Assembly: GCA_963708295.1 (NCBI GenBank)
Contig: CAVPSJ010000020.1
Coordinates: 64,001-128,000 of the forward strand
Direction: 5' to 3'
Source of the DNA: an uncultured delta proteobacterium
GTDB taxonomy: Bacteria; Desulfobacterota; BSN033; UBA1163
Length of the DNA stretch: 64,000 bases
Numbering within the stretch: the stretch's first letter is position 1; each line of letters opens with the position of its first letter. The position numbers and the translations under genes are program-made. Shown piece by piece: positions 1 through 64,000 of this stretch. The notes beneath the pieces are model-generated. The model ran no database searches. It was not told the origin of the DNA and worked only from the letters and a program-made list of their open reading frames with translations.

Positions 1-103
1 GCTGGAAAAAGAAGGGGTTCAGCTCTTCTCCGACTCCTTCTTTGCTCTGTTGAAGGAGATCGCAAAGAAGAGAGATTTGTTTTTGATGCAACCACATTCC
101 TAA
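1..103 (+). CDS. tal: Transaldolase, 3' end only (partial)
   Basis: Frame 2 reads LEKEGVQLFSDSFFALLKEIAKKR...PHS* (TAA 101-103), resembling a long-type transaldolase C-terminus; lies upstream of gnd-zwf-pgl. Confidence 0.6.
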   Translation, partial: LEKEGVQLFSDSFFALLKEIAKKRDLFLMQPHS

Positions 104-111
104 GGAGTCGA

Positions 112-445
112 ATCCCATCCCCCTCCCGACCTCCCCCTTGAAAGGGGAGGAGGGGGTTGATTACCTCTCCCTTGAAGGGGGAGGAAGGTACTGTTTCCCC
201 TCCCCTTCAGGGGGAGGGAAAGCCCTGAACCATGTAAGGTTCAGGACCAACCATGCATCCCACGTGGTACATGGGGTGGGGTAAACGGATGTCTAGTCAA
301 TTACGGACCGATTAATGACTCTCATTTCACTCAATGGATTGCCCCTCACCCTATCCCTCTCCCACCGGGGAGAGGGGAAGGTGAGGGGGGCCTAGTTTTC
401 ATACCCGCTGCGAGCCCTGCACCGCATGGTGTACAGGGCAAGCAA
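112..445. repeat. Cluster of REP-like palindromes
   Basis: Several CCCTCCCCTT-n-AGGGG(G)AGGG hairpins plus CCTGAACC-atgtaa-GGTTCAGG; 198-276 recurs inverted at 6707-6784. Confidence 0.8.
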
Positions 446-476
446 CGGGACTTTCTAACGGGGTAAAGGAGAAACT

Positions 477-1397
477 ATGCAAATCGGTATGATCGGACTC
501 GGACGGATGGGAATGAACATGGTCAGGCGACTGCTCAAAGGAAGACATAAGGTCGTCGCCTATAACCGCACACCTGACCGCGTCAAAGAAATTGTCAAAG
601 AGGGAGCGGATGGAGCCTATTCTCTCGACGAATTGGTTGAAAAACTGAAGCCCCCCCGTCTTGCCTGGCTCATGCTCCCTGCGGGCGGGCCCGTGGATGA
701 GCACATCAAGGAACTCCAGAGCCTGCTTGCCAAGGGTGACATCCTTGTGGAGGGGGGAAATAGTTATTACAGAGAGGACATCCGTCATGAGCAAGAGCTC
801 AAGCCTTTTGGAATCCATTACATGGATGTCGGCGTGAGTGGAGGCATTTGGGGGCTTAAGATTGGTTACTGTTTAATGGCCGGAGGAGACCGGAATATCT
901 ATAAGCACCTTGAACCCATCTTCAAGACCCTTGCCCCCAAGGACGGATATCTTTACTGCGGGAAAACAGGTTCAGGGCACTTCGTAAAGATGATTCATAA
1001 CGGGATTGAGTACGGCATGATGGGTGCTTACGGAGAGGGTTTTGAAATCCTGAAAGCTTCACCCTATGGAAAGGACCTCGATTTTTCAGAGGTTGCCCAT
1101 CTTTGGAACCAGGGCAGTGTGGTCAGGTCCTGGCTTCTGGAGCTTGCGGAAGGCGCATTCGAAAAAGACAATAATCTTTCATCCATTTCAGGCTATGTTG
1201 AAGATTCCGGCGAAGGACGATGGACGGTTCAACAGGCCATCGATACAGCTGTCCCCGCTCCTGTGATTGCCTCTTCCCTTTTTCAGCGATTCCGTTCTCG
1301 CAAGACGGATGCTTTCTCGGATAAAGTTCTTGCAGCCCTGAGACAGGAATTCGGCGGCCATGCCATTCTGAAAGCGGGCCAAAAGAAGCCTAAATGA
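477..1397 (+). CDS. gnd: 6-phosphogluconate dehydrogenase (decarboxylating, short form)
   Basis: IGLGRMG Rossmann motif, VSGG, GHFVKMIHNGIEYG, RQEFGGH; RBS AAGGAG. Confidence 0.95.
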   Translation: MQIGMIGLGRMGMNMVRRLLKGRHKVVAYNRTPDRVKEIVKEGADGAYSLDELVEKLKPPRLAWLMLPAGGPVDEHIKELQSLLAKGDILVEGGNSYYREDIRHEQELKPFGIHYMDVGVSGGIWGLKIGYCLMAGGDRNIYKHLEPIFKTLAPKDGYLYCGKTGSGHFVKMIHNGIEYGMMGAYGEGFEILKASPYGKDLDFSEVAHLWNQGSVVRSWLLELAEGAFEKDNNLSSISGYVEDSGEGRWTVQQAIDTAVPAPVIASSLFQRFRSRKTDAFSDKVLAALRQEFGGHAILKAGQKKPK

Positions 1398-1407
1398 AGG
1401 TGAGATA

Positions 1408-2979
1408 ATGGGTTCAGACGTTAATAAAAAGGCCGGTGGAACTGCTTCCCAGATGAAAACGGAGCCGGTTTACCCAACCGCTGGCCCTTGTGCTATCGAG
1501 ATTCCAGGGCCGTGCGGCCTGGTCATTTTCGGTGCTTCGGGAGACCTTACGAAAAGGAAAATACTTCCTTCCATCTACCGACTCCAAAAAAATCGCTTGC
1601 TTCCGGAAAAATTCTTTATCCTGGGGACAGGCCGGACAAAGATGAGTACGGATCAGTTCCGCGGAGAGGTGCTTTCTGCGGTGAAAAATGTATTCACAAA
1701 GGATTTCGATGAATCCTCCTGGAATGAACTCGCAGACAGAATAGATTACTGTCCGATTGATTATACCGTTCAGGAAACCTACGCTCGATCGCTTAAAGAG
1801 AAGCTTCTTCAGATCGAAAAGAAGCACCAGACAGGAGGGAATCGAATCTTTTATTTAGCCATCCCGCCCACTCTTTATGAGAATGTCATTTCAAATCTCG
1901 GAGCGACGGGACTTTCGCAGGGAGAACGGGGTTACACGCATGTGGTCATCGAAAAACCCTTCGGCCGGGACCTCGATTCAGCCAGAAGACTCAACCGCAT
2001 TGTTAAGAATTCTTTTGATGAAAAACAGGTCTACCGGATTGACCACTTTCTGGCTTTAGAGACCGTTCAGAATATCCTCATGCTTCGATTCGCCAATTCC
2101 ATTTTCGAGCCCTTATGGAACCGGGGGTATATCGACCATATCCAGATCATGGCCTCAGAAACACTGGGCATTGAACAGCGGGCGGGATATTACGAGGAAG
2201 CGGGTGTCATCAGGGATATGTTCCAGAATCACATGTTTCAGCTCCTCGCCCTGACGGCCATGGAGCCCCCGGCCAGCTTTGGGGCGGAACCTGTGAGAGA
2301 CGAAAAGGTCAAGGTTTTTAACTCCATCCAACCATTTCCAATGGATCGCTTGAGCGACTTCGTGGCGATCGGACAGTACGGAAAGGGCAGGATCGATCAG
2401 AATCCGGTTGCCGGGTATCGGGAAGAGAAAGGGGTTTCAGAAAAATCGGTCACGCCCACCTTTGCAGCCATGAAGGTGCTGATTGATAACTGGCGGTGGA
2501 ACGGGGTGCCGTTCTATCTCCGGTCCGGGAAAAGATTATCCAGCCGGAGGACGGAGATTTCCGTTCATTTCAAGCCCGTTCCACACTTGATGTTCTTGAA
2601 TACCTTGAACGAACCCATCGAACCGAATCGATTGGTCCTCCGCGTTCACCCGGACGAAGGAATGAACCTCATTCTTCATACGAAGAACCCCGGCTCGGAA
2701 GTCTGCCTTAATCCGATTTCAATGGATTTTTGCTATCCGAGGAATGTTTTGATGGATGCCTATGAATGGGTATTACTGAATTGTATGCATGATGACCAAT
2801 TACTATTCGTCAGGGAGGATGGCGTAGAAAAATCATGGTCCTTGCTCACTCCGGTGATAGAGCGCCTTGAATCCACGACCTCCCCGGATCAATTTCCTAA
2901 TTATGCCTCAGGTTCATCCGGGCCCAGGGAGGCAGACATCTTGATCCAGAGGGACGGTCGGGCATGGAGACCCCTGTAA
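1408..2979 (+). CDS. zwf: Glucose-6-phosphate 1-dehydrogenase (atypical RIDHFLALE motif)
   Basis: GASGDL, EKPFG, RDMFQNH and RWNGVPFYLRSGK motifs; operon context. Confidence 0.92.
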   Translation: MGSDVNKKAGGTASQMKTEPVYPTAGPCAIEIPGPCGLVIFGASGDLTKRKILPSIYRLQKNRLLPEKFFILGTGRTKMSTDQFRGEVLSAVKNVFTKDFDESSWNELADRIDYCPIDYTVQETYARSLKEKLLQIEKKHQTGGNRIFYLAIPPTLYENVISNLGATGLSQGERGYTHVVIEKPFGRDLDSARRLNRIVKNSFDEKQVYRIDHFLALETVQNILMLRFANSIFEPLWNRGYIDHIQIMASETLGIEQRAGYYEEAGVIRDMFQNHMFQLLALTAMEPPASFGAEPVRDEKVKVFNSIQPFPMDRLSDFVAIGQYGKGRIDQNPVAGYREEKGVSEKSVTPTFAAMKVLIDNWRWNGVPFYLRSGKRLSSRRTEISVHFKPVPHLMFLNTLNEPIEPNRLVLRVHPDEGMNLILHTKNPGSEVCLNPISMDFCYPRNVLMDAYEWVLLNCMHDDQLLFVREDGVEKSWSLLTPVIERLESTTSPDQFPNYASGSSGPREADILIQRDGRAWRPL

Positions 2980-3734
2980 TCGAAAAGTCGAATGGGAAGG
3001 TCGAGGTACTGTCGGATTTAGAAGCCCTGAGCCTCCGTGCTGCCTCGATCTTTGTGATTGCCACAAAAAGCTCGATTGCAAGAAAGAAGCGATTTGCGGT
3101 GGCGATTTCAGGAGGATCGACTCCGGGAAGATTGTATACGCTCTTGGGTTCCGAGGCCTATCGCCATCAGGTCGACTGGCAATCCGTCCATTTTTTCTGG
3201 GCGGATGAGCGCTGTGTGCCGAAGGATGATGAAGCAAGCAATTTCAGGACCGCTTTCGATCCCCTCATATCAAAGATTGCTTTGCCCGACAAAAACATTC
3301 ATCGAATTAAAGGGGAGGAAGCCCCTGACAAAGCTGCCAGGGGTTACGAAGAAGAGATCGGAAGATTTTTCGGAGGATCGGAAAGGCCACGGTTTGATCT
3401 GATTATTCTTGGAATGGGAGAAGACGGGCATACGGCCTCACTCTTTCCGGGCTCGAAGTCACTCGAGGAAACGGTCAGGCTTGCTGTCCCGGTCTATTTG
3501 GAGGAGCCCGAAAAGAATAGGATCACCCTTACCCTTCCTGTCTTAAACAATGCCGATCAGATACTCTTTCTCGTCGCAGGATCTTCCAAAGCTTCTGTCC
3601 TGTCCGAGATCTTAGGAGAGAAAGAAAAAAAGAAAGGGTTTCCTGCGGGAATGATCCGTCCTGCCCACGGAAACATCACATGGTTGATTGATCATGAGGC
3701 AGCTGGGAAATTAGGAGGGTTGAGGTTTCATTAA
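2964..3734 (+). CDS. pgl: 6-phosphogluconolactonase
   Basis: SGGSTP, DERCV, LGMGEDGHTASLFP, RITLT motifs. Confidence 0.95.
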   Translation: METPVIEKSNGKVEVLSDLEALSLRAASIFVIATKSSIARKKRFAVAISGGSTPGRLYTLLGSEAYRHQVDWQSVHFFWADERCVPKDDEASNFRTAFDPLISKIALPDKNIHRIKGEEAPDKAARGYEEEIGRFFGGSERPRFDLIILGMGEDGHTASLFPGSKSLEETVRLAVPVYLEEPEKNRITLTLPVLNNADQILFLVAGSSKASVLSEILGEKEKKKGFPAGMIRPAHGNITWLIDHEAAGKLGGLRFH

Positions 3735-3762
3735 AGATCTCAAAATTGTAATGACATGTATT

Positions 3763-3930
3763 AAAATCTCCCCCCTGCCTTCGCCGAAGCGGCTTCGCGC
3801 AGGCAGGTCGCCCCTCTCCATCGACAAGCTCAGGATGGGAGCAAGTCGAACCATTTGCCAAATCCCGCGGAAGGCGGGACCTTTGTAAAGCCTGCCTGCC
3901 GGTAGGCAGGGGAGGTGAGGAGGGATTTTA
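3763..3930. repeat. Composite REP-like intergenic repeat
   Basis: Nested hairpins (TCCCGC-ggaag-GCGGGA; CCTGCCTGCCGGTAGGCAGG, also seen at ~7912 and, as a variant, ~38926). Confidence 0.65.
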
Positions 3931-4030
3931 TAAAAACAATGTTATCATTAGAAGTCGTGGGATATCTTAACACCCACTGGAAATCTGGTAAAATTGAAAC
4001 ACCTCATAACGTGTGTCAGGAGGAGGAACA

Positions 4031-5002
4031 ATGAACGATTTCGAAAAACAGGTTGCGGGAATCAACGGTCAGGGATTGCACAGCGCGAGCATCGAGACAT
4101 TACAGGTCAATCTCGGGCTCCTGTGCAACCAGCGGTGTACGCACTGCCACCTTGAGGCCTCTCCACAAAGAGATGAAATCATGGAATGGCCTGTGATGGA
4201 GCTGGTCCTGGAGGCGGCCAAGAGTGCCCGGTGCCAACGGGTCGATCTCACCGGCGGAGCCCCTGAGCTCAACCCCCATTTTCGCCAATTTGTAGCGGCT
4301 CTTCGTCGGGACAGCATTTCCGTGCAGGTGCGAACGAACCTGACCGTGCTCTTTGAACCGGCTATGGAAAGCATGCCGGAATTCCTCAGGAAGCACCGGG
4401 TTCGGGTCGTGGCATCCATGCCATGTTATCTGGAAGAGAATGTTCGTGCCCAACGCGGCGTGGGGACCTATGAGAAAAGCGTTGCAGCGATCAAAATACT
4501 TAATGGTTTTGGGTATGGTTCTGACCCGGAATTGCCCCTCAACCTCGTGTACAATCCTGGGGGACCGTTTCTGCCACCCGCACAGTCGGCGCTTGAGGAA
4601 GACTACAGGCGCGAACTGGGTCAGCGCTTCGGCATCGTTTTTAATCACCTTCTCACCATCGCGAATATGCCTCTGGGGCGGTTTCGAAATGAGCTGGACC
4701 GGCAGGGCCAACGGGAGACCTATCTGCGACTGTTCCGAGATTCATTCAATCTTGAAACTGTGTCCGGGTTAATGTGCCGCAACCAGTTGAGCGTAGGGTG
4801 GGACGGGACCCTCTATGACTGCGATTTCAACGTGGCCCTTGGCCTTCCCGTGAACCACGGGGCTCCTGATCATATCAAAAACTTTAAAGCGGAAGACTTG
4901 ACGATGCGGCGAATTGTCACCGGAGATCACTGCTTTGGATGCACCGCCGGATCAGGGTCCTCCTGCGGCGGAGCACTGGTATCTTTCTCCTCCCCTCGGT
5001 AA
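4031..5002 (+). CDS. arsS: Arsenosugar-biosynthesis radical SAM protein ArsS family
   Basis: QVNLGLLCNQRCTHCH, DLTGGAPELNP, ASMPCY, LMCR, YDCDFN, C-terminal HCFGCTAGSGSSCGG; RBS AGGAGG before ATG 4031. Confidence 0.85.
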   Translation: MNDFEKQVAGINGQGLHSASIETLQVNLGLLCNQRCTHCHLEASPQRDEIMEWPVMELVLEAAKSARCQRVDLTGGAPELNPHFRQFVAALRRDSISVQVRTNLTVLFEPAMESMPEFLRKHRVRVVASMPCYLEENVRAQRGVGTYEKSVAAIKILNGFGYGSDPELPLNLVYNPGGPFLPPAQSALEEDYRRELGQRFGIVFNHLLTIANMPLGRFRNELDRQGQRETYLRLFRDSFNLETVSGLMCRNQLSVGWDGTLYDCDFNVALGLPVNHGAPDHIKNFKAEDLTMRRIVTGDHCFGCTAGSGSSCGGALVSFSSPR

Positions 5003-5142
5003 CGAGCCGTGTCAACCCGAGGAGGAGGAGGAAGACCGTTGTGTTCCTCCCCCTTCAAGGGGGAGGCTAGGAAGGGGATGGGGATGTTGAACTCGTTTCA
5101 GCATCTCATTTGACGCGTTTGTATTACTCCCGGGAGGTAACC

Positions 5143-6664
5143 ATGTCTCAGATCCCGCAAGTTTTACCTCATGACGTTCACAATGAGGCTTTGGTTTCCA
5201 ATGTCCACCCAAAGGATTGGGAAAATCCTGAGCCTGCCTCTCGTTACAACCTGGTGGTGATCGGAGCAGGGACGGCGGGGTTAGTAACCGCAGCCGGCGC
5301 CGCAGGACTTGGGGCAAAGGTTGCCCTCGTGGAGCGGCACCTTCTCGGAGGCGATTGTCTTAATGTGGGATGCGTCCCCTCGAAATGCATTATTCGCTCC
5401 TCACGAATGGCGGCGGAGATTCGTGAGGCCGACCAATTTGGCATCCGGGTTCCGGAGGGTATGGGGATCGATTTTCCTTCCGTGATGGAGCGCATGAGAA
5501 GGCTTCGGGCCCAAATCAGCGCTCATGATTCGGCCAGACGGTTTAAAGATCTGGGGGTCGATGTCTTCCTGGGAGAGGGACGATTCACAGGTCCTGATAC
5601 GGTAGAGGTCGGAGGGAAGATTTTAAGATTCAAGAAGGCAGTCATCGCGACAGGCACGAGGCCCGTACACCCTGCCATTGACGGTATAGCCCAAGTTGGT
5701 TTTCTCACGAACGAAACCGTATTCTCCCTGACGGAGCAGACCGCGGCGAATGGCGGTCATTGGGGGAGGGCCTATTGGATGTGAACTGGCTCAGGCGTTT
5801 CGGCGGCTGGGTTCTGAGGTGATTCTCTTTCACAATGCTTCCCATATCCTAAACCGCGAGGACAGCGATGCGGCAGAAATTCTCCAGAAATCCTTCATTC
5901 GCGATGGGATCCGATTGGTCCTTAACTGTAAGACCAAACGGGTTGAAAAGAAGAATGGGAACAAGGTCATCCATATCGACTGCGGGGGAAAAGAGGACGA
6001 GATCGCAGTGGACGAAATCCTGGCGGGGGCGGGCCGGGCTCCGAATGTGGAGGGCCTGAACCTGGAGGCCGTGGGCGTGAAATACGATAAGAGGGAGGGA
6101 GTAGAAGCGAATGAATATTTGCAGACGACGAATCCGAGGATCTATGCTGCCGGCGATATCTGCCTGAAGTACAAGTTCACCCACACCGCCGACGCCACTG
6201 CCCGGATGGTCATCCAGAATGCCTTGTTTCTGGGCCGCAAGAAACAGAGCGCCTTGACGATTCCATGGTGTACTTACACGGATCCGGAGATTGCCCATGT
6301 CGGGATGTATGAGGCAGATGCGCAGGAGAAGGGAATCGCTGTTGACACCTTCATTAGGCCGCTGAATGACGTCGATCGTGCCATCGCCGATGGAGAGGAA
6401 GAAGGTTTTGTCAAGATCCACGTCAGGAAAGGGACGGATAAGATTCTCGGGGCAACGATCGTCGCCCGTCACGCCGGAGAGATGCTGAGTGAGATCACTC
6501 TGGCGATCGTGGGCGAGATTGGACTGGGAACACTGTCGAACGTGATCCATCCCTATCCCACCCAGGCCGAAGCCATCAAACAGGCAGCCGATGCCTATAA
6601 CCGCACCCGATTGACTCCTTTCATTAAAGGACTCTTCACCCGGTGGTTGGCCTGGACGAGATAA
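5143..6664 (+). CDS. MerA/dihydrolipoamide dehydrogenase-like pyridine nucleotide-disulfide oxidoreductase; one frameshift near 5740
   Basis: GAGTAG and GGDCLNVGCVPSK in ORF 5110-5784; GGGPIG, AAGD, HPYPT in ORF 5750-6664; no C-terminal CC pair, so not a true MerA. Confidence 0.85.
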
Positions 6665-6696
6665 CCAAGTTCTACTCAGACAAATGAGTCATCTAA

Positions 6697-6835
6697 CCCC
6701 ACCCCCGCCCCATGCACCACGTGGGATGCATGGCTGGTCCTGAACCTTACATGGTTCAGGGCTCCCTCCCCCTGAAGGGGAGGGAAATTGGTATGCTCCT
6801 CCCCCTTCAAGGGGGAGGGTAGGAGGGGGATAGGG
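6697..6835. repeat. REP-like composite, inverted copy of 198-276
   Basis: Reverse complement nearly identical to 198-276 over ~80 bp. Confidence 0.8.
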
Positions 6836-6988
6836 TAACTGTTGGAGTAGTATCAAAGTTACCATATCATAAGAATAGATGTCTCATTAAAATCTCCGCG
6901 TTTCATAAATTTGGCAAAGAGGAGCCGTTCGACGGAGAGTTCACGGCCATGAGCTTGTCGAGGGGTTAGGGGAGATTTTCGGAAGAAT

Positions 6989-7708
6989 ATGTCTAATGAA
7001 TTGAAAACCATTCCTTCAAGACCCACCAAGAGTCGAATGGGAGCAATAATAAAAGCTCTCGTGTTTGTCGTCTTCATCGTCGCAGCCATTTACGTCATCC
7101 GGTTCACACCGGTCAAAGATTTTCTCACCCGGGAGGCATTGAGTCATCGCCTAGAGTCTGCAGGCATGTGGGCCCCCCTATTTTTCATACTTGTCTATGC
7201 CGTCGGGGTGTGTTTTTTTGTCCCTGGGACTTTGCTCACTGCCCTTGGGGCGGCTATCTTCGGCGCTTATTGGGGATTTTTGTACGTCTGGATCGGGGCG
7301 ATGATCGGGGCGAGTGCTTCTTTCTGGATCGGGCGAACCCTGGGCAGGGAGTTTGCGGCTTCCCTCATCGGAGACCGGCTCAAAAAGTATGATGACGCCA
7401 TTGAGCGAAATGGGTTTGCGACGGTGCTCTATTTACGCCTGATCTATTTTCCCTTCACCATCATGGACTTTGGAATGGGGATTACGAAGGTGCGGTTCTG
7501 GGATTATTTTGCGGGAACCGGATTGGGCATCCTTGTCGGAACGTTCATTTTTACCTTTTTCATCGGCACACTGAAGGAGGTTTGGGCCAGCGGTCAATGG
7601 GGTCAATTACTTTCCTTCAAGCTGTTCTTCTCTGTGGGTCTCTTTGTCTTTTCCTTTTTCATCCCAAAGATCATCAAAAAACTGAAGAAAGAAAATGAGC
7701 GGGGCTAG
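6989..7708 (+). CDS. TVP38/TMEM64 (DedA/SNARE-associated) membrane protein
   Basis: VPGTLLTALGAAIFG, GRTLGR, LRLIYFPF; multiple hydrophobic segments. Confidence 0.88.
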   Translation: MSNELKTIPSRPTKSRMGAIIKALVFVVFIVAAIYVIRFTPVKDFLTREALSHRLESAGMWAPLFFILVYAVGVCFFVPGTLLTALGAAIFGAYWGFLYVWIGAMIGASASFWIGRTLGREFAASLIGDRLKKYDDAIERNGFATVLYLRLIYFPFTIMDFGMGITKVRFWDYFAGTGLGILVGTFIFTFFIGTLKEVWASGQWGQLLSFKLFFSVGLFVFSFFIPKIIKKLKKENERG

Positions 7709-7733
7709 CTGGATGCTGGGAAGTCATCTTTTT

Positions 7734-7950
7734 CAGGTTGCTCAAAAATGGCCCTGCCTACGCCGAGGCTTCGGCAGGCAGGCAGATGCAAGTTGAGTCT
7801 GCGAAATCCCGTTTACGGGGGCACCCGAATTCTTTTGTAGGGAACGCATATATGCGTTCCCTAAGGTGATGTACGCCGCAACGACGAAGGGTGAGGGTAA
7901 CGCCGCAGATGCCTGCCTGCCGGTAGGCAGGGGCGTTTTCCAGCAACCTG
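7734..7950. mobile_element. MITE-like element with ~15-bp terminal inverted repeats
   Basis: CAGGTTGCTCAAAAA ... TTTTCCAGCAACCTG (13/15 match); related ends at 29835-30096 and 38907. Confidence 0.6.
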
Positions 7951-9099
7951 TTAAATTCCTTTGGAGAATGGCTGTGCATATCCCGTCAATTCTGCATACC
8001 CCAACCCGTTGATCGGACTGCCCTGATATTTTCCTTCGACCTTTACACTTCCTTCCCAATAGGTCACCCGTGTGGATTCCTTGGTGATCAACTCCTGATC
8101 CTTGACCGTAGGCGAGAGGGTCAATTCAATTTGACGGGCCGGGACCGTTATCTTCCATTTAGAGGGATAGAGCGCTCCGCTCTTTGAACTTTTCCATCGG
8201 TCAAGGACTTCGATCTGAAATTCTTTCTCAGGGAGATGCTGATGGTTTCCGTCAGGAAATATGATGGTTCCACTCGAATAGGGATCGATTTTTCCGTCTC
8301 TATGCCGAATCTGATAAAACATTAACTCTATGCCATTATCCAACTGAATACTGAACCAATCCCACCCCAGCTGATATTCCCGGAGTTGAGCGGAGCCGAA
8401 TTCATGGTCCATCCAGCTGATTCCTTGAACAGGGACTTCCTTATTCTGTAAGAAGATCTTTCCTTCCGTTTTCAGGCGAGGGATGGAATAGTAATGCGAG
8501 GCAAATCCTTCTCCTTCGCCCTTCTGGCTAACCCCGTTTTGCCCATGGATCACCGGATTTTTGTCCGGTGTCAGCATCAGCTCCAGCCCAAACCTTTTAT
8601 CTCCGGCCTTGAGGGAGTGGTTTTGCATTGAAGGACCTTTCTCTTCGACAGACCAGTCCTCGATCCAGATTCGGAAGGTCTTTTCACCTGTCTTGTAAGG
8701 GGAAGCCCCTGCCTCGCCCAGGCTTCCACGACTGATCTTTTCAAGATATTCAAACTTTCCTCTGGATTCATCCGTGATCGCAAGATGAGCGAAATAGAGG
8801 TCGCGAATGGACCACTTCGATTTTTGTTGTTTTTTCTCCCTGTTCAAGCCCGTTCTAAAAAAGGTGAGTTGATAGCCGAAGGATCTTTTTTCTTGAGTTT
8901 GAGATTGGAGATGCCCGGAATAATACCACCATTCCGTCTTAAATTCAGGATGAGAAAAATGGTCTTGGGGAAAAGAAAAGACCTTTCCGGGAAGCGCCCG
9001 TTTGAAGTTTTGGCCTACGAGCGGAGAAGCAAATAAAGCAAGGCTCAGAAAAATTACAAAGCAGGCAGTCATTGCGAGCCAAAGCCGAAACAATCTCAT
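7951..9099 (-). CDS. AttH / carotenoid 1,2-hydratase-like lipocalin-domain secreted protein
   Basis: FPQDHFSHPEFKTEWWYYSG, SHYYSIPRL, WMDHEFG, WDWFSIQL, YWEG, GYAELTGY; start placed at ATG 9099 (signal-like N-terminus). Confidence 0.85.
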   Translation of the reverse strand: MRLFRLWLAMTACFVIFLSLALFASPLVGQNFKRALPGKVFSFPQDHFSHPEFKTEWWYYSGHLQSQTQEKRSFGYQLTFFRTGLNREKKQQKSKWSIRDLYFAHLAITDESRGKFEYLEKISRGSLGEAGASPYKTGEKTFRIWIEDWSVEEKGPSMQNHSLKAGDKRFGLELMLTPDKNPVIHGQNGVSQKGEGEGFASHYYSIPRLKTEGKIFLQNKEVPVQGISWMDHEFGSAQLREYQLGWDWFSIQLDNGIELMFYQIRHRDGKIDPYSSGTIIFPDGNHQHLPEKEFQIEVLDRWKSSKSGALYPSKWKITVPARQIELTLSPTVKDQELITKESTRVTYWEGSVKVEGKYQGSPINGLGYAELTGYAQPFSKGI

Positions 9100-9392
9100 C
9101 CTCGATCCCCTCGCCCTCCCTTTGCACCTCTTCTCCCTCTCCCCTCGGTTTCGAGTCGCAACGACTGGTGGGAGAGGGTGGGGGTGAGGGGGAAAATTTG
9201 CCGAGAGAGTATTGGAACTACCCGTAACCATAAAAGGGCACATTTTTTGCACAAAAAAGACAGCGCAGAACCAGAAAGTCTTGGAACTCGGGATGAATTG
9301 GATTTTTCACCTAAAGATCTCAAGTTTTCCAAAAAATCCAATATCATACGAAGTTTGTCTTTCATAGGATTATATGCAAAATGCCAAATAGA

Positions 9393-9531
9393 ATCAACCC
9401 ATTTGACTTCCGGTCTGTAGCCCGGGGTATGCCCCTCGGCCTGAGCTCGGGTCGAAGGTTCAGGGTTGATACTGAGCGGCGGTTTTTACCGCGATTTAGG
9501 ATTCGGAGTTTGGCGCAATCGAGCCTATCAA
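9393..9531. repeat. Dispersed repeat, copy 1 (copy 2 at 18338-18449)
   Basis: Shares AGCCCGGGGTATGC, TCAGGGTTGATACTGAGCGGCG and TTTGGCGC blocks with 18338-18449 in the same orientation. Confidence 0.75.
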
Positions 9532-9707
9532 CAATTATGTACAATTTTAGATACAGAAGCGCCAAAAACTGGTAAAAAGCCAGAACTAGGAGACCCGATT
9601 CCAAACAAATACGAATTTCGTCTATTAATTATTCGCCCCGGAAGACATGAATAGATACGAGAGAACTTTCCTTTTATAGATTTAGGGGACGTTGGTTCTA
9701 AAACAAC

Positions 9708-9736
9708 TTGACAGGTAGCGCGGAAGTATGTAAGGT
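9708..9736 (+). promoter_or_regulatory. Sigma70-like promoter overlapping the left TIR
   Basis: TTGACA 9708-9713, 17 bp spacer, TAAGGT 9731-9736; ATG only 6 nt further on (near-leaderless). Confidence 0.5.
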
Positions 9737-9742
9737 GGTTTT

Positions 9743-10741
9743 ATGCCGAGACAACCAAGACTGGATGCTCCTGGAGCGTTGCATCATATCATAGGCCGAG
9801 GCATCGACCGGACAAGCATATTCCGCACAGATCAAGACCGGGAGGATTTCGTTAATAGGCTGGCAGAATTGTCGATGGCCGGGGAGCTAATCGTGTATGC
9901 TTGGTCCCTGATGGCCAACCACTTTCATTTATTGCTTCGGACAGGTCGGCAGTCTATTTCGAAGAGCATGAGGAAACTTCTTACGGGATACGTCGTGAAC
10001 TTTAACCTGCGGCACAAGAGATATGGTCATCTCTTTCAGAACAGGTACAAGTCGATCATATGTGAAGACGATCCCTATCTGCTGGAATTGACGAGATACA
10101 TTCATTTGAATCCGTTAAGAGCAAGGATAGTTAATAGCTTGGAAGCCGTGAGAGACTATCGTTGGACAGGTCATGCTGCGATCCTTGGGAGGGTGAGGCA
10201 GGAGTGGCAGGATATTGAGGCAATTAGGGCCTATTTCGGTAAGGGGCGTCGGGCAGTTAAGAGATATGAGGAGTATGTGAGAGAAGGGGTATCCCTTGGG
10301 AGGAGGCCAGAATTAGTGGGCGGTGGACTGATACGTAGTTTAGGGGGATGGTCACAGGTGCTGTCGTTGAGGAGGAAAGGAATCAAGGTTGCATCAGACG
10401 AAAGGATCTTAGGGAGGGATGAATTCATACAAGAGCTTATGTCCGAAGCTGAGGAGAGAGAAAAGGAGAGTTTGAGACTGAGTCGTGAGGTTCCAGGACT
10501 ACCAACGTTGGCGAAGAGAATCATAAAGGGGACAGCGGTAGAGGAATCGGAGTTACGTTCGGGGACGCGAAAGAGAGAGGTAGCGAGAGCAAGGAGGCTG
10601 TTTTGTCAGTTGGCGATAGGGAAGATGGGGTATCCCGGTGCAGAAGTTGCCCGTTTTCTTGGGGTGACGACTTCTTCGGTTAATCGGTTGGCCGTTTCCA
10701 AGGAAGTGGTCGATTTAAAGAAATATCTTAAGTTGTTTTAG
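9743..10741 (+). CDS. HUH Y1 (REP-associated-like) tyrosine transposase with C-terminal HTH
   Basis: MPRQPR, HHIIGRG, LMANHFHLL (HUH), GHLFQNRYKS, RYIHLNP; C-terminal VARARRLF...AEVARFLGVT. Confidence 0.9.
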   Translation: MPRQPRLDAPGALHHIIGRGIDRTSIFRTDQDREDFVNRLAELSMAGELIVYAWSLMANHFHLLLRTGRQSISKSMRKLLTGYVVNFNLRHKRYGHLFQNRYKSIICEDDPYLLELTRYIHLNPLRARIVNSLEAVRDYRWTGHAAILGRVRQEWQDIEAIRAYFGKGRRAVKRYEEYVREGVSLGRRPELVGGGLIRSLGGWSQVLSLRRKGIKVASDERILGRDEFIQELMSEAEEREKESLRLSREVPGLPTLAKRIIKGTAVEESELRSGTRKREVARARRLFCQLAIGKMGYPGAEVARFLGVTTSSVNRLAVSKEVVDLKKYLKLF

Positions 10742-10755
10742 AACCAACGTCCCCT

Positions 10756-11306
10756 CTGTTTACTAACGCCAAATCTTCATTCATCTCTAAAAGCGGACTG
10801 ATCCGATCCTCCCTGAGTGCCTTCACATCATTCACATTCACTCTTCTCCCCAGGTTACGGCTCAGAATATTCTGCAAACTATTGATCAGAGATGTCCTTA
10901 GCCTCACCAAGTGCCCCCGTTTCCTTAGAAGATCTCTTACCGGTCTCTCTTCCCTCGGATAAATGTAACCCTCTGGCAAAATCCCTAACCGCAGCATCTC
11001 CGCCAACCAAAACGCATCGTGTTTATCATCCGAATGCTTTAACCCGGAATATTGTTGAATCGCTGACGGATTGGCCAGGTGGACCTGATACCCGTTCTCC
11101 ATCAGCCCATCCACCATCCAGTACCAGTTATATGTCGATTCCACCGCAATCCCCACGAGCTTCTCCTGAAACGGCTTCAGTGTCTCTCGAACCAATCCAA
11201 TATCATTCGATAACCTCTTCTTAAAAACCCTCTTTCCCTCTCCATCGATGATCCCAATAAAATTGTTGTTGCCATGAAGATCACATCCCGCATATAATCC
11301 CTTCAT
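10756..11306 (-). pseudogene. IS110-family transposase, N-terminal DEDD part only, cut at the RAYT TIR
   Basis: YAGCDLH, AVESTYNWYW, KHSDDKHDA motifs; RBS GGAGGTG; reading frame runs into the TIR after EDLAL. Confidence 0.85.
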
Positions 11307-11382
11307 AAGGCACCTCCTTGGGTTAAGATTCGGCTCTTTGCCCAAGCATACCACACTCCGTGGTATGTTCAGATGGTGCCTT
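11307..11382 (-). promoter_or_regulatory. Structured IS110 5' non-coding end (three-stem junction)
   Basis: 11307-14/11375-82, 11317-22/11341-46 and 11347-54/11360-67 are perfect complementary pairs; two of the stems overlap the RBS. Confidence 0.55.
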
Positions 11383-11410
11383 TTATATGATTATCAGGTC
11401 TTGAAATATA

Positions 11411-11482
11411 GCGTGCCCAGCGAAGAGTAGCGCAATCTATCGGGTGGAAGTCCCGTCGTGGTAAAAGCCAGAGCCACGCAGC
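11411..11482 (+). other. Possible 5' remnant of a bacterial group II intron
   Basis: GCGTGCCCAGCG...GCGCAATCTATCGGGTGGAAGTCCCG resembles domain I starts as I recall them; no RT or domain V/VI follows. Confidence 0.4.
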
Positions 11483-11683
11483 TTGGATGGCAGGATGGTT
11501 ATGCACTTCAAAGATAAATTGGTTGAACTTAATAGTGGAGAAATGATCGTCATCCCTAAGGGAGTGGAACATAAACCCACATCCAGAGAGGGTTATAAAG
11601 CTCTTCTCATAGAGCCGGAGGGTGTCGCTAATACTGGCGACGTTAAGAGCGAGATGACTATAAAGAAAATAGAATGGATATAG
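11483..11683 (+). pseudogene. Cupin-domain protein, C-terminal half
   Basis: GEMIVIPKGVEHKP...LLIEP..NTG; first cupin motif missing. Confidence 0.7.
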
Positions 11684-11815
11684 AACCCCATAACTTGCTG
11701 CAGTAAGTAATTCCCATCCCACTCATCTCCAGGCACGCCCCGCACGAACGTCCCACTAATCGGCGAACGTCCCGCTGACCGAATGATCCCATCTCGGGGA
11801 GACACCATTGGCACC

Positions 11816-12217
11816 CTATTGGGTCTCGAGCCACTTCATGGCTTCATCAGGGTCGCTAAACATCTTTACTGTAACGCCGGTATCAGCATATTCTTTAATG
11901 ATTCGTTTCATAACCATTTGTCCTATAATTTTCTCTGGGAGAACAAGAGCCCAATATTTCCACCCTGCCTTAATGACACGAGGCCTCCAAACGGTCGCAG
12001 TCCATTCCATGTCCTCCTTACCGATTACGGTATTTTTTCTGTCATCGGATAACCATTTTCGAGCCCCATTTTTCTCAAGTATCGTAGCTCCTTCACTTAA
12101 TCCGTCCTGCAAATCCTTCCCACATGTAAATTTATGAAATTGATGGTGGACGATCTTCTTATCATGATGATACCATATAGTGATAAATTCGTTGTCAAGA
12201 ACAACTTCTTTTTCCAT
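11816..12217 (-). CDS. Hypothetical protein, STAS/SEC14(SpoIIAA)-like
   Basis: KWLSDDR, AGWKYWALV, FSDPDEAMKWL pattern; RBS AAGGAG. Confidence 0.6.
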   Translation of the reverse strand: MEKEVVLDNEFITIWYHHDKKIVHHQFHKFTCGKDLQDGLSEGATILEKNGARKWLSDDRKNTVIGKEDMEWTATVWRPRVIKAGWKYWALVLPEKIIGQMVMKRIIKEYADTGVTVKMFSDPDEAMKWLETQ

Positions 12218-12406
12218 AATTCAAGCTCCTTTCAAAAGATTGGCCGGCAAGTGTCGCGCAAGCCCCGCTTCCAGGGGGGAAGGGTATAATTGAAAAGATA
12301 TTTCCTTTGCTCGCATTCCTCTCGCCACTGGTGGAATGTGGAGTCACCCATTGGCGCCTGTTAAGAGGTGGCGGGGTCGGCCCCTCGAAATTGGTCCGGG
12401 GCCGCG

Positions 12407-12691
12407 TTAAAGCCTTTTCTTTATCGTATCATAAACCTTTTTTCTATGAATGATACCGAGTATCCAAACCTCTTCATCCACAATTCTAAAGACTACGCGA
12501 TAATCCCCAACTCTCAACTTCCAATAGCCACGGAGTGTTTTTCGCAATGGTTCACCGTATTGATGAGGCGCTGTCGTCAGCCGGTTTTCAACAGCGTTCT
12601 TAATGCGAGTTCGGAGCCTTGCGTCAAGAAGGGGAATATCCACGGTTTTCACATCAGGATGGTATCTGAGTTCGAATGGCACAGTTACCAA
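12407..12691 (-). CDS. relE: Type II toxin, RelE/ParE family
   Basis: YGEPLRKTLRGYWKLRVGDYRVVF...IIHRKKVY. Confidence 0.88.
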   Translation of the reverse strand: MVTVPFELRYHPDVKTVDIPLLDARLRTRIKNAVENRLTTAPHQYGEPLRKTLRGYWKLRVGDYRVVFRIVDEEVWILGIIHRKKVYDTIKKRL

Positions 12692-12909
12692 ACCTCATGA
12701 TGCTTCAGTGCCTTTGTTCTTGCGAATGTCCGTTCTCTTTTCTCCGCGAATGCCGAAAGCGCTCTATCCTCCTCGATGTCCAGCGCCTCTTTCACGAGGT
12801 CCCGTACTTTTAACGAGAGGGAAACACCATCTCTGCTCGCCAGTTGCTCGATGGTATGGTAAAGAGGCTTCTCCAGAACGACGTTGATCCGTGGGTTCTT
12901 TGCGGGCAT
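12685..12909 (-). CDS. RHH-type antitoxin
   Basis: NPRINVVLE...SLSLKVRDLV; overlaps the toxin; RBS GGAGG; TTGACG-17-TACATT promoter upstream. Confidence 0.8.
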   Translation of the reverse strand: MPAKNPRINVVLEKPLYHTIEQLASRDGVSLSLKVRDLVKEALDIEEDRALSAFAEKRERTFARTKALKHHEVW

Positions 12910-13105
12910 AATTCTTACCTCCAAAGCTAATGTAACACTTTTGACACACTAGCGTCAACCAAATGTTTCCCTGACCCGTCCCCTCGATTCGATGGTTGAC
13001 GCCTGCCCCGTCCGTTGCTATCTTTAAATAGAGGATTTCAGTGATCCTTTTCGCATCTGAGCGAATTTGCACAAAAAAGAGACTCTCGAAAAGCGAGGTT
13101 TTTCA

Positions 13106-13886
13106 ATGGCAGGATCAACCATCTGGAAAGGGACCATCCACTTCGGGGATACGGATTTGGCCGTAAAGCTTCATACTGCGGTGAGGGAAGAACGGATTCA
13201 GTTTCACCTCCTCCACAAGCACGACAAGGTGAGACTGCGTCAGCAGATGGTCTGTGCGTACGAGAAACAGCCGGTGCCGGCGGAAGAACAGTCCAAAGGG
13301 TTTGAAGTGGAGGAAGGAAGGTATATTATCGTAGATCCGGAGGAACTCGAACAAACCGCTTCCGAAAGCAGCCGGATGATCGAGGTTCATGAATTCGTCA
13401 AAACGGAGCAAATTGACCCCTTTTTCCTAGGACGCGTCTATTCTCTGGAGCCGGATAATCCGGAAATTCATGGAAAGGGATACAACGCGCTTGTCGGAGC
13501 TTTGAAAGAGATGGATGTGGAAGGCATCTGCACCTGGACCATGAGAAAGCGGTCCTATCTCGGGGCCCTGCAGGCACGCGGGAAGGTTCTTCGTTTGAAT
13601 ACGCTGCGGTATGCCGACGAGGTGATTCCGGTAGAATCTCTCCAACTGCAGGACGTTCCGGTGTCGGAAAAGGAGCTGAAAATCGGGAGCGATTTAATCA
13701 AGCAGTTGACGGCTCCTTTTGAGCCGGGGAAGTTTGAAAATGAACATGAGAAGAAGTTGCAGGATATGATCGCGAAAAAAGCCCGCGGGGAGAAGATGGC
13801 GGTCCTGGCCCCTAGAGCGCTTGAAACCCACGAAATCAGACCAGTTGCTTCAGGTTCTCGAAGCGAGTCTGAAGAAAGCCGCCTGA
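13106..13886 (+). CDS. ku: NHEJ Ku protein, copy 1 (frameshift near 13815 restores ...LLQVLEASLKKAA*)
   Basis: IWKGTIHFG, IQFHLLH, IEVHEFV, TLRYADEV; alternative-frame tail ends TGA 13884-13886. Confidence 0.85.
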
Positions 13887-14045
13887 CGGGAAGCATGAGA
13901 GGGCAGGGACAACCCATCCCCACCCCAGCCCTCCCCTTGAAAGGGAGGGGGAAGTTATATTTCTCGTCCTTGAAAGGAGGGTGAAATTATACTTCTCCCC
14001 CTTCAAGGGGGAGATTAGAGGGGGATGGGGTTTCGGAGGAATGAG

Positions 14046-14828
14046 ATGGCTGTGCAGGGAATATGGAGTGGAACGATCAGTTTCAGCCTGGTGGCGATCC
14101 CGGTACGGTTGGTGACCGCCGTTGAGCCAGGCCGGGTCTCATTTCACCTGCTCCACAATAAGGATTATTCTCCCCTCACAAGAAGAATGGTTTGTCCGAA
14201 AGAAGGAACGACTGTCCCGCGGGATGAGATCATAAGGGGATATGAGATCGCGCCCGACCAATACGTCCTGATAACGGACGAGGAACTGGAATCCGTCTCG
14301 CCGGAGCGGAGCCGCACGATCGAGATCGTCGAGTTCATCGATCTGAAGGAAGTGGACCCGATCTATTATGATCACCCCTATTATCTCGTTCCTTCGAAAG
14401 GGGGCGAAAAAGCGTATCGGCTGCTGGTCGAGGTGTTGCGCCGGACAAACAAGGCAGGGCTCGCAAAATTCGTCCTGGCTGAACGTGAGTATCTGGTGGC
14501 TGTTATACCCAGGGACGAAGCGCTGGCCCTCATCACGCTCCATTACAGCGATGAAACCCTGCCCGATGAAGGCCTTTCACCAAAGAAAGGGAAGAACGGG
14601 GCCGAGGAGGAAAACCGGATGAAGAAAAGCGTGAAGCAGATGATCAAAGATTTTCATCCGGAAAAATACGCGAACGAGCGCCGGAAAAGGATTATGGGGC
14701 TCTTGGAGGCGAAGGCGAAAGAAAAACCCCCGGTGGAGGCTCCTGCGGTAGAGGAGAAGGAGGGGGAAGGTCCGGCCGATCTGGTGGCTGCGCTGGAGGA
14801 GAGTATGCGGAAAATGAAAGCCAGTTAG
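14046..14828 (+). CDS. ku: NHEJ Ku protein, copy 2
   Basis: IWSGTISFSLVAIPVRL, YYDHPYYL, KAYRLL, DLVAALEES. Confidence 0.92.
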   Translation: MAVQGIWSGTISFSLVAIPVRLVTAVEPGRVSFHLLHNKDYSPLTRRMVCPKEGTTVPRDEIIRGYEIAPDQYVLITDEELESVSPERSRTIEIVEFIDLKEVDPIYYDHPYYLVPSKGGEKAYRLLVEVLRRTNKAGLAKFVLAEREYLVAVIPRDEALALITLHYSDETLPDEGLSPKKGKNGAEEENRMKKSVKQMIKDFHPEKYANERRKRIMGLLEAKAKEKPPVEAPAVEEKEGEGPADLVAALEESMRKMKAS

Positions 14829-14932
14829 AGACCCTGCTTTCTAGCGATCTAAGATTGTCGCTTTGTTCCGCTTACCTACTAATGAAGTAAAAACAATCGC
14901 CGCGGCTTTTTCTAACGGGGCAAGGAGAAACG

Positions 14933-15838
14933 GTGAGCCGTACATTCGTCAAGATGGCCGGGAGGAGACTCTCTTTATCTAACCTCGAAAAGGACCTTTA
15001 CGCTTCCTACGGTTTCACAAAGGCCCACATCTTGGAATACTACCGCCGGATCGCACCGTTCATGCTCCCTCATTTGAGAGACCGGGCATTGACCTTGAAG
15101 CGTTATCCGGAAGGGGTGGAAAAGGATTTCTTTTTCGAGAAGCGTTGTCCTTCTCACCGTCCGGCCTGGGTGAAAACAGCAGAGATCCCGCAGGAGGACG
15201 GAGAGCGGATGACGGTCTGCCTGGTCAACGATCTGGATACACTGATATGGGCGGAGAACCTTGCGTCCATTGAACTCCATGTGCCGCAAGCCAGGGCCGC
15301 TTCTCCCGAGATGGCCGATTCGATGGTCTTTGACCTGGATCCCGGCGATCCAGCAGGCATCCTGGAGTGTGCCCGGGTGGCGCTGATCCTTCGGGAACTG
15401 CTCTCCCGGATGGGGCTTGCGAGCTATGTCAAGACTTCAGGGAAAAAAGGGCTCCATGTCTATGTTCCCTTGAACCGGAAAGGAACCACCTTCGAGGATA
15501 CCAAGACGTTTTCAAAGGCTGTTGCAGAAATCATGCAGAAGCATTATCCGGATCTGGTGACTGCGAAAATGACAAAGGAAAACCGGAGCGGAAAGGTTTT
15601 TATCAACTGGTCTCAAAACGACGCATCGAAGACGATGATCTGCGTTTACTCTCTGCGCGCCCGGGAGAAACCATTCGTCTCGTTTCCGCTCGAATGGAAG
15701 GAAATCGACCCTCTGGCCGGGCGTGGCGATCCGGAAAGGCTGCAAGTCATACATTCAGAGGCGGTGAAAAGAGTTGAAAAAAAAGGTGACCTTTTTCGAG
15801 AGGTGCTCGTGAAAGAGCAGAAGCTTCCTCATTTATAG
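14933..15838 (+). CDS. ligD: LigD polymerase (primase-polymerase) domain, stand-alone
   Basis: KRYPEG, FFEKRCP, ASIELH, FDLDP, KTSGKKGLHV, YSLRAR. Confidence 0.9.
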   Translation: MSRTFVKMAGRRLSLSNLEKDLYASYGFTKAHILEYYRRIAPFMLPHLRDRALTLKRYPEGVEKDFFFEKRCPSHRPAWVKTAEIPQEDGERMTVCLVNDLDTLIWAENLASIELHVPQARAASPEMADSMVFDLDPGDPAGILECARVALILRELLSRMGLASYVKTSGKKGLHVYVPLNRKGTTFEDTKTFSKAVAEIMQKHYPDLVTAKMTKENRSGKVFINWSQNDASKTMICVYSLRAREKPFVSFPLEWKEIDPLAGRGDPERLQVIHSEAVKRVEKKGDLFREVLVKEQKLPHL

Positions 15839-15839
15839 C

Positions 15840-16000
15840 TTCCCCTTAACCCCCCTCTTTCCCCCCTTAAATTAAGGGGGGATGAGGTGGTTTGCGTTAA
15901 ATTAAGGGGGGAGGAGGGTGGGTTCCCTAAATCCCTAAATTAAGAGGGATGAAGAGGGGTTACCCCTCCCCTTAGAGTAAGGGGAGGTCCGGAGGGGTTA
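15840..16000. repeat. Cluster of CCCCCCTTAA-n-TTAAGGGGG palindromes
   Basis: Same family at ~50420-50490 and ~58515-58565. Confidence 0.7.
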
Positions 16001-16011
16001 CGAGGACTGTT

Positions 16012-17622
16012 ATGGGATTAAAAGATTACGCAGCTAAACGGGAATTCGAGAAAACACCCGAGCCGAAACCGGGCCTTCGACAGAAGGGAGACCGTCTCGT
16101 TTTTGTCGTTCAAAAGCACGCGGCACGGGCCCTTCATTATGATCTCAGGCTGGAGCTGGAAGGGGTGCTGAAGAGCTGGGCCGTGCCGAGGGGGCCCTCG
16201 CTGAATCCTTCCTTGAAAAGGCTGGCGGTTCTGGTTGAAGACCACCCGCTGGATTACAAGGATTTTGAAGGTGTTATTCCGGAGGGCAGTTACGGCGCAG
16301 GAAGCGTGATCATCTGGGACAGGGGTTTTTATCGTCACCCTTCCACCCGAGATGAGAACGAAAGTGAGAAACTTCTCCTGGACGGGTTCAGAAAAGGGGA
16401 TTTGAAGTTCGTCCTTGAAGGGGAAAAGCTTCACGGTGAATTCGCGCTGGTAAGAATGAGAAAAGACGAGAAATCGTGGCTTCTCCTGAAGAAAAAAGAC
16501 CGATATGCGGCCCAGGGGGAGATTCTCAAGGAGAGCCGTTCCGTCGTGTCCCAGAAGACCCTGGAGGAGATGCTCGAGACCGACACTCAGAAGTCGTTCA
16601 GGCAAAAGAAACGAAACCAGATCCGCCTTCACGAAGCGGTGGAAAGCGAAGACCTGGAGGATGCGCCGGTCAAACCGATGCCGCACGGTATAGAACCGAT
16701 GCTCGCGACGCCAGTCACGAAACCATTTGATCATCCGGACTGGATCTTTGAGGTGAAATGGGACGGGTATCGGACCGTTGCCGAAATCAGGGACGGGAGC
16801 GTTTCGCTTTATTCCCGGAACGGGATCTCGTTCGACAAAAAGTACTCTCCTATTGCGGAGTCGCTTCGAAAATTCGGATTTGACGCTGTTCTGGACGGCG
16901 AAATTGTTGTCGTGGATGACCAGGGACGCCCTGATTTCCAGGCGCTGCAGCATTACCAGGACTCCGGGGGCGGTCATTTGCTCTACTACGTTTTCGATCT
17001 CCTCTACTTTCGTGGACATGATCTGACGGACCTACCCTTGGTCAGGCGAAAGGAACTGCTGAAAAAAATTCTTCCGTCCGCCCCCAAAATACGATTCAGC
17101 GATCACGTATGGAAAGAAGGCGTTTTGTTTTATGCCGTTGCTAAAGAAAAGGGACTGGAAGGGATTGTGGCCAAACATTCTCAAAGTGCGTACGAGACGA
17201 GCAGAAGGAGCCGGCAGTGGCTGAAGGTGAAGACGCGGCTCACGCAGGAGGGCGTCGTCGCGGGATTTACAGAACCGGGAGGCAGCAGAAAATATTTTGG
17301 CGCCCTTGTCCTGGGCGTATTCGAAGGGGACGAATTGATTTACATCGGCCATCTGGGAGGCGGATTCACGGCGAACAATCTCAGGGAGATTCGCGAAAAA
17401 TTGGAGCCCCTGATCCAAAAAGAATGTCCCTTCACTTTGAAGCCAGAGACCAATACCCCGGTCACCTGGGTGAAGCCGCAGCTGGTCTGCGAGGTGGCTT
17501 TATCCGGCTGGACTGGAGATGGCGTGATGAGGCAGCCCGTTTTCTTACGGCTCCGGGAGGATAAAACCACCCGCGAGGTGATGCGCGAAATGCCCTTGAG
17601 GAGCGGTGGTGGAGGACAGTAA
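16012..17622 (+). CDS. ligD: LigD phosphoesterase plus ATP-dependent ligase
   Basis: QKHAARALHYDLRLE, SWAVPRGP, EDHP; EVKWDGYR, EGIVAK, WLKVK. Confidence 0.93.
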   Translation: MGLKDYAAKREFEKTPEPKPGLRQKGDRLVFVVQKHAARALHYDLRLELEGVLKSWAVPRGPSLNPSLKRLAVLVEDHPLDYKDFEGVIPEGSYGAGSVIIWDRGFYRHPSTRDENESEKLLLDGFRKGDLKFVLEGEKLHGEFALVRMRKDEKSWLLLKKKDRYAAQGEILKESRSVVSQKTLEEMLETDTQKSFRQKKRNQIRLHEAVESEDLEDAPVKPMPHGIEPMLATPVTKPFDHPDWIFEVKWDGYRTVAEIRDGSVSLYSRNGISFDKKYSPIAESLRKFGFDAVLDGEIVVVDDQGRPDFQALQHYQDSGGGHLLYYVFDLLYFRGHDLTDLPLVRRKELLKKILPSAPKIRFSDHVWKEGVLFYAVAKEKGLEGIVAKHSQSAYETSRRSRQWLKVKTRLTQEGVVAGFTEPGGSRKYFGALVLGVFEGDELIYIGHLGGGFTANNLREIREKLEPLIQKECPFTLKPETNTPVTWVKPQLVCEVALSGWTGDGVMRQPVFLRLREDKTTREVMREMPLRSGGGGQ

Positions 17623-17623
17623 A

Positions 17624-18388
17624 ATGATGAAAATCTATGTCGGCACAAGCGGGTATGCGTACAAAGAATGGAGAGGAAAATTCTACCCTGAAAAGATCTC
17701 GCCCAAGGAAATGCTTCGCTTCTATTCGGAACGACTCGCCGCGGTCGAGATCAATAATACCTTCTATCGCATGCCCAAAGAGAGCGTGCTCGTATCCTGG
17801 GGAGAACAGGTTCCGGGAGGTTTCGTCTTCGCGCTCAAAGCGCCCCAGGTCATAACGCATCTGAAGCGGTTGAGAGATGTGTCCGAGGAGACCGACTACC
17901 TCTTCAGGACACTGTCGGTTCTGGACAGGAAGCTTGGGCCGGTCCTCTTTCAGTTTCCCAAGAGTTTTCGTGCAGACCGGTCCGCGCTGGAAGATTTTCT
18001 CGCACTGATTCCCCGCGATATGGCCTCGGCGTTCGAATTCCGCAGCCCATCCTGGCTCAATGACGACATTCTGGACCTCCTTCGTAAAAAGGGAGCCAGC
18101 CTGTGCACCGCCGATTCGGATGAGAATCCGGTACATGAGATCATTCCTACGGCATCATGGGGATATCTGCGCCTGCGCCGTCCCGACTACACGGATGCCG
18201 ATCTGTCGCAATGGATGGAAAGAATCCTTTCGCAAAAATGGGAGAGGGCCTTCGTGTTTTTTAAGCATGAAGACGAGGCGGGGGGGGCCGAGATGGCGAT
18301 GCGTTTTCAAGAGCTTATCGATTCAAGGATGAAGAAAATCGACCCATTCGATTCCCCCGTCCGAAGCCCGGGGTATGCTCAGGGTTGA
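17624..18388 (+). CDS. DUF72 family protein
   Basis: VGTSGYAY..W, VEINNTFY, KAPQVITH, LFQFP, EFRSPSW, YLRLR. Confidence 0.9.
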   Translation: MMKIYVGTSGYAYKEWRGKFYPEKISPKEMLRFYSERLAAVEINNTFYRMPKESVLVSWGEQVPGGFVFALKAPQVITHLKRLRDVSEETDYLFRTLSVLDRKLGPVLFQFPKSFRADRSALEDFLALIPRDMASAFEFRSPSWLNDDILDLLRKKGASLCTADSDENPVHEIIPTASWGYLRLRRPDYTDADLSQWMERILSQKWERAFVFFKHEDEAGGAEMAMRFQELIDSRMKKIDPFDSPVRSPGYAQG

Positions 18389-18449
18389 TACTGAGCGGCG
18401 CTTTTTACCCCAATCCAAAATCGGGGTTTGGCGCTGTCGAACGTATCGA
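18338..18449. repeat. Dispersed repeat, copy 2; supplies the DUF72 C-terminus and stop
   Basis: See 9393-9531. Confidence 0.7.
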
Positions 18450-18557
18450 AACAGGAAGAATAAGGAAAGCCGCTTAGAGAACAAGTTCTGTCCCCTGGGG
18501 GACCGTTACTTAAGTCTTCTCGGAAGATATCGCAGAAAAATCCGGCGTCCGGCGAAT

Positions 18558-19658
18558 CTATCCCGGGAATTTTCTTTCCTTTAGAATCTCCCGGTGCAAT
18601 TCGTTAAAGTTCTTCGGGGGAATAGCATTCGACTTCCTGACCAGCTTCACCGCTGAGGCAGGGCAGGGCACGGCGCAGACTCCACAACCGATGCACCAGT
18701 CTTTATCAATCACGGGGAAATCCCCTTCCATCCTGATGACCTGAACAGGACAGATCTCCACGCAAGCTCCGCAACCCGTACATCGCTCCTTATCTGTTTC
18801 TCTGAGGAAGTAGGTCGCCATCAGGACATCCCTTGGAATTTTCTTTCTTCTGATCGTCCCGACGGACCAGCAACAGCAGCCGCAGCAGTTGCAGGTGTGT
18901 TTGACTCCTTCCCTGGCATTGTCCACGAGATGAACCAGGCCTGCTTGTTCAGATTTTCTAATGACCTCAAGGGCCTCTTTTTTCGTAATCTCTCTCCCGA
19001 TGTCCTTCTCGATCAGATATTCTGCAAGGTCATCGTATTTGATACAGTTCTCAAGAGAATGATCGCATCTCTTCTTTCCAATCAGATGGGCGGTTGCCCG
19101 GCACGGACAATGGACCAGCGCAATCATGTTAACCTTCTCGATGACCCGCTCCATCATCTCAAAAGGGAATACAGCGTGACTGTCCGGCTCAAAAGACGGA
19201 GTGGCAGGGATATAACGAAAAGGCTTTGTTTTGGCGTTCCCGTAGGCCTCTTTCAATTGCTCTTTCCCGGAATATTTGGCAACCAGCTCCGCCATCTTTT
19301 TTGCATTCGGAGTATTGACCCCTCTCCAGAAAAAGGTCTGGGGGAAGCCGTACCCAAACTGTTGGAGCGCATACCCCATACTCCCGTCCTTCATCTTTTT
19401 AGAGAACAGAAGTCCTCGTTGGGCTAAGTTTGATAGGATCGATTTCAGCTCTTCCATTGAAATGTTTTGAGGAGGGGCAATTTTTGCAACCGGGACAGGG
19501 TCAAGAGGGATAACTTTAGTGGGTATGGCTAAGGCCACTTCCGCTTCCAAAGGGGTGAAGTTTACTTTGAGGATCTCCAGAAGCTCTTCTTTCTCCGGAT
19601 ACCCCATGCCCAAAGAAGACAGGTGCCTCGCCAATCGCTTGTAAATTTCATCGGCCAT
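18558..19658 (-). CDS. 4Fe-4S dicluster protein with N-terminal HTH-like region
   Basis: HCPCR, CNCCGCCC, CTGCGACVEICP, CIGCGVCAVPCP. Confidence 0.85.
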   Translation of the reverse strand: MADEIYKRLARHLSSLGMGYPEKEELLEILKVNFTPLEAEVALAIPTKVIPLDPVPVAKIAPPQNISMEELKSILSNLAQRGLLFSKKMKDGSMGYALQQFGYGFPQTFFWRGVNTPNAKKMAELVAKYSGKEQLKEAYGNAKTKPFRYIPATPSFEPDSHAVFPFEMMERVIEKVNMIALVHCPCRATAHLIGKKRCDHSLENCIKYDDLAEYLIEKDIGREITKKEALEVIRKSEQAGLVHLVDNAREGVKHTCNCCGCCCWSVGTIRRKKIPRDVLMATYFLRETDKERCTGCGACVEICPVQVIRMEGDFPVIDKDWCIGCGVCAVPCPASAVKLVRKSNAIPPKNFNELHREILKERKFPG

Positions 19659-19668
19659 ACAGCCTCCG

Positions 19669-19872
19669 TAGAACCTGGGATGATGGAGTATTGGAGTACT
19701 GGAGTAATGGAAAAAGCAACCTCCAGATTCGAATAAGAAATAACATTGTTTTAGTCATTACTCCATCCATAGAACCTGGAGTATTGGAGTAATGGAGTGC
19801 CTGAGGAACTAAACAGAAAATAACATTGTTTTTATTCATTACCCCATCACTCCACCACTCCATTATTCCATT
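19669..19872. repeat. Short tandem GGAGTA(T/C/A)T repeats in a duplicated, partly inverted ~100-bp unit
   Basis: TAGAACCTGG...GGAGTATTGGAGTA...AAATAACATTGTTTTTA appears twice, followed by complementary CACTCCA/TTCCA runs. Confidence 0.7.
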
Positions 19873-19884
19873 TTTAACTTATCT

Positions 19885-22442
19885 TCATTCCATCCTCAAC
19901 GATTCCACCATGTTCATTCTGGCAGCCCGCCGGGACGGGATGAGCCCGGCACCGATCGACGTGACCATAACCACCAGCCAGGACTCGATCAAACTCCAGA
20001 TGGGAACGGAGAACTGGATGGTCCATCCAAAGGACTGTTTGTTAATGACATAAACGAGAAGGACGGAAAGGAGAAACCCGCAGACGAGGCCGAAAATATG
20101 GCTGAAAAAGCCAATCATCCCTGCTTCGATCAGCGTGGTTTTCTCGATCTGTCTGCGGAAGGCACCCACTGCCCGGATGATCCCGATATCCCGCTGCCTT
20201 TCGATGATCAGCGCATTCAAGGAGTTAATAATTCCAAGAATGGCCACGATCATAGCGATAAATTCCAGCGCATAGGTAATCGCAAAGGTCTGGTCAAAGA
20301 TCTTCAGAACCTCTTTCCGCAACTCCCGGTGGGAAACCACAAAGAGACGATAAGGTTTGGAGTATCTTTCCCGGATCATCTCCTTGAAGGCCTCCTGGGA
20401 GACCCCTTCTTGGAGATAGATTCCGGCGCTGTGAAGCGTCTCATCGTTCCACAGCGATTGAAAGATTTTTTTCTCCAGCAGGATCATTCCCCAATCTGAA
20501 GAATAATCGTAGAAGACTCCGGAGATCAGAAACTCTTTTTCCCCTTGGGGGGTGTTGACCTTTATCCGGTCTCCGGCCTTCACGTGATGCCTGAGTGAGA
20601 AACTCTCGGTGACGAGAATGGCCCGGCCGGCGGCAAACTGCCGGAGAATGGCCCGAGGATTCCCTTGTGTGAAGCGGATCACCTTCAAGTTGAGAAATAC
20701 CTCTCCATCGACAGATGCGATCAGGGCGGGCTGGCCTTGATATTCGACTTCCAATGCCCTGAAGGGATCAACAGCCTTCACTCCGGGAAGAGAAGGCAAG
20801 GCCCTGGAGACCTCCAGGGGGAGGAGGGCGGAGTACCCTGTGATGGAGTAGGAGCCCGGGAAGATGAACACGTCCCCGTTGATCGATTGTTCCACCCAGA
20901 GATCCACCGTCTTCCGGAAGCTCAGGATCATGATCGAGATGCTGATCAGCATCGAGAGGGCGGTCATCAATGCGGCAATCGTGATCACGGTCCTGGCCAT
21001 CGAATCATGGATATATCGACTCGCCAGTTTTCCTTCGGGACCAAAGAGGAAACGGAGAGCCGGAGCCATCAGACGGTTCAGGAGATGGGTGGCAGAAGGG
21101 ATCAGGAAGGAGACCCCTACGACAATGAGAAGTGCAGCCATGAAGCCCAAGATGGGCCGGTGAGCGATGGGTTTCTGGAGGGCAAAAATGAGCGAAAGGA
21201 TGAGAAGACCCATCCCGATGAGATTGAAACGCCCGGTACGAGTTTTTACTTTCTTTTCGAGGGTTCCCAGCGCCAGGGCCTCCGTGGGGGCGATCCCTGA
21301 GGCTTCCCTGGCGGGGCCGATCGAGGAGAGAACCGAAGCAAGCACTCCCATTCCAAAGCCTGCCATTAACACGGACGGAGAGATCAAGAGATGTTCTGCC
21401 TTGACCAGAATATAGAGAGCCGTAATCGTTCTTGAGACGAGATAAAGCATGGCCTTTGCCAACCCTATCCCGATTCCTATCCCGAACAGACTTCCCAAAC
21501 ATCCGATCCATGCCGCTTCACTGATGAAAAGACCGAGGACCTGGGGTCGGGTCAGACCGATGCTTCGAAGAATTCCAACCTCCCGCCTCCTCTGAATGAT
21601 CGAGATGGAGATGGCGTTATAGATCAAGAACATTCCCACAATGAGAGAGATAAAGCTGAGGGCAGTCAGGTTGAGGTGAAAAGCCGAAACCATTTTTTCG
21701 ATTTGACCGCTCCGGGTATCGGACCGGCGAATCTCGACTCCGGGAGGGATTACTTTTTTCAGGTCTCTCTCGATCGTGTCCGCCGCCATGGATTTGTCTA
21801 CCATCAGGTCAATCCGGTCGATGAGGCCGACCTTCTCCAGGGCTTCCTGAGCGGAGGCGATGTCGATGAGGCCGAAATTTCCTTCCAGCGATTTGGCAGG
21901 CCCCTCCATCTTTAGAAGATGGGTGATGGTAAAGGGTACCTTTTTTGATCCTACGATGAGATGGATTGGCCCTCCTTTTTCAACCCGTGCCGGCTGGCCA
22001 GTTTTTCGGTGATGGCAATGGAATTTGGCGTTTTCAAAAAGAGGAGGTCCGACGCATCCGTTTCGTAGAATTGATATTCCCTGAAGGGCCGATCACTAAA
22101 GACGTCAACGCCGAGGAGATAGAGGGGTTCTCCGATGGGCTCATCGATTTTGGAGACATATTGAATGACGGGTGTGGCGGCCTTGACTCCGCGAACGCTT
22201 TTTACCTTGAGGTAGACGTCTTCAGAAAAGCCCCTCCCAAAGGAGGTAACCTGGAAATTGGCTTTCCCCGAGACATGATCGACGGAGGCGTTGAAGGATT
22301 CGATGGCCGTGTAAATGGCCGTCTGGACACTGACGAAAACAGCCACTCCCAGGGCGATTCCTATTATGGACAGGAGGGTTCTGCCTTTATGGTGACGGAG
22401 ATGGCGGAGAGTGATATTCTTGAGGAGGTGAAAGAGGACCAT
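19885..22442 (-). CDS. FtsX-like ABC transporter permease (AttF/AttG-like); one frameshift near 21970
   Basis: N-half RTLLSIIGIALGVAVF; C-half QRRREVGILRSIG and ERQRDIGIIRAVGA; frames join upstream of 21909. Confidence 0.85.
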
Positions 22443-22448
22443 ATAGAA

Positions 22449-22620
22449 AAATCCGAAATACGAATATCTAAATCCGAAACAAATCCAAATTCTCAAATTT
22501 CCAATGTTCTAAACTTTTTTCAGCGATCTGTTTTAAGTTTTGAATCTTGGTCATTCGGTATTGTTTCTAATTGATCGCTAATGCGATGCTTCGCCCGGAT
22601 TTCGTGCTTCGATATTCATA
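22449..22620. repeat. AT-rich short-unit repeat (AAATCCG/AAATCC type) with inverted ends
   Basis: Similar tract at 48525-48642. Confidence 0.6.
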
Positions 22621-22629
22621 AAGTTGTGG

Positions 22630-23310
22630 TTACTCCGTCAGAAGTTTGCCGTCGCGCATTTGGATCACCCGATCGGCCGCGGACGCTCCTTCCAGGCTGT
22701 GAGTGACGAGGACAATCGTCTTTCCACGCTCGTCCCGCAATCGCGCCAGAATCTCCAAAACCTGCTTTCCCGAGGCCGAATCGAGATTCCCCGTGGGCTC
22801 ATCCGCGAGGATCATTTCGGGATCGTTGATTAAGGCCCGGCAGATGGCCACCCGTTGCATCTCTCCGCCGGAGAGTTCGTGGGGATGATGATAGCGTCTG
22901 TCCGAAAGGCCGATTTCTTCAAGGAGGCGTTCCATTTGAGCCGGCGGAGGGTTGGAGCCTTCCCGCAGCAGATAGGGGAGGGCGATGTTCTCTTCGAGGT
23001 TCAGAATGGGCAGGAGGTTGAAGAATTGGAAGATGATCCCTACGCGGTCCCGCCGAAACAGAGTCAGCTTCCGGTCGTCCATCCGGGAGATGTCCTCCCC
23101 TTGGATCATCACGGAGCCTTGGTCCGGGGAATCGAGCCCTCCAAGGATATTAATCAGGGTGGACTTCCCGCACCCGCTTTTGCCTGTAATGGCTATAAAT
23201 CCTCCTTTGGGGAGGTTTAAGTTGACATGGTCCAGGGCAATCACCGGGTTTTCCCCCGGGTGATAAATCTTTGTGACCTCCCTCAATTCGATGAAATGAT
23301 CTTCTGCCAT
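22630..23310 (-). CDS. ABC transporter ATP-binding protein (LolD/AttE-like)
   Basis: GKSGCGKST, LSGGEMQR, ILADEPTGNLD, VTH. Confidence 0.93.
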   Translation of the reverse strand: MAEDHFIELREVTKIYHPGENPVIALDHVNLNLPKGGFIAITGKSGCGKSTLINILGGLDSPDQGSVMIQGEDISRMDDRKLTLFRRDRVGIIFQFFNLLPILNLEENIALPYLLREGSNPPPAQMERLLEEIGLSDRRYHHPHELSGGEMQRVAICRALINDPEMILADEPTGNLDSASGKQVLEILARLRDERGKTIVLVTHSLEGASAADRVIQMRDGKLLTE

Positions 23311-23468
23311 GATCAAGAAGAACAGAGATTAAATTCTCTCCGACCCTTTCTATATATCGGGGGGAATAATAAATTGTCAACTCATCAGCGGGATTTCGCC
23401 CGCCGTCGATCGATAAAGATGGGACCCATAACTAATTCGCATTGACGACCGATCGAGGGAGGGGTGAG

Positions 23469-24380
23469 TCAATCTTCAAAGCAGGCTTTCGGCACGCTGG
23501 AGAGGTCTAATCCATCGTAGAATCTTTCAATTTCGATTGAAAGTTCCTTGATCTTTCTTAATAAGGGTTCGGGAATGAGAAGAGTTGCTTGAGCCACCTC
23601 CTCTTCATAGAGGTTGTGTCTGAGATATTCGGGTTCGCTCTTGCCGAACCATATCTCTGCCTCCCACGATTTTTGATTGAAAAATTCGGTCTTGAAATGC
23701 TTCTCACTCAGCCCGAACGGGCTCCCGGGGGAGATAAAGGTCAGTACTCCGTGATTGGACGCGGGCCTGGCAGCGAGATTGGCATACATGCACATAAATT
23801 CTCCTCCGAAGGCAACCGAGCGAACTGACAGACTCCGTCCGTTGATTTTGCTTTCGACATATTCTTGAAGAAGGTAAGGGTTCGATGCAAGATTCAATTT
23901 CCAAACAGAGGAAGGCTCGTTGACGATCTGCAAATCCCTTCCTCCTCTTCCTACCCGCCGCTTCAAAATCACCTTCTGCTTTCTTCCGATGAAACGGCCA
24001 ACCCCGGCCGTATCTTCCGGGTTAAAGATCATCGTCTCCGGCATGGGGGCAATGGCCTTAAGCAACTGGTATTGATTCCACTTGTCCTCCAACCTCAATC
24101 CAGGATGAAAGGTGTTCGGGAAGGGTCCCATACCGTCCATCCAGATCTTGAAAGGTTTTAGGCTGCTGATAAAGGGAAGGGAATGAAGGTAGTCTTTGAA
24201 GGTCTTTCCATAAACTTTTTGAGAAGTCGATTCGATTCGCTGGAAGATATCCGAGGGTTTCCCAAAATGGACCGCATGGGTAAGATGATATTCATGAGCC
24301 CCGCCGGGAAGGCCGACATTCACCTCCGCCAGGTAGAGCATCAACTCAGGAGTGATCAGAAAGTCAATTCCGAGATACAT
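23469..24380 (-). CDS. Circularly permuted ATP-grasp-fold protein
   Basis: GIDF...EVN..PGG at the N-terminus, then EDKW, MPET, LKRRVGRGG, LLQEYV, SNHG; start uncertain (24380 or 24389). Confidence 0.65.
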   Translation of the reverse strand: MYLGIDFLITPELMLYLAEVNVGLPGGAHEYHLTHAVHFGKPSDIFQRIESTSQKVYGKTFKDYLHSLPFISSLKPFKIWMDGMGPFPNTFHPGLRLEDKWNQYQLLKAIAPMPETMIFNPEDTAGVGRFIGRKQKVILKRRVGRGGRDLQIVNEPSSVWKLNLASNPYLLQEYVESKINGRSLSVRSVAFGGEFMCMYANLAARPASNHGVLTFISPGSPFGLSEKHFKTEFFNQKSWEAEIWFGKSEPEYLRHNLYEEEVAQATLLIPEPLLRKIKELSIEIERFYDGLDLSSVPKACFED

Positions 24381-24435
24381 GCCACACAAAAAAAACAGGT
24401 CATCGATTCACCCGACCTGTTCTCTTGAGTTAAGG

Positions 24436-24527
24436 TCATTGCGAGGAGTAAAACGACGAAGCAATCTCATCGCTTAGCGGGTGAGATTGCCGCGCTCTCC
24501 CGCTCAGGCGGGATCGCTCGCAATGAC
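24436..24527. repeat. GTCATTGCGAG...CTCGCAATGAC REP-like palindrome
   Basis: Perfect 11-bp outer arms with inner GCAATCTC/GAGATTGC stem. Confidence 0.8.
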
Positions 24528-24567
24528 AACCTGGACCCATTGGATGCATTTTTCCCATAGGGCAAGA

Positions 24568-24597
24568 GGGGCCCCCTCCCTTCCTGGGAAGGGGCCC
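24568..24597 (-). terminator. GC-rich hairpin immediately after the 20-aa ORF
   Basis: GGGCCCC...GGGGCCC stem ~10 nt past the stop; U-tract weak. Confidence 0.55.
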
Positions 24598-24607
24598 GAT
24601 GAATGAC

Positions 24608-24670
24608 TTAACAAGATGCTTTGCATTTGCAAAGGCCGGAGAACTTCTTGGCCACCTTCTTGATGGTCAT
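24608..24670 (-). CDS. Putative RiPP precursor peptide MTIKKVAKKFSGLCKCKASC (20 aa)
   Basis: Translated by hand; RBS GGAGGTG inside the last rSAM codons, ATG 1 nt after the rSAM TGA, TAA at 24610-24608, hairpin after. Confidence 0.75.
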   Translation of the reverse strand: MTIKKVAKKFSGLCKCKASC

Positions 24671-24671
24671 A

Positions 24672-25838
24672 TCATTCACCTCCCTTCAGAACCCCTCTCG
24701 CAAAACATTGAAAGAGATCGGGTTGCAAAAGATTGCTTTCAACTTTGGCCCTATAGCGGCACCCCCCTCTGCACTCTTCAATCACGTCGCATTTGCAGAC
24801 AAGGTCTTTTAATGAGATGCGAAGGATGCGGACCCAACAAGTTCGAAGTCCTTCTTCGATAGATCCCGTCGGTTCTTGACTAAAGAGACCACACTTACAG
24901 ACGGCTCCGTTCGCCATTATAGCACAAAGGTGAGCGCCGCAAGTAGAATTTCTTGTTGAACCGTGAAATCCGCCTCCAAACCCGTAAGCAAGAAAATGGC
25001 CGGCTTCAGAAGGAGACACGTGAAGGTCCTGGTTTTCTTTCAGTCTTCCCTCAACACAGGGAACATCCACATTCCATTCCTCAATTCGTTTTGATTGAAG
25101 AAGGGAGGCCAGCCGGTCGAACTCCGACAGATTTCGCCGGTGAATCATCGTCGCCACGGAAACCCGTATGTTGGCTTCTTGCAGATGGTTAACGGCGGTG
25201 ATGGCTTTTTCGAAGGTTCCTCTTCCTCGCAGCGAATCGTGACCTTCTTTCATACCATCGAGACTGATCTGGACCTCATGAACACGGAGCTTTTTGGCGA
25301 CTTCTCTGGAGATCAATGTGCCGTTGGAGAGGAGAACCGATCGAAATGGATAGTCTCGAAGAATCTCGTTTAATTGCCAAAAATGAGGGTGAAGCAAAGG
25401 CTCCCCTCCGGACAGAAGGAGTCTCAGCCCTTGGATCTCTTCAAATTGGTCCAATACTTTTTCGATCTGTTTCCTTGAGAGATCCTGATGAGAACCTTCC
25501 CCGATGTAACAGTGGCGGCACCGGAGGTTACACCGGTTGGTGATCTGGAGCTCAAGATACCGTAAGGAAGGAGCCGGGGAAGGATTCGAAACGATCTTTC
25601 TTTGGGAAGGGGCTTCCGAGAAGGCGATTAAGTTTTCGTCGAGGCAAAATCGGATGAATTCTTCATCTTCCTGCCGTACAGGAGGACTTTCACCCCGGCA
25701 GATGCGGAGAAGAAATTGATACCCATCCTCGTTCAGTTCATAAAGTTCGTCTTTTTCGATATCGTAGAGGTAGCGTTCTTCGAGATTTTTAAGAACAGCG
25801 TGAGGGGAAAGGGTGATGACCCTATTCTCGAAGGGCAT
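24672..25838 (-). CDS. Radical SAM/SPASM enzyme with N-terminal RRE(PqqD)-like extension
   Basis: CNLRCRHC, SGGEPLLHP, QISLDG; SPASM-like CGA..C..CKC and CKC-x5-C-x3-C-x17-C; ~85-aa N-terminal domain. Confidence 0.88.
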   Translation of the reverse strand: MPFENRVITLSPHAVLKNLEERYLYDIEKDELYELNEDGYQFLLRICRGESPPVRQEDEEFIRFCLDENLIAFSEAPSQRKIVSNPSPAPSLRYLELQITNRCNLRCRHCYIGEGSHQDLSRKQIEKVLDQFEEIQGLRLLLSGGEPLLHPHFWQLNEILRDYPFRSVLLSNGTLISREVAKKLRVHEVQISLDGMKEGHDSLRGRGTFEKAITAVNHLQEANIRVSVATMIHRRNLSEFDRLASLLQSKRIEEWNVDVPCVEGRLKENQDLHVSPSEAGHFLAYGFGGGFHGSTRNSTCGAHLCAIMANGAVCKCGLFSQEPTGSIEEGLRTCWVRILRISLKDLVCKCDVIEECRGGCRYRAKVESNLLQPDLFQCFARGVLKGGE

Positions 25839-25986
25839 CGGAGATCTCCTCGGAGGTGAGGATCTTCTTTTCTAAAAGCCGCTTGAGAATTTTGTAGGCG
25901 CCGCATTCCAGGTCCTTGTCGGACTCTTTATAAAAATCGCAATGCTTACAGATCAATTCGGTCAAAGACTCTTTATCTAATTTCAC
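25822..25986 (-). CDS. Small Cys-containing protein (CxxC-x11-C), overlaps the rSAM start
   Basis: GTG 25986 with AAGGA upstream (TTG 26004 is the alternative); ICKHCDFYKESDKDLECGAY; 17-nt overlap with the rSAM. Confidence 0.7.
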   Translation of the reverse strand: MKLDKESLTELICKHCDFYKESDKDLECGAYKILKRLLEKKILTSEEISDALRE

Positions 25987-26087
25987 GAGATTTCCTTTCG
26001 CCAAAATAGTAATCTAAAATGTGCGAGGATTCAACTTGTTTCAGTTTTCCTTCCCTTTGCTCCGAGGTTTGACCTTCAAAAAAAGAC

Positions 26088-26140
26088 TTGACAAGGTGTA
26101 TCTGATTTATTATATTGATCAGTAAAATCTGATTTATTTG
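26088..26140 (+). promoter_or_regulatory. Promoter and direct repeat upstream of hgcC-arsM
   Basis: TTGACA at 26088, TATATT-like -10; ATCTGATTTATT occurs twice (~26100, ~26127). Confidence 0.5.
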
Positions 26141-26182
26141 AACATTTAAAATTAATGGAAAATCATTCAGGAGGCGAGAAAA

Positions 26183-26461
26183 ATGGTCAAAAAACCTGAA
26201 AAAGGAGCCTGCGCCGAACCTGCCTGCGGGAAAGTGAGTTGTTGCAGGGTGGATGCACTGATCGGCGTCGACGAACGTGGGCAGATGGTCCTTCCCAAAG
26301 AAGTCAGGGATAAAGCCGGTATCCGCACAGGAGACAAGTTGGCGCTTGTGAGCTGGGAGAAGGACGGAAAAGTGTGCTGCTTGACTCTGATTAAGGCCGA
26401 TGAATTCGAAGGGATGGTGAAGGGGCTCCTGGGTCCGATGATGAAGGAAGTGATGGGATAG
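26183..26461 (+). CDS. hgcC: HgcAB-associated protein HgcC (AbrB/MazE-type, vicinal CC pairs)
   Basis: CCRVDALIGVDERGQMVLPKEVRDKAGI...KDGKVCCLTLIK. Confidence 0.75.
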   Translation: MVKKPEKGACAEPACGKVSCCRVDALIGVDERGQMVLPKEVRDKAGIRTGDKLALVSWEKDGKVCCLTLIKADEFEGMVKGLLGPMMKEVMG

Positions 26462-26491
26462 TGCTGCTAAATAATGCGGAGGTGGCCGAAC

Positions 26492-27328
26492 ATGGAAAAG
26501 GAAGAAATAAGAAAAGTCGTAAGAGAGGGCTACGGCAAAATCGCGAAACAAGACAGCTCGTGCTGTGCTCCTGAAAAATCCTGTTGCGGGAGCGCAACGT
26601 CAGCGCAGGATATTGGCAGAAAGATAGGATACAGCGAAGCAGAATTGAAAACCGTTCCCGAGGGAGCAAATTTGGGCCTTGGATGCGGCAACCCTATCGC
26701 TCTCGCATTATTAAAAGAAGGGGAAGTGGTTCTCGATCTGGGGTCAGGCGCGGGTTTTGACTGTTTTCTCGCTGCCAACCAGGTGGGTAAGACGGGGAGA
26801 GTCATCGGGGTGGACATGACGGCGGAGATGCTCGACCGGGCAAGAGAGAATGCCCGGAAAGGCAATTATGCCAATGTGGAATTCAGACTGGGAGAGATCG
26901 AGAACTTACCCGTGGCAGACCATCAGGTGGACGTCATTATCTCCAATTGCGTGATCAATCTTTCCCCGAACAAGAAAAGAGTTTTCCGGGAAGCCTTCCG
27001 TGTGCTCAGGCCGGGTGGAAAGTTAATGGTCTCTGACATTGTGCTTCTCAAAGAGCTACCCGCCGAGGTCAAAGATTCCGTGGCCGCCTGCATCGGCTGC
27101 GTGGCGGGAGCCGTGACCAAGAAGGAGTACCTGGAGGCGGTTCAGGCTGCAGGATTTGAGGAGACCAAGATTGTGGGCGAAGCGGCTTTTTCCACGGAGC
27201 TCCTGGTCAGTGATCCGGTAGCCAGAGAGATTGCTAAGAATCTGAACCTGTCCCCGGAAAGAGCCGAGGATCTGGCGAGCTCAGTCGTGAGTATCAAGGT
27301 CTCGGCAACCAAGCCGGCCGTGAGTTAG
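26492..27328 (+). CDS. arsM: Arsenite S-adenosylmethyltransferase
   Basis: SSCC, NLGLGCGNP, LDLGSGAGFD, ISNCVINL, GCVAGA; RBS GGAGGTG. Confidence 0.92.
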   Translation: MEKEEIRKVVREGYGKIAKQDSSCCAPEKSCCGSATSAQDIGRKIGYSEAELKTVPEGANLGLGCGNPIALALLKEGEVVLDLGSGAGFDCFLAANQVGKTGRVIGVDMTAEMLDRARENARKGNYANVEFRLGEIENLPVADHQVDVIISNCVINLSPNKKRVFREAFRVLRPGGKLMVSDIVLLKELPAEVKDSVAACIGCVAGAVTKKEYLEAVQAAGFEETKIVGEAAFSTELLVSDPVAREIAKNLNLSPERAEDLASSVVSIKVSATKPAVS

Positions 27329-27381
27329 GTCCGTAGCTTTCTTTTGCCTAACGCGCCCCGCCCTGCCTCTCCCCCCCCGAA

Positions 27382-27623
27382 GAGACTGTGTCGTAATCAT
27401 GAAGGAGGGTGGGCTCACGCGGGACAGGCGGTCAGGTTCCTCAGCTTTAGAATGCGGGTCGTTTACGGTTACAGGTCATCGGCCTTCTATGTGACGAAAT
27501 CTTTTCAAGGATTTGGAAGCGTGAAGCTGATCCATAAGAGGTTTCCGCTCTAAAGCTTCGTCACCCGATCGCCTATCCCGCGTGGCGGAAGAAATAGCCT
27601 CTTGTTCATTACGACACAGTCTC
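27382..27623. mobile_element. 242-bp MITE with perfect 16-bp TIRs
   Basis: GAGACTGTGTCGTAAT ... ATTACGACACAGTCTC, flanked by GAA on both sides. Confidence 0.8.
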
Positions 27624-27812
27624 GAAAGGGGGAAATCGCTGTCCTCCTTTTCTTGAAAGGGACGGGGTCGCTATCCTCGTCTTCCCGAAGAGGATGACGA
27701 TAGGGGACGGACTCTTTTGCACTTATGGACCGACTCATGATTTAGAAAAAGGTTGACGGTGCGCAGGGGTTAAATTTATAATTACTTATTACAAAGAATT
27801 TGGGGGGCTTCT

Positions 27813-28655
27813 ATGTGGGACTATACAGAAAAGGTAAAAGACCATTTTCTTAATCCAAGAAATGTAGGAGAGATTGAGAATCCGGACGGAGCGGGTGAGG
27901 TCGGGTCGCTGGCCTGCGGCGATGCCCTGAGGCTCTCGTTCAAGCTGGATGAGAAAAAACGGATTAAAGACGCAAAATTTAAAACCTTCGGATGTGCGAG
28001 TGCCATCGCTTCCTCTTCCGCGCTGACGGAGATCATCAAGGGGAAGACGCTTGAGGAAGCCGCCCGGGTGACCAATCAGGATATCGCCGACTACCTGGGA
28101 GGGCTTCCCGAGGAAAAGATGCACTGCTCGGTGATGGGAAGAGAAGCTCTCGAGGCGGCAATTGCCAGCTATCGCGGGGAGAAAGTAAAAAAAGAAGATT
28201 TCGAAGTGATCTGCAACTGCTTCGGTGTGACAGATCGCGAGATCATCAAGGCAGTCCGTGAGAATAATCTGAAAACGGTGGAACAGGTAACCTACTATAC
28301 GAAGGCCGGGGGAGGATGCGGCCAGTGCCATCCCAAGATCGAGGCCATCATCGAAAAAGTGAGAAAGGAAATGGAAAAGGAGGCCCCTCCTCCCAAACCT
28401 GAGAAAAGGAAGCTGACGAACATCCAGAAGATCAAATTGATCGAGGAGACATTGGGGAGGGAGATCATTCCGGCGTTGAAGGCGGATGGAGGGGATCTGG
28501 ATTTAGTCGATATCGAAGGCAATAAAGTCCTGGTCGCCCTGAGGGGAAAATGCTCCTTCTGCCCCAGTTCCGAATTTACGTTGAAACAGTATGTCGAATC
28601 GAAATTGAGAGAGTTTGTCAGCGACGATATTGAAGTGGAGGAGGTCAGGCCGTGA
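27813..28655 (+). CDS. nifU: Fe-S cluster assembly scaffold NifU (three domains)
   Basis: ACGD, FGCASAIAS, KMHCS; CNCF...GGCGQC; CSFC. Confidence 0.95.
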   Translation: MWDYTEKVKDHFLNPRNVGEIENPDGAGEVGSLACGDALRLSFKLDEKKRIKDAKFKTFGCASAIASSSALTEIIKGKTLEEAARVTNQDIADYLGGLPEEKMHCSVMGREALEAAIASYRGEKVKKEDFEVICNCFGVTDREIIKAVRENNLKTVEQVTYYTKAGGGCGQCHPKIEAIIEKVRKEMEKEAPPPKPEKRKLTNIQKIKLIEETLGREIIPALKADGGDLDLVDIEGNKVLVALRGKCSFCPSSEFTLKQYVESKLREFVSDDIEVEEVRP

Positions 28656-29833
28656 AGACCGTCTATGTGGATAATAATGCGACGACAAGAGTAGCCCCGG
28701 AAGTCCTGGAGGTGATGCAGCCTTATTTTTCTGAGTACTATGGTAATCCTTCAAGCATGCATTTTTTCGGAGGTCAGGTCCAGAAGAAGGTGGATGAGGC
28801 AAGGGCAAGGGTGGCGGAATTCTTGGGGGCAGAGCCTTCGGAGATTGTCTTCACGAGCTGCGGGACAGAGAGCGACAACGCCGCGATCCTGGGGACACTC
28901 GATTCTTATCCTGAGAAGCGGCATATCATCACAACCCGGGTTGAGCATCCTGCGGTGGGGAATGTGTCTACCTATTTAGGCCGAAAGGGCTATCGCGTCA
29001 CCGAACTTTCCGTCGATCGAGAGGGACGGTTGGATCTGGATGAGCTGAGAGAGTCCCTGACCGACGGGACCGCCGTGGTCACCATCATGTATGCCAACAA
29101 TGAAACGGGCGTGATCTTTCCGATCGAAGAGATTGGCGAAATTGTCAAGGCCAAAGGGATTCCTTTTCACACCGATGCAGTTCAGGCGGCAGGGAAGATC
29201 CCCCTCAGCATGAAAAAATCGAAGCTGGATATGCTCTCTATCTCCGGTCACAAACTCCATGCACCCAAAGGAATCGGGATCCTCTACATCCGGAAGGGGA
29301 CGAAGTTTTCTCCCTTCCTGATCGGTGGCCATCAGGAGAAGGGTAGAAGAGGGGGGACGGAGAATGTTCCTTACATCATCGGGCTGGGGAAGGCCTGTGA
29401 GATGGCCCAAAAACATCTGAATGAAGAGAACACGAGGGTCAGATCTCTAAGAGATTATCTCGAGGCGAAGCTTCTGGAAAAGATTCCGAATACGTTAGTG
29501 AATGGAGACCGAAAAAACCGGCTTCCCAACACGACGAGCCTGAGCTTCGAATATGTCGAAGGAGAATCAATTCTCCTTCTTCTTTCCGATCTCGGTATCT
29601 GCGCTTCGTCGGGATCGGCCTGTACTTCGGGTTCTCTGGAGCCTTCGCATGTCCTCAGGGCCATGGGGGTTCCTTTTACCGCGGCACACGGGTCGATCCG
29701 TTTCAGCCTCTCCATCTATAGTACGAAAGAAGAGATGGACTATATCATCGAGCATCTCCCGCCCATCATCCAGAGACTGAGAGACATCTCGCCTTTCTGG
29801 AAAGATTATCTGAAGGCCCAGGGGAGAGTCTAA
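28652..29833 (+). CDS. nifS: Cysteine desulfurase NifS
   Basis: DNNATT, HTDAVQ, SGHKLH, SSGSACTS. Confidence 0.95.
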   Translation: MKTVYVDNNATTRVAPEVLEVMQPYFSEYYGNPSSMHFFGGQVQKKVDEARARVAEFLGAEPSEIVFTSCGTESDNAAILGTLDSYPEKRHIITTRVEHPAVGNVSTYLGRKGYRVTELSVDREGRLDLDELRESLTDGTAVVTIMYANNETGVIFPIEEIGEIVKAKGIPFHTDAVQAAGKIPLSMKKSKLDMLSISGHKLHAPKGIGILYIRKGTKFSPFLIGGHQEKGRRGGTENVPYIIGLGKACEMAQKHLNEENTRVRSLRDYLEAKLLEKIPNTLVNGDRKNRLPNTTSLSFEYVEGESILLLLSDLGICASSGSACTSGSLEPSHVLRAMGVPFTAAHGSIRFSLSIYSTKEEMDYIIEHLPPIIQRLRDISPFWKDYLKAQGRV

Positions 29834-29834
29834 C

Positions 29835-30096
29835 CGGTTGCTGAAAAACACCCATCTGCGGTGCAGTCCGGCTCGCTCATCGTCTCACGGGCGTGCCAAT
29901 AGTTGCTCCTTACCCGTCGCAACGGCATCCCTCATCCCTTCCCCGTGTCAAGCACGGGGAAGGCTTGTTGCGGCGTACGTCACCGTAGGGAATGGTATAA
30001 ACCGTTTCCTACAAAGGATGGCCTGCCTGAACGGCAGGTGAAAGGCTCGTGGGAGCCTCGTCCCGCCCTTGGCGGGAGGCACTTTTTGAGCAGCCT
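29835..30096. mobile_element. MITE-like composite element
   Basis: GGTTGCTGAAAAA ... TTTTTGAGCAGCC ends, related to 7734-7950. Confidence 0.55.
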
Positions 30097-30211
30097 TGAA
30101 AAGGGATTTTTGGCTCACTTTGAATAAGTCATTCATGCGAATTTTTGCTTGTCAAAATATCTGACTCTTCCGTCCAATACCCTGAATACCCTGTCTGGTC
30201 GAAAATTCTTA

Positions 30212-30276
30212 TTGACAGACGTATTTCCTTATATTAGTATTTAAAGTACTAATTATTAGTATTTAAAGTACTAATT
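30212..30276 (+). promoter_or_regulatory. Promoter with a perfect tandem 22-bp palindromic operator
   Basis: TTGACA 30212-17, 17 bp, TAGTAT 30235-40; ATTAGTATTTAAAGTACTAATT at 30233-54 and 30255-76. Confidence 0.75.
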
Positions 30277-30278
30277 AT

Positions 30279-30875
30279 ATGAATCTGATAGCCCCGGATA
30301 CTATCAACGATATCCTCGAAGCGCTTGATCGTCAGATGGAAGTGCATGGGGGAGTGCCGTTAGGCCTTGTCGTATGCGGAGGGACAGCGCTGTCAGCACT
30401 TGGTCTGGTGATGCGAACTACAAGAGATATGGATGTTTTGGGGTCAGCTTCAGAAACTCAGAATGGGGTGTCCGTTCAATCTTTGAAGAAGTTTCCAGAA
30501 TGGCTCATGGAGGCGGCAGATAGAGTGGGCCGGGATTTCGATTTACCGGAGAAATGGCTTAATCTTGGACCGGCTTCACAGGTGGAGTCTGGATTGCCAG
30601 AGGGATTTGAGAACAGATTGGTAAAGAAGGTTTATGGGCAATATCTCGCTGTTTATTTTATCAGCCGGGTTGATCAGATCCATTTTAAACTTTATGCGGC
30701 GGTAGATCAGGACGGCTACCACGTACAGGATCTGTTTGCTCTTAAGCCCGCGGAACATGAAATGGAAATGGCTGCAAAGTGGGTCGTTACTCAGGATGTT
30801 TCAGAGGTGTTTAGAGCCTTGTTAAAGGACTTTCTGAAGATACACAACTATGGAGATACGGCTAACAGAATTTAA
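30279..30875 (+). CDS. DUF6036/AbiEii-like nucleotidyltransferase
   Basis: VVCGGTAL...RTTRDMDV, FKLYA, HVQDL. Confidence 0.75.
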   Translation: MNLIAPDTINDILEALDRQMEVHGGVPLGLVVCGGTALSALGLVMRTTRDMDVLGSASETQNGVSVQSLKKFPEWLMEAADRVGRDFDLPEKWLNLGPASQVESGLPEGFENRLVKKVYGQYLAVYFISRVDQIHFKLYAAVDQDGYHVQDLFALKPAEHEMEMAAKWVVTQDVSEVFRALLKDFLKIHNYGDTANRI

Positions 30876-31837
30876 GAAGGGATTTGTCGATAAACTCATT
30901 GAAATCCATTGGAGACACTGGACTACCTTAGGTGTTGCGTCCCATGTGAAACCTGAGAAAACGTGGGTAGTAGATCTTGAGCCGCTGATTATTTCTACCC
31001 TTGCGATAGGTTTACATGATAAACGTCTTTTATCCTCATCGTTTGAGTGGTTGACGTAAGAACGGGGAATGGGTAAACCAATCGCGCCTGAAAAGGATTG
31101 TTAAAGTTTTTTCAGAGCCACTGCCGGAATTAAAAACCCTGGTCCTTTATCCTGAAATATTGGAGTTATTTGTCGATACTTATAATAGAAATGCCCGTTA
31201 TAAAATCAAATATCCAAGGATCGATTTATACAAAGCGGAAGGAAACGTAGTCAATGAGTACAGGACTTTCTTTAATGACTTCAAGATAAGAGATGTCACA
31301 ACGGAGCCCAAGCTTCAGCTTCCATCCATGATCCAACTTCTTTTAAGAAATATTTTTGGGGTCGATGCCCGCACCGAAATTCTTATTTATCTCTTGTCCC
31401 ATGAGGGCGGAAACTCGAATTCGATTGCTAAAGAGGTTTCTTATAATCAGAAGAATATCTACACCATCCTTGAGAAGTGGTCACGTGTACAGATGGTAGC
31501 AAAAATATCTGGGGAGAAAATACCGCGCTATTCTCTAACCAGGAAAAAAGGGCTGCTTCTTGCAATCGGACTAAGAGAAATGCCAAATTACTTAAATTGG
31601 ACCAAGACTTTCCTGTTGTTAGACCGACTGGCAAAAGCGATCTCCATCTCTCCGTGGTCTGACGACGAATATCTGTTGTCTTCTCTTTTTAGAGATTCCT
31701 TCAATGAAACCAAATCAATCGGGAGATTGCTCCGTATCAATATCCCTGAACCGAGTCATTACCCGGGCAAACAGTTCTTTTCCCCATTTGCATTTGGTGT
31801 TCTCGGTATTCTTAATAGACTTGGAAAAGAAGGCTGA
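30850..31837 (+). CDS. Partner protein with winged-HTH; one frameshift near 31057
   Basis: ORF 30850-31059 joins the 31160 frame (KNGEWVNQSRLKRI) after removing one base; ARTEILIYLL...SIAKEVSYNQKNIYTIL. Confidence 0.65.
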
Positions 31838-32028
31838 CATGATTTGGCTCCTGCCCTTTAATTTTCAGCCGTATGAAGGCTTTCCGGTCTTGATTTACTT
31901 CTTCCTCTTCCCCAAAGGTTGAAAAAAGCGTATATTGCAATCACAAATGAACAATGCGGATGGTGGGTTAAGGTTTAGTAAAATATCGAGAAACTCAAAA
32001 ACAAGTTTGGGAGTTATAAGGAGAAACT

Positions 32029-32673
32029 ATGCCTATCAACGCTTCTCGATTCAAGGCTATCTGGCCGTGGCTTGCCGAGGTGCGATATGCCTGGTATTCT
32101 GCGGCAGTCATTGGGGTTGCCCTGATCATATCCCTCCTCCTGTATCCGACCGAACCCGTTCTCCGTCTCACTGGTCTTGCTCTTCAACTACTCGGTATCG
32201 GCACTGTTATTTGGGGTATATCTGAGACGAGAGCCCTCTTCGGGCAGCCATCATTTGCAAGCAAGGCAAAAGGGTGGCTTAGCAGGTTTCCTCTTTTACC
32301 CCGAAAGGTTGGGATTGTAGTAGGCAGCGCCACACTCACACTCGGCGTCGGAAAGGTTAGAGCGCACGGGACAAATGGGCCAGGAGCTAATTCTACCATT
32401 GAGGCTCGTGTCGACGCCCTTGAAAAAAATGTGACCTCAATCCATAAACGCATCTCTCAGATACAGGAAGAAATGGATGGGGAGGTTCACAAGGTAGCTG
32501 ATGCAGTAAAGCGCGAAGAACAGTTGCGGCAAGCGGAGGACAATACAATTCGAGCGAAGTTGGAGGCGACAGGAACAGGCGGCGTTCATATTTCTGCCAT
32601 TGGAGCATCGTGGCTTTTCGCGGGAATCATTCTCAGCACAGCCGCCACAGAGATCGCTGCCCTACTCAAATGA
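32029..32673 (+). CDS. Hypothetical membrane protein with coiled coil
   Basis: RBS AAGGAG; hydrophobic N- and C-terminal segments. Confidence 0.6.
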   Translation: MPINASRFKAIWPWLAEVRYAWYSAAVIGVALIISLLLYPTEPVLRLTGLALQLLGIGTVIWGISETRALFGQPSFASKAKGWLSRFPLLPRKVGIVVGSATLTLGVGKVRAHGTNGPGANSTIEARVDALEKNVTSIHKRISQIQEEMDGEVHKVADAVKREEQLRQAEDNTIRAKLEATGTGGVHISAIGASWLFAGIILSTAATEIAALLK

Positions 32674-32727
32674 CGCCCAATCCATCCTTTCACTACAAAG
32701 TATCGCCCTGGCCGCTGAGGAGGTTGT

Positions 32728-33237
32728 ATGATCGATCTTAGAACCGTCTATGGCAACAAGATATTTAATCGCAAGGCATCTTACAAAAATACACGATGCA
32801 TCCCGTTTATGGCTAATCTCCTTCTCGATTTCATCCTTGCCTGGGCCATTGTATATATCTTTCACGTTGACTGGAATTATGGTTTTGTCAAAGTGTACGC
32901 TATTCTGCTGTTATATGGGGTCTTGAAGTATGCATTCACATCTACGGTTGACGCCCTAAACTACCGACTTGCCGTGAAGGACGCCATGGCCGCAGAAATG
33001 AAGCATTATCTTTCCGTTTTTGACCGGAACGTTAACTGGCACGAGGTAGGTACATACGACGAATTCTTGTTGGAGGCGGCTTTCAATCAAGCTTTGCCCA
33101 CCGATCTCAGGGTTCTAGCTGGCATTAACTACGGCACTGTGGTGGACACAATGGCTTTGAGTCCACGTTTTGAAAGCAGATTCCACCGTCTGTTCAATCA
33201 GATTGCCCCGGACTATGTAGAAAAAGTTGAGAAGTAA
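32728..33237 (+). CDS. Hypothetical membrane protein
   Basis: RBS GAGGAGG; two hydrophobic segments. Confidence 0.5.
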   Translation: MIDLRTVYGNKIFNRKASYKNTRCIPFMANLLLDFILAWAIVYIFHVDWNYGFVKVYAILLLYGVLKYAFTSTVDALNYRLAVKDAMAAEMKHYLSVFDRNVNWHEVGTYDEFLLEAAFNQALPTDLRVLAGINYGTVVDTMALSPRFESRFHRLFNQIAPDYVEKVEK

Positions 33238-33303
33238 CAATACGAAAATGATTATGTCAACCAATAAATACATGCACCGGATCACCCAAACTGGATAAGA
33301 TAA

Positions 33304-33561
33304 ATGACCATTCTCTTGGTATTCTACGTAATCGGTGGCGTAATTGGGGTTTTGATCAATCTACGCTTTCTCTTGCCAGTGGCGTATTTTGATGTGAGGA
33401 ATGCCTTTGGATTGATTATGGCATTGCAGACTGTTGGCTATCAGTTGATACGAGTCTTAATATTGAGCTGTGTTGCCTTCTTTCTTTCGTGGATTTCTGT
33501 CGGCTATTTAGTCATTCACTACGAAGACTTCAAAAGTGAGCTCGAAAGAATGAAATTGTAA
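33304..33561 (+). CDS. Small hydrophobic hypothetical protein
   Basis: 85-aa ORF with two TM-like stretches. Confidence 0.45.
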   Translation: MTILLVFYVIGGVIGVLINLRFLLPVAYFDVRNAFGLIMALQTVGYQLIRVLILSCVAFFLSWISVGYLVIHYEDFKSELERMKL

Positions 33562-33698
33562 TCTCTTTCTAACGGAAATCATCAGCCTCTAATGTAGACT
33601 ACTCCTCACCCTTTGTAGGTGAAATCGCCGGAGAAAAGCCAGTCTGACGATATTGTGCAAATCAAGTTGAGACTTTATACTTCAGCAATCAGGAGGAA

Positions 33699-35363
33699 AT
33701 GAGAAGTATGACAAAGCTGTTGGATGGTTTTACTCCCTACCGAGCAGAGGATGCTGAAAGATACAAGAGGCTGGGGTGGTGGGGGGGCCTGACCTTCGGG
33801 GATATCCTCGATAGGGCCGCAGATCGTTATCCTGACAAGGAAGCATTTGTCGACGGGACCACTCGCCTGACCTTTGCCCAGGCAAGAGACAAGGTCAACC
33901 GGCTGGCGATCGGCCTGATCAATTTGGGGATAGAGCCCACCGAGCGCGTCCTGGTGCAACTGCCGAACTGGAACGAGTTTGTTTACGTCTATTTCGCACT
34001 TCAAAAAATAGGCGCCGTCGATGTCCTGCTGATCGACCGGTATCGCCCGTATGAGATCAATTATCTCATCCGCTTAACGGGAGCCACCGCCTGGGTCCTG
34101 CCCTGGAAATACAAAAAGACGGATTATCTGCCCATCCTCAAAGAGGTGCTGAAAGAGAGCCCTCAAATGAAAAACGTCATCCTCGCAAGAGGACGAGATC
34201 AAAAGGACGATCTTAGCCTGGAAGCGATCATGGAGGGCGCAGAGCTGACGGAGAAGAATATGACCGCACTGGCTCAGAGGCGGCCGGATCCGATGCAGGT
34301 GGCTCACATGGGTCCCACCGGAGGGACCACGGGGTTACCGAAGGTTGTTCCCCGCACCCATAATGACTTGATCTGTAGTTCGCAATATGCCGCCGCGGCC
34401 TGGGAAATGGATGCAAGGGATATATGCCTCCTGGTCGGTCCAATCGGTCACGACCTGACGTTCACCAAGGGTTTTTTGGGCAGTGTTTTAACGTATGGAA
34501 AAACCATTTTCTTGGATTCGACGGATCTTGACGATATATGCAGAACGATCGAGAAGGAAAAGGTTACTGCGCTGGTTTGGGTTCCCACGCTAGCCAGGCG
34601 GTTGGTAGGTTTTGAGGGCTTGGGCAACTATGACCTGAGCACGTTGAAAAAGATGCACTGCGGCGGTGGGGCCAGCCTTCCCGACCTCATCAAGGATGTC
34701 AGAGGAAAGCTTGGGTGTACCTTTTTTAACGGCTATGGCGGAACCGAGGGCATGACCACCTTGACCAGATCCGGCGACGACCTCGAAACCCTTTATACCA
34801 CGGTCGGGAAACCCACCTGTCCATACGATTCCTATAAACTGGTTGACCGGGATGGAAAAGAACTCCCGGCGAACACCCCGGGAGAGCTCCTGATCAAAGG
34901 CCCGGGGATCTTTACCGGTTATTATCGAAACCCCGAAGAGAATGAAAAGATGTTTGACAAAGACGGTTACTTTAAGACGGGCGACGTGGCGAAGATTGAT
35001 CCGAATGGAAATGTGGCGCTGGTTGGAAGGATCAAGGAAATGATTAACCGGGGAGGGGAAAGCATCAGTGCGGTGGAGGTCGAGAAACTGATCACGGATC
35101 ATCCTGACGTCGCGTTTGTCGCCGCCGTTCCCATGCCGGACCCGGAGATGGGAGAAAGGGTCTGTGCCTATATCCAGCCCAGGCCGGGGGCCAGGTTGCA
35201 ATTTAAGGATATCCTTTCCTTTCTAAGAGGCAGGAAGGCCTCTGTTCTTCATTTTCCTGAAAGAATCGAATTTATCGATGCCATGCCTTTCACGAAGGCG
35301 GAGAAGATCGATAAAATGGCTTTGGTAAAAGATATCAAGGAAAAAATAGAAAGCAAAAGGTAA
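33699..35363 (+). CDS. AMP-binding enzyme (2,3-dihydroxybenzoate-AMP ligase-like acyl/aryl-CoA ligase)
   Basis: TGGTTGLPK, YGGTEG, FKTGD, GRIKEMINRGGE. Confidence 0.88.
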   Translation: MRSMTKLLDGFTPYRAEDAERYKRLGWWGGLTFGDILDRAADRYPDKEAFVDGTTRLTFAQARDKVNRLAIGLINLGIEPTERVLVQLPNWNEFVYVYFALQKIGAVDVLLIDRYRPYEINYLIRLTGATAWVLPWKYKKTDYLPILKEVLKESPQMKNVILARGRDQKDDLSLEAIMEGAELTEKNMTALAQRRPDPMQVAHMGPTGGTTGLPKVVPRTHNDLICSSQYAAAAWEMDARDICLLVGPIGHDLTFTKGFLGSVLTYGKTIFLDSTDLDDICRTIEKEKVTALVWVPTLARRLVGFEGLGNYDLSTLKKMHCGGGASLPDLIKDVRGKLGCTFFNGYGGTEGMTTLTRSGDDLETLYTTVGKPTCPYDSYKLVDRDGKELPANTPGELLIKGPGIFTGYYRNPEENEKMFDKDGYFKTGDVAKIDPNGNVALVGRIKEMINRGGESISAVEVEKLITDHPDVAFVAAVPMPDPEMGERVCAYIQPRPGARLQFKDILSFLRGRKASVLHFPERIEFIDAMPFTKAEKIDKMALVKDIKEKIESKR

Positions 35364-35507
35364 GCAGCGATCTAAGATCCAAAGGTGCGAATACAGCCTT
35401 CGGACATTGCTTTTCGTCTTGACACCCATTCGACTTCTTATATAATTCAATAGATAGGGTGCACCATTCAAAGGGGTTAAATACTGAAAGGTGGGAGGAG
35501 AAGAACT

Positions 35508-36629
35508 ATGAGAAAAGGGTACGTGGGATTGTTGGTGTTGGTGCTTTGTTTTGTCGTTGTGGGATTCGCCGCGGCTCAAAACCAAATGGCCGAATGGCAG
35601 AAAAGCAAGCACGCGGATAGGAAGTTGGCCGCCGATGATGCCGCAACCTGGGAGATGCGGAAAGAGACGACGGCGCACTGCGCCCGCTGTCACAGCGAGC
35701 AGGGATTCAAGGCGTGGGTGCCGCAGCTCTTGAAGGGTGATCCCGGCTTCTTAAAGAAACCCGATGGTTCAAAAGCGGATGAAGCTTTCATCAAAGGCCT
35801 GGGACTGACGAAGGAGAAGGTTCAACCGATCACGTGCGAGGCGTGTCACAGCGGTCCCCCTGCGCTGCGCATAAAGGATAATATACCCCTGCTGCCGAAT
35901 GGAATTCCCGTGAAGGCGGTCGGCAAGGGTGCCCTGTGCATGGCCTGCCACAATACACGAAACGGTCGTATTACCTGGGACAGCCCTGATCCGACGATAA
36001 AGTACACCCAGCCCCACGAGGCCGCTCAAACGGATGTTATTCTTGGCAAGAATGTCTATTTCTATAATGACACGGGGGATACCGCATCCCCCCATGCTCT
36101 TTTTACGGGCGACGCCTGTGTGGCCTGCCACAAAATGCTGAGTAAAGGGGGCCATACCTTTAAGGCCGGTGAATGCGAGACCTGTCATGGCGAGAAGATG
36201 AAGGAATCCTTTGTTCAGACCGGCACAGAGGTGTTGCACAAGCAGCTGGCCGCATTGATCGCGAAAAGAATTTTGGCATCCAAGGAAAAGATCGCTTGCG
36301 TGACTTCATGGGATGAGAAAACCGATAAAGATACTCCTAACACGCCAATCGATGGCAAACAGATCAAGGCCGTTGAAATCCCCATGGGTATCCACGGACA
36401 GATCTCCTTGAAGTTTGTCATGCAGGATGGCAAGGCGGTCTATAGTCAGATGGGAAACATCAAGGATGCCTGCGGAGAGCAGGGGAAACCTGTTTTCGCA
36501 ACGTCCGATCCGGTCGTCCGCGCCCTGCATAATTACTTGTTATTCTGGTACGACGGCAGCAAGGGCGTCCATAACCCGAGGTTCACACGAAACGTCTTGA
36601 TCGCCACCATCAACGAGATGTCCAAGTAA
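35508..36629 (+). CDS. Secreted pentaheme c-type cytochrome
   Basis: Signal peptide; CARCH, CEACH, CMACH, CVACH, CETCH; C-terminal DGSKGVHNP. Confidence 0.88.
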   Translation: MRKGYVGLLVLVLCFVVVGFAAAQNQMAEWQKSKHADRKLAADDAATWEMRKETTAHCARCHSEQGFKAWVPQLLKGDPGFLKKPDGSKADEAFIKGLGLTKEKVQPITCEACHSGPPALRIKDNIPLLPNGIPVKAVGKGALCMACHNTRNGRITWDSPDPTIKYTQPHEAAQTDVILGKNVYFYNDTGDTASPHALFTGDACVACHKMLSKGGHTFKAGECETCHGEKMKESFVQTGTEVLHKQLAALIAKRILASKEKIACVTSWDEKTDKDTPNTPIDGKQIKAVEIPMGIHGQISLKFVMQDGKAVYSQMGNIKDACGEQGKPVFATSDPVVRALHNYLLFWYDGSKGVHNPRFTRNVLIATINEMSK

Positions 36630-36649
36630 GAATTCTCGCGTCATGCCAA

Positions 36650-36680
36650 GGGGGCCCTGGGGACTCATCCCAGGGCCCCT
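36650..36680 (+). terminator. Hairpin after the cytochrome gene
   Basis: GGGGCCCTGGG...CCCAGGGCCCC. Confidence 0.5.
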
Positions 36681-36844
36681 CGAGATTCTCGGAAACACGC
36701 AAAAGCAATCGCCAAACATCAGCCACCGCTGACGGTACAAACGATTATCCTCCCCCTTGTTCAACTCCCTTGAATTCTTTCGTCGTTCACCCTAAAATGA
36801 GAACTTCATAAGAAGGCATCTATTTCTTTACTCGGGGATTTAAC

Positions 36845-38017
36845 GTGAACCTTAAGATTATTCTAATACTCAGCCTCAGCCATCTTATTACTGATTTGAC
36901 CGGGTCTGCTCTCCCGGCCATGATGCCGTTTCTCAAGAACGCTCTTCAACTGAGCTATACGGCGGTGGGGGCCGTCATCATGGTTTCGAACATGACATCA
37001 TCGATTATTCAGCCCTTGTTCGGTTATCTTTCCGATAAAATGGAGATGAAGTGGTTGCTGCCTGTCTCAGTCATCCTGACTTATATTGGTTTTTCCTTTC
37101 TGGGACTGTCTTCCTCGCTACTCGTTTTATTCATTCTTGTGATCGTCAATGGATTGGGGATAGCCATCTATCACCCGGAAGGCACGAAGATCATGCATTT
37201 TTTTACCGGGTCAAGGGTGGCCACCGGGATGTCTTTTTTCCAGGTAGGAGGCAATCTCGGAATGGCGTTGGGCCCCCTTTTCGTCACCTATGCGATCGCA
37301 TGGGTCGGTCTCTCAGGGACCCTTTCTTACCTCCTCCTGGGAATTCCGATGCTCATGATTCTTCTTCTGTTTTCAAAAGAGCTGGCCCTTCCCATGCGGG
37401 GTGAAAGGAGTGATTTGCGAGAGAAGAAGGGAAGTTCCCCTTCGATGGCGGCGAACAAGGGCTGGATCTCCATGTCACTTCTTGTCTTTGCAGTCTCCAT
37501 CCGTTCCTGGGCGCATATGGGACTGATTACTTTTGTGCCTTTTTACTATATTCATGTCCTAAGAGGGGATGCCATCACGGCAGGGAGATTGGTTTTCGTC
37601 TTTCTCATGGGAGGAGTGGTGGGCACCCTGATCGGCGCGGCCATCGCGGATAGGATCGGACATAAGCTCTATTTTTGTCTCTCCATGATGTTTTCTGTTC
37701 CGTTGCTCTTCCTCTTCCTGGAAGTTAGTGGAATCTGGGTCTTTATCATTCTTTTCCTGGTCGGGTTGCTGTTGATCTCAAGTTTTTCTGTCACGATTGT
37801 GATGGGACAAAGAATTCTCAGAAATCGAATAGGGATGGCCTCGGGTTTGACAGTGGGTTTCGTTATTGGAATGGGAGGAGTCGGAGCAGGATTGCTTGGA
37901 ATGGTCGCAGATTCCTGGGGAGTGATGACAGTCCTAAAGCTCATTGCGTATATGCCAGCGGTTGGGTTTATCCCCGCCCTGTTGATCCCGTACGATTTCA
38001 AAACGCCGAAAGGGTAG
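36845..38017 (+). CDS. MFS transporter (Fsr-like)
   Basis: QPLFGYLSD, YHPEG, FQVGGNLG, ADRIG. Confidence 0.88.
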   Translation: MNLKIILILSLSHLITDLTGSALPAMMPFLKNALQLSYTAVGAVIMVSNMTSSIIQPLFGYLSDKMEMKWLLPVSVILTYIGFSFLGLSSSLLVLFILVIVNGLGIAIYHPEGTKIMHFFTGSRVATGMSFFQVGGNLGMALGPLFVTYAIAWVGLSGTLSYLLLGIPMLMILLLFSKELALPMRGERSDLREKKGSSPSMAANKGWISMSLLVFAVSIRSWAHMGLITFVPFYYIHVLRGDAITAGRLVFVFLMGGVVGTLIGAAIADRIGHKLYFCLSMMFSVPLLFLFLEVSGIWVFIILFLVGLLLISSFSVTIVMGQRILRNRIGMASGLTVGFVIGMGGVGAGLLGMVADSWGVMTVLKLIAYMPAVGFIPALLIPYDFKTPKG

Positions 38018-38357
38018 ATTTCTTTGTTTGCCCATGAACGGGGTAGATCCCCTCTGAGGCTTCCGAAGGCCCACGCTGAAGGCAAACAGGATGAACCTGC
38101 CCAAGTCTTGAGGCACGGTTTTCCTTTGCAACCCGTGCAGCCAAACGCTAAAAAGGTTGAGCCGATGAAGCCTCCTCAGGGACCCACCCCGTTCGGGCAA
38201 TCGTCCCGTGGGTTCCGTTCCAAACTTGGTCATCGCTGTGAGGTCCCGTTGCCTTGGTCCGGATCTTTTTGCTTGACAATCAAGCTTGCAATCTTTTATC
38301 CGTAAAGGGAAAATTGGAAAACCGTATTCATCGATGTCAAAAGACAGGAGGCATGTT

Positions 38358-38907
38358 ATGGAACTTTATGCGGCCATTGAAAAAAGGAGAACCATTCGTA
38401 ATTTCAAGGAATGGAGCGACGGAAGAGCAATTGCGCAAGATACTCCTTGCAGGCAGTAAAGCACCCTCCGCGGGAAACCGCCAGTCATGGGAGTTCGTTA
38501 CGATCGACGACCCGAAAATCATCGAACAGATTGGAGAGGTCAAGCTTAAGTTGAATAGGAAATTTACTCCGGGGCCGGGTGAAACACAGAAGGATGTCGA
38601 GGACCGGGCTCTCGGTCAGAAGAAAGGGTTTCAGAATTCGACCGTCGTCGCTGTCTGTACGCGGTCGGGGGACGCCGGCACGGGGTGGCTTGCTGTCGAG
38701 AACATGTCTCTGGCTGCCGTCGCAGAGGGACTGGGCAGTAACATCATCTCTTACTGGGACGAAGGGAAAAAAGAAGTGGAAAAAATTCTCGGTCTTCCCG
38801 GAGATTATGAGCTTACGTGCGTCCTGAAGTTCGGCGTGCCGGGAGCGGAGGCGATGCCACCCAAGAAAAGACCTGAATTTAGCTGGCTCCATAAAAATAA
38901 GTTCTGA
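38358..38907 (+). CDS. Nitroreductase family protein; frameshift near 38410
   Basis: ATG 38358 (RBS AGGAGG) MELYAAIEKRRTIRNF joins APSAGNRQSWEF...LAAVAEGLGS. Confidence 0.8.
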
Positions 38908-39145
38908 GGCTGTTGAAAAACGCCCCTGCCTGCCGGCAGGCAGGCATCTGCCGCGAACAATGGTTCCCCATACTTAATAGACCCGCGTTCGAAAGCTTTG
39001 GAACCCGGCTGCCGCTCCCCTCAACCGGTCCTTTGCAACACAATTCACGACGGGGGAGGATTAAGGTACGGTGGACGGGGTATGCCCCCTCGCCCCGCCC
39101 TCTCCGCAAGGGGAGAGGGAGATCGGAAACTGGAGGTCGATCGAG

Positions 39146-40051
39146 ATGCCTCAGCAACTCTATTGTTACTTAAACGGTAAGGTGATGAAGGAGGGCGAGG
39201 CCGTCCTTTCCCCCTTTGACAGAGGCTTTCTATGGGGGGATGGCGTGTATGAGGTCACCCCCTGTTTCAACCGGTGCCTCTACCGTTTGAAGGAGCACCT
39301 GGATCGTCTTTACCGCTCCCTTCGCTACGTTCGAATGGATTTAGGCATGAGTCAGGAGGAGCTGGAGAGACTGACCCTTGACCTGCAGGCGATGAACTCG
39401 CCCCATCTCGGTGAAAAGAGTGTCTATCGAGTCGGGCACTGGGTCACGCGGGGCATGGATACACCGAGTATGGCAGCCCGGGCCGCGGGGCCCCCGACCT
39501 TATTCATTTTCTGGCGCCCTGTGGCCCTGGATGCCGTCGAACGAAATTTGACAGAAGGGGTCAGGTTGGCGATTGTTCCCACTCGAAGAGTCCCCCCTCC
39601 GTGTCTTGAAGCACGGGCGAAGGTGACGAGCAAGATGAACCAAATCCTGGCAGAACTCGAGGCGGACGCCGTGAACAGTCTCTCTCTCATGCTGGACATC
39701 GATGGAAATGTGGCGGAGAATTCGGTCGCCAATTTCTTCATGGTCAAGAGAGGCGTCCTCTGGACCCCGACTGCCCAGAACGTCCTCGAAGGGATTACTC
39801 GAAGTGTCGTCTTCGAGTTGTCGTCGCGGCTGAAGATATTCTTTGAGGAGCGACACGTCAGTCTTTACGATCTGGCTCAATCCGAGGAATTTTTCATCAC
39901 CTCCAGCGTGACCTGCGTCACACCCGTTCGAGAAATAAGCGGAATCCGACCGTCCTCTTCAGTGCCTGGACCCGTGACGAAACGATTGATGAAAGCCTTT
40001 GCAGAAGAGACGGGTTTTGACCCATTCGGCGGCGCCAAGCCTGCCTTTTAA
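39146..40051 (+). CDS. Class IV PLP aminotransferase (IlvE/PabC-like)
   Basis: DRGFLWGDGVYE, HLDRL, LEGITR. Confidence 0.88.
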   Translation: MPQQLYCYLNGKVMKEGEAVLSPFDRGFLWGDGVYEVTPCFNRCLYRLKEHLDRLYRSLRYVRMDLGMSQEELERLTLDLQAMNSPHLGEKSVYRVGHWVTRGMDTPSMAARAAGPPTLFIFWRPVALDAVERNLTEGVRLAIVPTRRVPPPCLEARAKVTSKMNQILAELEADAVNSLSLMLDIDGNVAENSVANFFMVKRGVLWTPTAQNVLEGITRSVVFELSSRLKIFFEERHVSLYDLAQSEEFFITSSVTCVTPVREISGIRPSSSVPGPVTKRLMKAFAEETGFDPFGGAKPAF

Positions 40052-40275
40052 GGCGGGGCATCGCCAAGCCTTTCGGCAGGCTCAAGGCCCTGAATCTACC
40101 GAAGGGCTCACCATCCGGAGTGAAGTCGAGGGACAGGCCGGGAGGTCGAAGGGTTGACTTATTCAAGCCGTGCGGTTCGAAGAAATAAGACGATCCTCCG
40201 ATAGCGAGAGAGACGGCTCCCCGCGTCCGGGCGATCAGAGGAGTCGTGGATTCGCACTTCCCGTCAGGGTGCATC

Positions 40276-41025
40276 ATGGATTTTTCAGGCCTATCGATCA
40301 TTTTCTTTACCAGCATCCTTGGAGCCTCGTTTGGAACCCTGGTGGGGGGGACCAGTCTCCTCACCATCCCTGTCCTGATCTTCCTGGGTTTGCCCCCGCA
40401 CACCGCCATCGGCACGGACAGGCTAGGGATTGCCGGCTTGACCACCGTCGGATGGTACAAGTTTCATCAAAAAGGCTTGATCAACTATCCCATTTCCCTG
40501 TGGATGGGTGTTGCCGCCGTCATCGGCTCCTTTCTGGGGGCGAGCCTGGTTTTCGAGATTTCCATGGGTCTTTTAAGAAAGATCATCGCCATCGCGACGG
40601 TGGGGATTCTCGTCATTGTGATCGCCCAGCCGGGACTCGGGCTGGGAAAAAAAGGCCGAGTGATCCAGGGACACACCTATGGAACGGGCATTTTCATCAC
40701 TTTCCTCATCGGGGTCTACGGCGGGTTTTATGGCGCTATGGCCGGAACCTTCCTGTTGTATGTCCTGCTCTTCGTCTTTGACCAGACCTTCTTAGAAGGC
40801 ACGGCGACTCTGAAACTCACCTCCCTCATGATGACCACGATGGCAGCAGTAATTTTTGCCGGCAGGGGAGCGGTCGATTATCCCATGGCGGCGGCGATGT
40901 TTTTGGGGTGTGCGATTGGCTCGTACATCGGCGCTCACTATTCCGACCGGATTGGGAACGTCTGGATCAAGAGATTGTTTATTCTCATCGTCCTGATCAT
41001 GGTCGTCAAATTACTCATCCCGTGA
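40276..41025 (+). CDS. TauE/SafE sulfite exporter family
   Basis: GTLVGG..LLTIP, AIGT, IGVYGGFYG. Confidence 0.85.
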   Translation: MDFSGLSIIFFTSILGASFGTLVGGTSLLTIPVLIFLGLPPHTAIGTDRLGIAGLTTVGWYKFHQKGLINYPISLWMGVAAVIGSFLGASLVFEISMGLLRKIIAIATVGILVIVIAQPGLGLGKKGRVIQGHTYGTGIFITFLIGVYGGFYGAMAGTFLLYVLLFVFDQTFLEGTATLKLTSLMMTTMAAVIFAGRGAVDYPMAAAMFLGCAIGSYIGAHYSDRIGNVWIKRLFILIVLIMVVKLLIP

Positions 41026-41218
41026 TCAAGAAGATAGGTTTTTCTTACGTTGCCATGACCGGGGTAGATCCCTTCGGAGGCTTCATAAGGCCCGCTCTGA
41101 GCGCAATCCGGATGAAACTGGGGAGAGAGAAAAGTCTGGGAGGACCAACGCTTCGTTTTTCCTTGACAGGAAGGGTGGAGAATACTTAGAATATATATAA
41201 GAAAAGGAGGTGAGGTCC

Positions 41219-41281
41219 ATGAGATGGATGTTTCCACATGCAACTCATTGTTCGACCTGCGGTTCCTTGCGTTGGTCCTGA
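41219..41281 (+). CDS. Possible stand-alone micro-ORF MRWMFPHATHCSTCGSLRWS
   Basis: TTGACA 41163, TAGAAT 41187, RBS AAGGAGGTGA, terminator downstream; frame ambiguous. Confidence 0.4.
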   Translation: MRWMFPHATHCSTCGSLRWS

Positions 41282-41331
41282 GCAGGACGTTAAACGGCTC
41301 ATCAGAACGTAAGAAAGACAATTAAGATTTC

Positions 41332-41365
41332 AAAAGGCCGGCAAATTCCTTCCGGCCTTTTCTTT
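41332..41365 (+). terminator. Rho-independent terminator
   Basis: AAAAGGCCGG-caaattcctt-CCGGCCTTTT followed by TCTTT. Confidence 0.7.
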
Positions 41366-41400
41366 GTTCAAACGTTTTGGCGGCGAGTGCCCCGCCCGCG

Positions 41401-41628
41401 GAGAGGATGTGTCGTCATAACAAAAACTGGTTCCAGACAAGACGGAAGAGAGGGTCGGGTGGAAGAGTCTTAGGGCGGCCACATTTTACAACTGAGATTC
41501 ACATGTCCGTGCCCTTGAGATCACTTCATTTTCCGCAAGCGACGATTAGCCATTCCTAAAAGACCGCATCCTAAAACTTTGGAACCCGATTGTCTCTTCC
41601 GCCATGGCCGCGATGATAACACAGTCTC
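41401..41628. mobile_element. Degenerate MITE related to 27382-27623
   Basis: GAGAGGATGTGTCGTCAT ... ATGATAACACAGTCTC. Confidence 0.45.
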
Positions 41629-41665
41629 GGAAACGTAAAGCGGTTGAGGGTTAGAGATTGCACAG

Positions 41666-42859
41666 ATGAAATCACAGGGTGTAGATCCGTCAGCGAAGGC
41701 AGAACTATCCTCTTTCCGTTCTCGGATGGTGCCCCTTCTCTCCCTCACAGGGATTTTCCTGTTGAACTTTCTTTCCAGAATCATTCTGGCCCCTCTGTTG
41801 CCTACGGTCGAAAAAGACCTGAACATAGGACACGGAGAAGCAGGGTCCCTCTTTCTCATCATTTCACTGGGGTATTGTCCGATGCTTCTGGGATCCGGCT
41901 TTGTTTCTTCTCGACTCAATCATAGGAAAACCATCATCCTCTCCTCGCTGGCCGTGGGAGCGGCTTTTCTGTTTGTCGGCGTCAGTCGCTCTCTCTGGGG
42001 AGTTCGGTTGGGGCTCCTTATTTTGGGGATGGCTGCGGGACTTTATCTCCCTTCCGGTATTCTTACCATTATCGGATTGGTGAGGTCTAAAGACTTGGGA
42101 AAAGCGATTGCCATTCATGAGCTGGCGCCCAACCTGGGGTTTCTGATTGCTCCTTTTCTGGCAGAGGTTCTCCTGGGATGGCTTTCCTGGCGGGGGGTCC
42201 TGGGTTTCGTCGGAATCGCATCCTTGATCGGAGGCGGGGTCTTTGCTTTTTGGGGGAAAGGTGGATCCACGTACGGTGAAGCGCCAAATCTCAGAATGAT
42301 GCGGAGCCTCTTGGTTGACCCTTCCGTCCTCATTTTAATCGCGCTCTTCTCTTTGGCCCTTGGAATGAGCGCTGGAGTATATTCGATGATGCCCCTGTAC
42401 CTTGTTTCAGAGAGAGGGATGGATCGGACTTGGGCCAACGCCTTGCTCGGACTTTCCCGGGTTGCGACTCTGGGTACCGTCCTCGTTTCAGGGTGGATGA
42501 CCGATCGGCTTGGTGTGGAAAAGAACTTGAAAGCGGTCTTTCTGGCGGGCGGTTTACTCACTTGCCTGCTCGGGATAGCCCCCGGATCCTGGGTCATCCC
42601 GATGGTCTTCGCTCAAGGGGTGCTCTCCACCAGCTTTTTCCCTATAGGTTTCGCGGCCCTCTCCAGGATAGGCTCCCCGATTGAAAAAAATCTCGTCCTC
42701 TCTCTTACCCTCCCGGTAACCTCTCTCCTGGGAGGAGCCATCCCGGTTGGAATCGGACTCATGGGGGAAATGGGATTCTTTTCTCTCGGGTTTACTCTTT
42801 TGGGAGGACTCGTTCTCGGGGGCCTCCTCCTCATCCGTTATCTGAAATTGAACGACTAG
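41666..42859 (+). CDS. MFS transporter
   Basis: About 12 TM-like segments, GWMTDRLG, AIAIHELAPN. Confidence 0.88.
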   Translation: MKSQGVDPSAKAELSSFRSRMVPLLSLTGIFLLNFLSRIILAPLLPTVEKDLNIGHGEAGSLFLIISLGYCPMLLGSGFVSSRLNHRKTIILSSLAVGAAFLFVGVSRSLWGVRLGLLILGMAAGLYLPSGILTIIGLVRSKDLGKAIAIHELAPNLGFLIAPFLAEVLLGWLSWRGVLGFVGIASLIGGGVFAFWGKGGSTYGEAPNLRMMRSLLVDPSVLILIALFSLALGMSAGVYSMMPLYLVSERGMDRTWANALLGLSRVATLGTVLVSGWMTDRLGVEKNLKAVFLAGGLLTCLLGIAPGSWVIPMVFAQGVLSTSFFPIGFAALSRIGSPIEKNLVLSLTLPVTSLLGGAIPVGIGLMGEMGFFSLGFTLLGGLVLGGLLLIRYLKLND

Positions 42860-43102
42860 CTTCGGTCAGCAAGATGACTGGATAGAGGCAAAGAGAGAGC
42901 GGTATGCCTCGCGGTTGCCACAGGCACGATGTTTCCCAGTCTCAAGAGTTCTTCCAATCGATTCCGGGAGGAGGCGGTAAAAGAGGCCCTGTCCTTTAAA
43001 ATGTCTTGACAAAAGGGTGACGGCACGATAACAGTATAGGGCCAAAGAGAATCGTTCTTCTCGGATACAGCTCGCGCCAAGGTTCAAAACAAGGGGAGTT
43101 TT

Positions 43103-44511
43103 ATGCCTTATAGAGATCTGAGGGATTTCTTAGTTAGATTGGAATCGGAAGGACAGCTGCTGAGGGTTGAGAAAGAAGTCCTTCCAGAACCGGACATAAG
43201 TGCTGCAGCCTATGCTGCCGGAGAAATTCCGAACGGGCCGGCTATTCTTTTTGAAAAAGTAAGAGGCTATGACCAAAAAAGGTGGTGATGAATGTTCATG
43301 GGTCCTGGAGGAATTATGCACTGATGCTGGATCTTCCCATCGACACTCCTCTACGTCAACTGTTTCATGAACTGGTCAAGAGATCCGACCGCTTCCCCAT
43401 TCCCCCGAAGGTCGTGGGTCGGGCTCCTTTGAAGGAAACGATCCTTACAAAGAATATTAATATCTTTGAAATCCTCCCTGCTTTCCGGGTCAATGACTTC
43501 GACGGGGGACCGTATCTGTCAAAAGCGGTGGTGGTCAGTAAAGACCCCGAGGATCCCAAGAACCAGAATCTGGGAATTTATCGGCTTCAAGTGAAGGATA
43601 AAGACCGGCTTGGCATTCAGACGTCTCCTCAACACGATATTGCGGTCAATCTCAGGAGGGCAGAAGAATTGAATCAACCGCTCCCTGTGGCCATTGCCGT
43701 GGGAAACGATCCAGTCCTCGCCCTGGCAGCGGGGATGCCCCTGCAATATGATGAGGATGAGTACGAAATGGCTGGAGCGTTGCGAGGGGAGGCTGTGGAG
43801 ATCATCCGAGCAGAAACAGTTGATCTGATGGTGCCTGCTGGCGCTGAAGTCGTGCTGGAAGGTGAGATTGTTCCCAGAAAAAGGACGATCGAAGGACCGT
43901 TTGGAGAATATCCCGGCTTTTATTCTCCCACGATGAAACAAGCAGAAATAAAAATTAAGGCAATCACTCTAAGGAAAGATCCCATTATCTTTGAAAATTT
44001 GTATATTGGGAAACCCTGGAGTGAGCATGATTACCTGATTGGCCCCATCACAAGCGTGACCCTCTATCGACAATTGAAAGCGATGGCCCCTGAAGTCGTC
44101 TCAGTGAACGCCATGTATTGTCATGGGTATGGCACCATTGTGTCAACGAAACTAAGGATGGCCGGTTACGCGAAGATTGTGGCAGCAAAACTTTTGGCGA
44201 CCCCCCATGGATTAGTCTATCCCAAATTTATCGTGATTGTGGACGAGGATATCGATCCCTTCAATTTGAATGAAGTCATGTGGGCCTTGACAACCCGATT
44301 CAGACCGGACAGAGATCTCATCCTCATCCCGAATGCCCCGGGATCGACTTTGGATCCTACGGGCCTCCCGCGAGGCTTGGTGACCCGGATGATATTGGAT
44401 GCGACGAACCCTGTTCCGCCGGATCTTCCGCTCGAAGGACTCTCATTACTGACACCCCCGAAGGAAGCGCCTGAATGGGCTGAGTTGCTTAGCCTGTTGA
44501 TGGGAAAATAA
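43103..44511 (+). CDS. UbiD-family non-oxidative hydroxyarylic acid decarboxylase subunit C; frameshift in the A6 run near 43275
   Basis: MPYRDLRDFL, NVHGSW, NLGIYRLQV, EGPFGEY, VDEDIDP, LDP. Confidence 0.88.
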
Positions 44512-44521
44512 GGAGGCACAT

Positions 44522-44758
44522 GTGTTTTGTCCGAGATGTGATCAGGATGAAGGAATCAAGTTCTATGAAGCCCCCGTGGACGGATCATGGGAACTGTACC
44601 GGTGTCAACATTGTGATTTCGTATGGAGAAACACGGAGAAGGAAGAGATTAGAAACAGGAATCTCTATCCTCTTGAATTTAAACTGAATGAGGATCGGAT
44701 GACTAAGATGACCGTGAAACCGATGATCCCACCCCTACGGAAACCAGGGAAACCCTAA
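44522..44758 (+). CDS. Hydroxyarylic acid decarboxylase subunit D (BsdD/VdcD-like)
   Basis: CPRC...PVDGSWELYRCQHCDFVWR, C-terminal PMIPPL; follows subunit C. Confidence 0.85.
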   Translation: MFCPRCDQDEGIKFYEAPVDGSWELYRCQHCDFVWRNTEKEEIRNRNLYPLEFKLNEDRMTKMTVKPMIPPLRKPGKP

Positions 44759-45087
44759 CCCCTTATGAAGAATCTCATAGGAGTAACGACTTTGATTTAT
44801 AAAATCCCTCCTCCCTCCCTTTGCCTGCCTTCGGCAAGTGAAAAGCGTCCCCTCAGGGAGGAATTACCCCTCTTTGCAAAAGAGGGGCGACCTGCCTGCG
44901 CGAAGCCCCGCCCTGCGGGGCGAAGGCAGGGGGGAGATTTTCCAACGGTTATGTCGGTTCTATTTCGAGACCATGAATAGAAATCTCATTTCCGATCTGA
45001 AAAACCACGATCAAAAATACCTTCTCCGGCTGAGCAGGTCGCCTCAGTCCGCCAATTCATTCTTTTAACCTGTTTGATTCCTCTTCG

Positions 45088-46062
45088 TCATTTGCTTAAA
45101 CCCAATTTTAAAGCGAGCCCACGGGCAGTCTCGTAATCGCTCATCATGCTCTTCTTAAGTTCCTCAGGAGATCTATAATCCACAATCAGTCCGAGTTTCT
45201 CAATTTTTTGGACCAATTCAGGGATCCTTGTGGTTTTCTCAATAGCCGGGATGAGAGTCTTCTTCGCCTCCTCGGATACTCCGACAGGAGCAAACCATCC
45301 AAACCACGCCGAAAGGAGATTCTGGCTGTATCCCACATCCGTAATCATTGGAACATTTGGATAGTCGCGCATCTTACTCGTGAGGAGGAGCATTCTTAAT
45401 TTGCCTGCGTTCACATGGGGAGCTGCCAGACTGTTGACAATGACGGTCGCATCCACATGGCCGCCCAACAAAGCGGTTGTCGTCGCAGCGGTTCCTTTGA
45501 ACGGAATGACGGTGAACTGGGCTCCCGTCCATGCCTTGATCAGCTCCAGGTTAAAGTGATCGATCGTCCCCTGGCCGTGAATTCCAAAACGGACGCTTCC
45601 CGGGTTTTTCTTCGCATAGTCAATCATCTCGTTAAAGGTTTTCCAGGGAGCGTCTGCTCGGACGGTAACGGTCAGTGTTAAGAGGCAGTGTAACCCTAAA
45701 GGGTCGAGATCCTTGGCGGGATCATAGGGTACGGTTTCAGGATTAGAGGCCCTTGCATAGACAACCGCTGAAGTGTTTGCATAGAGAATCGTGTAACCGT
45801 CCTTCTTGCTCTTTACCACAAAATCTGTCCCCAAGGTAGAGGATGCACCGGGTTTATTCAAAACGACTACCGGTCCTTTCAGTGTCTTGCTCAGCTCTTC
45901 GGAAAAGGCCCTCGCGGCCATGTCTCCCGCTGATCCGGGGTCGTTGGGGACAACGACCTGGATGGGATGATTGGGATAGGGCTGGGCTTGAGGCGTTGTC
46001 GCTCCGATGCTTAAGCCGTAGACCACCAAACATACACCGAAAATGGAGATGAAATACTTCAT
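45088..46062 (-). CDS. Tripartite tricarboxylate transporter substrate-binding protein (TctC/Bug)
   Basis: YPNHPI, NKPGA, DGYTI, ALLGGHVD. Confidence 0.88.
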   Translation of the reverse strand: MKYFISIFGVCLVVYGLSIGATTPQAQPYPNHPIQVVVPNDPGSAGDMAARAFSEELSKTLKGPVVVLNKPGASSTLGTDFVVKSKKDGYTILYANTSAVVYARASNPETVPYDPAKDLDPLGLHCLLTLTVTVRADAPWKTFNEMIDYAKKNPGSVRFGIHGQGTIDHFNLELIKAWTGAQFTVIPFKGTAATTTALLGGHVDATVIVNSLAAPHVNAGKLRMLLLTSKMRDYPNVPMITDVGYSQNLLSAWFGWFAPVGVSEEAKKTLIPAIEKTTRIPELVQKIEKLGLIVDYRSPEELKKSMMSDYETARGLALKLGLSK

Positions 46063-48427
46063 GGCTTCCTCCTCTGAAATAATTTTGGTTTGAAGATCTC
46101 AGCAAGAATGGCTCACTTCGCAGAAAAGTCTTGAGAAAATCTCCCTTCCCCTGAGAGGAAGGGAGACTTTGTGTTGCAATTTTGCAGACTTTGTAGATCT
46201 TGCAGAGCATGGATTTGTAAGGACCACCCCCAAAACCTGACCTACTCTGGTATCCCATCGGGATGAGCTGGTTGATGTTGATATCCCATACTCCATAGAG
46301 ATGATCCGCCCCTTCCTTTTCAGGGAACCACCATCCGTGGGGGACCATGACCATTTGCCGGTGAACGATCGGAGTGAGTTTGGCCTTTCTCTTTGCCCGA
46401 CCGCGCCTTCCCTCGATCCACACCCAGTTTCCATCCTCTATCCCAAGGGTTCGGGCCGTTTCCGGATGGATTTCCACAATGGGGTCAGGATCGATTTCGC
46501 GCAGCCAGGGAATCTGACGATGTTCGCTGTGGAATAAGACCGGGGAACGTCTTCCGGTCATCATAATGAGGGGAAACTCCTTCCATAATTCCGGAGTCCG
46601 TAAAGGACTTTCCGGAGGTTCCTCGAAATAGGGAAGGGGGTCAAGTCCATAAGATTCCAAAGTTGTGGAGTAGACCTCGACTTTGCCGGTAGGGGTTCGG
46701 AACCCGGGCTTTTTGTCCGGACGCAACAGACCTTCTTCGTACCTTCGGTAAGGAGCGGTTCCAGAGGGATGCCCCTTGGGGGGCAAGGCCCACACCTGTT
46801 TGCGGAGTTCATCAAAAGTGAGTCCGGAGGGATGGATTCTTTCGGAGAACATTTCTCTCACATTCTTCCAATGAACGATCTCTGGGTTGAATCGCTTGGC
46901 TAACTCGAAGTTGATTTCCCAGTCAGATTTACATTCTTCCACCTCCACCACTTTTTGTATAGCGTTGAGGGGAATCCCGGTGGAAAAGACGGAATCTTTT
47001 TCGGGAAAGGTCGCCGCGGGAAGAACGATATCCGCTACGGCCTGGGCCGTTGGGGTCATGAAGAGGTCAACCACGACATTGAAATCGAGCTTTCGAATGG
47101 CTTCGTAGTGACGCCGTGGTTCTCCAGCGGCGCAGGCGAGGAAATTGTTGGTCTGGATCCACATCCCCTTGACAGGATAAGGTTTGCCCGTCTCCATCTG
47201 TTCGAGGACGGTATCGGATAAGGCCCATCCTCTGAAATTTTTTACCAGGGGATACCGGTCCGCTCCGATCCGTTTCTCCGAAAGCTTCTGGACAAAGGCT
47301 TTTCCGTAAATCGCGGTGAGTTCTTCGGAAGAGTAGGGGTAAATCGAGACTCCGAAAGGGCCCCTGCAGATCACATTTCCTCCGGGAATATCAAGATTTC
47401 CCGTAACGCACCAGAGCGAAGTAATGGCCTGGATCACCGAGGTCGCCTCAGCATTCATATCGACGGGGACACCCCACTGGATCGCCGCAGGCTTGCTCCG
47501 GGCATAGAGCCTAGCGGCTTCTATAATTTTTTCTTTAGGAATCCAGGTGATGTAGGAGACCCGGTCCGGCGGATACTCTTGAACCCTTCTCTTCAGTTCT
47601 TCAAAGCCATGGACCCACTTTTCAACGAAGGGCTTATCGTAAAGCCCTTCGTTAATGATTATATTCAGCATCCCCAGCGCCAGAGCCCCGTCCGTTGCAG
47701 GGCGTATTTGGAGCCAGAGGTCGGCCCTGGAAGCGATCCAGGTGCACCTTGGGTCGACAGCAATGATCTTTGTTCCACGTTTCATGCAGTCAATCATCCA
47801 GTGGCCTGTGGCGTAATGGTCAGAGCATCCTCCCACGGGTTCTCTTCCCCAGACAATCAAACATTTCGGGGGAGTCCACTCTGGATCCTGATATCGAAGG
47901 GGGGAGAACTGAGCTGCGTCCATAAAGGTAAAATCCCCCTCCGTAACATACATTGCGGCTAACCTCGGAGTGAAACAGGAAATACCGGAAAGCCCCAAAA
48001 GAGTCCAGTTCGGACTTCCGTAAGCATAGGCCAGCAGTAAGATAGGCCCCCCTGCATCCCTCCCTGTACCTTGTCCGAAAACCATGGCCTCTGGGCCATA
48101 TTTCTCCTTGATCTCGGTCATCCGAGCGAAAATGGTGTCATAAGCCTCTTTCCAAGAGATGCGTGCCCATTTCCCTTCCCCCCGTTGTCCTATTCTCTTC
48201 TGGGGGTACTTCAGACGATCCGGGTGATACATCACCTGAGTCGTGGCCAAAACTCGGGGGCAGGCTCTTCCCTGCAAAAAAGGATGGTCAGGGTCTCCTT
48301 CCACTTTAATGACTCGACCCTCCTTGATATAAACTTCAACTCCACATCCCCCATGACAGCCCGGTCCTCCAGACCAGGCGCCCATCTTTACGATTTGCAC
48401 TTTTTGGCCTTCTTTACTCTCGTTCAT
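45854..48427 (-). CDS. Molybdopterin oxidoreductase, acetylene hydratase/catechol dehydroxylase-like, copy 1
   Basis: WSGGPGCHGGC...ACPR, SCFTPR, FHSEHRQ; similarity to copy 2 ends near 46186 and the remaining tail is probably spurious. Confidence 0.88.
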   Translation of the reverse strand: MNESKEGQKVQIVKMGAWSGGPGCHGGCGVEVYIKEGRVIKVEGDPDHPFLQGRACPRVLATTQVMYHPDRLKYPQKRIGQRGEGKWARISWKEAYDTIFARMTEIKEKYGPEAMVFGQGTGRDAGGPILLLAYAYGSPNWTLLGLSGISCFTPRLAAMYVTEGDFTFMDAAQFSPLRYQDPEWTPPKCLIVWGREPVGGCSDHYATGHWMIDCMKRGTKIIAVDPRCTWIASRADLWLQIRPATDGALALGMLNIIINEGLYDKPFVEKWVHGFEELKRRVQEYPPDRVSYITWIPKEKIIEAARLYARSKPAAIQWGVPVDMNAEATSVIQAITSLWCVTGNLDIPGGNVICRGPFGVSIYPYSSEELTAIYGKAFVQKLSEKRIGADRYPLVKNFRGWALSDTVLEQMETGKPYPVKGMWIQTNNFLACAAGEPRRHYEAIRKLDFNVVVDLFMTPTAQAVADIVLPAATFPEKDSVFSTGIPLNAIQKVVEVEECKSDWEINFELAKRFNPEIVHWKNVREMFSERIHPSGLTFDELRKQVWALPPKGHPSGTAPYRRYEEGLLRPDKKPGFRTPTGKVEVYSTTLESYGLDPLPYFEEPPESPLRTPELWKEFPLIMMTGRRSPVLFHSEHRQIPWLREIDPDPIVEIHPETARTLGIEDGNWVWIEGRRGRAKRKAKLTPIVHRQMVMVPHGWWFPEKEGADHLYGVWDININQLIPMGYQSRSGFGGGPYKSMLCKIYKVCKIATQSLPSSQGKGDFLKTFLRSEPFLLRSSNQNYFRGGSHEVFHLHFRCMFGGLRLKHRSDNASSPALSQSSHPGRCPQRPRISGRHGREGLFRRAEQDTERTGSRFE

Positions 48428-48661
48428 TTCCGCCTTACCTCTCCCCTTCTCCAAAATGTCACTCACTTTGAAATGAAATTACCGGCTGAATGGGAACAGA
48501 ACTATTCTTGGCCGGACCAATTCTAAATCCGAAGCACGAAATCCGAAATTCGAAACAATCCCAAATGATCAAATCTCAAATGTTCAAAACAAGAAAAGTT
48601 TAAGATATTTGAATTTTGAAAATTCGAATTTGTTTCGGATTTACATACCTCTCAACCCCTG

Positions 48662-49699
48662 TTATTTTTTGAGCATCTCAAGGGTCGCGTTGAGGATTTG
48701 TTGAGCTTCGGCATACCCTTTACCCTCCATTTTCTTTACCCATTCCTTCCAGATCGGCATACCTGCCACTTTGGTCCATCTTTCGACCTCCTCCGGAGGA
48801 ACGGTATACTTGACCATGGTATACCCGCCCTTTTTCACCGTGTTATCAACGGCTCCCTCGACCCGGTCAAAGAAATTGCGACCCCAAAATCTGGCACCTT
48901 CTAAGCCGCTGACGCTCGTGATTCCATCCTGAATGTCCTTGGGGAGGCTTTCCCATTTCTGCTTATTGATGGGCATCGAGAAATAGACTGCGGAAAGGGG
49001 TACCACCGTGTAATATTTTGCAACCTCGTAAAGCCTGTGCGCGAGGATCGGTTCCCAAGGGGCTCCCATGCCATCGATGACTCCCTTGTCCAGGGCGAGA
49101 TAGGTGTCGGGCATGGGCATGAGAACGGGGACTGCTCCGAGTGCCCTCATCTGCTCCGTGGGAGGTCCGCCCGTCACTCTAATCTTCAGGCCCTTTATGT
49201 CCTCCAGGGTTTTCACCTGTTTCTTCGTGGTGATTAAAATATAGGGATGGCTGGTCCAGAGCATGAGGACATGAACGTCTTTGAAATGATTTTGAATGGA
49301 CGGGTACTTTTCATAAAGCTTCCAGAGTACCTCGCTGCCCTTCTCCGCGCTCTTGATTGGCAGGGAGGGGAGGGTGATCACATCCGCCAAAGGCGTCATG
49401 TCGGGCCAATATCCATGGAAACACCAGCCCATATCTGCAACGCCCGTCTTTACGGCATTCCAGATATCTGGTGCTTTTGCCAATGTCTGGGAGTAGTAGA
49501 CGTCTATCTTTACTTTGCCTTTTGTGGCTTCTTCGACATTCTTGACCCACGGCTGAAGGGCCTCGACCCCACCCCATCCCGTTTGAGGGTTTTGGTCAGC
49601 CAAAGTGAGCTTGATACCCTGAGCGGCTGCTGGACTCACAAGAAGGGTGATCAGGCAAGCCGCTCCCGCTAGGATCAATAATCCTCGCTTTTTTTCCAT
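48662..49699 (-). CDS. dctP: TRAP transporter substrate-binding protein
   Basis: GLKIRV, YLALDKGVIDG, NKQKWESLP. Confidence 0.9.
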   Translation of the reverse strand: MEKKRGLLILAGAACLITLLVSPAAAQGIKLTLADQNPQTGWGGVEALQPWVKNVEEATKGKVKIDVYYSQTLAKAPDIWNAVKTGVADMGWCFHGYWPDMTPLADVITLPSLPIKSAEKGSEVLWKLYEKYPSIQNHFKDVHVLMLWTSHPYILITTKKQVKTLEDIKGLKIRVTGGPPTEQMRALGAVPVLMPMPDTYLALDKGVIDGMGAPWEPILAHRLYEVAKYYTVVPLSAVYFSMPINKQKWESLPKDIQDGITSVSGLEGARFWGRNFFDRVEGAVDNTVKKGGYTMVKYTVPPEEVERWTKVAGMPIWKEWVKKMEGKGYAEAQQILNATLEMLKK

Positions 49700-49991
49700 T
49701 CCCAGTCTCCTTTCTCCTTCAGGCTAGGCATAACTCAACCCTCCTCAAGCCATTTCTCATGCTTCCAGGTTTTTGTAGAAACTCAGAGAATGAGTAAAAA
49801 TGGTTAAGCTGAACACAAAAAGGCCCGAAGACCTTGACCGAGTCTTTCGGCTTTCAATTCTGCTGGAAAAATTCTGAAGAACAATTCAATGGACTTACCA
49901 GTTGCTGTGGTCTTACCTTTGGTGGACCCTTTCCTCTTTCCTCGGAAAAAACAGAAAATCCCCGCCAAATGAGAGGAAAAGTTCTGTGCAG

Positions 49992-50321
49992 TTATTTAGG
50001 TGCAAAGAGAACCGTCTTGGGTTTCTTATCCATCACCTTGGCCAATTCCTTCACGGGCCCGTACATCATGCAGCCCGCTTGGCAATGCTTCACACACGCC
50101 GGCGGTGTCCCTTCCTTCGTCCTCTCCGCGCATAAATTACAAAGATCCGTCGGAAATGGAATATAGTCGATGGCAATCTTCTCGAAGGTTTCCAGAACGA
50201 TTTCGTTCACCTTGATGCCCCATTTTCCGACAGGGTAGTTGTGCTCCTGTTTACAGGCCACCTCACAGGTGTGGCATCCTGTACAGTATTCATAGTCAAT
50301 GAGCAATCCTTGTCTGGCCAT
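49992..50321 (-). CDS. DmsB-like 4Fe-4S subunit
   Basis: CTGCHTCEVAC, CNLC, PACVKHC. Confidence 0.88.
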   Translation of the reverse strand: MARQGLLIDYEYCTGCHTCEVACKQEHNYPVGKWGIKVNEIVLETFEKIAIDYIPFPTDLCNLCAERTKEGTPPACVKHCQAGCMMYGPVKELAKVMDKKPKTVLFAPK

Positions 50322-50535
50322 TTCTCCTACCTCTCTTTCAGGTCCCGTGTCGAATACGGGACATGCTTATTCTGCTTACCTTGTAGGGAACGGTTTCAAA
50401 CCGTTCCCTATATAAGAGGTAACTCCCCCCGCCCCCTCTTAAGCTAAGAGGGGATATTCCTCCCCTTAAGATAAGGGGAGGATAGGAGGGGTTATGAGTC
50501 GTTGTCTTGATACCTTTCACCGCCTCGTTGCAGGC

Positions 50536-52770
50536 TTATTTTTCTATCTTGCGCACCCGGCAGAGCGTCGTCTTGTATGCCCCTCCGCCGAATCCGGAGC
50601 GCCCCTGGGTCCCGGTGGGGATGAGCTGATTAACGTTGAGATCCCAGATGCCGAAAAGATTCGGCTCCCGGCCGTCGGTCTCCGGCAACCACCATCCGTG
50701 AGGAACCATGACGACTTTGGGATGGATCGTTGGTGTCACCACGGCCTTCCTCTTAATCCTCCCTCTCCGGTTTTCGATATAGACCCATTCCCCGTTTTCA
50801 ATCCCCAGCTCGGCGGCTGTCTTCGTGTTGATCTCGATGATCGGGTAGGGATCAATCTCTCTCATCCACGGGATCATTCGATGTTCGGCATGGAAGTAAA
50901 CCGACGACCTTCTCCCGGTGGCCATCACCAACGGATATTCCTTGAAGAGTTCAGGCGTTCTCACTTCACTCTCCGGAGGTTCCTCATAATAAGGAAGGGG
51001 GTCCAGATTCCACTCTTCAAACCTCTTCGACCAGAATTCCACTTTTCCTGTAGGCGTATTGAACCCGGGTTTTCCATCCGCACGGAGCAATCCCTTCTCA
51101 TACCGCCTGTAGGGTTTTGAGGAATGGCCTTCCGGCGGCATCCTCCAGCTCCCCTCGGCAGCCAGTTCATCAAAAGTCACTCCCGCGGGCTTGAGCCGAT
51201 CGTCAATCAATTCTTTCACGGTCTGATACTTGATCGCTCCGGGATTGAAGCGGCGGGCCAGTTCCAGGTTGATCTCCCAATCGGATTTGCATTCTCCCAC
51301 CTTGATCGCCGGAACCACCACACTCAAAGGAGCCCACCAGGATCGGAAGCTCTCTTTTTCAGGAAAGCTTGCCGCCGGGAGGACGATATCCGCCACCGCC
51401 ATACTCGTGGGGTTGTGGAAGGTGTCCACCACCACGTTGAATTCGAGTTTCTTCAACGCCTGATAGTGTTTTCGAGTGTCGGCTGCCTGTCCGCCCAGCA
51501 TGTTGGTGGTCTGGATCCATGCTGCCTTAATCGGATAAGGGTCCTCCGTTAAGATCTGATCCACCGCCATATCGGGCTGTGCCCAACCCCTGAAGTTAGC
51601 CACCATCGGGTAAACACTGGCTCCGATCCTTTTGCCCGTCAACTTCTTTACGAATTCCGCGCCATAAAGGCTGGTGAGCTCGTGAGAGGAAAAAGGATAC
51701 GTGGTGACTCCGAAGGCAGGTCGCGCAATGACCTCGCCGCCGGGGACATCGAGATTTCCGGTCAAACACCAGAGATGGGCGATGGCCTGGGCCACGGTTG
51801 TTCCCTCAGGAGCCTGGTCAACGGGAAGACCCCAGTGAATCGCGGCGGGTTTGCTTGTCGCGTAGAGTCGAGCTGCCTTGATGATCGCTTCTTTGGGCGC
51901 CCAGGTAATGCTGGCGGCTCTTTCCGGAGTATATTCCTGGACCCGCTGCTTCAATTCTTCAAAACCATAGGTCCAGTTCTCTACAAAGGTCTTGTCGTAA
52001 AGTTTTTCGTTGATAATGACATGGGCCATGGCCAGAGCCAAAGCGCCATCCGTTCCCGGCCGGATCTGGAGATGGATTTGAGACCTTGAAGCCATCCAGG
52101 TCGTGCGGGTATCGACGGTGATCACCTTGGAGCCCCGTTTCATGCATTCGATGATCCAGTGGCCATGAAAAGCATCCGGGCAGGTGGGAACGGGGTTGTT
52201 TGCCCAAACAATGATGCATTTCGGCGGAGTCCATTCCGGAGCGTCATATCGTTTCTCATAAAATTGCCCCGCGTCTAATACGGCGTAATCTCCCATCGTC
52301 GAAAACATAGCGCCCAGCCGGGGCGTATAACACGATTGCCCTGCCAGTCCGAGCTGGACCCAGTTCGGACTTCCGTAGGCATAGGCCAAAAAGGAGATCG
52401 GGCCGCCGATGTCTCTTCCCGTTCCCTGGCAGAAGAGGACGGATTCGGCGCCGTATTGATCTCGAATCTCCTTGAGTTTTTTCTCAATTGTGTCAAACGC
52501 CTCATCCCATGAGATTCGGGTCCATTTCCCTTCTCCCCTCTCTCCAGCACGTTTCATCGGATAGAGGAGTCGGTCCGGGTGATAGACATACTGGGTCAAA
52601 GCCAAAACCCGGGGACAGAGTCTTCCCTGGTTCCAGGGATGATTTTCATCCCCCTCGACTTTGACCAGTCTTCCGTTCTTCACATGGAGCTTGACGCCGC
52701 ATCCACCATGGCAGCCGGCTCCAGGAGACCAGACCGTGGTCCGGACAACTTTTTCACCTTCGTTGCTCAT
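50536..52770 (-). CDS. Molybdopterin oxidoreductase, acetylene hydratase/catechol dehydroxylase-like, copy 2
   Basis: WSPGAGCHGGC...LCPR, SCYTPR, FHAEHR; paralog of copy 1. Confidence 0.9.
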   Translation of the reverse strand: MSNEGEKVVRTTVWSPGAGCHGGCGVKLHVKNGRLVKVEGDENHPWNQGRLCPRVLALTQYVYHPDRLLYPMKRAGERGEGKWTRISWDEAFDTIEKKLKEIRDQYGAESVLFCQGTGRDIGGPISFLAYAYGSPNWVQLGLAGQSCYTPRLGAMFSTMGDYAVLDAGQFYEKRYDAPEWTPPKCIIVWANNPVPTCPDAFHGHWIIECMKRGSKVITVDTRTTWMASRSQIHLQIRPGTDGALALAMAHVIINEKLYDKTFVENWTYGFEELKQRVQEYTPERAASITWAPKEAIIKAARLYATSKPAAIHWGLPVDQAPEGTTVAQAIAHLWCLTGNLDVPGGEVIARPAFGVTTYPFSSHELTSLYGAEFVKKLTGKRIGASVYPMVANFRGWAQPDMAVDQILTEDPYPIKAAWIQTTNMLGGQAADTRKHYQALKKLEFNVVVDTFHNPTSMAVADIVLPAASFPEKESFRSWWAPLSVVVPAIKVGECKSDWEINLELARRFNPGAIKYQTVKELIDDRLKPAGVTFDELAAEGSWRMPPEGHSSKPYRRYEKGLLRADGKPGFNTPTGKVEFWSKRFEEWNLDPLPYYEEPPESEVRTPELFKEYPLVMATGRRSSVYFHAEHRMIPWMREIDPYPIIEINTKTAAELGIENGEWVYIENRRGRIKRKAVVTPTIHPKVVMVPHGWWLPETDGREPNLFGIWDLNVNQLIPTGTQGRSGFGGGAYKTTLCRVRKIEK

Positions 52771-52872
52771 TCTTTTCTCCTTATCAATCAGTCTATAGAC
52801 TTCTTTGTAGCCTATTTTTCAACCGACTTCAAGTTTCATCGGTCAGGATAATTTTATCAGTATCGTACAATA

Positions 52873-52903
52873 ACGGGCCTCGTCTTCTGAGGACGAGGCC
52901 CGT
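52873..52903. terminator. Strong hairpin between dctP and the Mo-enzyme gene
   Basis: ACGGGCCTCGTC-ttctgag-GACGAGGCCCGT. Confidence 0.65.
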
Positions 52904-52998
52904 CGTTTGTGACATGAGGCAATCCCGTCACCCTCTGGAAGGAGTGATTCATCTGTAAAAAGGCGAAGAGGATGCGAGGAGAAAGCAATGAGCCGAAA

Positions 52999-54071
52999 CT
53001 ACTTGGCCATTTTCGGAATCAACTCCTCGATTCTCTTCAGAATCTTGGCGGCATCAGGCCTGCCGGCGGCGGTCATCTTCTTGACCCATTCCTCGCGCAG
53101 AGGCTTGCTGACATCATTTAGCTTCTTCAGCTCCGGATTCGGGCAGGGTATAGGGTTCCACCTTACCCTTGGCAAGCTGGAGGAAGTCCTGCATCGCATC
53201 TTCTTCCCAGTCGCGGCTGAGTATTCTGGCATTCTCAAGGTTATTGACCTTGGTGATCGCCTCCTGGATATCCTTGGGCAGGCTATCCCACTTGGCTTTG
53301 TTCATGGAATAGGTGAAGTGGAAAAAGGTCCAGGGGCCAACGCCATGTACTTCGACACCTCGATGGAGCTTGAAGGACAATTGCGGCCTCGAAGGGGGCT
53401 GTCATCCCATCGATGACCCCTTTCTCCAGAGACAGGTAGGCGTCCGGCATGGGGAACGTGACCGGGGTGGCACCCAGAGCGGTCATCATGTTGGTGAGGT
53501 TTGCCCCGGTAGCCCTCATCTTTAAGGCCCTTCAAGTCCTCCAGGGTCTTTATCTGTTTGGACCGGGTGAGAGCGACCTGATGGCCATCACACCACGTCG
53601 TCAGTACATGCACGTCCTTGAACTCGGCCTGTATGGATGGAAACTCCTGATAGATCTGGTACATCACGGCGCTCGGCATGCTCGGTGTCTTTGAAACGAA
53701 GACCCGGGCAGGCTGATGGCGTTGGCCAGCTCCGTCATGCCAGGCCAGTAGTTGTGAAAGCACCAACCCGCATCCACCACGCCCGTTTTGACGGCATTCC
53801 AGATGTCGGGACCTTTGACCAGCGTCTGACTCCAGTAAGGTCTCGAACTTGATCCTGTTCCCGGTGGCTTGCTTCCAGCCTTTTCAGGTAAGGATTTTCA
53901 GAGTACTTCGGTCCGTAGCCCTGTTCGTTAGTTCTGCTCCGCCCAGGTGATCTTAATCACCTGACCAGGCTTGTCGGCGGCCGCAAGGCTCTGAGAGGGT
54001 GACCCGAACCCGATAAGGACAAAACCAGCTACCAATAAAATTCCTAACGAGACAAACAATGACTTTTTCAT
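52999..54071 (-). pseudogene. dctP: TRAP substrate-binding protein, multiply frameshifted
   Basis: Fragments KTLEDLKGLK, YLSLEKGVIDG, MNKAKWDSLP in different frames. Confidence 0.75.
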
Positions 54072-54183
54072 ACTTTCCCTCCTTCATTTGTTATATTTCT
54101 TTCTCTGTTTGCCCCGCACTCGGGGGCGATGTTTCCAGACTTTCTCCTACCAGCCCTTCGGAAGTGTCCAGGCCACCGGCGAC

Positions 54184-55475
54184 TTAGCGCATCGTTGCAG
54201 GAAGCCAGAGGACGATTTGGGGAAAGATCATGATCAGAATGGTCGTTAGGACGATCGCAATCATCAAGATGCTTGTCCCCGTGTAGACCTTGACCAGATC
54301 GACATTCGCCGTTGCGCTGACGACAAAGGCGATCATGCCCACGGGTGGGAAAACGAGTCCCATGGAGACCATCATCATGGAGAGGACGCCAAACCAGATG
54401 GGATCGAATCCAAGGTTGTGATCAGCGGGAAGGTCAACTGTAAGGTGAGAAGAAGGAGCGGAATCTCATCCATGAACATGCTGACGACGAAGTAGCAACG
54501 ACGATGCCGATGATGACGACCCAGCGGTTGAGGTTCATCTCGGTGACGACGGCGACCACCTGCTGAGGCACCCGGCTCAAGGCCATATAGGAGCCGAAGA
54601 TGGTCGCGCCGATCAGAATCATGAAGATCATGGCGCTTGTGCGGATGGTCAACTTTAAGGCTTCGATTGCGCCTGCCCATCGTGAGACGGCCGAAGGCGA
54701 CGCCGATCAGCCGCTGCCATAAAGGCACCGATGGCGCCGACTTCGGTCGGGGTGACAATACCGGTGTAGAGAAGAACTAATAACGATGAAGATCAACAAA
54801 AGGCTTGGCCAGATGCGGCGAACACTCGCCCAGCGTTCTGCAGCAGATACCCGATACGTCTCAGGGGCATCGGGAGGCCTGACGCGAACCCAGATAAAAA
54901 TGGCCAGAGCCAGGAAGATGCCCACGATGATGCCCGGGACCGACCCCTGCAATCAGCAATTTGGCGATGGACGTCTGGGTCGCAATGCCGTAAATGACCA
55001 TGGCAACGCTCGGTGGGATGAGAATGTCGAGGGTTGCTCCCAATCCCAACGGTACCGGCTGCCAGTTCTTCGGAATAGCCGTGGCGACGCATTTCCGGAT
55101 AGGCGATCGTTGACATGACGGAGGCCGCTGCAACGCTCGCTCCGGACATGGCCCCGAAGATCGCGCAGGCGAAGACCGTTGCGACCCCGAGGCCGCCCCT
55201 TGATATGGGATAGCCAGTTCGCCCCGGCCGTGAAGAGGTCGCGGGCAAGACCGCTCGATGCCGAAAAGTAGGCCATGAGGATGAACATGGGTATGGTGGT
55301 CAGGGCATAGTCGGCAACCGTCGTGAAAGGCGCCATCCCCAAGATACCCAAGCACCATGTTCCAGTTCCCGGTGACGAGATAGATGCCCAGAATGCCGGC
55401 ACCGGCAAGAGAAAACGCAATGGGGAACCCCAGAAGAAGTGCGATGACCATGGCAAGAAAAGGCAGAAAGACCAT
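54184..55475 (-). pseudogene. dctM: TRAP large permease, multiply frameshifted
   Basis: IPMFILM, FGAMSGAS, ILIPPS, FPPVG, PQIVLWLP fragments. Confidence 0.8.
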
Positions 55476-55499
55476 CTTTCTGTCCTCCGTTTTCGAAAT

Positions 55500-56018
55500 C
55501 TACAGTTTGCAGGGCGATTCCTCCTGAACAGAGGAGACTTTCCCTTTCCTCACCTTTCCGTAGGTCAATCGAGCATCATCAAGGGACGTGAAAAAGAGTC
55601 CCACCGGGACCATGCACATAAGCAGGGCCCATGGGGAATCGAAATCGAGACTGCTCAGCGTCGTGTGCGGTTCAAAGGTGCGGAGGGCCTGCTTGAACGT
55701 GGCGATGACGAGCGCCACACCAGTAGAGCATGGAGACAATCTGGACCAGGTGGTTCACGACGAGCTTCACCTTTCGGCGGCAGACGATCCACCAGGAAAG
55801 TGACGCGGATGTAGGCGCCTCCGCGGTAGCCGTAAGCCATGGCCAGAAAGACGGCAGCGATCATCAGGTAGTTGGTCGTGATCTCATAGGCCCCGGTGAT
55901 CGGCCGGTTAAAAAGATATCGTCCCCCGCATCAGCCGTTGTCAGCAGCATCAGGACAAAGGTGGCAAAAACAGCGCGTAGGTTAAGACCTTCTCACAAGC
56001 GTCGAGCAATCGTTGCAT
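55500..56018 (-). pseudogene. dctQ: TRAP small permease, frameshifted
   Basis: FLAMAYGYRGGAYIRVTFL; position between dctP and dctM. Confidence 0.7.
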
Positions 56019-56197
56019 CGATTTGAATCCTCCTTATCCCCCATCCTGTTTACCCCGTTAGAATCGATGCCCCGCTGACTGCAGCGGGGTTATCTGTTAA
56101 ACAATTCCGGCGGGGTTTAATGCCCCCCGCCGGAATTGTCAATGGGGCGGATCCTCTTGTTGCAAAAACTTTAGGGCCGAGCGTGCGTTGGATGATC

Positions 56198-57234
56198 CTA
56201 CTTCAACAATCGGAGAGTTGTCGTCCAGTACCTGCTGAGCGTCGGGACGTCCTTTGCTCTCCATCTTTTTCACCCACTCCTTCCAGAGAGGTTCGCCCGC
56301 CACTTTCTGCCATCGCTCAAGTTCTTCGGGCGGCGGCACGTATTTCACCATCTGATGGTTTCCCTCTTTGACACGCTCCATCACCCCTTGCTCCGCGGTG
56401 TCGAACCAGTTCTTTCCCCAGAACTTGGCGGCCTCAAGACCGCTCACGCTCGTGATGGCCTGCTGAATATCTTTGGGCAGGCTCTCCCATTTCTGCTTGT
56501 TCATCGACATGGAAAAGTAGACGGCAGAGAGAGGCACAATGGTGTAATACTTTACGACTTCATAAAGTCTGAAGCCGTGAATGGCCTCCCAGGGTGCTCC
56601 CATGCCGTCGATCACCCCTTTGTCCATGGCCAGGTAGGTATCCGGCATGGGCATGAGGCGTGGGAACGGCTCCAAGAGCCTTCATCTGTTCGGTTGGAGG
56701 TCCTCCCGACGACCCTGATCTTCAGCCCTTTCATATCTTCCATCGTCTTGACCTGCTTCTTCGTCGTGATCAAGAAATACGGGTGGCTTGCCCAGAGCTG
56801 AAAGACATGAACGTCTTTGTATTCTCCTTGAATGGAAGGAAATTTCTCATAGAGTTTCCAGAGCACTTCACTTCCCTTTTCCGCTGTTTTAAACGGCAGA
56901 CCGGGCAGCGTGATGACATCGGAGAGAGGGGTCATATCCGGCCCAGTAGCCGTGAAAACACCAGCCCATATCGGCAACACCGGTCTTGACCGCGTTCCAG
57001 ATGTCCGGCCCCTTGGCTAAGGTCTGGGCATAAAAGATATCGATCTTCACCCTGTCCTTTGGTCGCCTCTTCAACCTTCTTTACCCAGGGCTGCAGTGCG
57101 TGCACCGGCCCCCAGCCCATTTCCGCATTCTGGTCAGCCAGGGTCAGCTTGATCACCTGGGCCAGGGACGGCGCGGCCAAAATGAAGACAAGACAAATAC
57201 TGCAAACCAACATCAAGCATCCTCTCTTTTTCAT
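56198..57234 (-). pseudogene. dctP: TRAP substrate-binding protein, frameshifted; close paralog of 48662-49699
   Basis: LTLADQN, DIWNAVKTGVADMGWCFHGYW, AEKGSEVLWKLYEK shared with 48662-49699. Confidence 0.8.
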
Positions 57235-57321
57235 CTTTCTCCTCCTTTGCGATGTTTAGCTCGCACAAAAAACGGTGAACCTTATTTAAGGATATCACGA
57301 ATTTCCCAACGGACTCAAACC

Positions 57322-58080
57322 TTAAAGATCAAGTCCTTCGATCGCAACGACCCGAATCATCGAACCGTCTCCATGGATCCACCGCAAAGGGAAGGCGGCA
57401 ATCGTCACGCGCTTGCCCGTGACCTGGTCCACGTCACCGCCTACGTTTTCGATCCCTGGAATAAGGTTTCCGAGCAAGAGGTAGTGAGCCGGTTCATAGA
57501 TGGGCCATTTCTTCTCCGGATCCTCACCCGTTTCTCTTTTGTATTCCGCGTCGAGCCAGGGCATGATCTTGGACAGGGGTGCATGGGCAAGGGGGCTGTC
57601 TAGGGCGCCGCCGGTGATGCCGAACCCTTTGATCCCTTTCTTCACCAGCCATTCCCCGCCTTCCTTGTAGAGGCCGGGGAAGTGGTTGATGTAAACATAA
57701 TGATCGTCCCACTTGTGGTGCCAACCGGTATTGACAATCACCCAGTCGCCCTTTTCGACCTTCGGGGTCGCTTTCTCGAAGTCCTCCGGGCCGATGATGT
57801 CCCATTTCTTCTTGTTCCGCATATCGAGCACCACCCCTGTGCCGAAACAACTGGATAAAGGTACTTCGTCAATCCCCTTGCCCGTGCCGATGACGTGAAA
57901 CGGTGCATCCATGTGGGTGGAGGTGTGCATTTTGCAGTGAAACACCGCAGACTGCTTGCCGTCGCGTTCATGGTAGAGCATCCGCTCAATGACCAGGTCC
58001 TGCATCTGTCCTACCCAAGGCCAAATAGGGATCCCCATCTCAAGGGGTTGTGACAGGTTATAGAATTTTAGCTGCTTCAT
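57322..58080 (-). CDS. Cyclase family (kynurenine formamidase-like) metal hydrolase
   Basis: HTSTHMDAPFH, NTGW, IENV, GDGSMIRVVA; RBS AAGGAG. Confidence 0.88.
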   Translation of the reverse strand: MKQLKFYNLSQPLEMGIPIWPWVGQMQDLVIERMLYHERDGKQSAVFHCKMHTSTHMDAPFHVIGTGKGIDEVPLSSCFGTGVVLDMRNKKKWDIIGPEDFEKATPKVEKGDWVIVNTGWHHKWDDHYVYINHFPGLYKEGGEWLVKKGIKGFGITGGALDSPLAHAPLSKIMPWLDAEYKRETGEDPEKKWPIYEPAHYLLLGNLIPGIENVGGDVDQVTGKRVTIAAFPLRWIHGDGSMIRVVAIEGLDL

Positions 58081-58713
58081 GGTCCTCTCCTTTTTTGATG
58101 CTGATTTTTTCAAGCCTTTGCCTCTGCGAGGTTTGGTCGAATGTTCATGGGGGGTGTTACGTTTTTTAACTGACAAGCCGGGGGAACGAAACCTTGGTTA
58201 AATATCACAGAGCCTTATTCCGCTTTAGAATTCAAGGGATTCAAGAACGTTCGGATGATGTCATATCATAATATCTTTTGGGATGTCAAGCACTAATTTG
58301 ATGCTCGCCCAGCCCCAGTTTTTCTTCAGTACACAGAATGGTTATCGACCCGGAGGGCCTTTGGAATGCGGCCATGATTGGATATTGGGGGGAGCTCGTC
58401 GGTATCAACCCTCAAGGCTTGGTATGGGTCTGGGACTCCTTCCCGAGATTGCTCGAGAGGTGGCCGCCCCAAAAGCTTCTCCAACCCGCCCGCTGGGTCC
58501 TGATGATGGGAGACCCTTAACTCCCCTTCATCCCCCCTTAATTAAGGGGGGCACAGAGGGGGGTTAGTTAAGGTTCCTAGCAGCGATAGTAGAATTTAAA
58601 TATCATTGCGGGTCTGATATCACGGCGCCTCGGGGACAGAAAGTCGAAGGGTTGATTTTTTGGCACGAGTGGAATATAAGTAAGTCTATCCGAAGAAAGA
58701 AAGGGGAGGCAGG

Positions 58714-59701
58714 ATGAAAATTGATTTTCACAACCATTTCTATCCACCCGGGTACCTGGAGAAGTTTGAACAATGGGGGCGGCGTCGTTTTGAATTTGTG
58801 CCGGGCAAAGACGGATTGAAGATCGTGAAGCAGAAAGGAGCCCGTTTCCTGGCGATCACTCCTCAGCACGTGAGCGTGGATCAGCGACTTGAGGATATGG
58901 ATCGCCTTGGAATCGACATGGAGGTTCTCACGTTAACGTCGCCCAGTGTCTACTTTTCCACGAGGAGAAGGAACCAGTACCTTGCTAAAATGTCGAACGA
59001 TTTTTTTGCTGATCTCTGCCAAAAGTATCCCCGCCGGTTTTCTGCTTTTGCGAGCGTTCCGCTCGCCCATCCGGACGACGCTGTTGAGGAGCTGTCATCG
59101 GGCCGTCAACGACTTGGGGATGAAAGGGGTCGTCCTGGGTTCAAACATTGGCGGGAAACACCTTCACTTGAAAGAATTCTGGCCTTTCTACAAAGAGGTG
59201 GACCGAATGAACCTGCCCATTTTCATCCATCCCATGGTGCCGGCTCATCCGGAATCGTTTGCGGAGTTTGTTCTCGTCCCATTGGTGGGATTTTGCATGG
59301 ATACCACCGTGACGGTGGCGAAGATGGTCTTTTCAGGTCTTTTCGAGAAATACCCAAATCTCACCCTGATCCTCCCCCATTTGGGAGGAACCCTTCCGTT
59401 TCTGTTTGAAAGGATCGATGCCGGATACAAGTCTTATGTGGAGTGCCAACCGCATATTACGAAGCCCCCCAGTGATTATCTCAAGAAGTTCTATTATGAT
59501 ACGGTTTCCTTCTATACCCCGGCCCTGATGTGCACTTACCTGGCAGTGGGGGCAGATCACATGGTCATGGGAAGCGATTATCCCCATGTGATCGGCGACA
59601 TCACTCGCTCCGTCTCTTCCATCCTGGATTTGGACATTTCTCAGGAAGAGAAAGAGAAGATTCTCGGAGAAAACGCGAAAAAGATCCTGAAGCTATCGTG
59701 A
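58714..59701 (+). CDS. Amidohydrolase_2 family (ACMSD-like decarboxylase/hydratase); frameshift near 59095
   Basis: IDFHNH, IFIHP, PHLGG, YYDT, GSDYPH. Confidence 0.85.
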
Positions 59702-59963
59702 AGGAGAATGCAGAAAGACAAAAGGAGAAGTCGTCTTGCCCAGGATGAGAAGCTCACAGGAGTTGTCCGCCTCGAACGGGCGGACAAACCTCGGCGACCG
59801 GTGAAATACGTCTTCAGGCAGGTTTCCCCTCACCCCGTGATGACGGGGAATGCATCTTTTTGGGCTGGGTGCTCGTGAAGAATCAGAAGGTTTTTCTTAA
59901 ATGCTCCATTGAAAAATTCCCCTTCCATGATATCCCGGAAACGATCTTTCGCAGAGTGCTTGA

Positions 59964-60695
59964 TCAAGGTCTTTTTTGAGATTTTCTTAGGGGGCGCCCC
60001 GTAGCCATGGACCATTTTTCCCACCACCTTTCTTTGAGTTTATCCTTTCTCCCATTCGTGTCTTCTTCGCCTAGGTCAGGCCGTGCATATCGTATCTCCA
60101 AGCCATGAGCACTTGCGTAATCCCTGGCAATGTTCAGTAATGCTTCGTAGGCCTCTGGAGGAGTCCAATCATGGTGGAAGGCTAGGAGCATCTGAAGCCA
60201 GGTGACTGGCGATACACCCCTCTCGAGAAGGCGCTGAACGGCAGTCTGATGGGCTCCAAGGCTTACGTCCCCGCATGCGTCCACGACCATAAAGACTTCA
60301 TATCCGAGCTGTCGGGCCTGCTCGACGCTGGGGACGACGCCGAAATCCGTCCATAAACCGGCGATCACCAGCTTATTGCGGCCGATCTTCTCCATTGCGG
60401 TGAGAAACCGGGTGTCTTCAAAGGGGCTTAAGGTGGTTCGGTCGATGGGATTCTGGTCGGGAAAGATTTCCTGAAGTTCTGGAAAGACGGGGCCGCCGAG
60501 GTTCGATTCTCCGATCGTCGTCAGCAGAGTGGGGATGTTAAAGATCCTCGCAATCTTTGCAAGGTTGATCGCATTGCGAACAAGGATATCTTTATTGATG
60601 GAACCGATGGTTAAGGCATACCGGGGTTGATAGTCCATCAGGATCACAGTGCAGTTATTTGGGGCGAGTCGGCCATCGATAGGTTGTAAAATCAT
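59964..60695 (-). CDS. Isochorismatase-like hydrolase (YcaC-like)
   Basis: LMDYQP, IDRT, AGLWTD, VVDACG; the usual catalytic Cys after GLWT is not seen. Confidence 0.8.
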   Translation of the reverse strand: MILQPIDGRLAPNNCTVILMDYQPRYALTIGSINKDILVRNAINLAKIARIFNIPTLLTTIGESNLGGPVFPELQEIFPDQNPIDRTTLSPFEDTRFLTAMEKIGRNKLVIAGLWTDFGVVPSVEQARQLGYEVFMVVDACGDVSLGAHQTAVQRLLERGVSPVTWLQMLLAFHHDWTPPEAYEALLNIARDYASAHGLEIRYARPDLGEEDTNGRKDKLKERWWEKWSMATGRPLRKSQKRP

Positions 60696-60859
60696 AGGAT
60701 CCTTTTAGACTTTTTATATTGGTCCTGAGTATAGTATTGAAGAAGTCGGACTTGCCATTTCAGGATTCGAATCTTGATCTTCGTAACCATCTTATGTCTC
60801 TCCTTATCGAATCAATGCATCTCCGCCGGGGCTTGCTTGTTCGGAGCGGTTCGCTCGCG

Positions 60860-61216
60860 CTATTCGAGGATGGTGTTTTGGGGTGGGGTGATCTCCGCTT
60901 CTTCATCCGCCGCGAAGGATCTGCCTAAACACGCATCCACCATTCCAATAAGCCGAGTGGCGCTGGAGAGGAGGTCCTCCATTCGATTTGCCACCTCCTC
61001 ATCCATATTTCCATAGTATCCCCGGGTCAGGAGCTTAAGCGTCGCCAGCATGGAAAGAAGCGAGCCTCGGATGTCCTGCGACATCATCTCCAGGAGATTC
61101 AAAAGGGTTTCTTCTGAGCCCGATGCTAATCCTTCCGGAGCATGATCCTGGAGGAGTCTCGAGTCGTGGAGGCTTCGGGAATCGCTGCCTCCCGACGAAA
61201 TGACAGGGTGGATCAT
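60860..61216 (-). CDS. Short HisKA-like protein lacking the phospho-His and ATPase domain
   Basis: MMSQDIRGSL in place of SHDxRxPL; RBS GAGGAGG. Confidence 0.5.
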   Translation of the reverse strand: MIHPVISSGGSDSRSLHDSRLLQDHAPEGLASGSEETLLNLLEMMSQDIRGSLLSMLATLKLLTRGYYGNMDEEVANRMEDLLSSATRLIGMVDACLGRSFAADEEAEITPPQNTILE

Positions 61217-61268
61217 CGGGTTACCTCCTCATTCCTTCATCCCCTTTTCAGGAAGGAGAGACTGCGAT

Positions 61269-61640
61269 TCAGCGGTCTCTCAGAATGGACTCCACTAATA
61301 CCAAAATCCCTTCGCGGCTTGAAGAACCTTTCGCAAGAAAATGGTTCGCTCTGGCTTTCACCGCCGCCTCCCGATATTCCGGGGTATCGTAACTCGTCAG
61401 AACAACAACCACCACCTGAGGGTATTCGGCTTTTATTTTGGCGGTGAGATCCAGGCCGTTTTCCCCGGGGAGTTTGATGTCCATGAAGATCAGGTCGGGG
61501 TGATGGGCCGTCACTTGTCGCTTCGCTTCCTCCCCATCTGCCGCTTCAAAAACCTCCATCGACGGGAATCGAGATTGCAGAGTTTCTTTGAGCAATGTTC
61601 GGAAGATCGTGCTGTCCTCTACAATTAATACTCTGGGCAC
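61269..61640 (-). CDS. Single-domain response regulator
   Basis: LIVED, FMDIKLP, LTSYD, LAK. Confidence 0.88.
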   Translation of the reverse strand: MPRVLIVEDSTIFRTLLKETLQSRFPSMEVFEAADGEEAKRQVTAHHPDLIFMDIKLPGENGLDLTAKIKAEYPQVVVVVLTSYDTPEYREAAVKARANHFLAKGSSSREGILVLVESILRDR

Positions 61641-61656
61641 GTGGATCTGGCCTCCT

Positions 61657-62088
61657 CTAGGGTGAACCGTTTGGATTTGAATCATCTTGTTCCAGTTGCG
61701 GATGGGATGAAATGGAATTGATCAATTTAAGAAAGGAGTCCTTTGAGATAAAATGATCAGCTCCAGATTGGAACGCCGCCTCCCGGTATTCGGGTAAATC
61801 ATAATTTGTGATGATGACGACAATGGTGTCAGGATATTGGGCCTTTATTTTTTGTGTGAGTTCAAGGCCGTTTGCCCCGGGCAATCGAAGGTCCGTAAAG
61901 ATGGTATCGGGCAAGAAGGTTTCCATTCTCATCAACGCTTCCTCCCCGTTCTTTGCATCGAGAATATCAAGCGAAGGCAGTCGGGCGTGAAGGGTTTCTT
62001 TAAGAAATTGCAGGAAATAGACGTTGTCCTCAACAAGGAGTATGCGTTTCATATTTGGCCGGATTGATTCTTTTCCCCTGTCCGTCAC
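61657..62088 (-). CDS. Single-domain response regulator
   Basis: LLVED, FTDLRLP, ITNYD, ISK. Confidence 0.85.
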   Translation of the reverse strand: MTDRGKESIRPNMKRILLVEDNVYFLQFLKETLHARLPSLDILDAKNGEEALMRMETFLPDTIFTDLRLPGANGLELTQKIKAQYPDTIVVIITNYDLPEYREAAFQSGADHFISKDSFLKLINSISSHPQLEQDDSNPNGSP

Positions 62089-62301
62089 CCCAACACTTTA
62101 CTATTGTCTGCAAACATGGTAAATAGGGTGTACACTGTAGATTGTGAGCTTTCGTACCGTATTTTCACTTTTCCCCTTCTCCCAGAGGGGAAAAAACAGA
62201 GGCAAATCAGGGGGGATGGGACCAAGAACAACCTCGTTTGTATCAGGAAAGAATGTCTGCCGGCAGGAAGAGACAGCAAAAAACGGAGGTGGGTTGAAAT
62301 C

Positions 62302-62961
62302 ATGAGCCAAAAAATTCGAATCGTTGTCGCTGAAGACCATACCATTCTCAGGGAGGGATTACGGTCACTCCTTTGTTCCAATCCAGGTTTCGAGGTTGTG
62401 GCGGAGGCAGAAAACGGCCGGGAAGCCATCAAGTGCGTTTCGAAATTCAAACCCGACCTCATCCTGACGGATCTCTCTATGCCAAAGTTGAATGGGATGG
62501 AGGCGATCAAGGAGATCAAGAGGGAATCCCCCGAGACGAAGATTCTGGTCTTGACGGTTCACAGGGCTGAAGAATACATTTTTGCTACCTTCCGGGCCGG
62601 AGCGGATGGGTATATCTTGAAAGATTCCACGCATGCCGAGTTGGCGATGGCCGTCAAGAAGGTCTTAAGCGGGAAACACTATATTAGCCCTGAAATCTCC
62701 GAAAAGGTGATTGAGGGGTATTTGGAAGGAAAGAAAACGTTAAAAGTCCGTACATCCTGGGAAAACCTGACTCAACGCGAGAGAGAAATCCTGAAGTTGA
62801 TTGCCGAGGGGTACAAGAACAAAGAGATTGCAGAGGACCTTTGCATCAGCGTGAAGACGGTGGAGAAACATCGGGCCAACCTCATGGAGAAATTGGACCT
62901 TCACAACATCCAGGCGCTGACCACCTTTGCCATCGAAAAAGGAATCGTCAGTAGAGAATGA
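62302..62961 (+). CDS. NarL/LuxR family response regulator
   Basis: AEDH, DLSMP, LTQREREIL...SVKTVEKHRANLM. Confidence 0.93.
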   Translation: MSQKIRIVVAEDHTILREGLRSLLCSNPGFEVVAEAENGREAIKCVSKFKPDLILTDLSMPKLNGMEAIKEIKRESPETKILVLTVHRAEEYIFATFRAGADGYILKDSTHAELAMAVKKVLSGKHYISPEISEKVIEGYLEGKKTLKVRTSWENLTQREREILKLIAEGYKNKEIAEDLCISVKTVEKHRANLMEKLDLHNIQALTTFAIEKGIVSRE

Positions 62962-63002
62962 GAGAGAGATGTCCCCGCGTCACTCTATCTCCCTGTCAGA
63001 TT

Positions 63003-64000
63003 CTACAATGTCCAGCTTGCTCTGACGGTGGTCCCTTTTCCTTGGGTCGATTCAATTGCAAAAGTCCCTCCCGAAAGTTCCGCTCGTTCTTTCATGCTGC
63101 CAAGCCCCAATCCCCTCTTCGACCGTTCCGAAGAGAGAACGTATTCTAAGTCGAATCCCATCCCGTTATCTTCAATGCTCCACTCTATTTTGTTCTCCTG
63201 CTTTTTGAGCGAAAGACGAACGAGGTCGGCCTGGCTGTGTTTGGCGATGTTGTTCATGGCTTCCTGCGTCAGTCGGTAGAGCACCACCTTCAGGGGGATA
63301 GAGACTTCACTTTCCTCGAGGGAGATCTCTTTTTCGATACGAATGCGAGAGTAGATTCTCTGATATTCCCGGCAGAACCACCCGAGGGTGGCCAGGACCC
63401 CCAGGTCATCCAGGGTGGAGGGGCGCAAATCCATCTGCATCCTTCGTACTTCTTCAATAGTCTCCTTAATCATTGGAATAATCGCTTCCAGTGATTTGCC
63501 TTTCGCTCCGACCTTCCCTTTCCCCATCTCTTGAACGGTATTCTCCACTTTGAATTTGATCGCTGTCAACATCTGTCCGATGCCGTCATGGAGTTCCAAA
63601 GCAATCCGCTTTCTTTCACTTTCCTGGGCGGTCAAGAGCTGGGAGGAGAGAGCGCGAAGTCGAACTTCCGATTCCTTTAATGCCTCCTCGGCTCTTTTCC
63701 GCTCCGTGATATCCCGCGCGGCTGCGAAAACTCCTTGAATTTCACCGGCTTCATTCCGGTAAATGGTGGCGTTGTATAAAACGTCGGTGATCATCCCCGA
63801 CCTGTGTCGAATGGCAAGGGGATAATCCCGGGCCGTCCCTTTCAAGAAGGCGGTCTGGTAGCCCTCTCTCGCCTTGTCGGGGTCGGCGAAGTAATTCGAG
63901 AAGTCGCTTCCGATCAGCTGTTCACGGGTGACGCCGGTCGCCAGTTCCGTAGCGCTGTTTACGTCCGTTACTTTTCCTTCAGAGTTAATGGTGAGGAGAG
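63003..64000 (-). CDS. PAS-domain NarX/HisKA_3 sensor kinase (5' end outside the window)
   Basis: ARDITERK, ELHDGIGQ, QEAMNNIAKH, DNGMGF, GLGL. Confidence 0.9.
   Translation of the reverse strand, partial: LLTINSEGKVTDVNSATELATGVTREQLIGSDFSNYFADPDKAREGYQTAFLKGTARDYPLAIRHRSGMITDVLYNATIYRNEAGEIQGVFAAARDITERKRAEEALKESEVRLRALSSQLLTAQESERKRIALELHDGIGQMLTAIKFKVENTVQEMGKGKVGAKGKSLEAIIPMIKETIEEVRRMQMDLRPSTLDDLGVLATLGWFCREYQRIYSRIRIEKEISLEESEVSIPLKVVLYRLTQEAMNNIAKHSQADLVRLSLKKQENKIEWSIEDNGMGFDLEYVLSSERSKRGLGLGSMKERAELSGGTFAIESTQGKGTTVRASWTL

Follow-up and report, generated by a model that had tools for sequence, protein, structure and literature searches.

A conserved 20-residue, cysteine-ending peptide as the predicted substrate of an adjacent radical SAM/SPASM enzyme in a candidate RiPP-like system of anaerobic bacteria

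Analysis of a 64,000-nucleotide stretch of DNA from an uncultured delta proteobacterium (contig CAVPSJ010000020.1; hereafter the window) indicates that an ORF of only 20 codons is likely to encode the substrate of the radical SAM (rSAM)/SPASM enzyme beside it, and that the two, together with a small three-cysteine protein, likely form an unnamed RiPP-like system present in anaerobes of several phyla. It is known that enzymes combining an rSAM/SPASM architecture with a recognition domain can produce modified peptides; the family described here is unnamed. The original prediction, read from the sequence, had interpreted the short ORF and the enzyme as a candidate RiPP precursor and its maturase, an interpretation that is now supported by their co-occurrence across 27 of 61 related genomes. 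Two partners that it did not mention, the 54-aa three-cysteine protein and an ATP-grasp ligase, are listed with the other features of the locus in Table 1.

Table 1. Features of the peptide locus, in positions of the window.
Feature	Position	Strand	Basis or remark
20-aa peptide gene, MTIKKVAKKFSGLCKCKASC	24608..24670, stop included	(-)	predicted rSAM substrate; conservation and co-occurrence
Shine-Dalgarno site GGGAGGTG of the peptide gene	24677..24684	(-)	within the final rSAM codons
12-bp G+C-rich hairpin directly past the peptide stop	24569..24597	(-)	folding and covariation
Radical SAM/SPASM enzyme, 388 aa	24672..25838	(-)	PF04055, invariant cysteines, fold
54-aa three-cysteine protein	25822..25986	(-)	conserved position; predicted rSAM accessory subunit
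ATP-grasp ligase, 303 aa, starts MYLGIDF	23469..24380	(-)	apparently circularly permuted
ABC ATPase (22630-23316) and MacB/FtsX-type permease in two ORFs (21951-22496, 19885-21909)	19885..23316	(-)	

The peptide gene runs from an ATG (24670-24668), one base (24671) past the rSAM stop codon, to a TAA (24610-24608). The rSAM gene ends GGA GGT GAA TGA, and the overlap of its last codons with the ribosome site is present in the sequence just as had been described, as is the unusual composition of the peptide, with six Lys, three Cys and neither Asp nor Glu. Of 30 fetched rSAM loci, 28 contain a small ORF that ends in C-x-C-x3-C-stop (the set includes the window, as L001, and counts a single place twice, as L026 and L030). 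The expectation that homologous rSAM genes would be accompanied by a conserved Cys-ending ORF of about 20 residues was borne out. The 27 loci that were compared have 27 different DNA sequences, yet C14, K15, C16, S19 and C20 are invariant, and the codons for these residues differ only at their third positions (TGC/TGT, AAA/AAG, TCT/TCC/TCA). Stop codons vary among the same loci (TAA in 17, TGA in 9, TAG in 1). Besides the Cys and Lys residues, conservation extends to I3, to S/T19 and to a length of exactly 20; the generalised pattern reads M-x-I-x-K...C-K-C-x-x-S/T-C-stop.

The flanks of the ORF are conserved as well. A AAAGGAGGTG-like sequence lies 6-10 nt 5' of the peptide ATG in 27 of 27 loci and, judged by eye and uncounted, a GGAGG-like site precedes most of the 61 distinct peptide instances, unlinked copies included. 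The G+C-rich hairpin that had been noted past the stop has an energy of -31 kcal/mol over 60 nt in the window; folds at -12 kcal/mol or lower follow the stop in 56 of the 61 distinct instances, and 11 of the 12 pairs stay paired despite two-sided changes in at least one of 34 sequences. No T-run follows the hairpin in the window, where it probably stabilises the mRNA or terminates transcription in part; distant loci such as L027 have a terminator-like hairpin with a T-run after the peptide ORF. Because the core codons vary only synonymously and both the Shine-Dalgarno site and the hairpin are conserved, we judge from these comparisons that the 20-codon ORF is a real gene, well beyond chance.

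The exact peptide sequence is absent from a collection of 15 billion proteins, and has therefore not been called as a gene there, and an NCBIfam search with the peptide returned no family at E values up to 10. A hint of expression comes from the lone RNA-library contig on 23400-26100, which is 219 nt long and 100% identical and extends over the peptide gene and its hairpin (24524-24742); its depth is 2.4 and an origin from DNA is possible. The library was read as assembled contigs, and the parts of the stretch that it leaves uncovered carry no meaning. Among candidate precursors the peptide is one of the shortest and most tightly conserved: at least four bacterial phyla share it, with 20 residues and a final Cys in every case.

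Peptide and enzyme are tied together by their joint distribution. The peptide pattern and an rSAM ortholog occur in the identical 27 of 61 related genomes, including one (G035) in which they lie on separate contigs. In a sample of 401 genomes of the phylum, all 15 pattern-positive genomes fall within the 44 that are rSAM-positive, and when we fetched 16 of the 29 rSAM-positive, pattern-negative genomes, a variant 20-aa peptide adjoined the rSAM gene in every one. A reversed control pattern had no match in either the 61 or the 401 genomes. Precursor and enzyme thus show the genetic coupling that marks RiPP systems. Their arrangement is flexible: in the window's family the peptide ORF follows the rSAM gene, and in distant loci it comes ahead of the genes for the Cys protein and the rSAM enzyme. 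The same 20-residue peptide is present in records from Chloroflexota, Nitrospirota, Bacillota and Abyssobacteria, at times apart from the enzyme: an rSAM gene lies within the peptide locus (up to 8 kb) in 44 of 58 public pattern records, and the neighbours of the 14 copies that have none vary between loci, according to our reading of the ORF listing. Four of five genomes with an unlinked peptide copy have an rSAM ortholog elsewhere (46-50% identity); in the fifth (G061), which may be incomplete, no ortholog was found. Some genomes carry two or three peptide copies.

The enzyme itself has an RRE-like N-terminal region (residues 1-88), an rSAM core (about 95-290) and a SPASM domain (about 296-388). 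The core matches PF04055 (E 2e-23; 83.8 bits against a cut-off of 29.5) and contains the cluster motif C103-x3-C107-x2-C110, and so has both the motif and the domain match that define the radical SAM superfamily. The SPASM signature is C-x9-15-G-x4-C ... C-x2-C-x5-C-x3-C ... C. Its seven cysteines are all present here, as C300-x10-G311-x4-C316, C348-x-C350-x5-C356-x3-C360 and, 17 residues on, C378; the cluster motif and Cys-rich tail had been recognised earlier, and C300 and C316 are additions to that list. All ten cysteines, three of the cluster and seven of the SPASM domain, are kept without exception in 23 orthologs that are 39-87% identical, with CxC in the window's clade and CxxC in distant orthologs within the SPASM region. 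A Pfam search with the C-terminal 105 residues found no family, PF13186 included, at E up to 10, and one homolog (P0219) has a precomputed PF13186 match. An AF2 model of the enzyme (pLDDT 91.5) has its best structural matches in SkfB, SuiB, anSME and CteB; the fold aligns with anSME, CteB and SuiB up to about residue 384, and superposition of the model on SkfB and SuiB extends over the whole length, N-terminal domain included.

That N-terminal domain corresponds to the extension of about 85 residues in the original prediction. In the model, residues 7-74 form four strands and two helices, the SkfB and SuiB alignments begin at residues 8-12, and the profile of the Cys-rich peptide maturase CcpM (TIGR04068) aligns from residue 16. 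A Pfam search with the N-terminal 95 residues returned neither PqqD/RRE nor any other family at E up to 10, and we describe the domain as RRE-like because, in the model, it superposes on the domains with which SuiB and SkfB bind peptides.

The original prediction had recognised no named family, and with the enzyme none of the 25 NCBIfam families listed reaches its cut-off. The top scores, of about 105 bits, are common to the peptide maturases WgkB, ScmE and GeoRSP and the heme enzymes NirJ and AhbC/D, and these matches span only the core, residues 95-270. Membership in a SPASM clade that does not act on peptides was rejected, the scores being far under the cut-offs for NirJ (104 against 515 bits), AhbC (93 against 650), AhbD (93 against 500) and anSME (61 against 349), and the N-terminal domain is an extra that alignments with these enzymes leave uncovered. 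The mycofactocin maturase was rejected likewise (MftC, TIGR03962: 90.2 bits against 265), and PqqE matched only the core in the PDB searches.

Directly upstream of the rSAM gene, in the window's family as well as in Chloroflexota, Bacillota and Abyssobacteria loci, lies the gene for the 54-aa protein, which probably starts at a GTG at 25986 (relatives have ATG there) and whose last 17 nt are shared with the start of the rSAM gene. C13, C16, F18, K20, E21, C28 and G29 are invariant. A profile of the family retrieves two-domain homologs at E 3e-9, and these in turn match the N-terminus of 497-aa fused rSAM enzymes (E 1e-9; E 6e-36); in one protein of 120 aa, the three-cysteine domain is attached to an RRE-like segment that shares 46% identity with rSAM residues 9-58. 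The small protein and the fused enzymes are linked through these intermediates, a direct hhalign comparison of the small-protein alignment with one fused enzyme (P0157) being weak (E 0.052, probability 1%). From the translational overlap with the rSAM gene and these natural fusions, we predict that the 54-aa protein is an accessory subunit of the enzyme that would add a recognition or cluster-binding function. Complex prediction for the two proteins scored 0.00 against a mark of 0.32, which speaks neither for nor against binding. Up to an E value of 10, Pfam had no meaningful match for the 54-aa protein or for a 132-aa two-domain protein (from L038), and for the small protein the ESM Atlas contained 'hypothetical protein' clusters alone. 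A LysW-like carrier role was rejected, as the residue at the C-terminus of the small protein varies. The three-cysteine accessory domain, which occurs on its own, in duplicate or as part of the enzyme, is an unexplored component of the system.

A second unexplored protein part is the ATP-grasp ligase, which is confined to the window's family and for that reason is placed outside the core chemistry. It is probably circularly permuted: D6, E19 and N21, which we take to be the Mg-binding motif found near the C-terminus of other ATP-grasp enzymes, precede K140 and G144-R148, all of them invariant. Permuted enzymes (eukaryotic glutathione synthetase, glutathionylspermidine synthetase, YgiC, PDB 3n6x and 3k1t) align from residue 1, whereas the alignments of canonical ones start no earlier than about residue 66-100. 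The model has a pLDDT of 67, the Pfam CP_ATPgrasp models do not match the protein, and a PDB profile search with its alignment yielded insignificant matches only; the alignment of positions 3-31 with residues 315-342 of tubulin-tyrosine ligase (E 0.27-0.7) was not used as evidence. In the ESM Atlas the ligase has its own ATP-grasp_3 clusters, with a GshA lead at 0.88, under the guide of 0.9. An assignment to the graspetides was rejected, because these need a core side-chain Asp or Glu to be joined to Ser, Thr or Lys and the peptide has neither acid.

Next downstream, on the same strand, are the transporter genes, with a LolD/DarD-like ATPase and FtsX and MacB_PCD domains, and these are a possible exporter. 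They would fit a classical secreted RiPP, an antimicrobial or signal whose leader is removed and whose cross-linked C-terminal heptapeptide leaves through the MacB-type transporter. The ATPase scores near, though under the cut-offs of, the profiles of DarD (the darobactin exporter) and the lactococcin-972-type exporter, and the arrangement recurs in close relatives (L031, L041, L043, L082, L103 and L104). However, the transporter adjoins the cassette only where the rSAM enzymes are 78-87% identical and not in more distant loci, the peptide barely varies from end to end among the phyla, in contrast to peptides shaped by an arms race, its genes are often unlinked and in some genomes multiple, and neither a leader protease nor a GG-type cleavage motif was seen; we therefore hold this explanation to be rather unlikely, if the best of the alternatives. 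An arsenic- or metal-specific role, suggested by HgcC and ArsM neighbours, was rejected since that neighbourhood is found in some close relatives only. Other lineages have His-tailed cupins, DsrE-like proteins and an ArsP-type permease as neighbours.

These last neighbours make a metal-handling role conceivable, and they enter into a second alternative, in which the enzyme acts on the 54-aa protein or on a small molecule and the peptide is an unmodified partner, for instance a metal- or cluster-binding one or an activator. The small protein does have three invariant cysteines and is always beside the enzyme, and SPASM enzymes with protein substrates exist, as reported for CrpA/CrpC (PMC13692751). 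Fusion of the small domain to the N-terminus of the enzyme or to the RRE-like domain elsewhere nevertheless fits a subunit better, the enzyme has the RRE-like domain that typically goes with short peptide substrates, and the fixed length and strict C-terminal position suggest that the peptide itself is worked on, all of which leaves this alternative improbable. That the ORF is instead a regulatory leader peptide, with Cys and Lys codons and a hairpin attenuating downstream transcription, we consider very improbable indeed: it precedes the Cys protein and rSAM genes in distant loci, with the terminator-like hairpin of L027, but it lies downstream of the rSAM gene in the window's family, residues other than Cys and Lys (I3, S/T19) and the exact length are conserved too, a single hairpin is evident with no alternative pairing, and copies without an rSAM gene have differing neighbours.

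Returning to the peptide as substrate of the rSAM/SPASM enzyme, we propose the following pathway, whose chemistry we infer by analogy. The peptide would be translated from its own ribosome site, with the hairpin limiting read-through or stabilising the short mRNA. Its conserved N-terminal M-x-I-K-K-V-x-K would dock on the RRE-like domain, perhaps assisted by the 54-aa protein. A leader of 13 residues is unusually short for RRE binding. SAM would then be cleaved at the rSAM cluster and the resulting radical would take a hydrogen from the C-K-C-x-x-S/T-C tail, after which a Cys thiol at the SPASM auxiliary cluster could close at least one thioether ring, with K15 and S/T19 as candidate acceptors; this cross-linking step is modelled on SkfB, CteB and other SPASM maturases. 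Eukaryotic glutathione synthetase, itself circularly permuted, activates the C-terminal cysteine carboxylate of gamma-Glu-Cys. In the window's family only, the permuted ATP-grasp ligase may similarly activate a carboxylate, and because that of Cys20 is the sole one in every ortholog, C-terminal amidation or lactam formation would be the likeliest second step.

The near-invariance of the peptide, its frequent unlinking from the enzyme and the lack of a conserved transporter make it more likely that the product is a housekeeping molecule (cofactor-like, metal-binding or a signal) than an arms-race antibiotic. We tentatively raise the narrower idea, doubtful as it stands, that the peptide is the ribosomally made precursor not of an antibiotic but of a conserved, sulfur-rich cofactor, or of a prosthetic peptide that binds metal, in strict anaerobes. 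After PQQ and mycofactocin, this would be the third cofactor system derived from a peptide; an rSAM/SPASM enzyme equipped with a new kind of three-cysteine accessory domain would make the product, and in one family a permuted ATP-grasp ligase would complete it at the C-terminal Cys. Because orthologs are carried by cultured hosts, Desulfarculus baarsii and Desulfoferula mesophila, both chemistry and function are directly testable.

Full-text literature searches found no description of the peptide or the family; supplementary tables (PMC8939145 and RRE/rSAM genome-mining studies) may list its loci. Makarova et al. (2022; PMC8939145) describe Bacteroidetes loci with the same architecture as ours, in which a precursor and an ATP-grasp ligase accompany a SPASM enzyme whose gene comes right after that of a small protein; these small 'LPL' proteins are proposed to play a role like that of PqqD. 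The families are different, however; graspetide ligases need the side-chain Asp or Glu that our peptide lacks, and the ligase here is apparently permuted and resembles the glutathione-synthetase type.

Among characterised systems, streptide (SuiA-SuiB) and the sporulation killing factor (SkfA-SkfB) have rSAM enzymes only 16-24% identical to ours and unrelated precursors; SuiB forms a Lys-Trp C-C bond, whereas our peptide has no Trp, and the auxiliary domain of SkfB is of the smaller, twitch type. PQQ (PqqA/PqqD/PqqE) and mycofactocin (MftA/MftB/MftC) are built on Glu/Tyr or Val-Tyr motifs that are absent from our peptide and use an accessory protein of the PqqD fold, in contrast to the three-cysteine domain, which is not of that fold as far as tested; of their further enzymes, neither PqqB/C nor MftD/E/F was seen. 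The SCIFF peptides and other ranthipeptides (CteA-CteB, Tte1186a-Tte1186) have precursors of about 45 aa with six Cys, against 20 aa and three Cys here, and lack both the 54-aa Cys protein and the ATP-grasp ligase, the latter present in one family of our system. SCIFF belongs to Clostridia, whereas our system occurs in Thermodesulfobacteriota, Chloroflexota, Nitrospirota and others. Membership in SCIFF (TIGR03973 for the peptide and TIGR03974 for the maturase) or the ranthipeptides was rejected on peptide size and Cys count and on maturase scores, the best for any family being 105 bits and no listed family reaching its cut-off. In its conservation, the system reads as one resembling SCIFF, PQQ or mycofactocin; being so conserved, it more likely serves the physiology of its anaerobic hosts than supplies a niche antibiotic, the same question that SCIFF poses.

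The 20-codon ORF that follows the radical SAM/SPASM enzyme (rSAM) gene is a real, strongly constrained gene. Its junction with the rSAM gene, the ribosome site in the last rSAM codons and the hairpin behind it all lie where the original prediction, made from the sequence alone, had placed them, and the encoded peptide has the six lysines, three cysteines and lack of acidic residues that were ascribed to it. The exact peptide sequence is absent from a collection of 15 billion proteins, and thus we conclude that gene callers have missed the gene.

Features of the cassette and its surroundings, in coordinates of the window
Feature	Position	Strand	Remarks
rSAM ORF, 388 aa	25838 to 24672	minus	ends GGA GGT GAA TGA
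Peptide ORF, 20 codons, MTIKKVAKKFSGLCKCKASC	ATG at 24670, stop TAA 24610-24608	minus	opens one base after rSAM stop
Ribosome site GGGAGGTG	24677-24684	minus	within final rSAM codons
Hairpin, 12-bp, G+C-rich	24569-24597	minus	3' of peptide gene
Small-protein ORF	25822-26004	minus	overlaps rSAM start by 17 nt
ATP-grasp gene	23469-24380	minus	start MYLGIDF in 24/24 distinct orthologs
Short repeat element	24434-24500		between peptide hairpin and ATP-grasp gene
MacB/FtsX-type permease, two ORFs (674 aa, 181 aa)	19885-21909 and 21951-22496	minus	gap ~40 nt
HgcC-type AbrB-like protein (NF040962, 124.9 bits, cut-off 70)	within 26183-27328	plus	divergent from cassette
Arsenite methyltransferase (NF008823, 364.6 bits, cut-off 263)	within 26183-27328	plus	divergent from cassette
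Ku and LigD look-alikes (end-joining repair)	14025-17622	plus	by eye
NifU and NifS look-alikes (Fe-S assembly)	27813-29833	plus	by eye

A query with the rSAM against 61 related genomes found an ortholog in 27 of them and returned 30 loci, one of which (L001) is the window and two of which (L026 and L030) coincide. Six-frame translation beside the rSAM homologs, the check proposed with the original prediction, showed that 28 of the 30 contain an ORF with the ending C-x-C-x3-C-stop; the exceptions are L024, from a genome (G035) that has the peptide on another contig, and L029. No two of the 27 loci compared are identical in DNA sequence, and M1, I3, K5, K8, C14, K15, C16, S19 and C20 are constant in all of them. 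Within the invariant tail only synonymous third-position changes occur (C14, TGC 24 and TGT 3; C16, TGC 16 and TGT 11; S19, TCT 14, TCC 12 and TCA 1; C20, TGT 15 and TGC 12); the stop is TAA in 17 loci, TGA in 9 and TAG in 1, and in 27/27 the ATG has a AAAGGAGGTG-type ribosome site ahead of it. Across all loci, 100 instances of the peptide gene reduce to 61 distinct sequences of the gene plus 60 nt, 56 of which have a stem-loop at -12 kcal/mol or lower. When 34 of the 37 distinct downstream sequences were aligned (L015, L020 and L027, with hairpins at other offsets, were excluded), 11 of 12 stem pairs survived two-sided changes in at least one sequence. Throughout the sequences that we inspected, the peptide is always 20 residues long and has the signature M-x-I-x-K-[VILA]-x-[KR], five residues, C-K-C-x-x-[S/T]-C-stop. 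One locus (L114) carries tandem peptide genes (3415-3477 and 3581-3643, plus strand) upstream of a single rSAM, their products differing solely at position 17 (tails CKCKSSC and CKCHSSC).

Presence of the peptide tracks one rSAM/SPASM family across phyla. A degenerate DNA pattern of the peptide matches exactly the same 27 of the 61 related genomes as the rSAM ortholog, with more than one copy in G001 (three) and in G013, G020 and G008 (two each), and the reversed control pattern has no match among the 61. From a phylum sample of 401 genomes, 44 match the rSAM at E 1e-60 or better; the strict pattern occurs in 15, all of them among the 44. For the 29 genomes positive for the rSAM and negative for the pattern we fetched 16 loci, and every one has a 20-residue variant adjoining the rSAM, mostly about 450 nt upstream of it, with tails that include CKCAKSC, CKCKKSC, CKCGRSC, CKCHSSC, CKCKKTC and CKCASSC.

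In public contigs, taking one genome per species, the strict pattern identified 58 stretches. Their record titles name Syntrophaceae, Thermodesulfobacteriota, Deltaproteobacteria, Desulfomonile, Syntrophorhabdus, Desulfovibrionales and Desulfobacteraceae, as well as 'Chloroflexia' (three), Dehalococcoidia (one), Nitrospirota (four, including Thermodesulfovibrio), Bacillota (one) and Candidatus Abyssobacteria (one). A 1354-nt contig filed under a Nanoarchaeota MAG (L077, JAUYDG010000024.1), with the peptide gene and an rSAM 72% identical to the window's, is probably bacterial and mis-binned. An rSAM homolog lies inside the locus (at most 8 kb) in 44 of the 58 and not in the other 14, some of whose peptides lie at the locus edge; among five of these 14 whose whole genomes were searched, four carry an ortholog of the rSAM (46-50% identity) on a different contig, and the fifth (G061) showed none. 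As read by eye, unlinked copies are preceded by a ribosome site of their own, and several are followed by a terminator-like hairpin with a T-run. Desulfarculus baarsii and Desulfoferula mesophila, both cultured species, have orthologs whose database names go no further than 'radical SAM protein' or 'radical SAM/SPASM domain-containing protein'. The name 'AdoMet-dependent heme synthase', given to one JGI homolog, is probably wrong; other public names are generic. Genome G036 has a second copy of the cassette on contig C81 (L029 and L044), with the small protein, an rSAM containing an in-frame TGA, an ATP-grasp (about 200 aa matched at 54% identity) and no peptide gene between these three, and it looks like a decaying paralog.

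Both of the enzyme motifs first described, C103-x3-C107-x2-C110 and a Cys-rich tail, are found in the rSAM. Pfam detected the core alone (PF04055, E 2e-23), its PqqD and SPASM models giving no detection of the end domains. NCBIfam yielded matches to 81 families, and the best 25 of these are all far below their cut-offs: the top score is 105 bits, for WgkB (cut-off 650), and NirJ, from the non-peptide SPASM clades outside which the enzyme was expected to fall, scores 104 (cut-off 515). The matches span residues 95-270 almost without exception; the profile of CcpM, a Cys-rich-peptide maturase, starts at residue 16. Ten cysteines are invariant across 23 orthologs (aligned at 39-87% identity). Three are the rSAM ligands, and the other seven (C300-x10-G-x4-C316, C348-x-C350-x5-C356-x3-C360 and C378) match the SPASM signature, with CxC in the window's clade as against CxxC in distant orthologs. 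The AlphaFold2 model is confident (pLDDT 91.5, pTM 0.91), and Foldseek ranks SkfB, SuiB and CteB at the top. Together, the invariant cysteines, the model and these ranks point to the three-part architecture of peptide-modifying SPASM enzymes, in which the N-terminal domain is a candidate RiPP recognition element (RRE), supported by its predicted fold.

The peptide and the rSAM of the original prediction stand; overlooked were two partners, a small three-cysteine protein and an ATP-grasp. Relatives have an ATG where the window has a GTG (25986), a start that gives the small protein 54 aa. Its position is the same in the window's family as in loci of Chloroflexota, Bacillota and Abyssobacteria; C13, C16, F18, K20, E21, C28 and G29 are invariant, and neither Pfam nor NCBIfam has a match to it. 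Its profile found 129 clusters (E 0.001 or better) among 1.84 billion representative proteins, many of them 108-146 aa long and matched twice, as two-domain forms. In distant loci, proteins of this form are encoded between the peptide gene and the rSAM (L038, E 6e-17 to P0303; L115), and they match the first ~110 residues of 497-aa rSAMs (P0296 against P0214, E 1e-9; the L115 protein against P0157, 60% identity, E 6e-36). In the 120-aa P0267, the three-cysteine domain is fused to a segment that is RRE-like and shares 46% identity with rSAM residues 9-58. Because of these natural fusions, we argue that the small protein would be a functional part of the enzyme, probably helping to recognise the substrate or providing an additional metal or cluster site. 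The two-domain module also forms the C-terminus (residues ~375-474) of P0330 (474 aa). By eye, the N-terminal portion of P0330 resembles a signalling protein of the response-regulator receiver and PAS kind, so use of the module extends beyond rSAM loci, perhaps to sensing or binding.

Among the loci compared, the ATP-grasp gene is restricted to the window's family. Pfam ATP-grasp_3 matches by its first profile half only, at residues 98-201. An invariant D6 and E19-x-N21, which we take to be the Mg-binding element found near the C-terminus in other ATP-grasps, is N-terminal here, before K140 and the G144-R148 loop. In a model of moderate confidence (pLDDT 67, pTM 0.72), canonical ATP-grasps (Ddl, PurK, synapsin, RimK, MdnC and PsnB) align only from ~66-100 to 291. 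The ATP-grasp fold of eukaryotic glutathione synthetase is circularly permuted, and a comparable permutation would fit the motif order of the window's ligase. Because the window's peptide has no side-chain carboxylates and the C-terminal carboxylate is the only one common to all orthologs, the putative permuted ligase may act on the C-terminus of Cys20.

A downstream ABC ATPase and MacB/FtsX permease join the cassette in close relatives only, and the permease may be two genes or contain a conserved break, since a relative (L031) repeats the two-piece match pattern. The HgcC-type and arsenite methyltransferase neighbourhood is common only to some close relatives (L031 and L043); the NifU/NifS-like pair adjoins the cassette in several. 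The neighbour met most often in distant lineages is a small cupin whose tail is often His-rich; it is the next gene downstream of the rSAM, on the same strand, in 11 of 39 selected loci. The tail is long in L115 (5905-6300, plus strand), and the L038 homolog ends GHHH and matches Cupin_2 weakly (E 0.0015, below cut-off). A DsrE-like protein occurs in 5 of the 39; in L115 one adjoins the cupin, together with an ArsP_1-type permease whose tail is rich in Cys and His. Neither a protease nor a conserved transporter was seen in the loci compared. The short repeat element looks like a REP/MITE-type insertion: the genome of the window contains its core at 8 sites, a relative's contig has 32 other letters in place of 24423-24559, many loose contig ends fall at 24435 and 24467-24469, and contig depth in the bin 24401-24491 reaches ~4,800 in one wetland metagenome and ~6,400 in another, compared with tens to low hundreds in the bins nearby. 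Among public runs with parts of 23400-26100, the only RNA library has a single 219-nt contig, 100% identical to 24524-24742, that takes in the peptide gene and its hairpin together with the final 71 nt of the rSAM; because assembled contigs reveal neither level, strand nor ends, and DNA carry-over is possible, we regard it as no more than a hint of expression.

The simplest reading is that the peptide and the rSAM are a substrate-enzyme pair of a known kind, the rSAM-modified ribosomal peptide. By analogy, thioether rings might form within C-K-C-x-x-S/T-C, and we infer C-terminal ligation in the same way. No published description of the system was found in the open-access main texts searched, and neither enzyme nor peptide is named by any NCBIfam family. 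What sets the system apart is that the peptide is extremely short, conserved over its full length and often encoded apart from the enzyme, together with the three-cysteine accessory domain and, in one family, the putatively permuted ATP-grasp. These traits resemble those of PQQ and mycofactocin, which are peptide-derived cofactors, and are unlike those of variable bacteriocin clusters. They also resemble those of SCIFF, the Cys-rich ranthipeptide precursors, whose wide conservation in Clostridia is taken as an argument against an antimicrobial role (PMC8326336).
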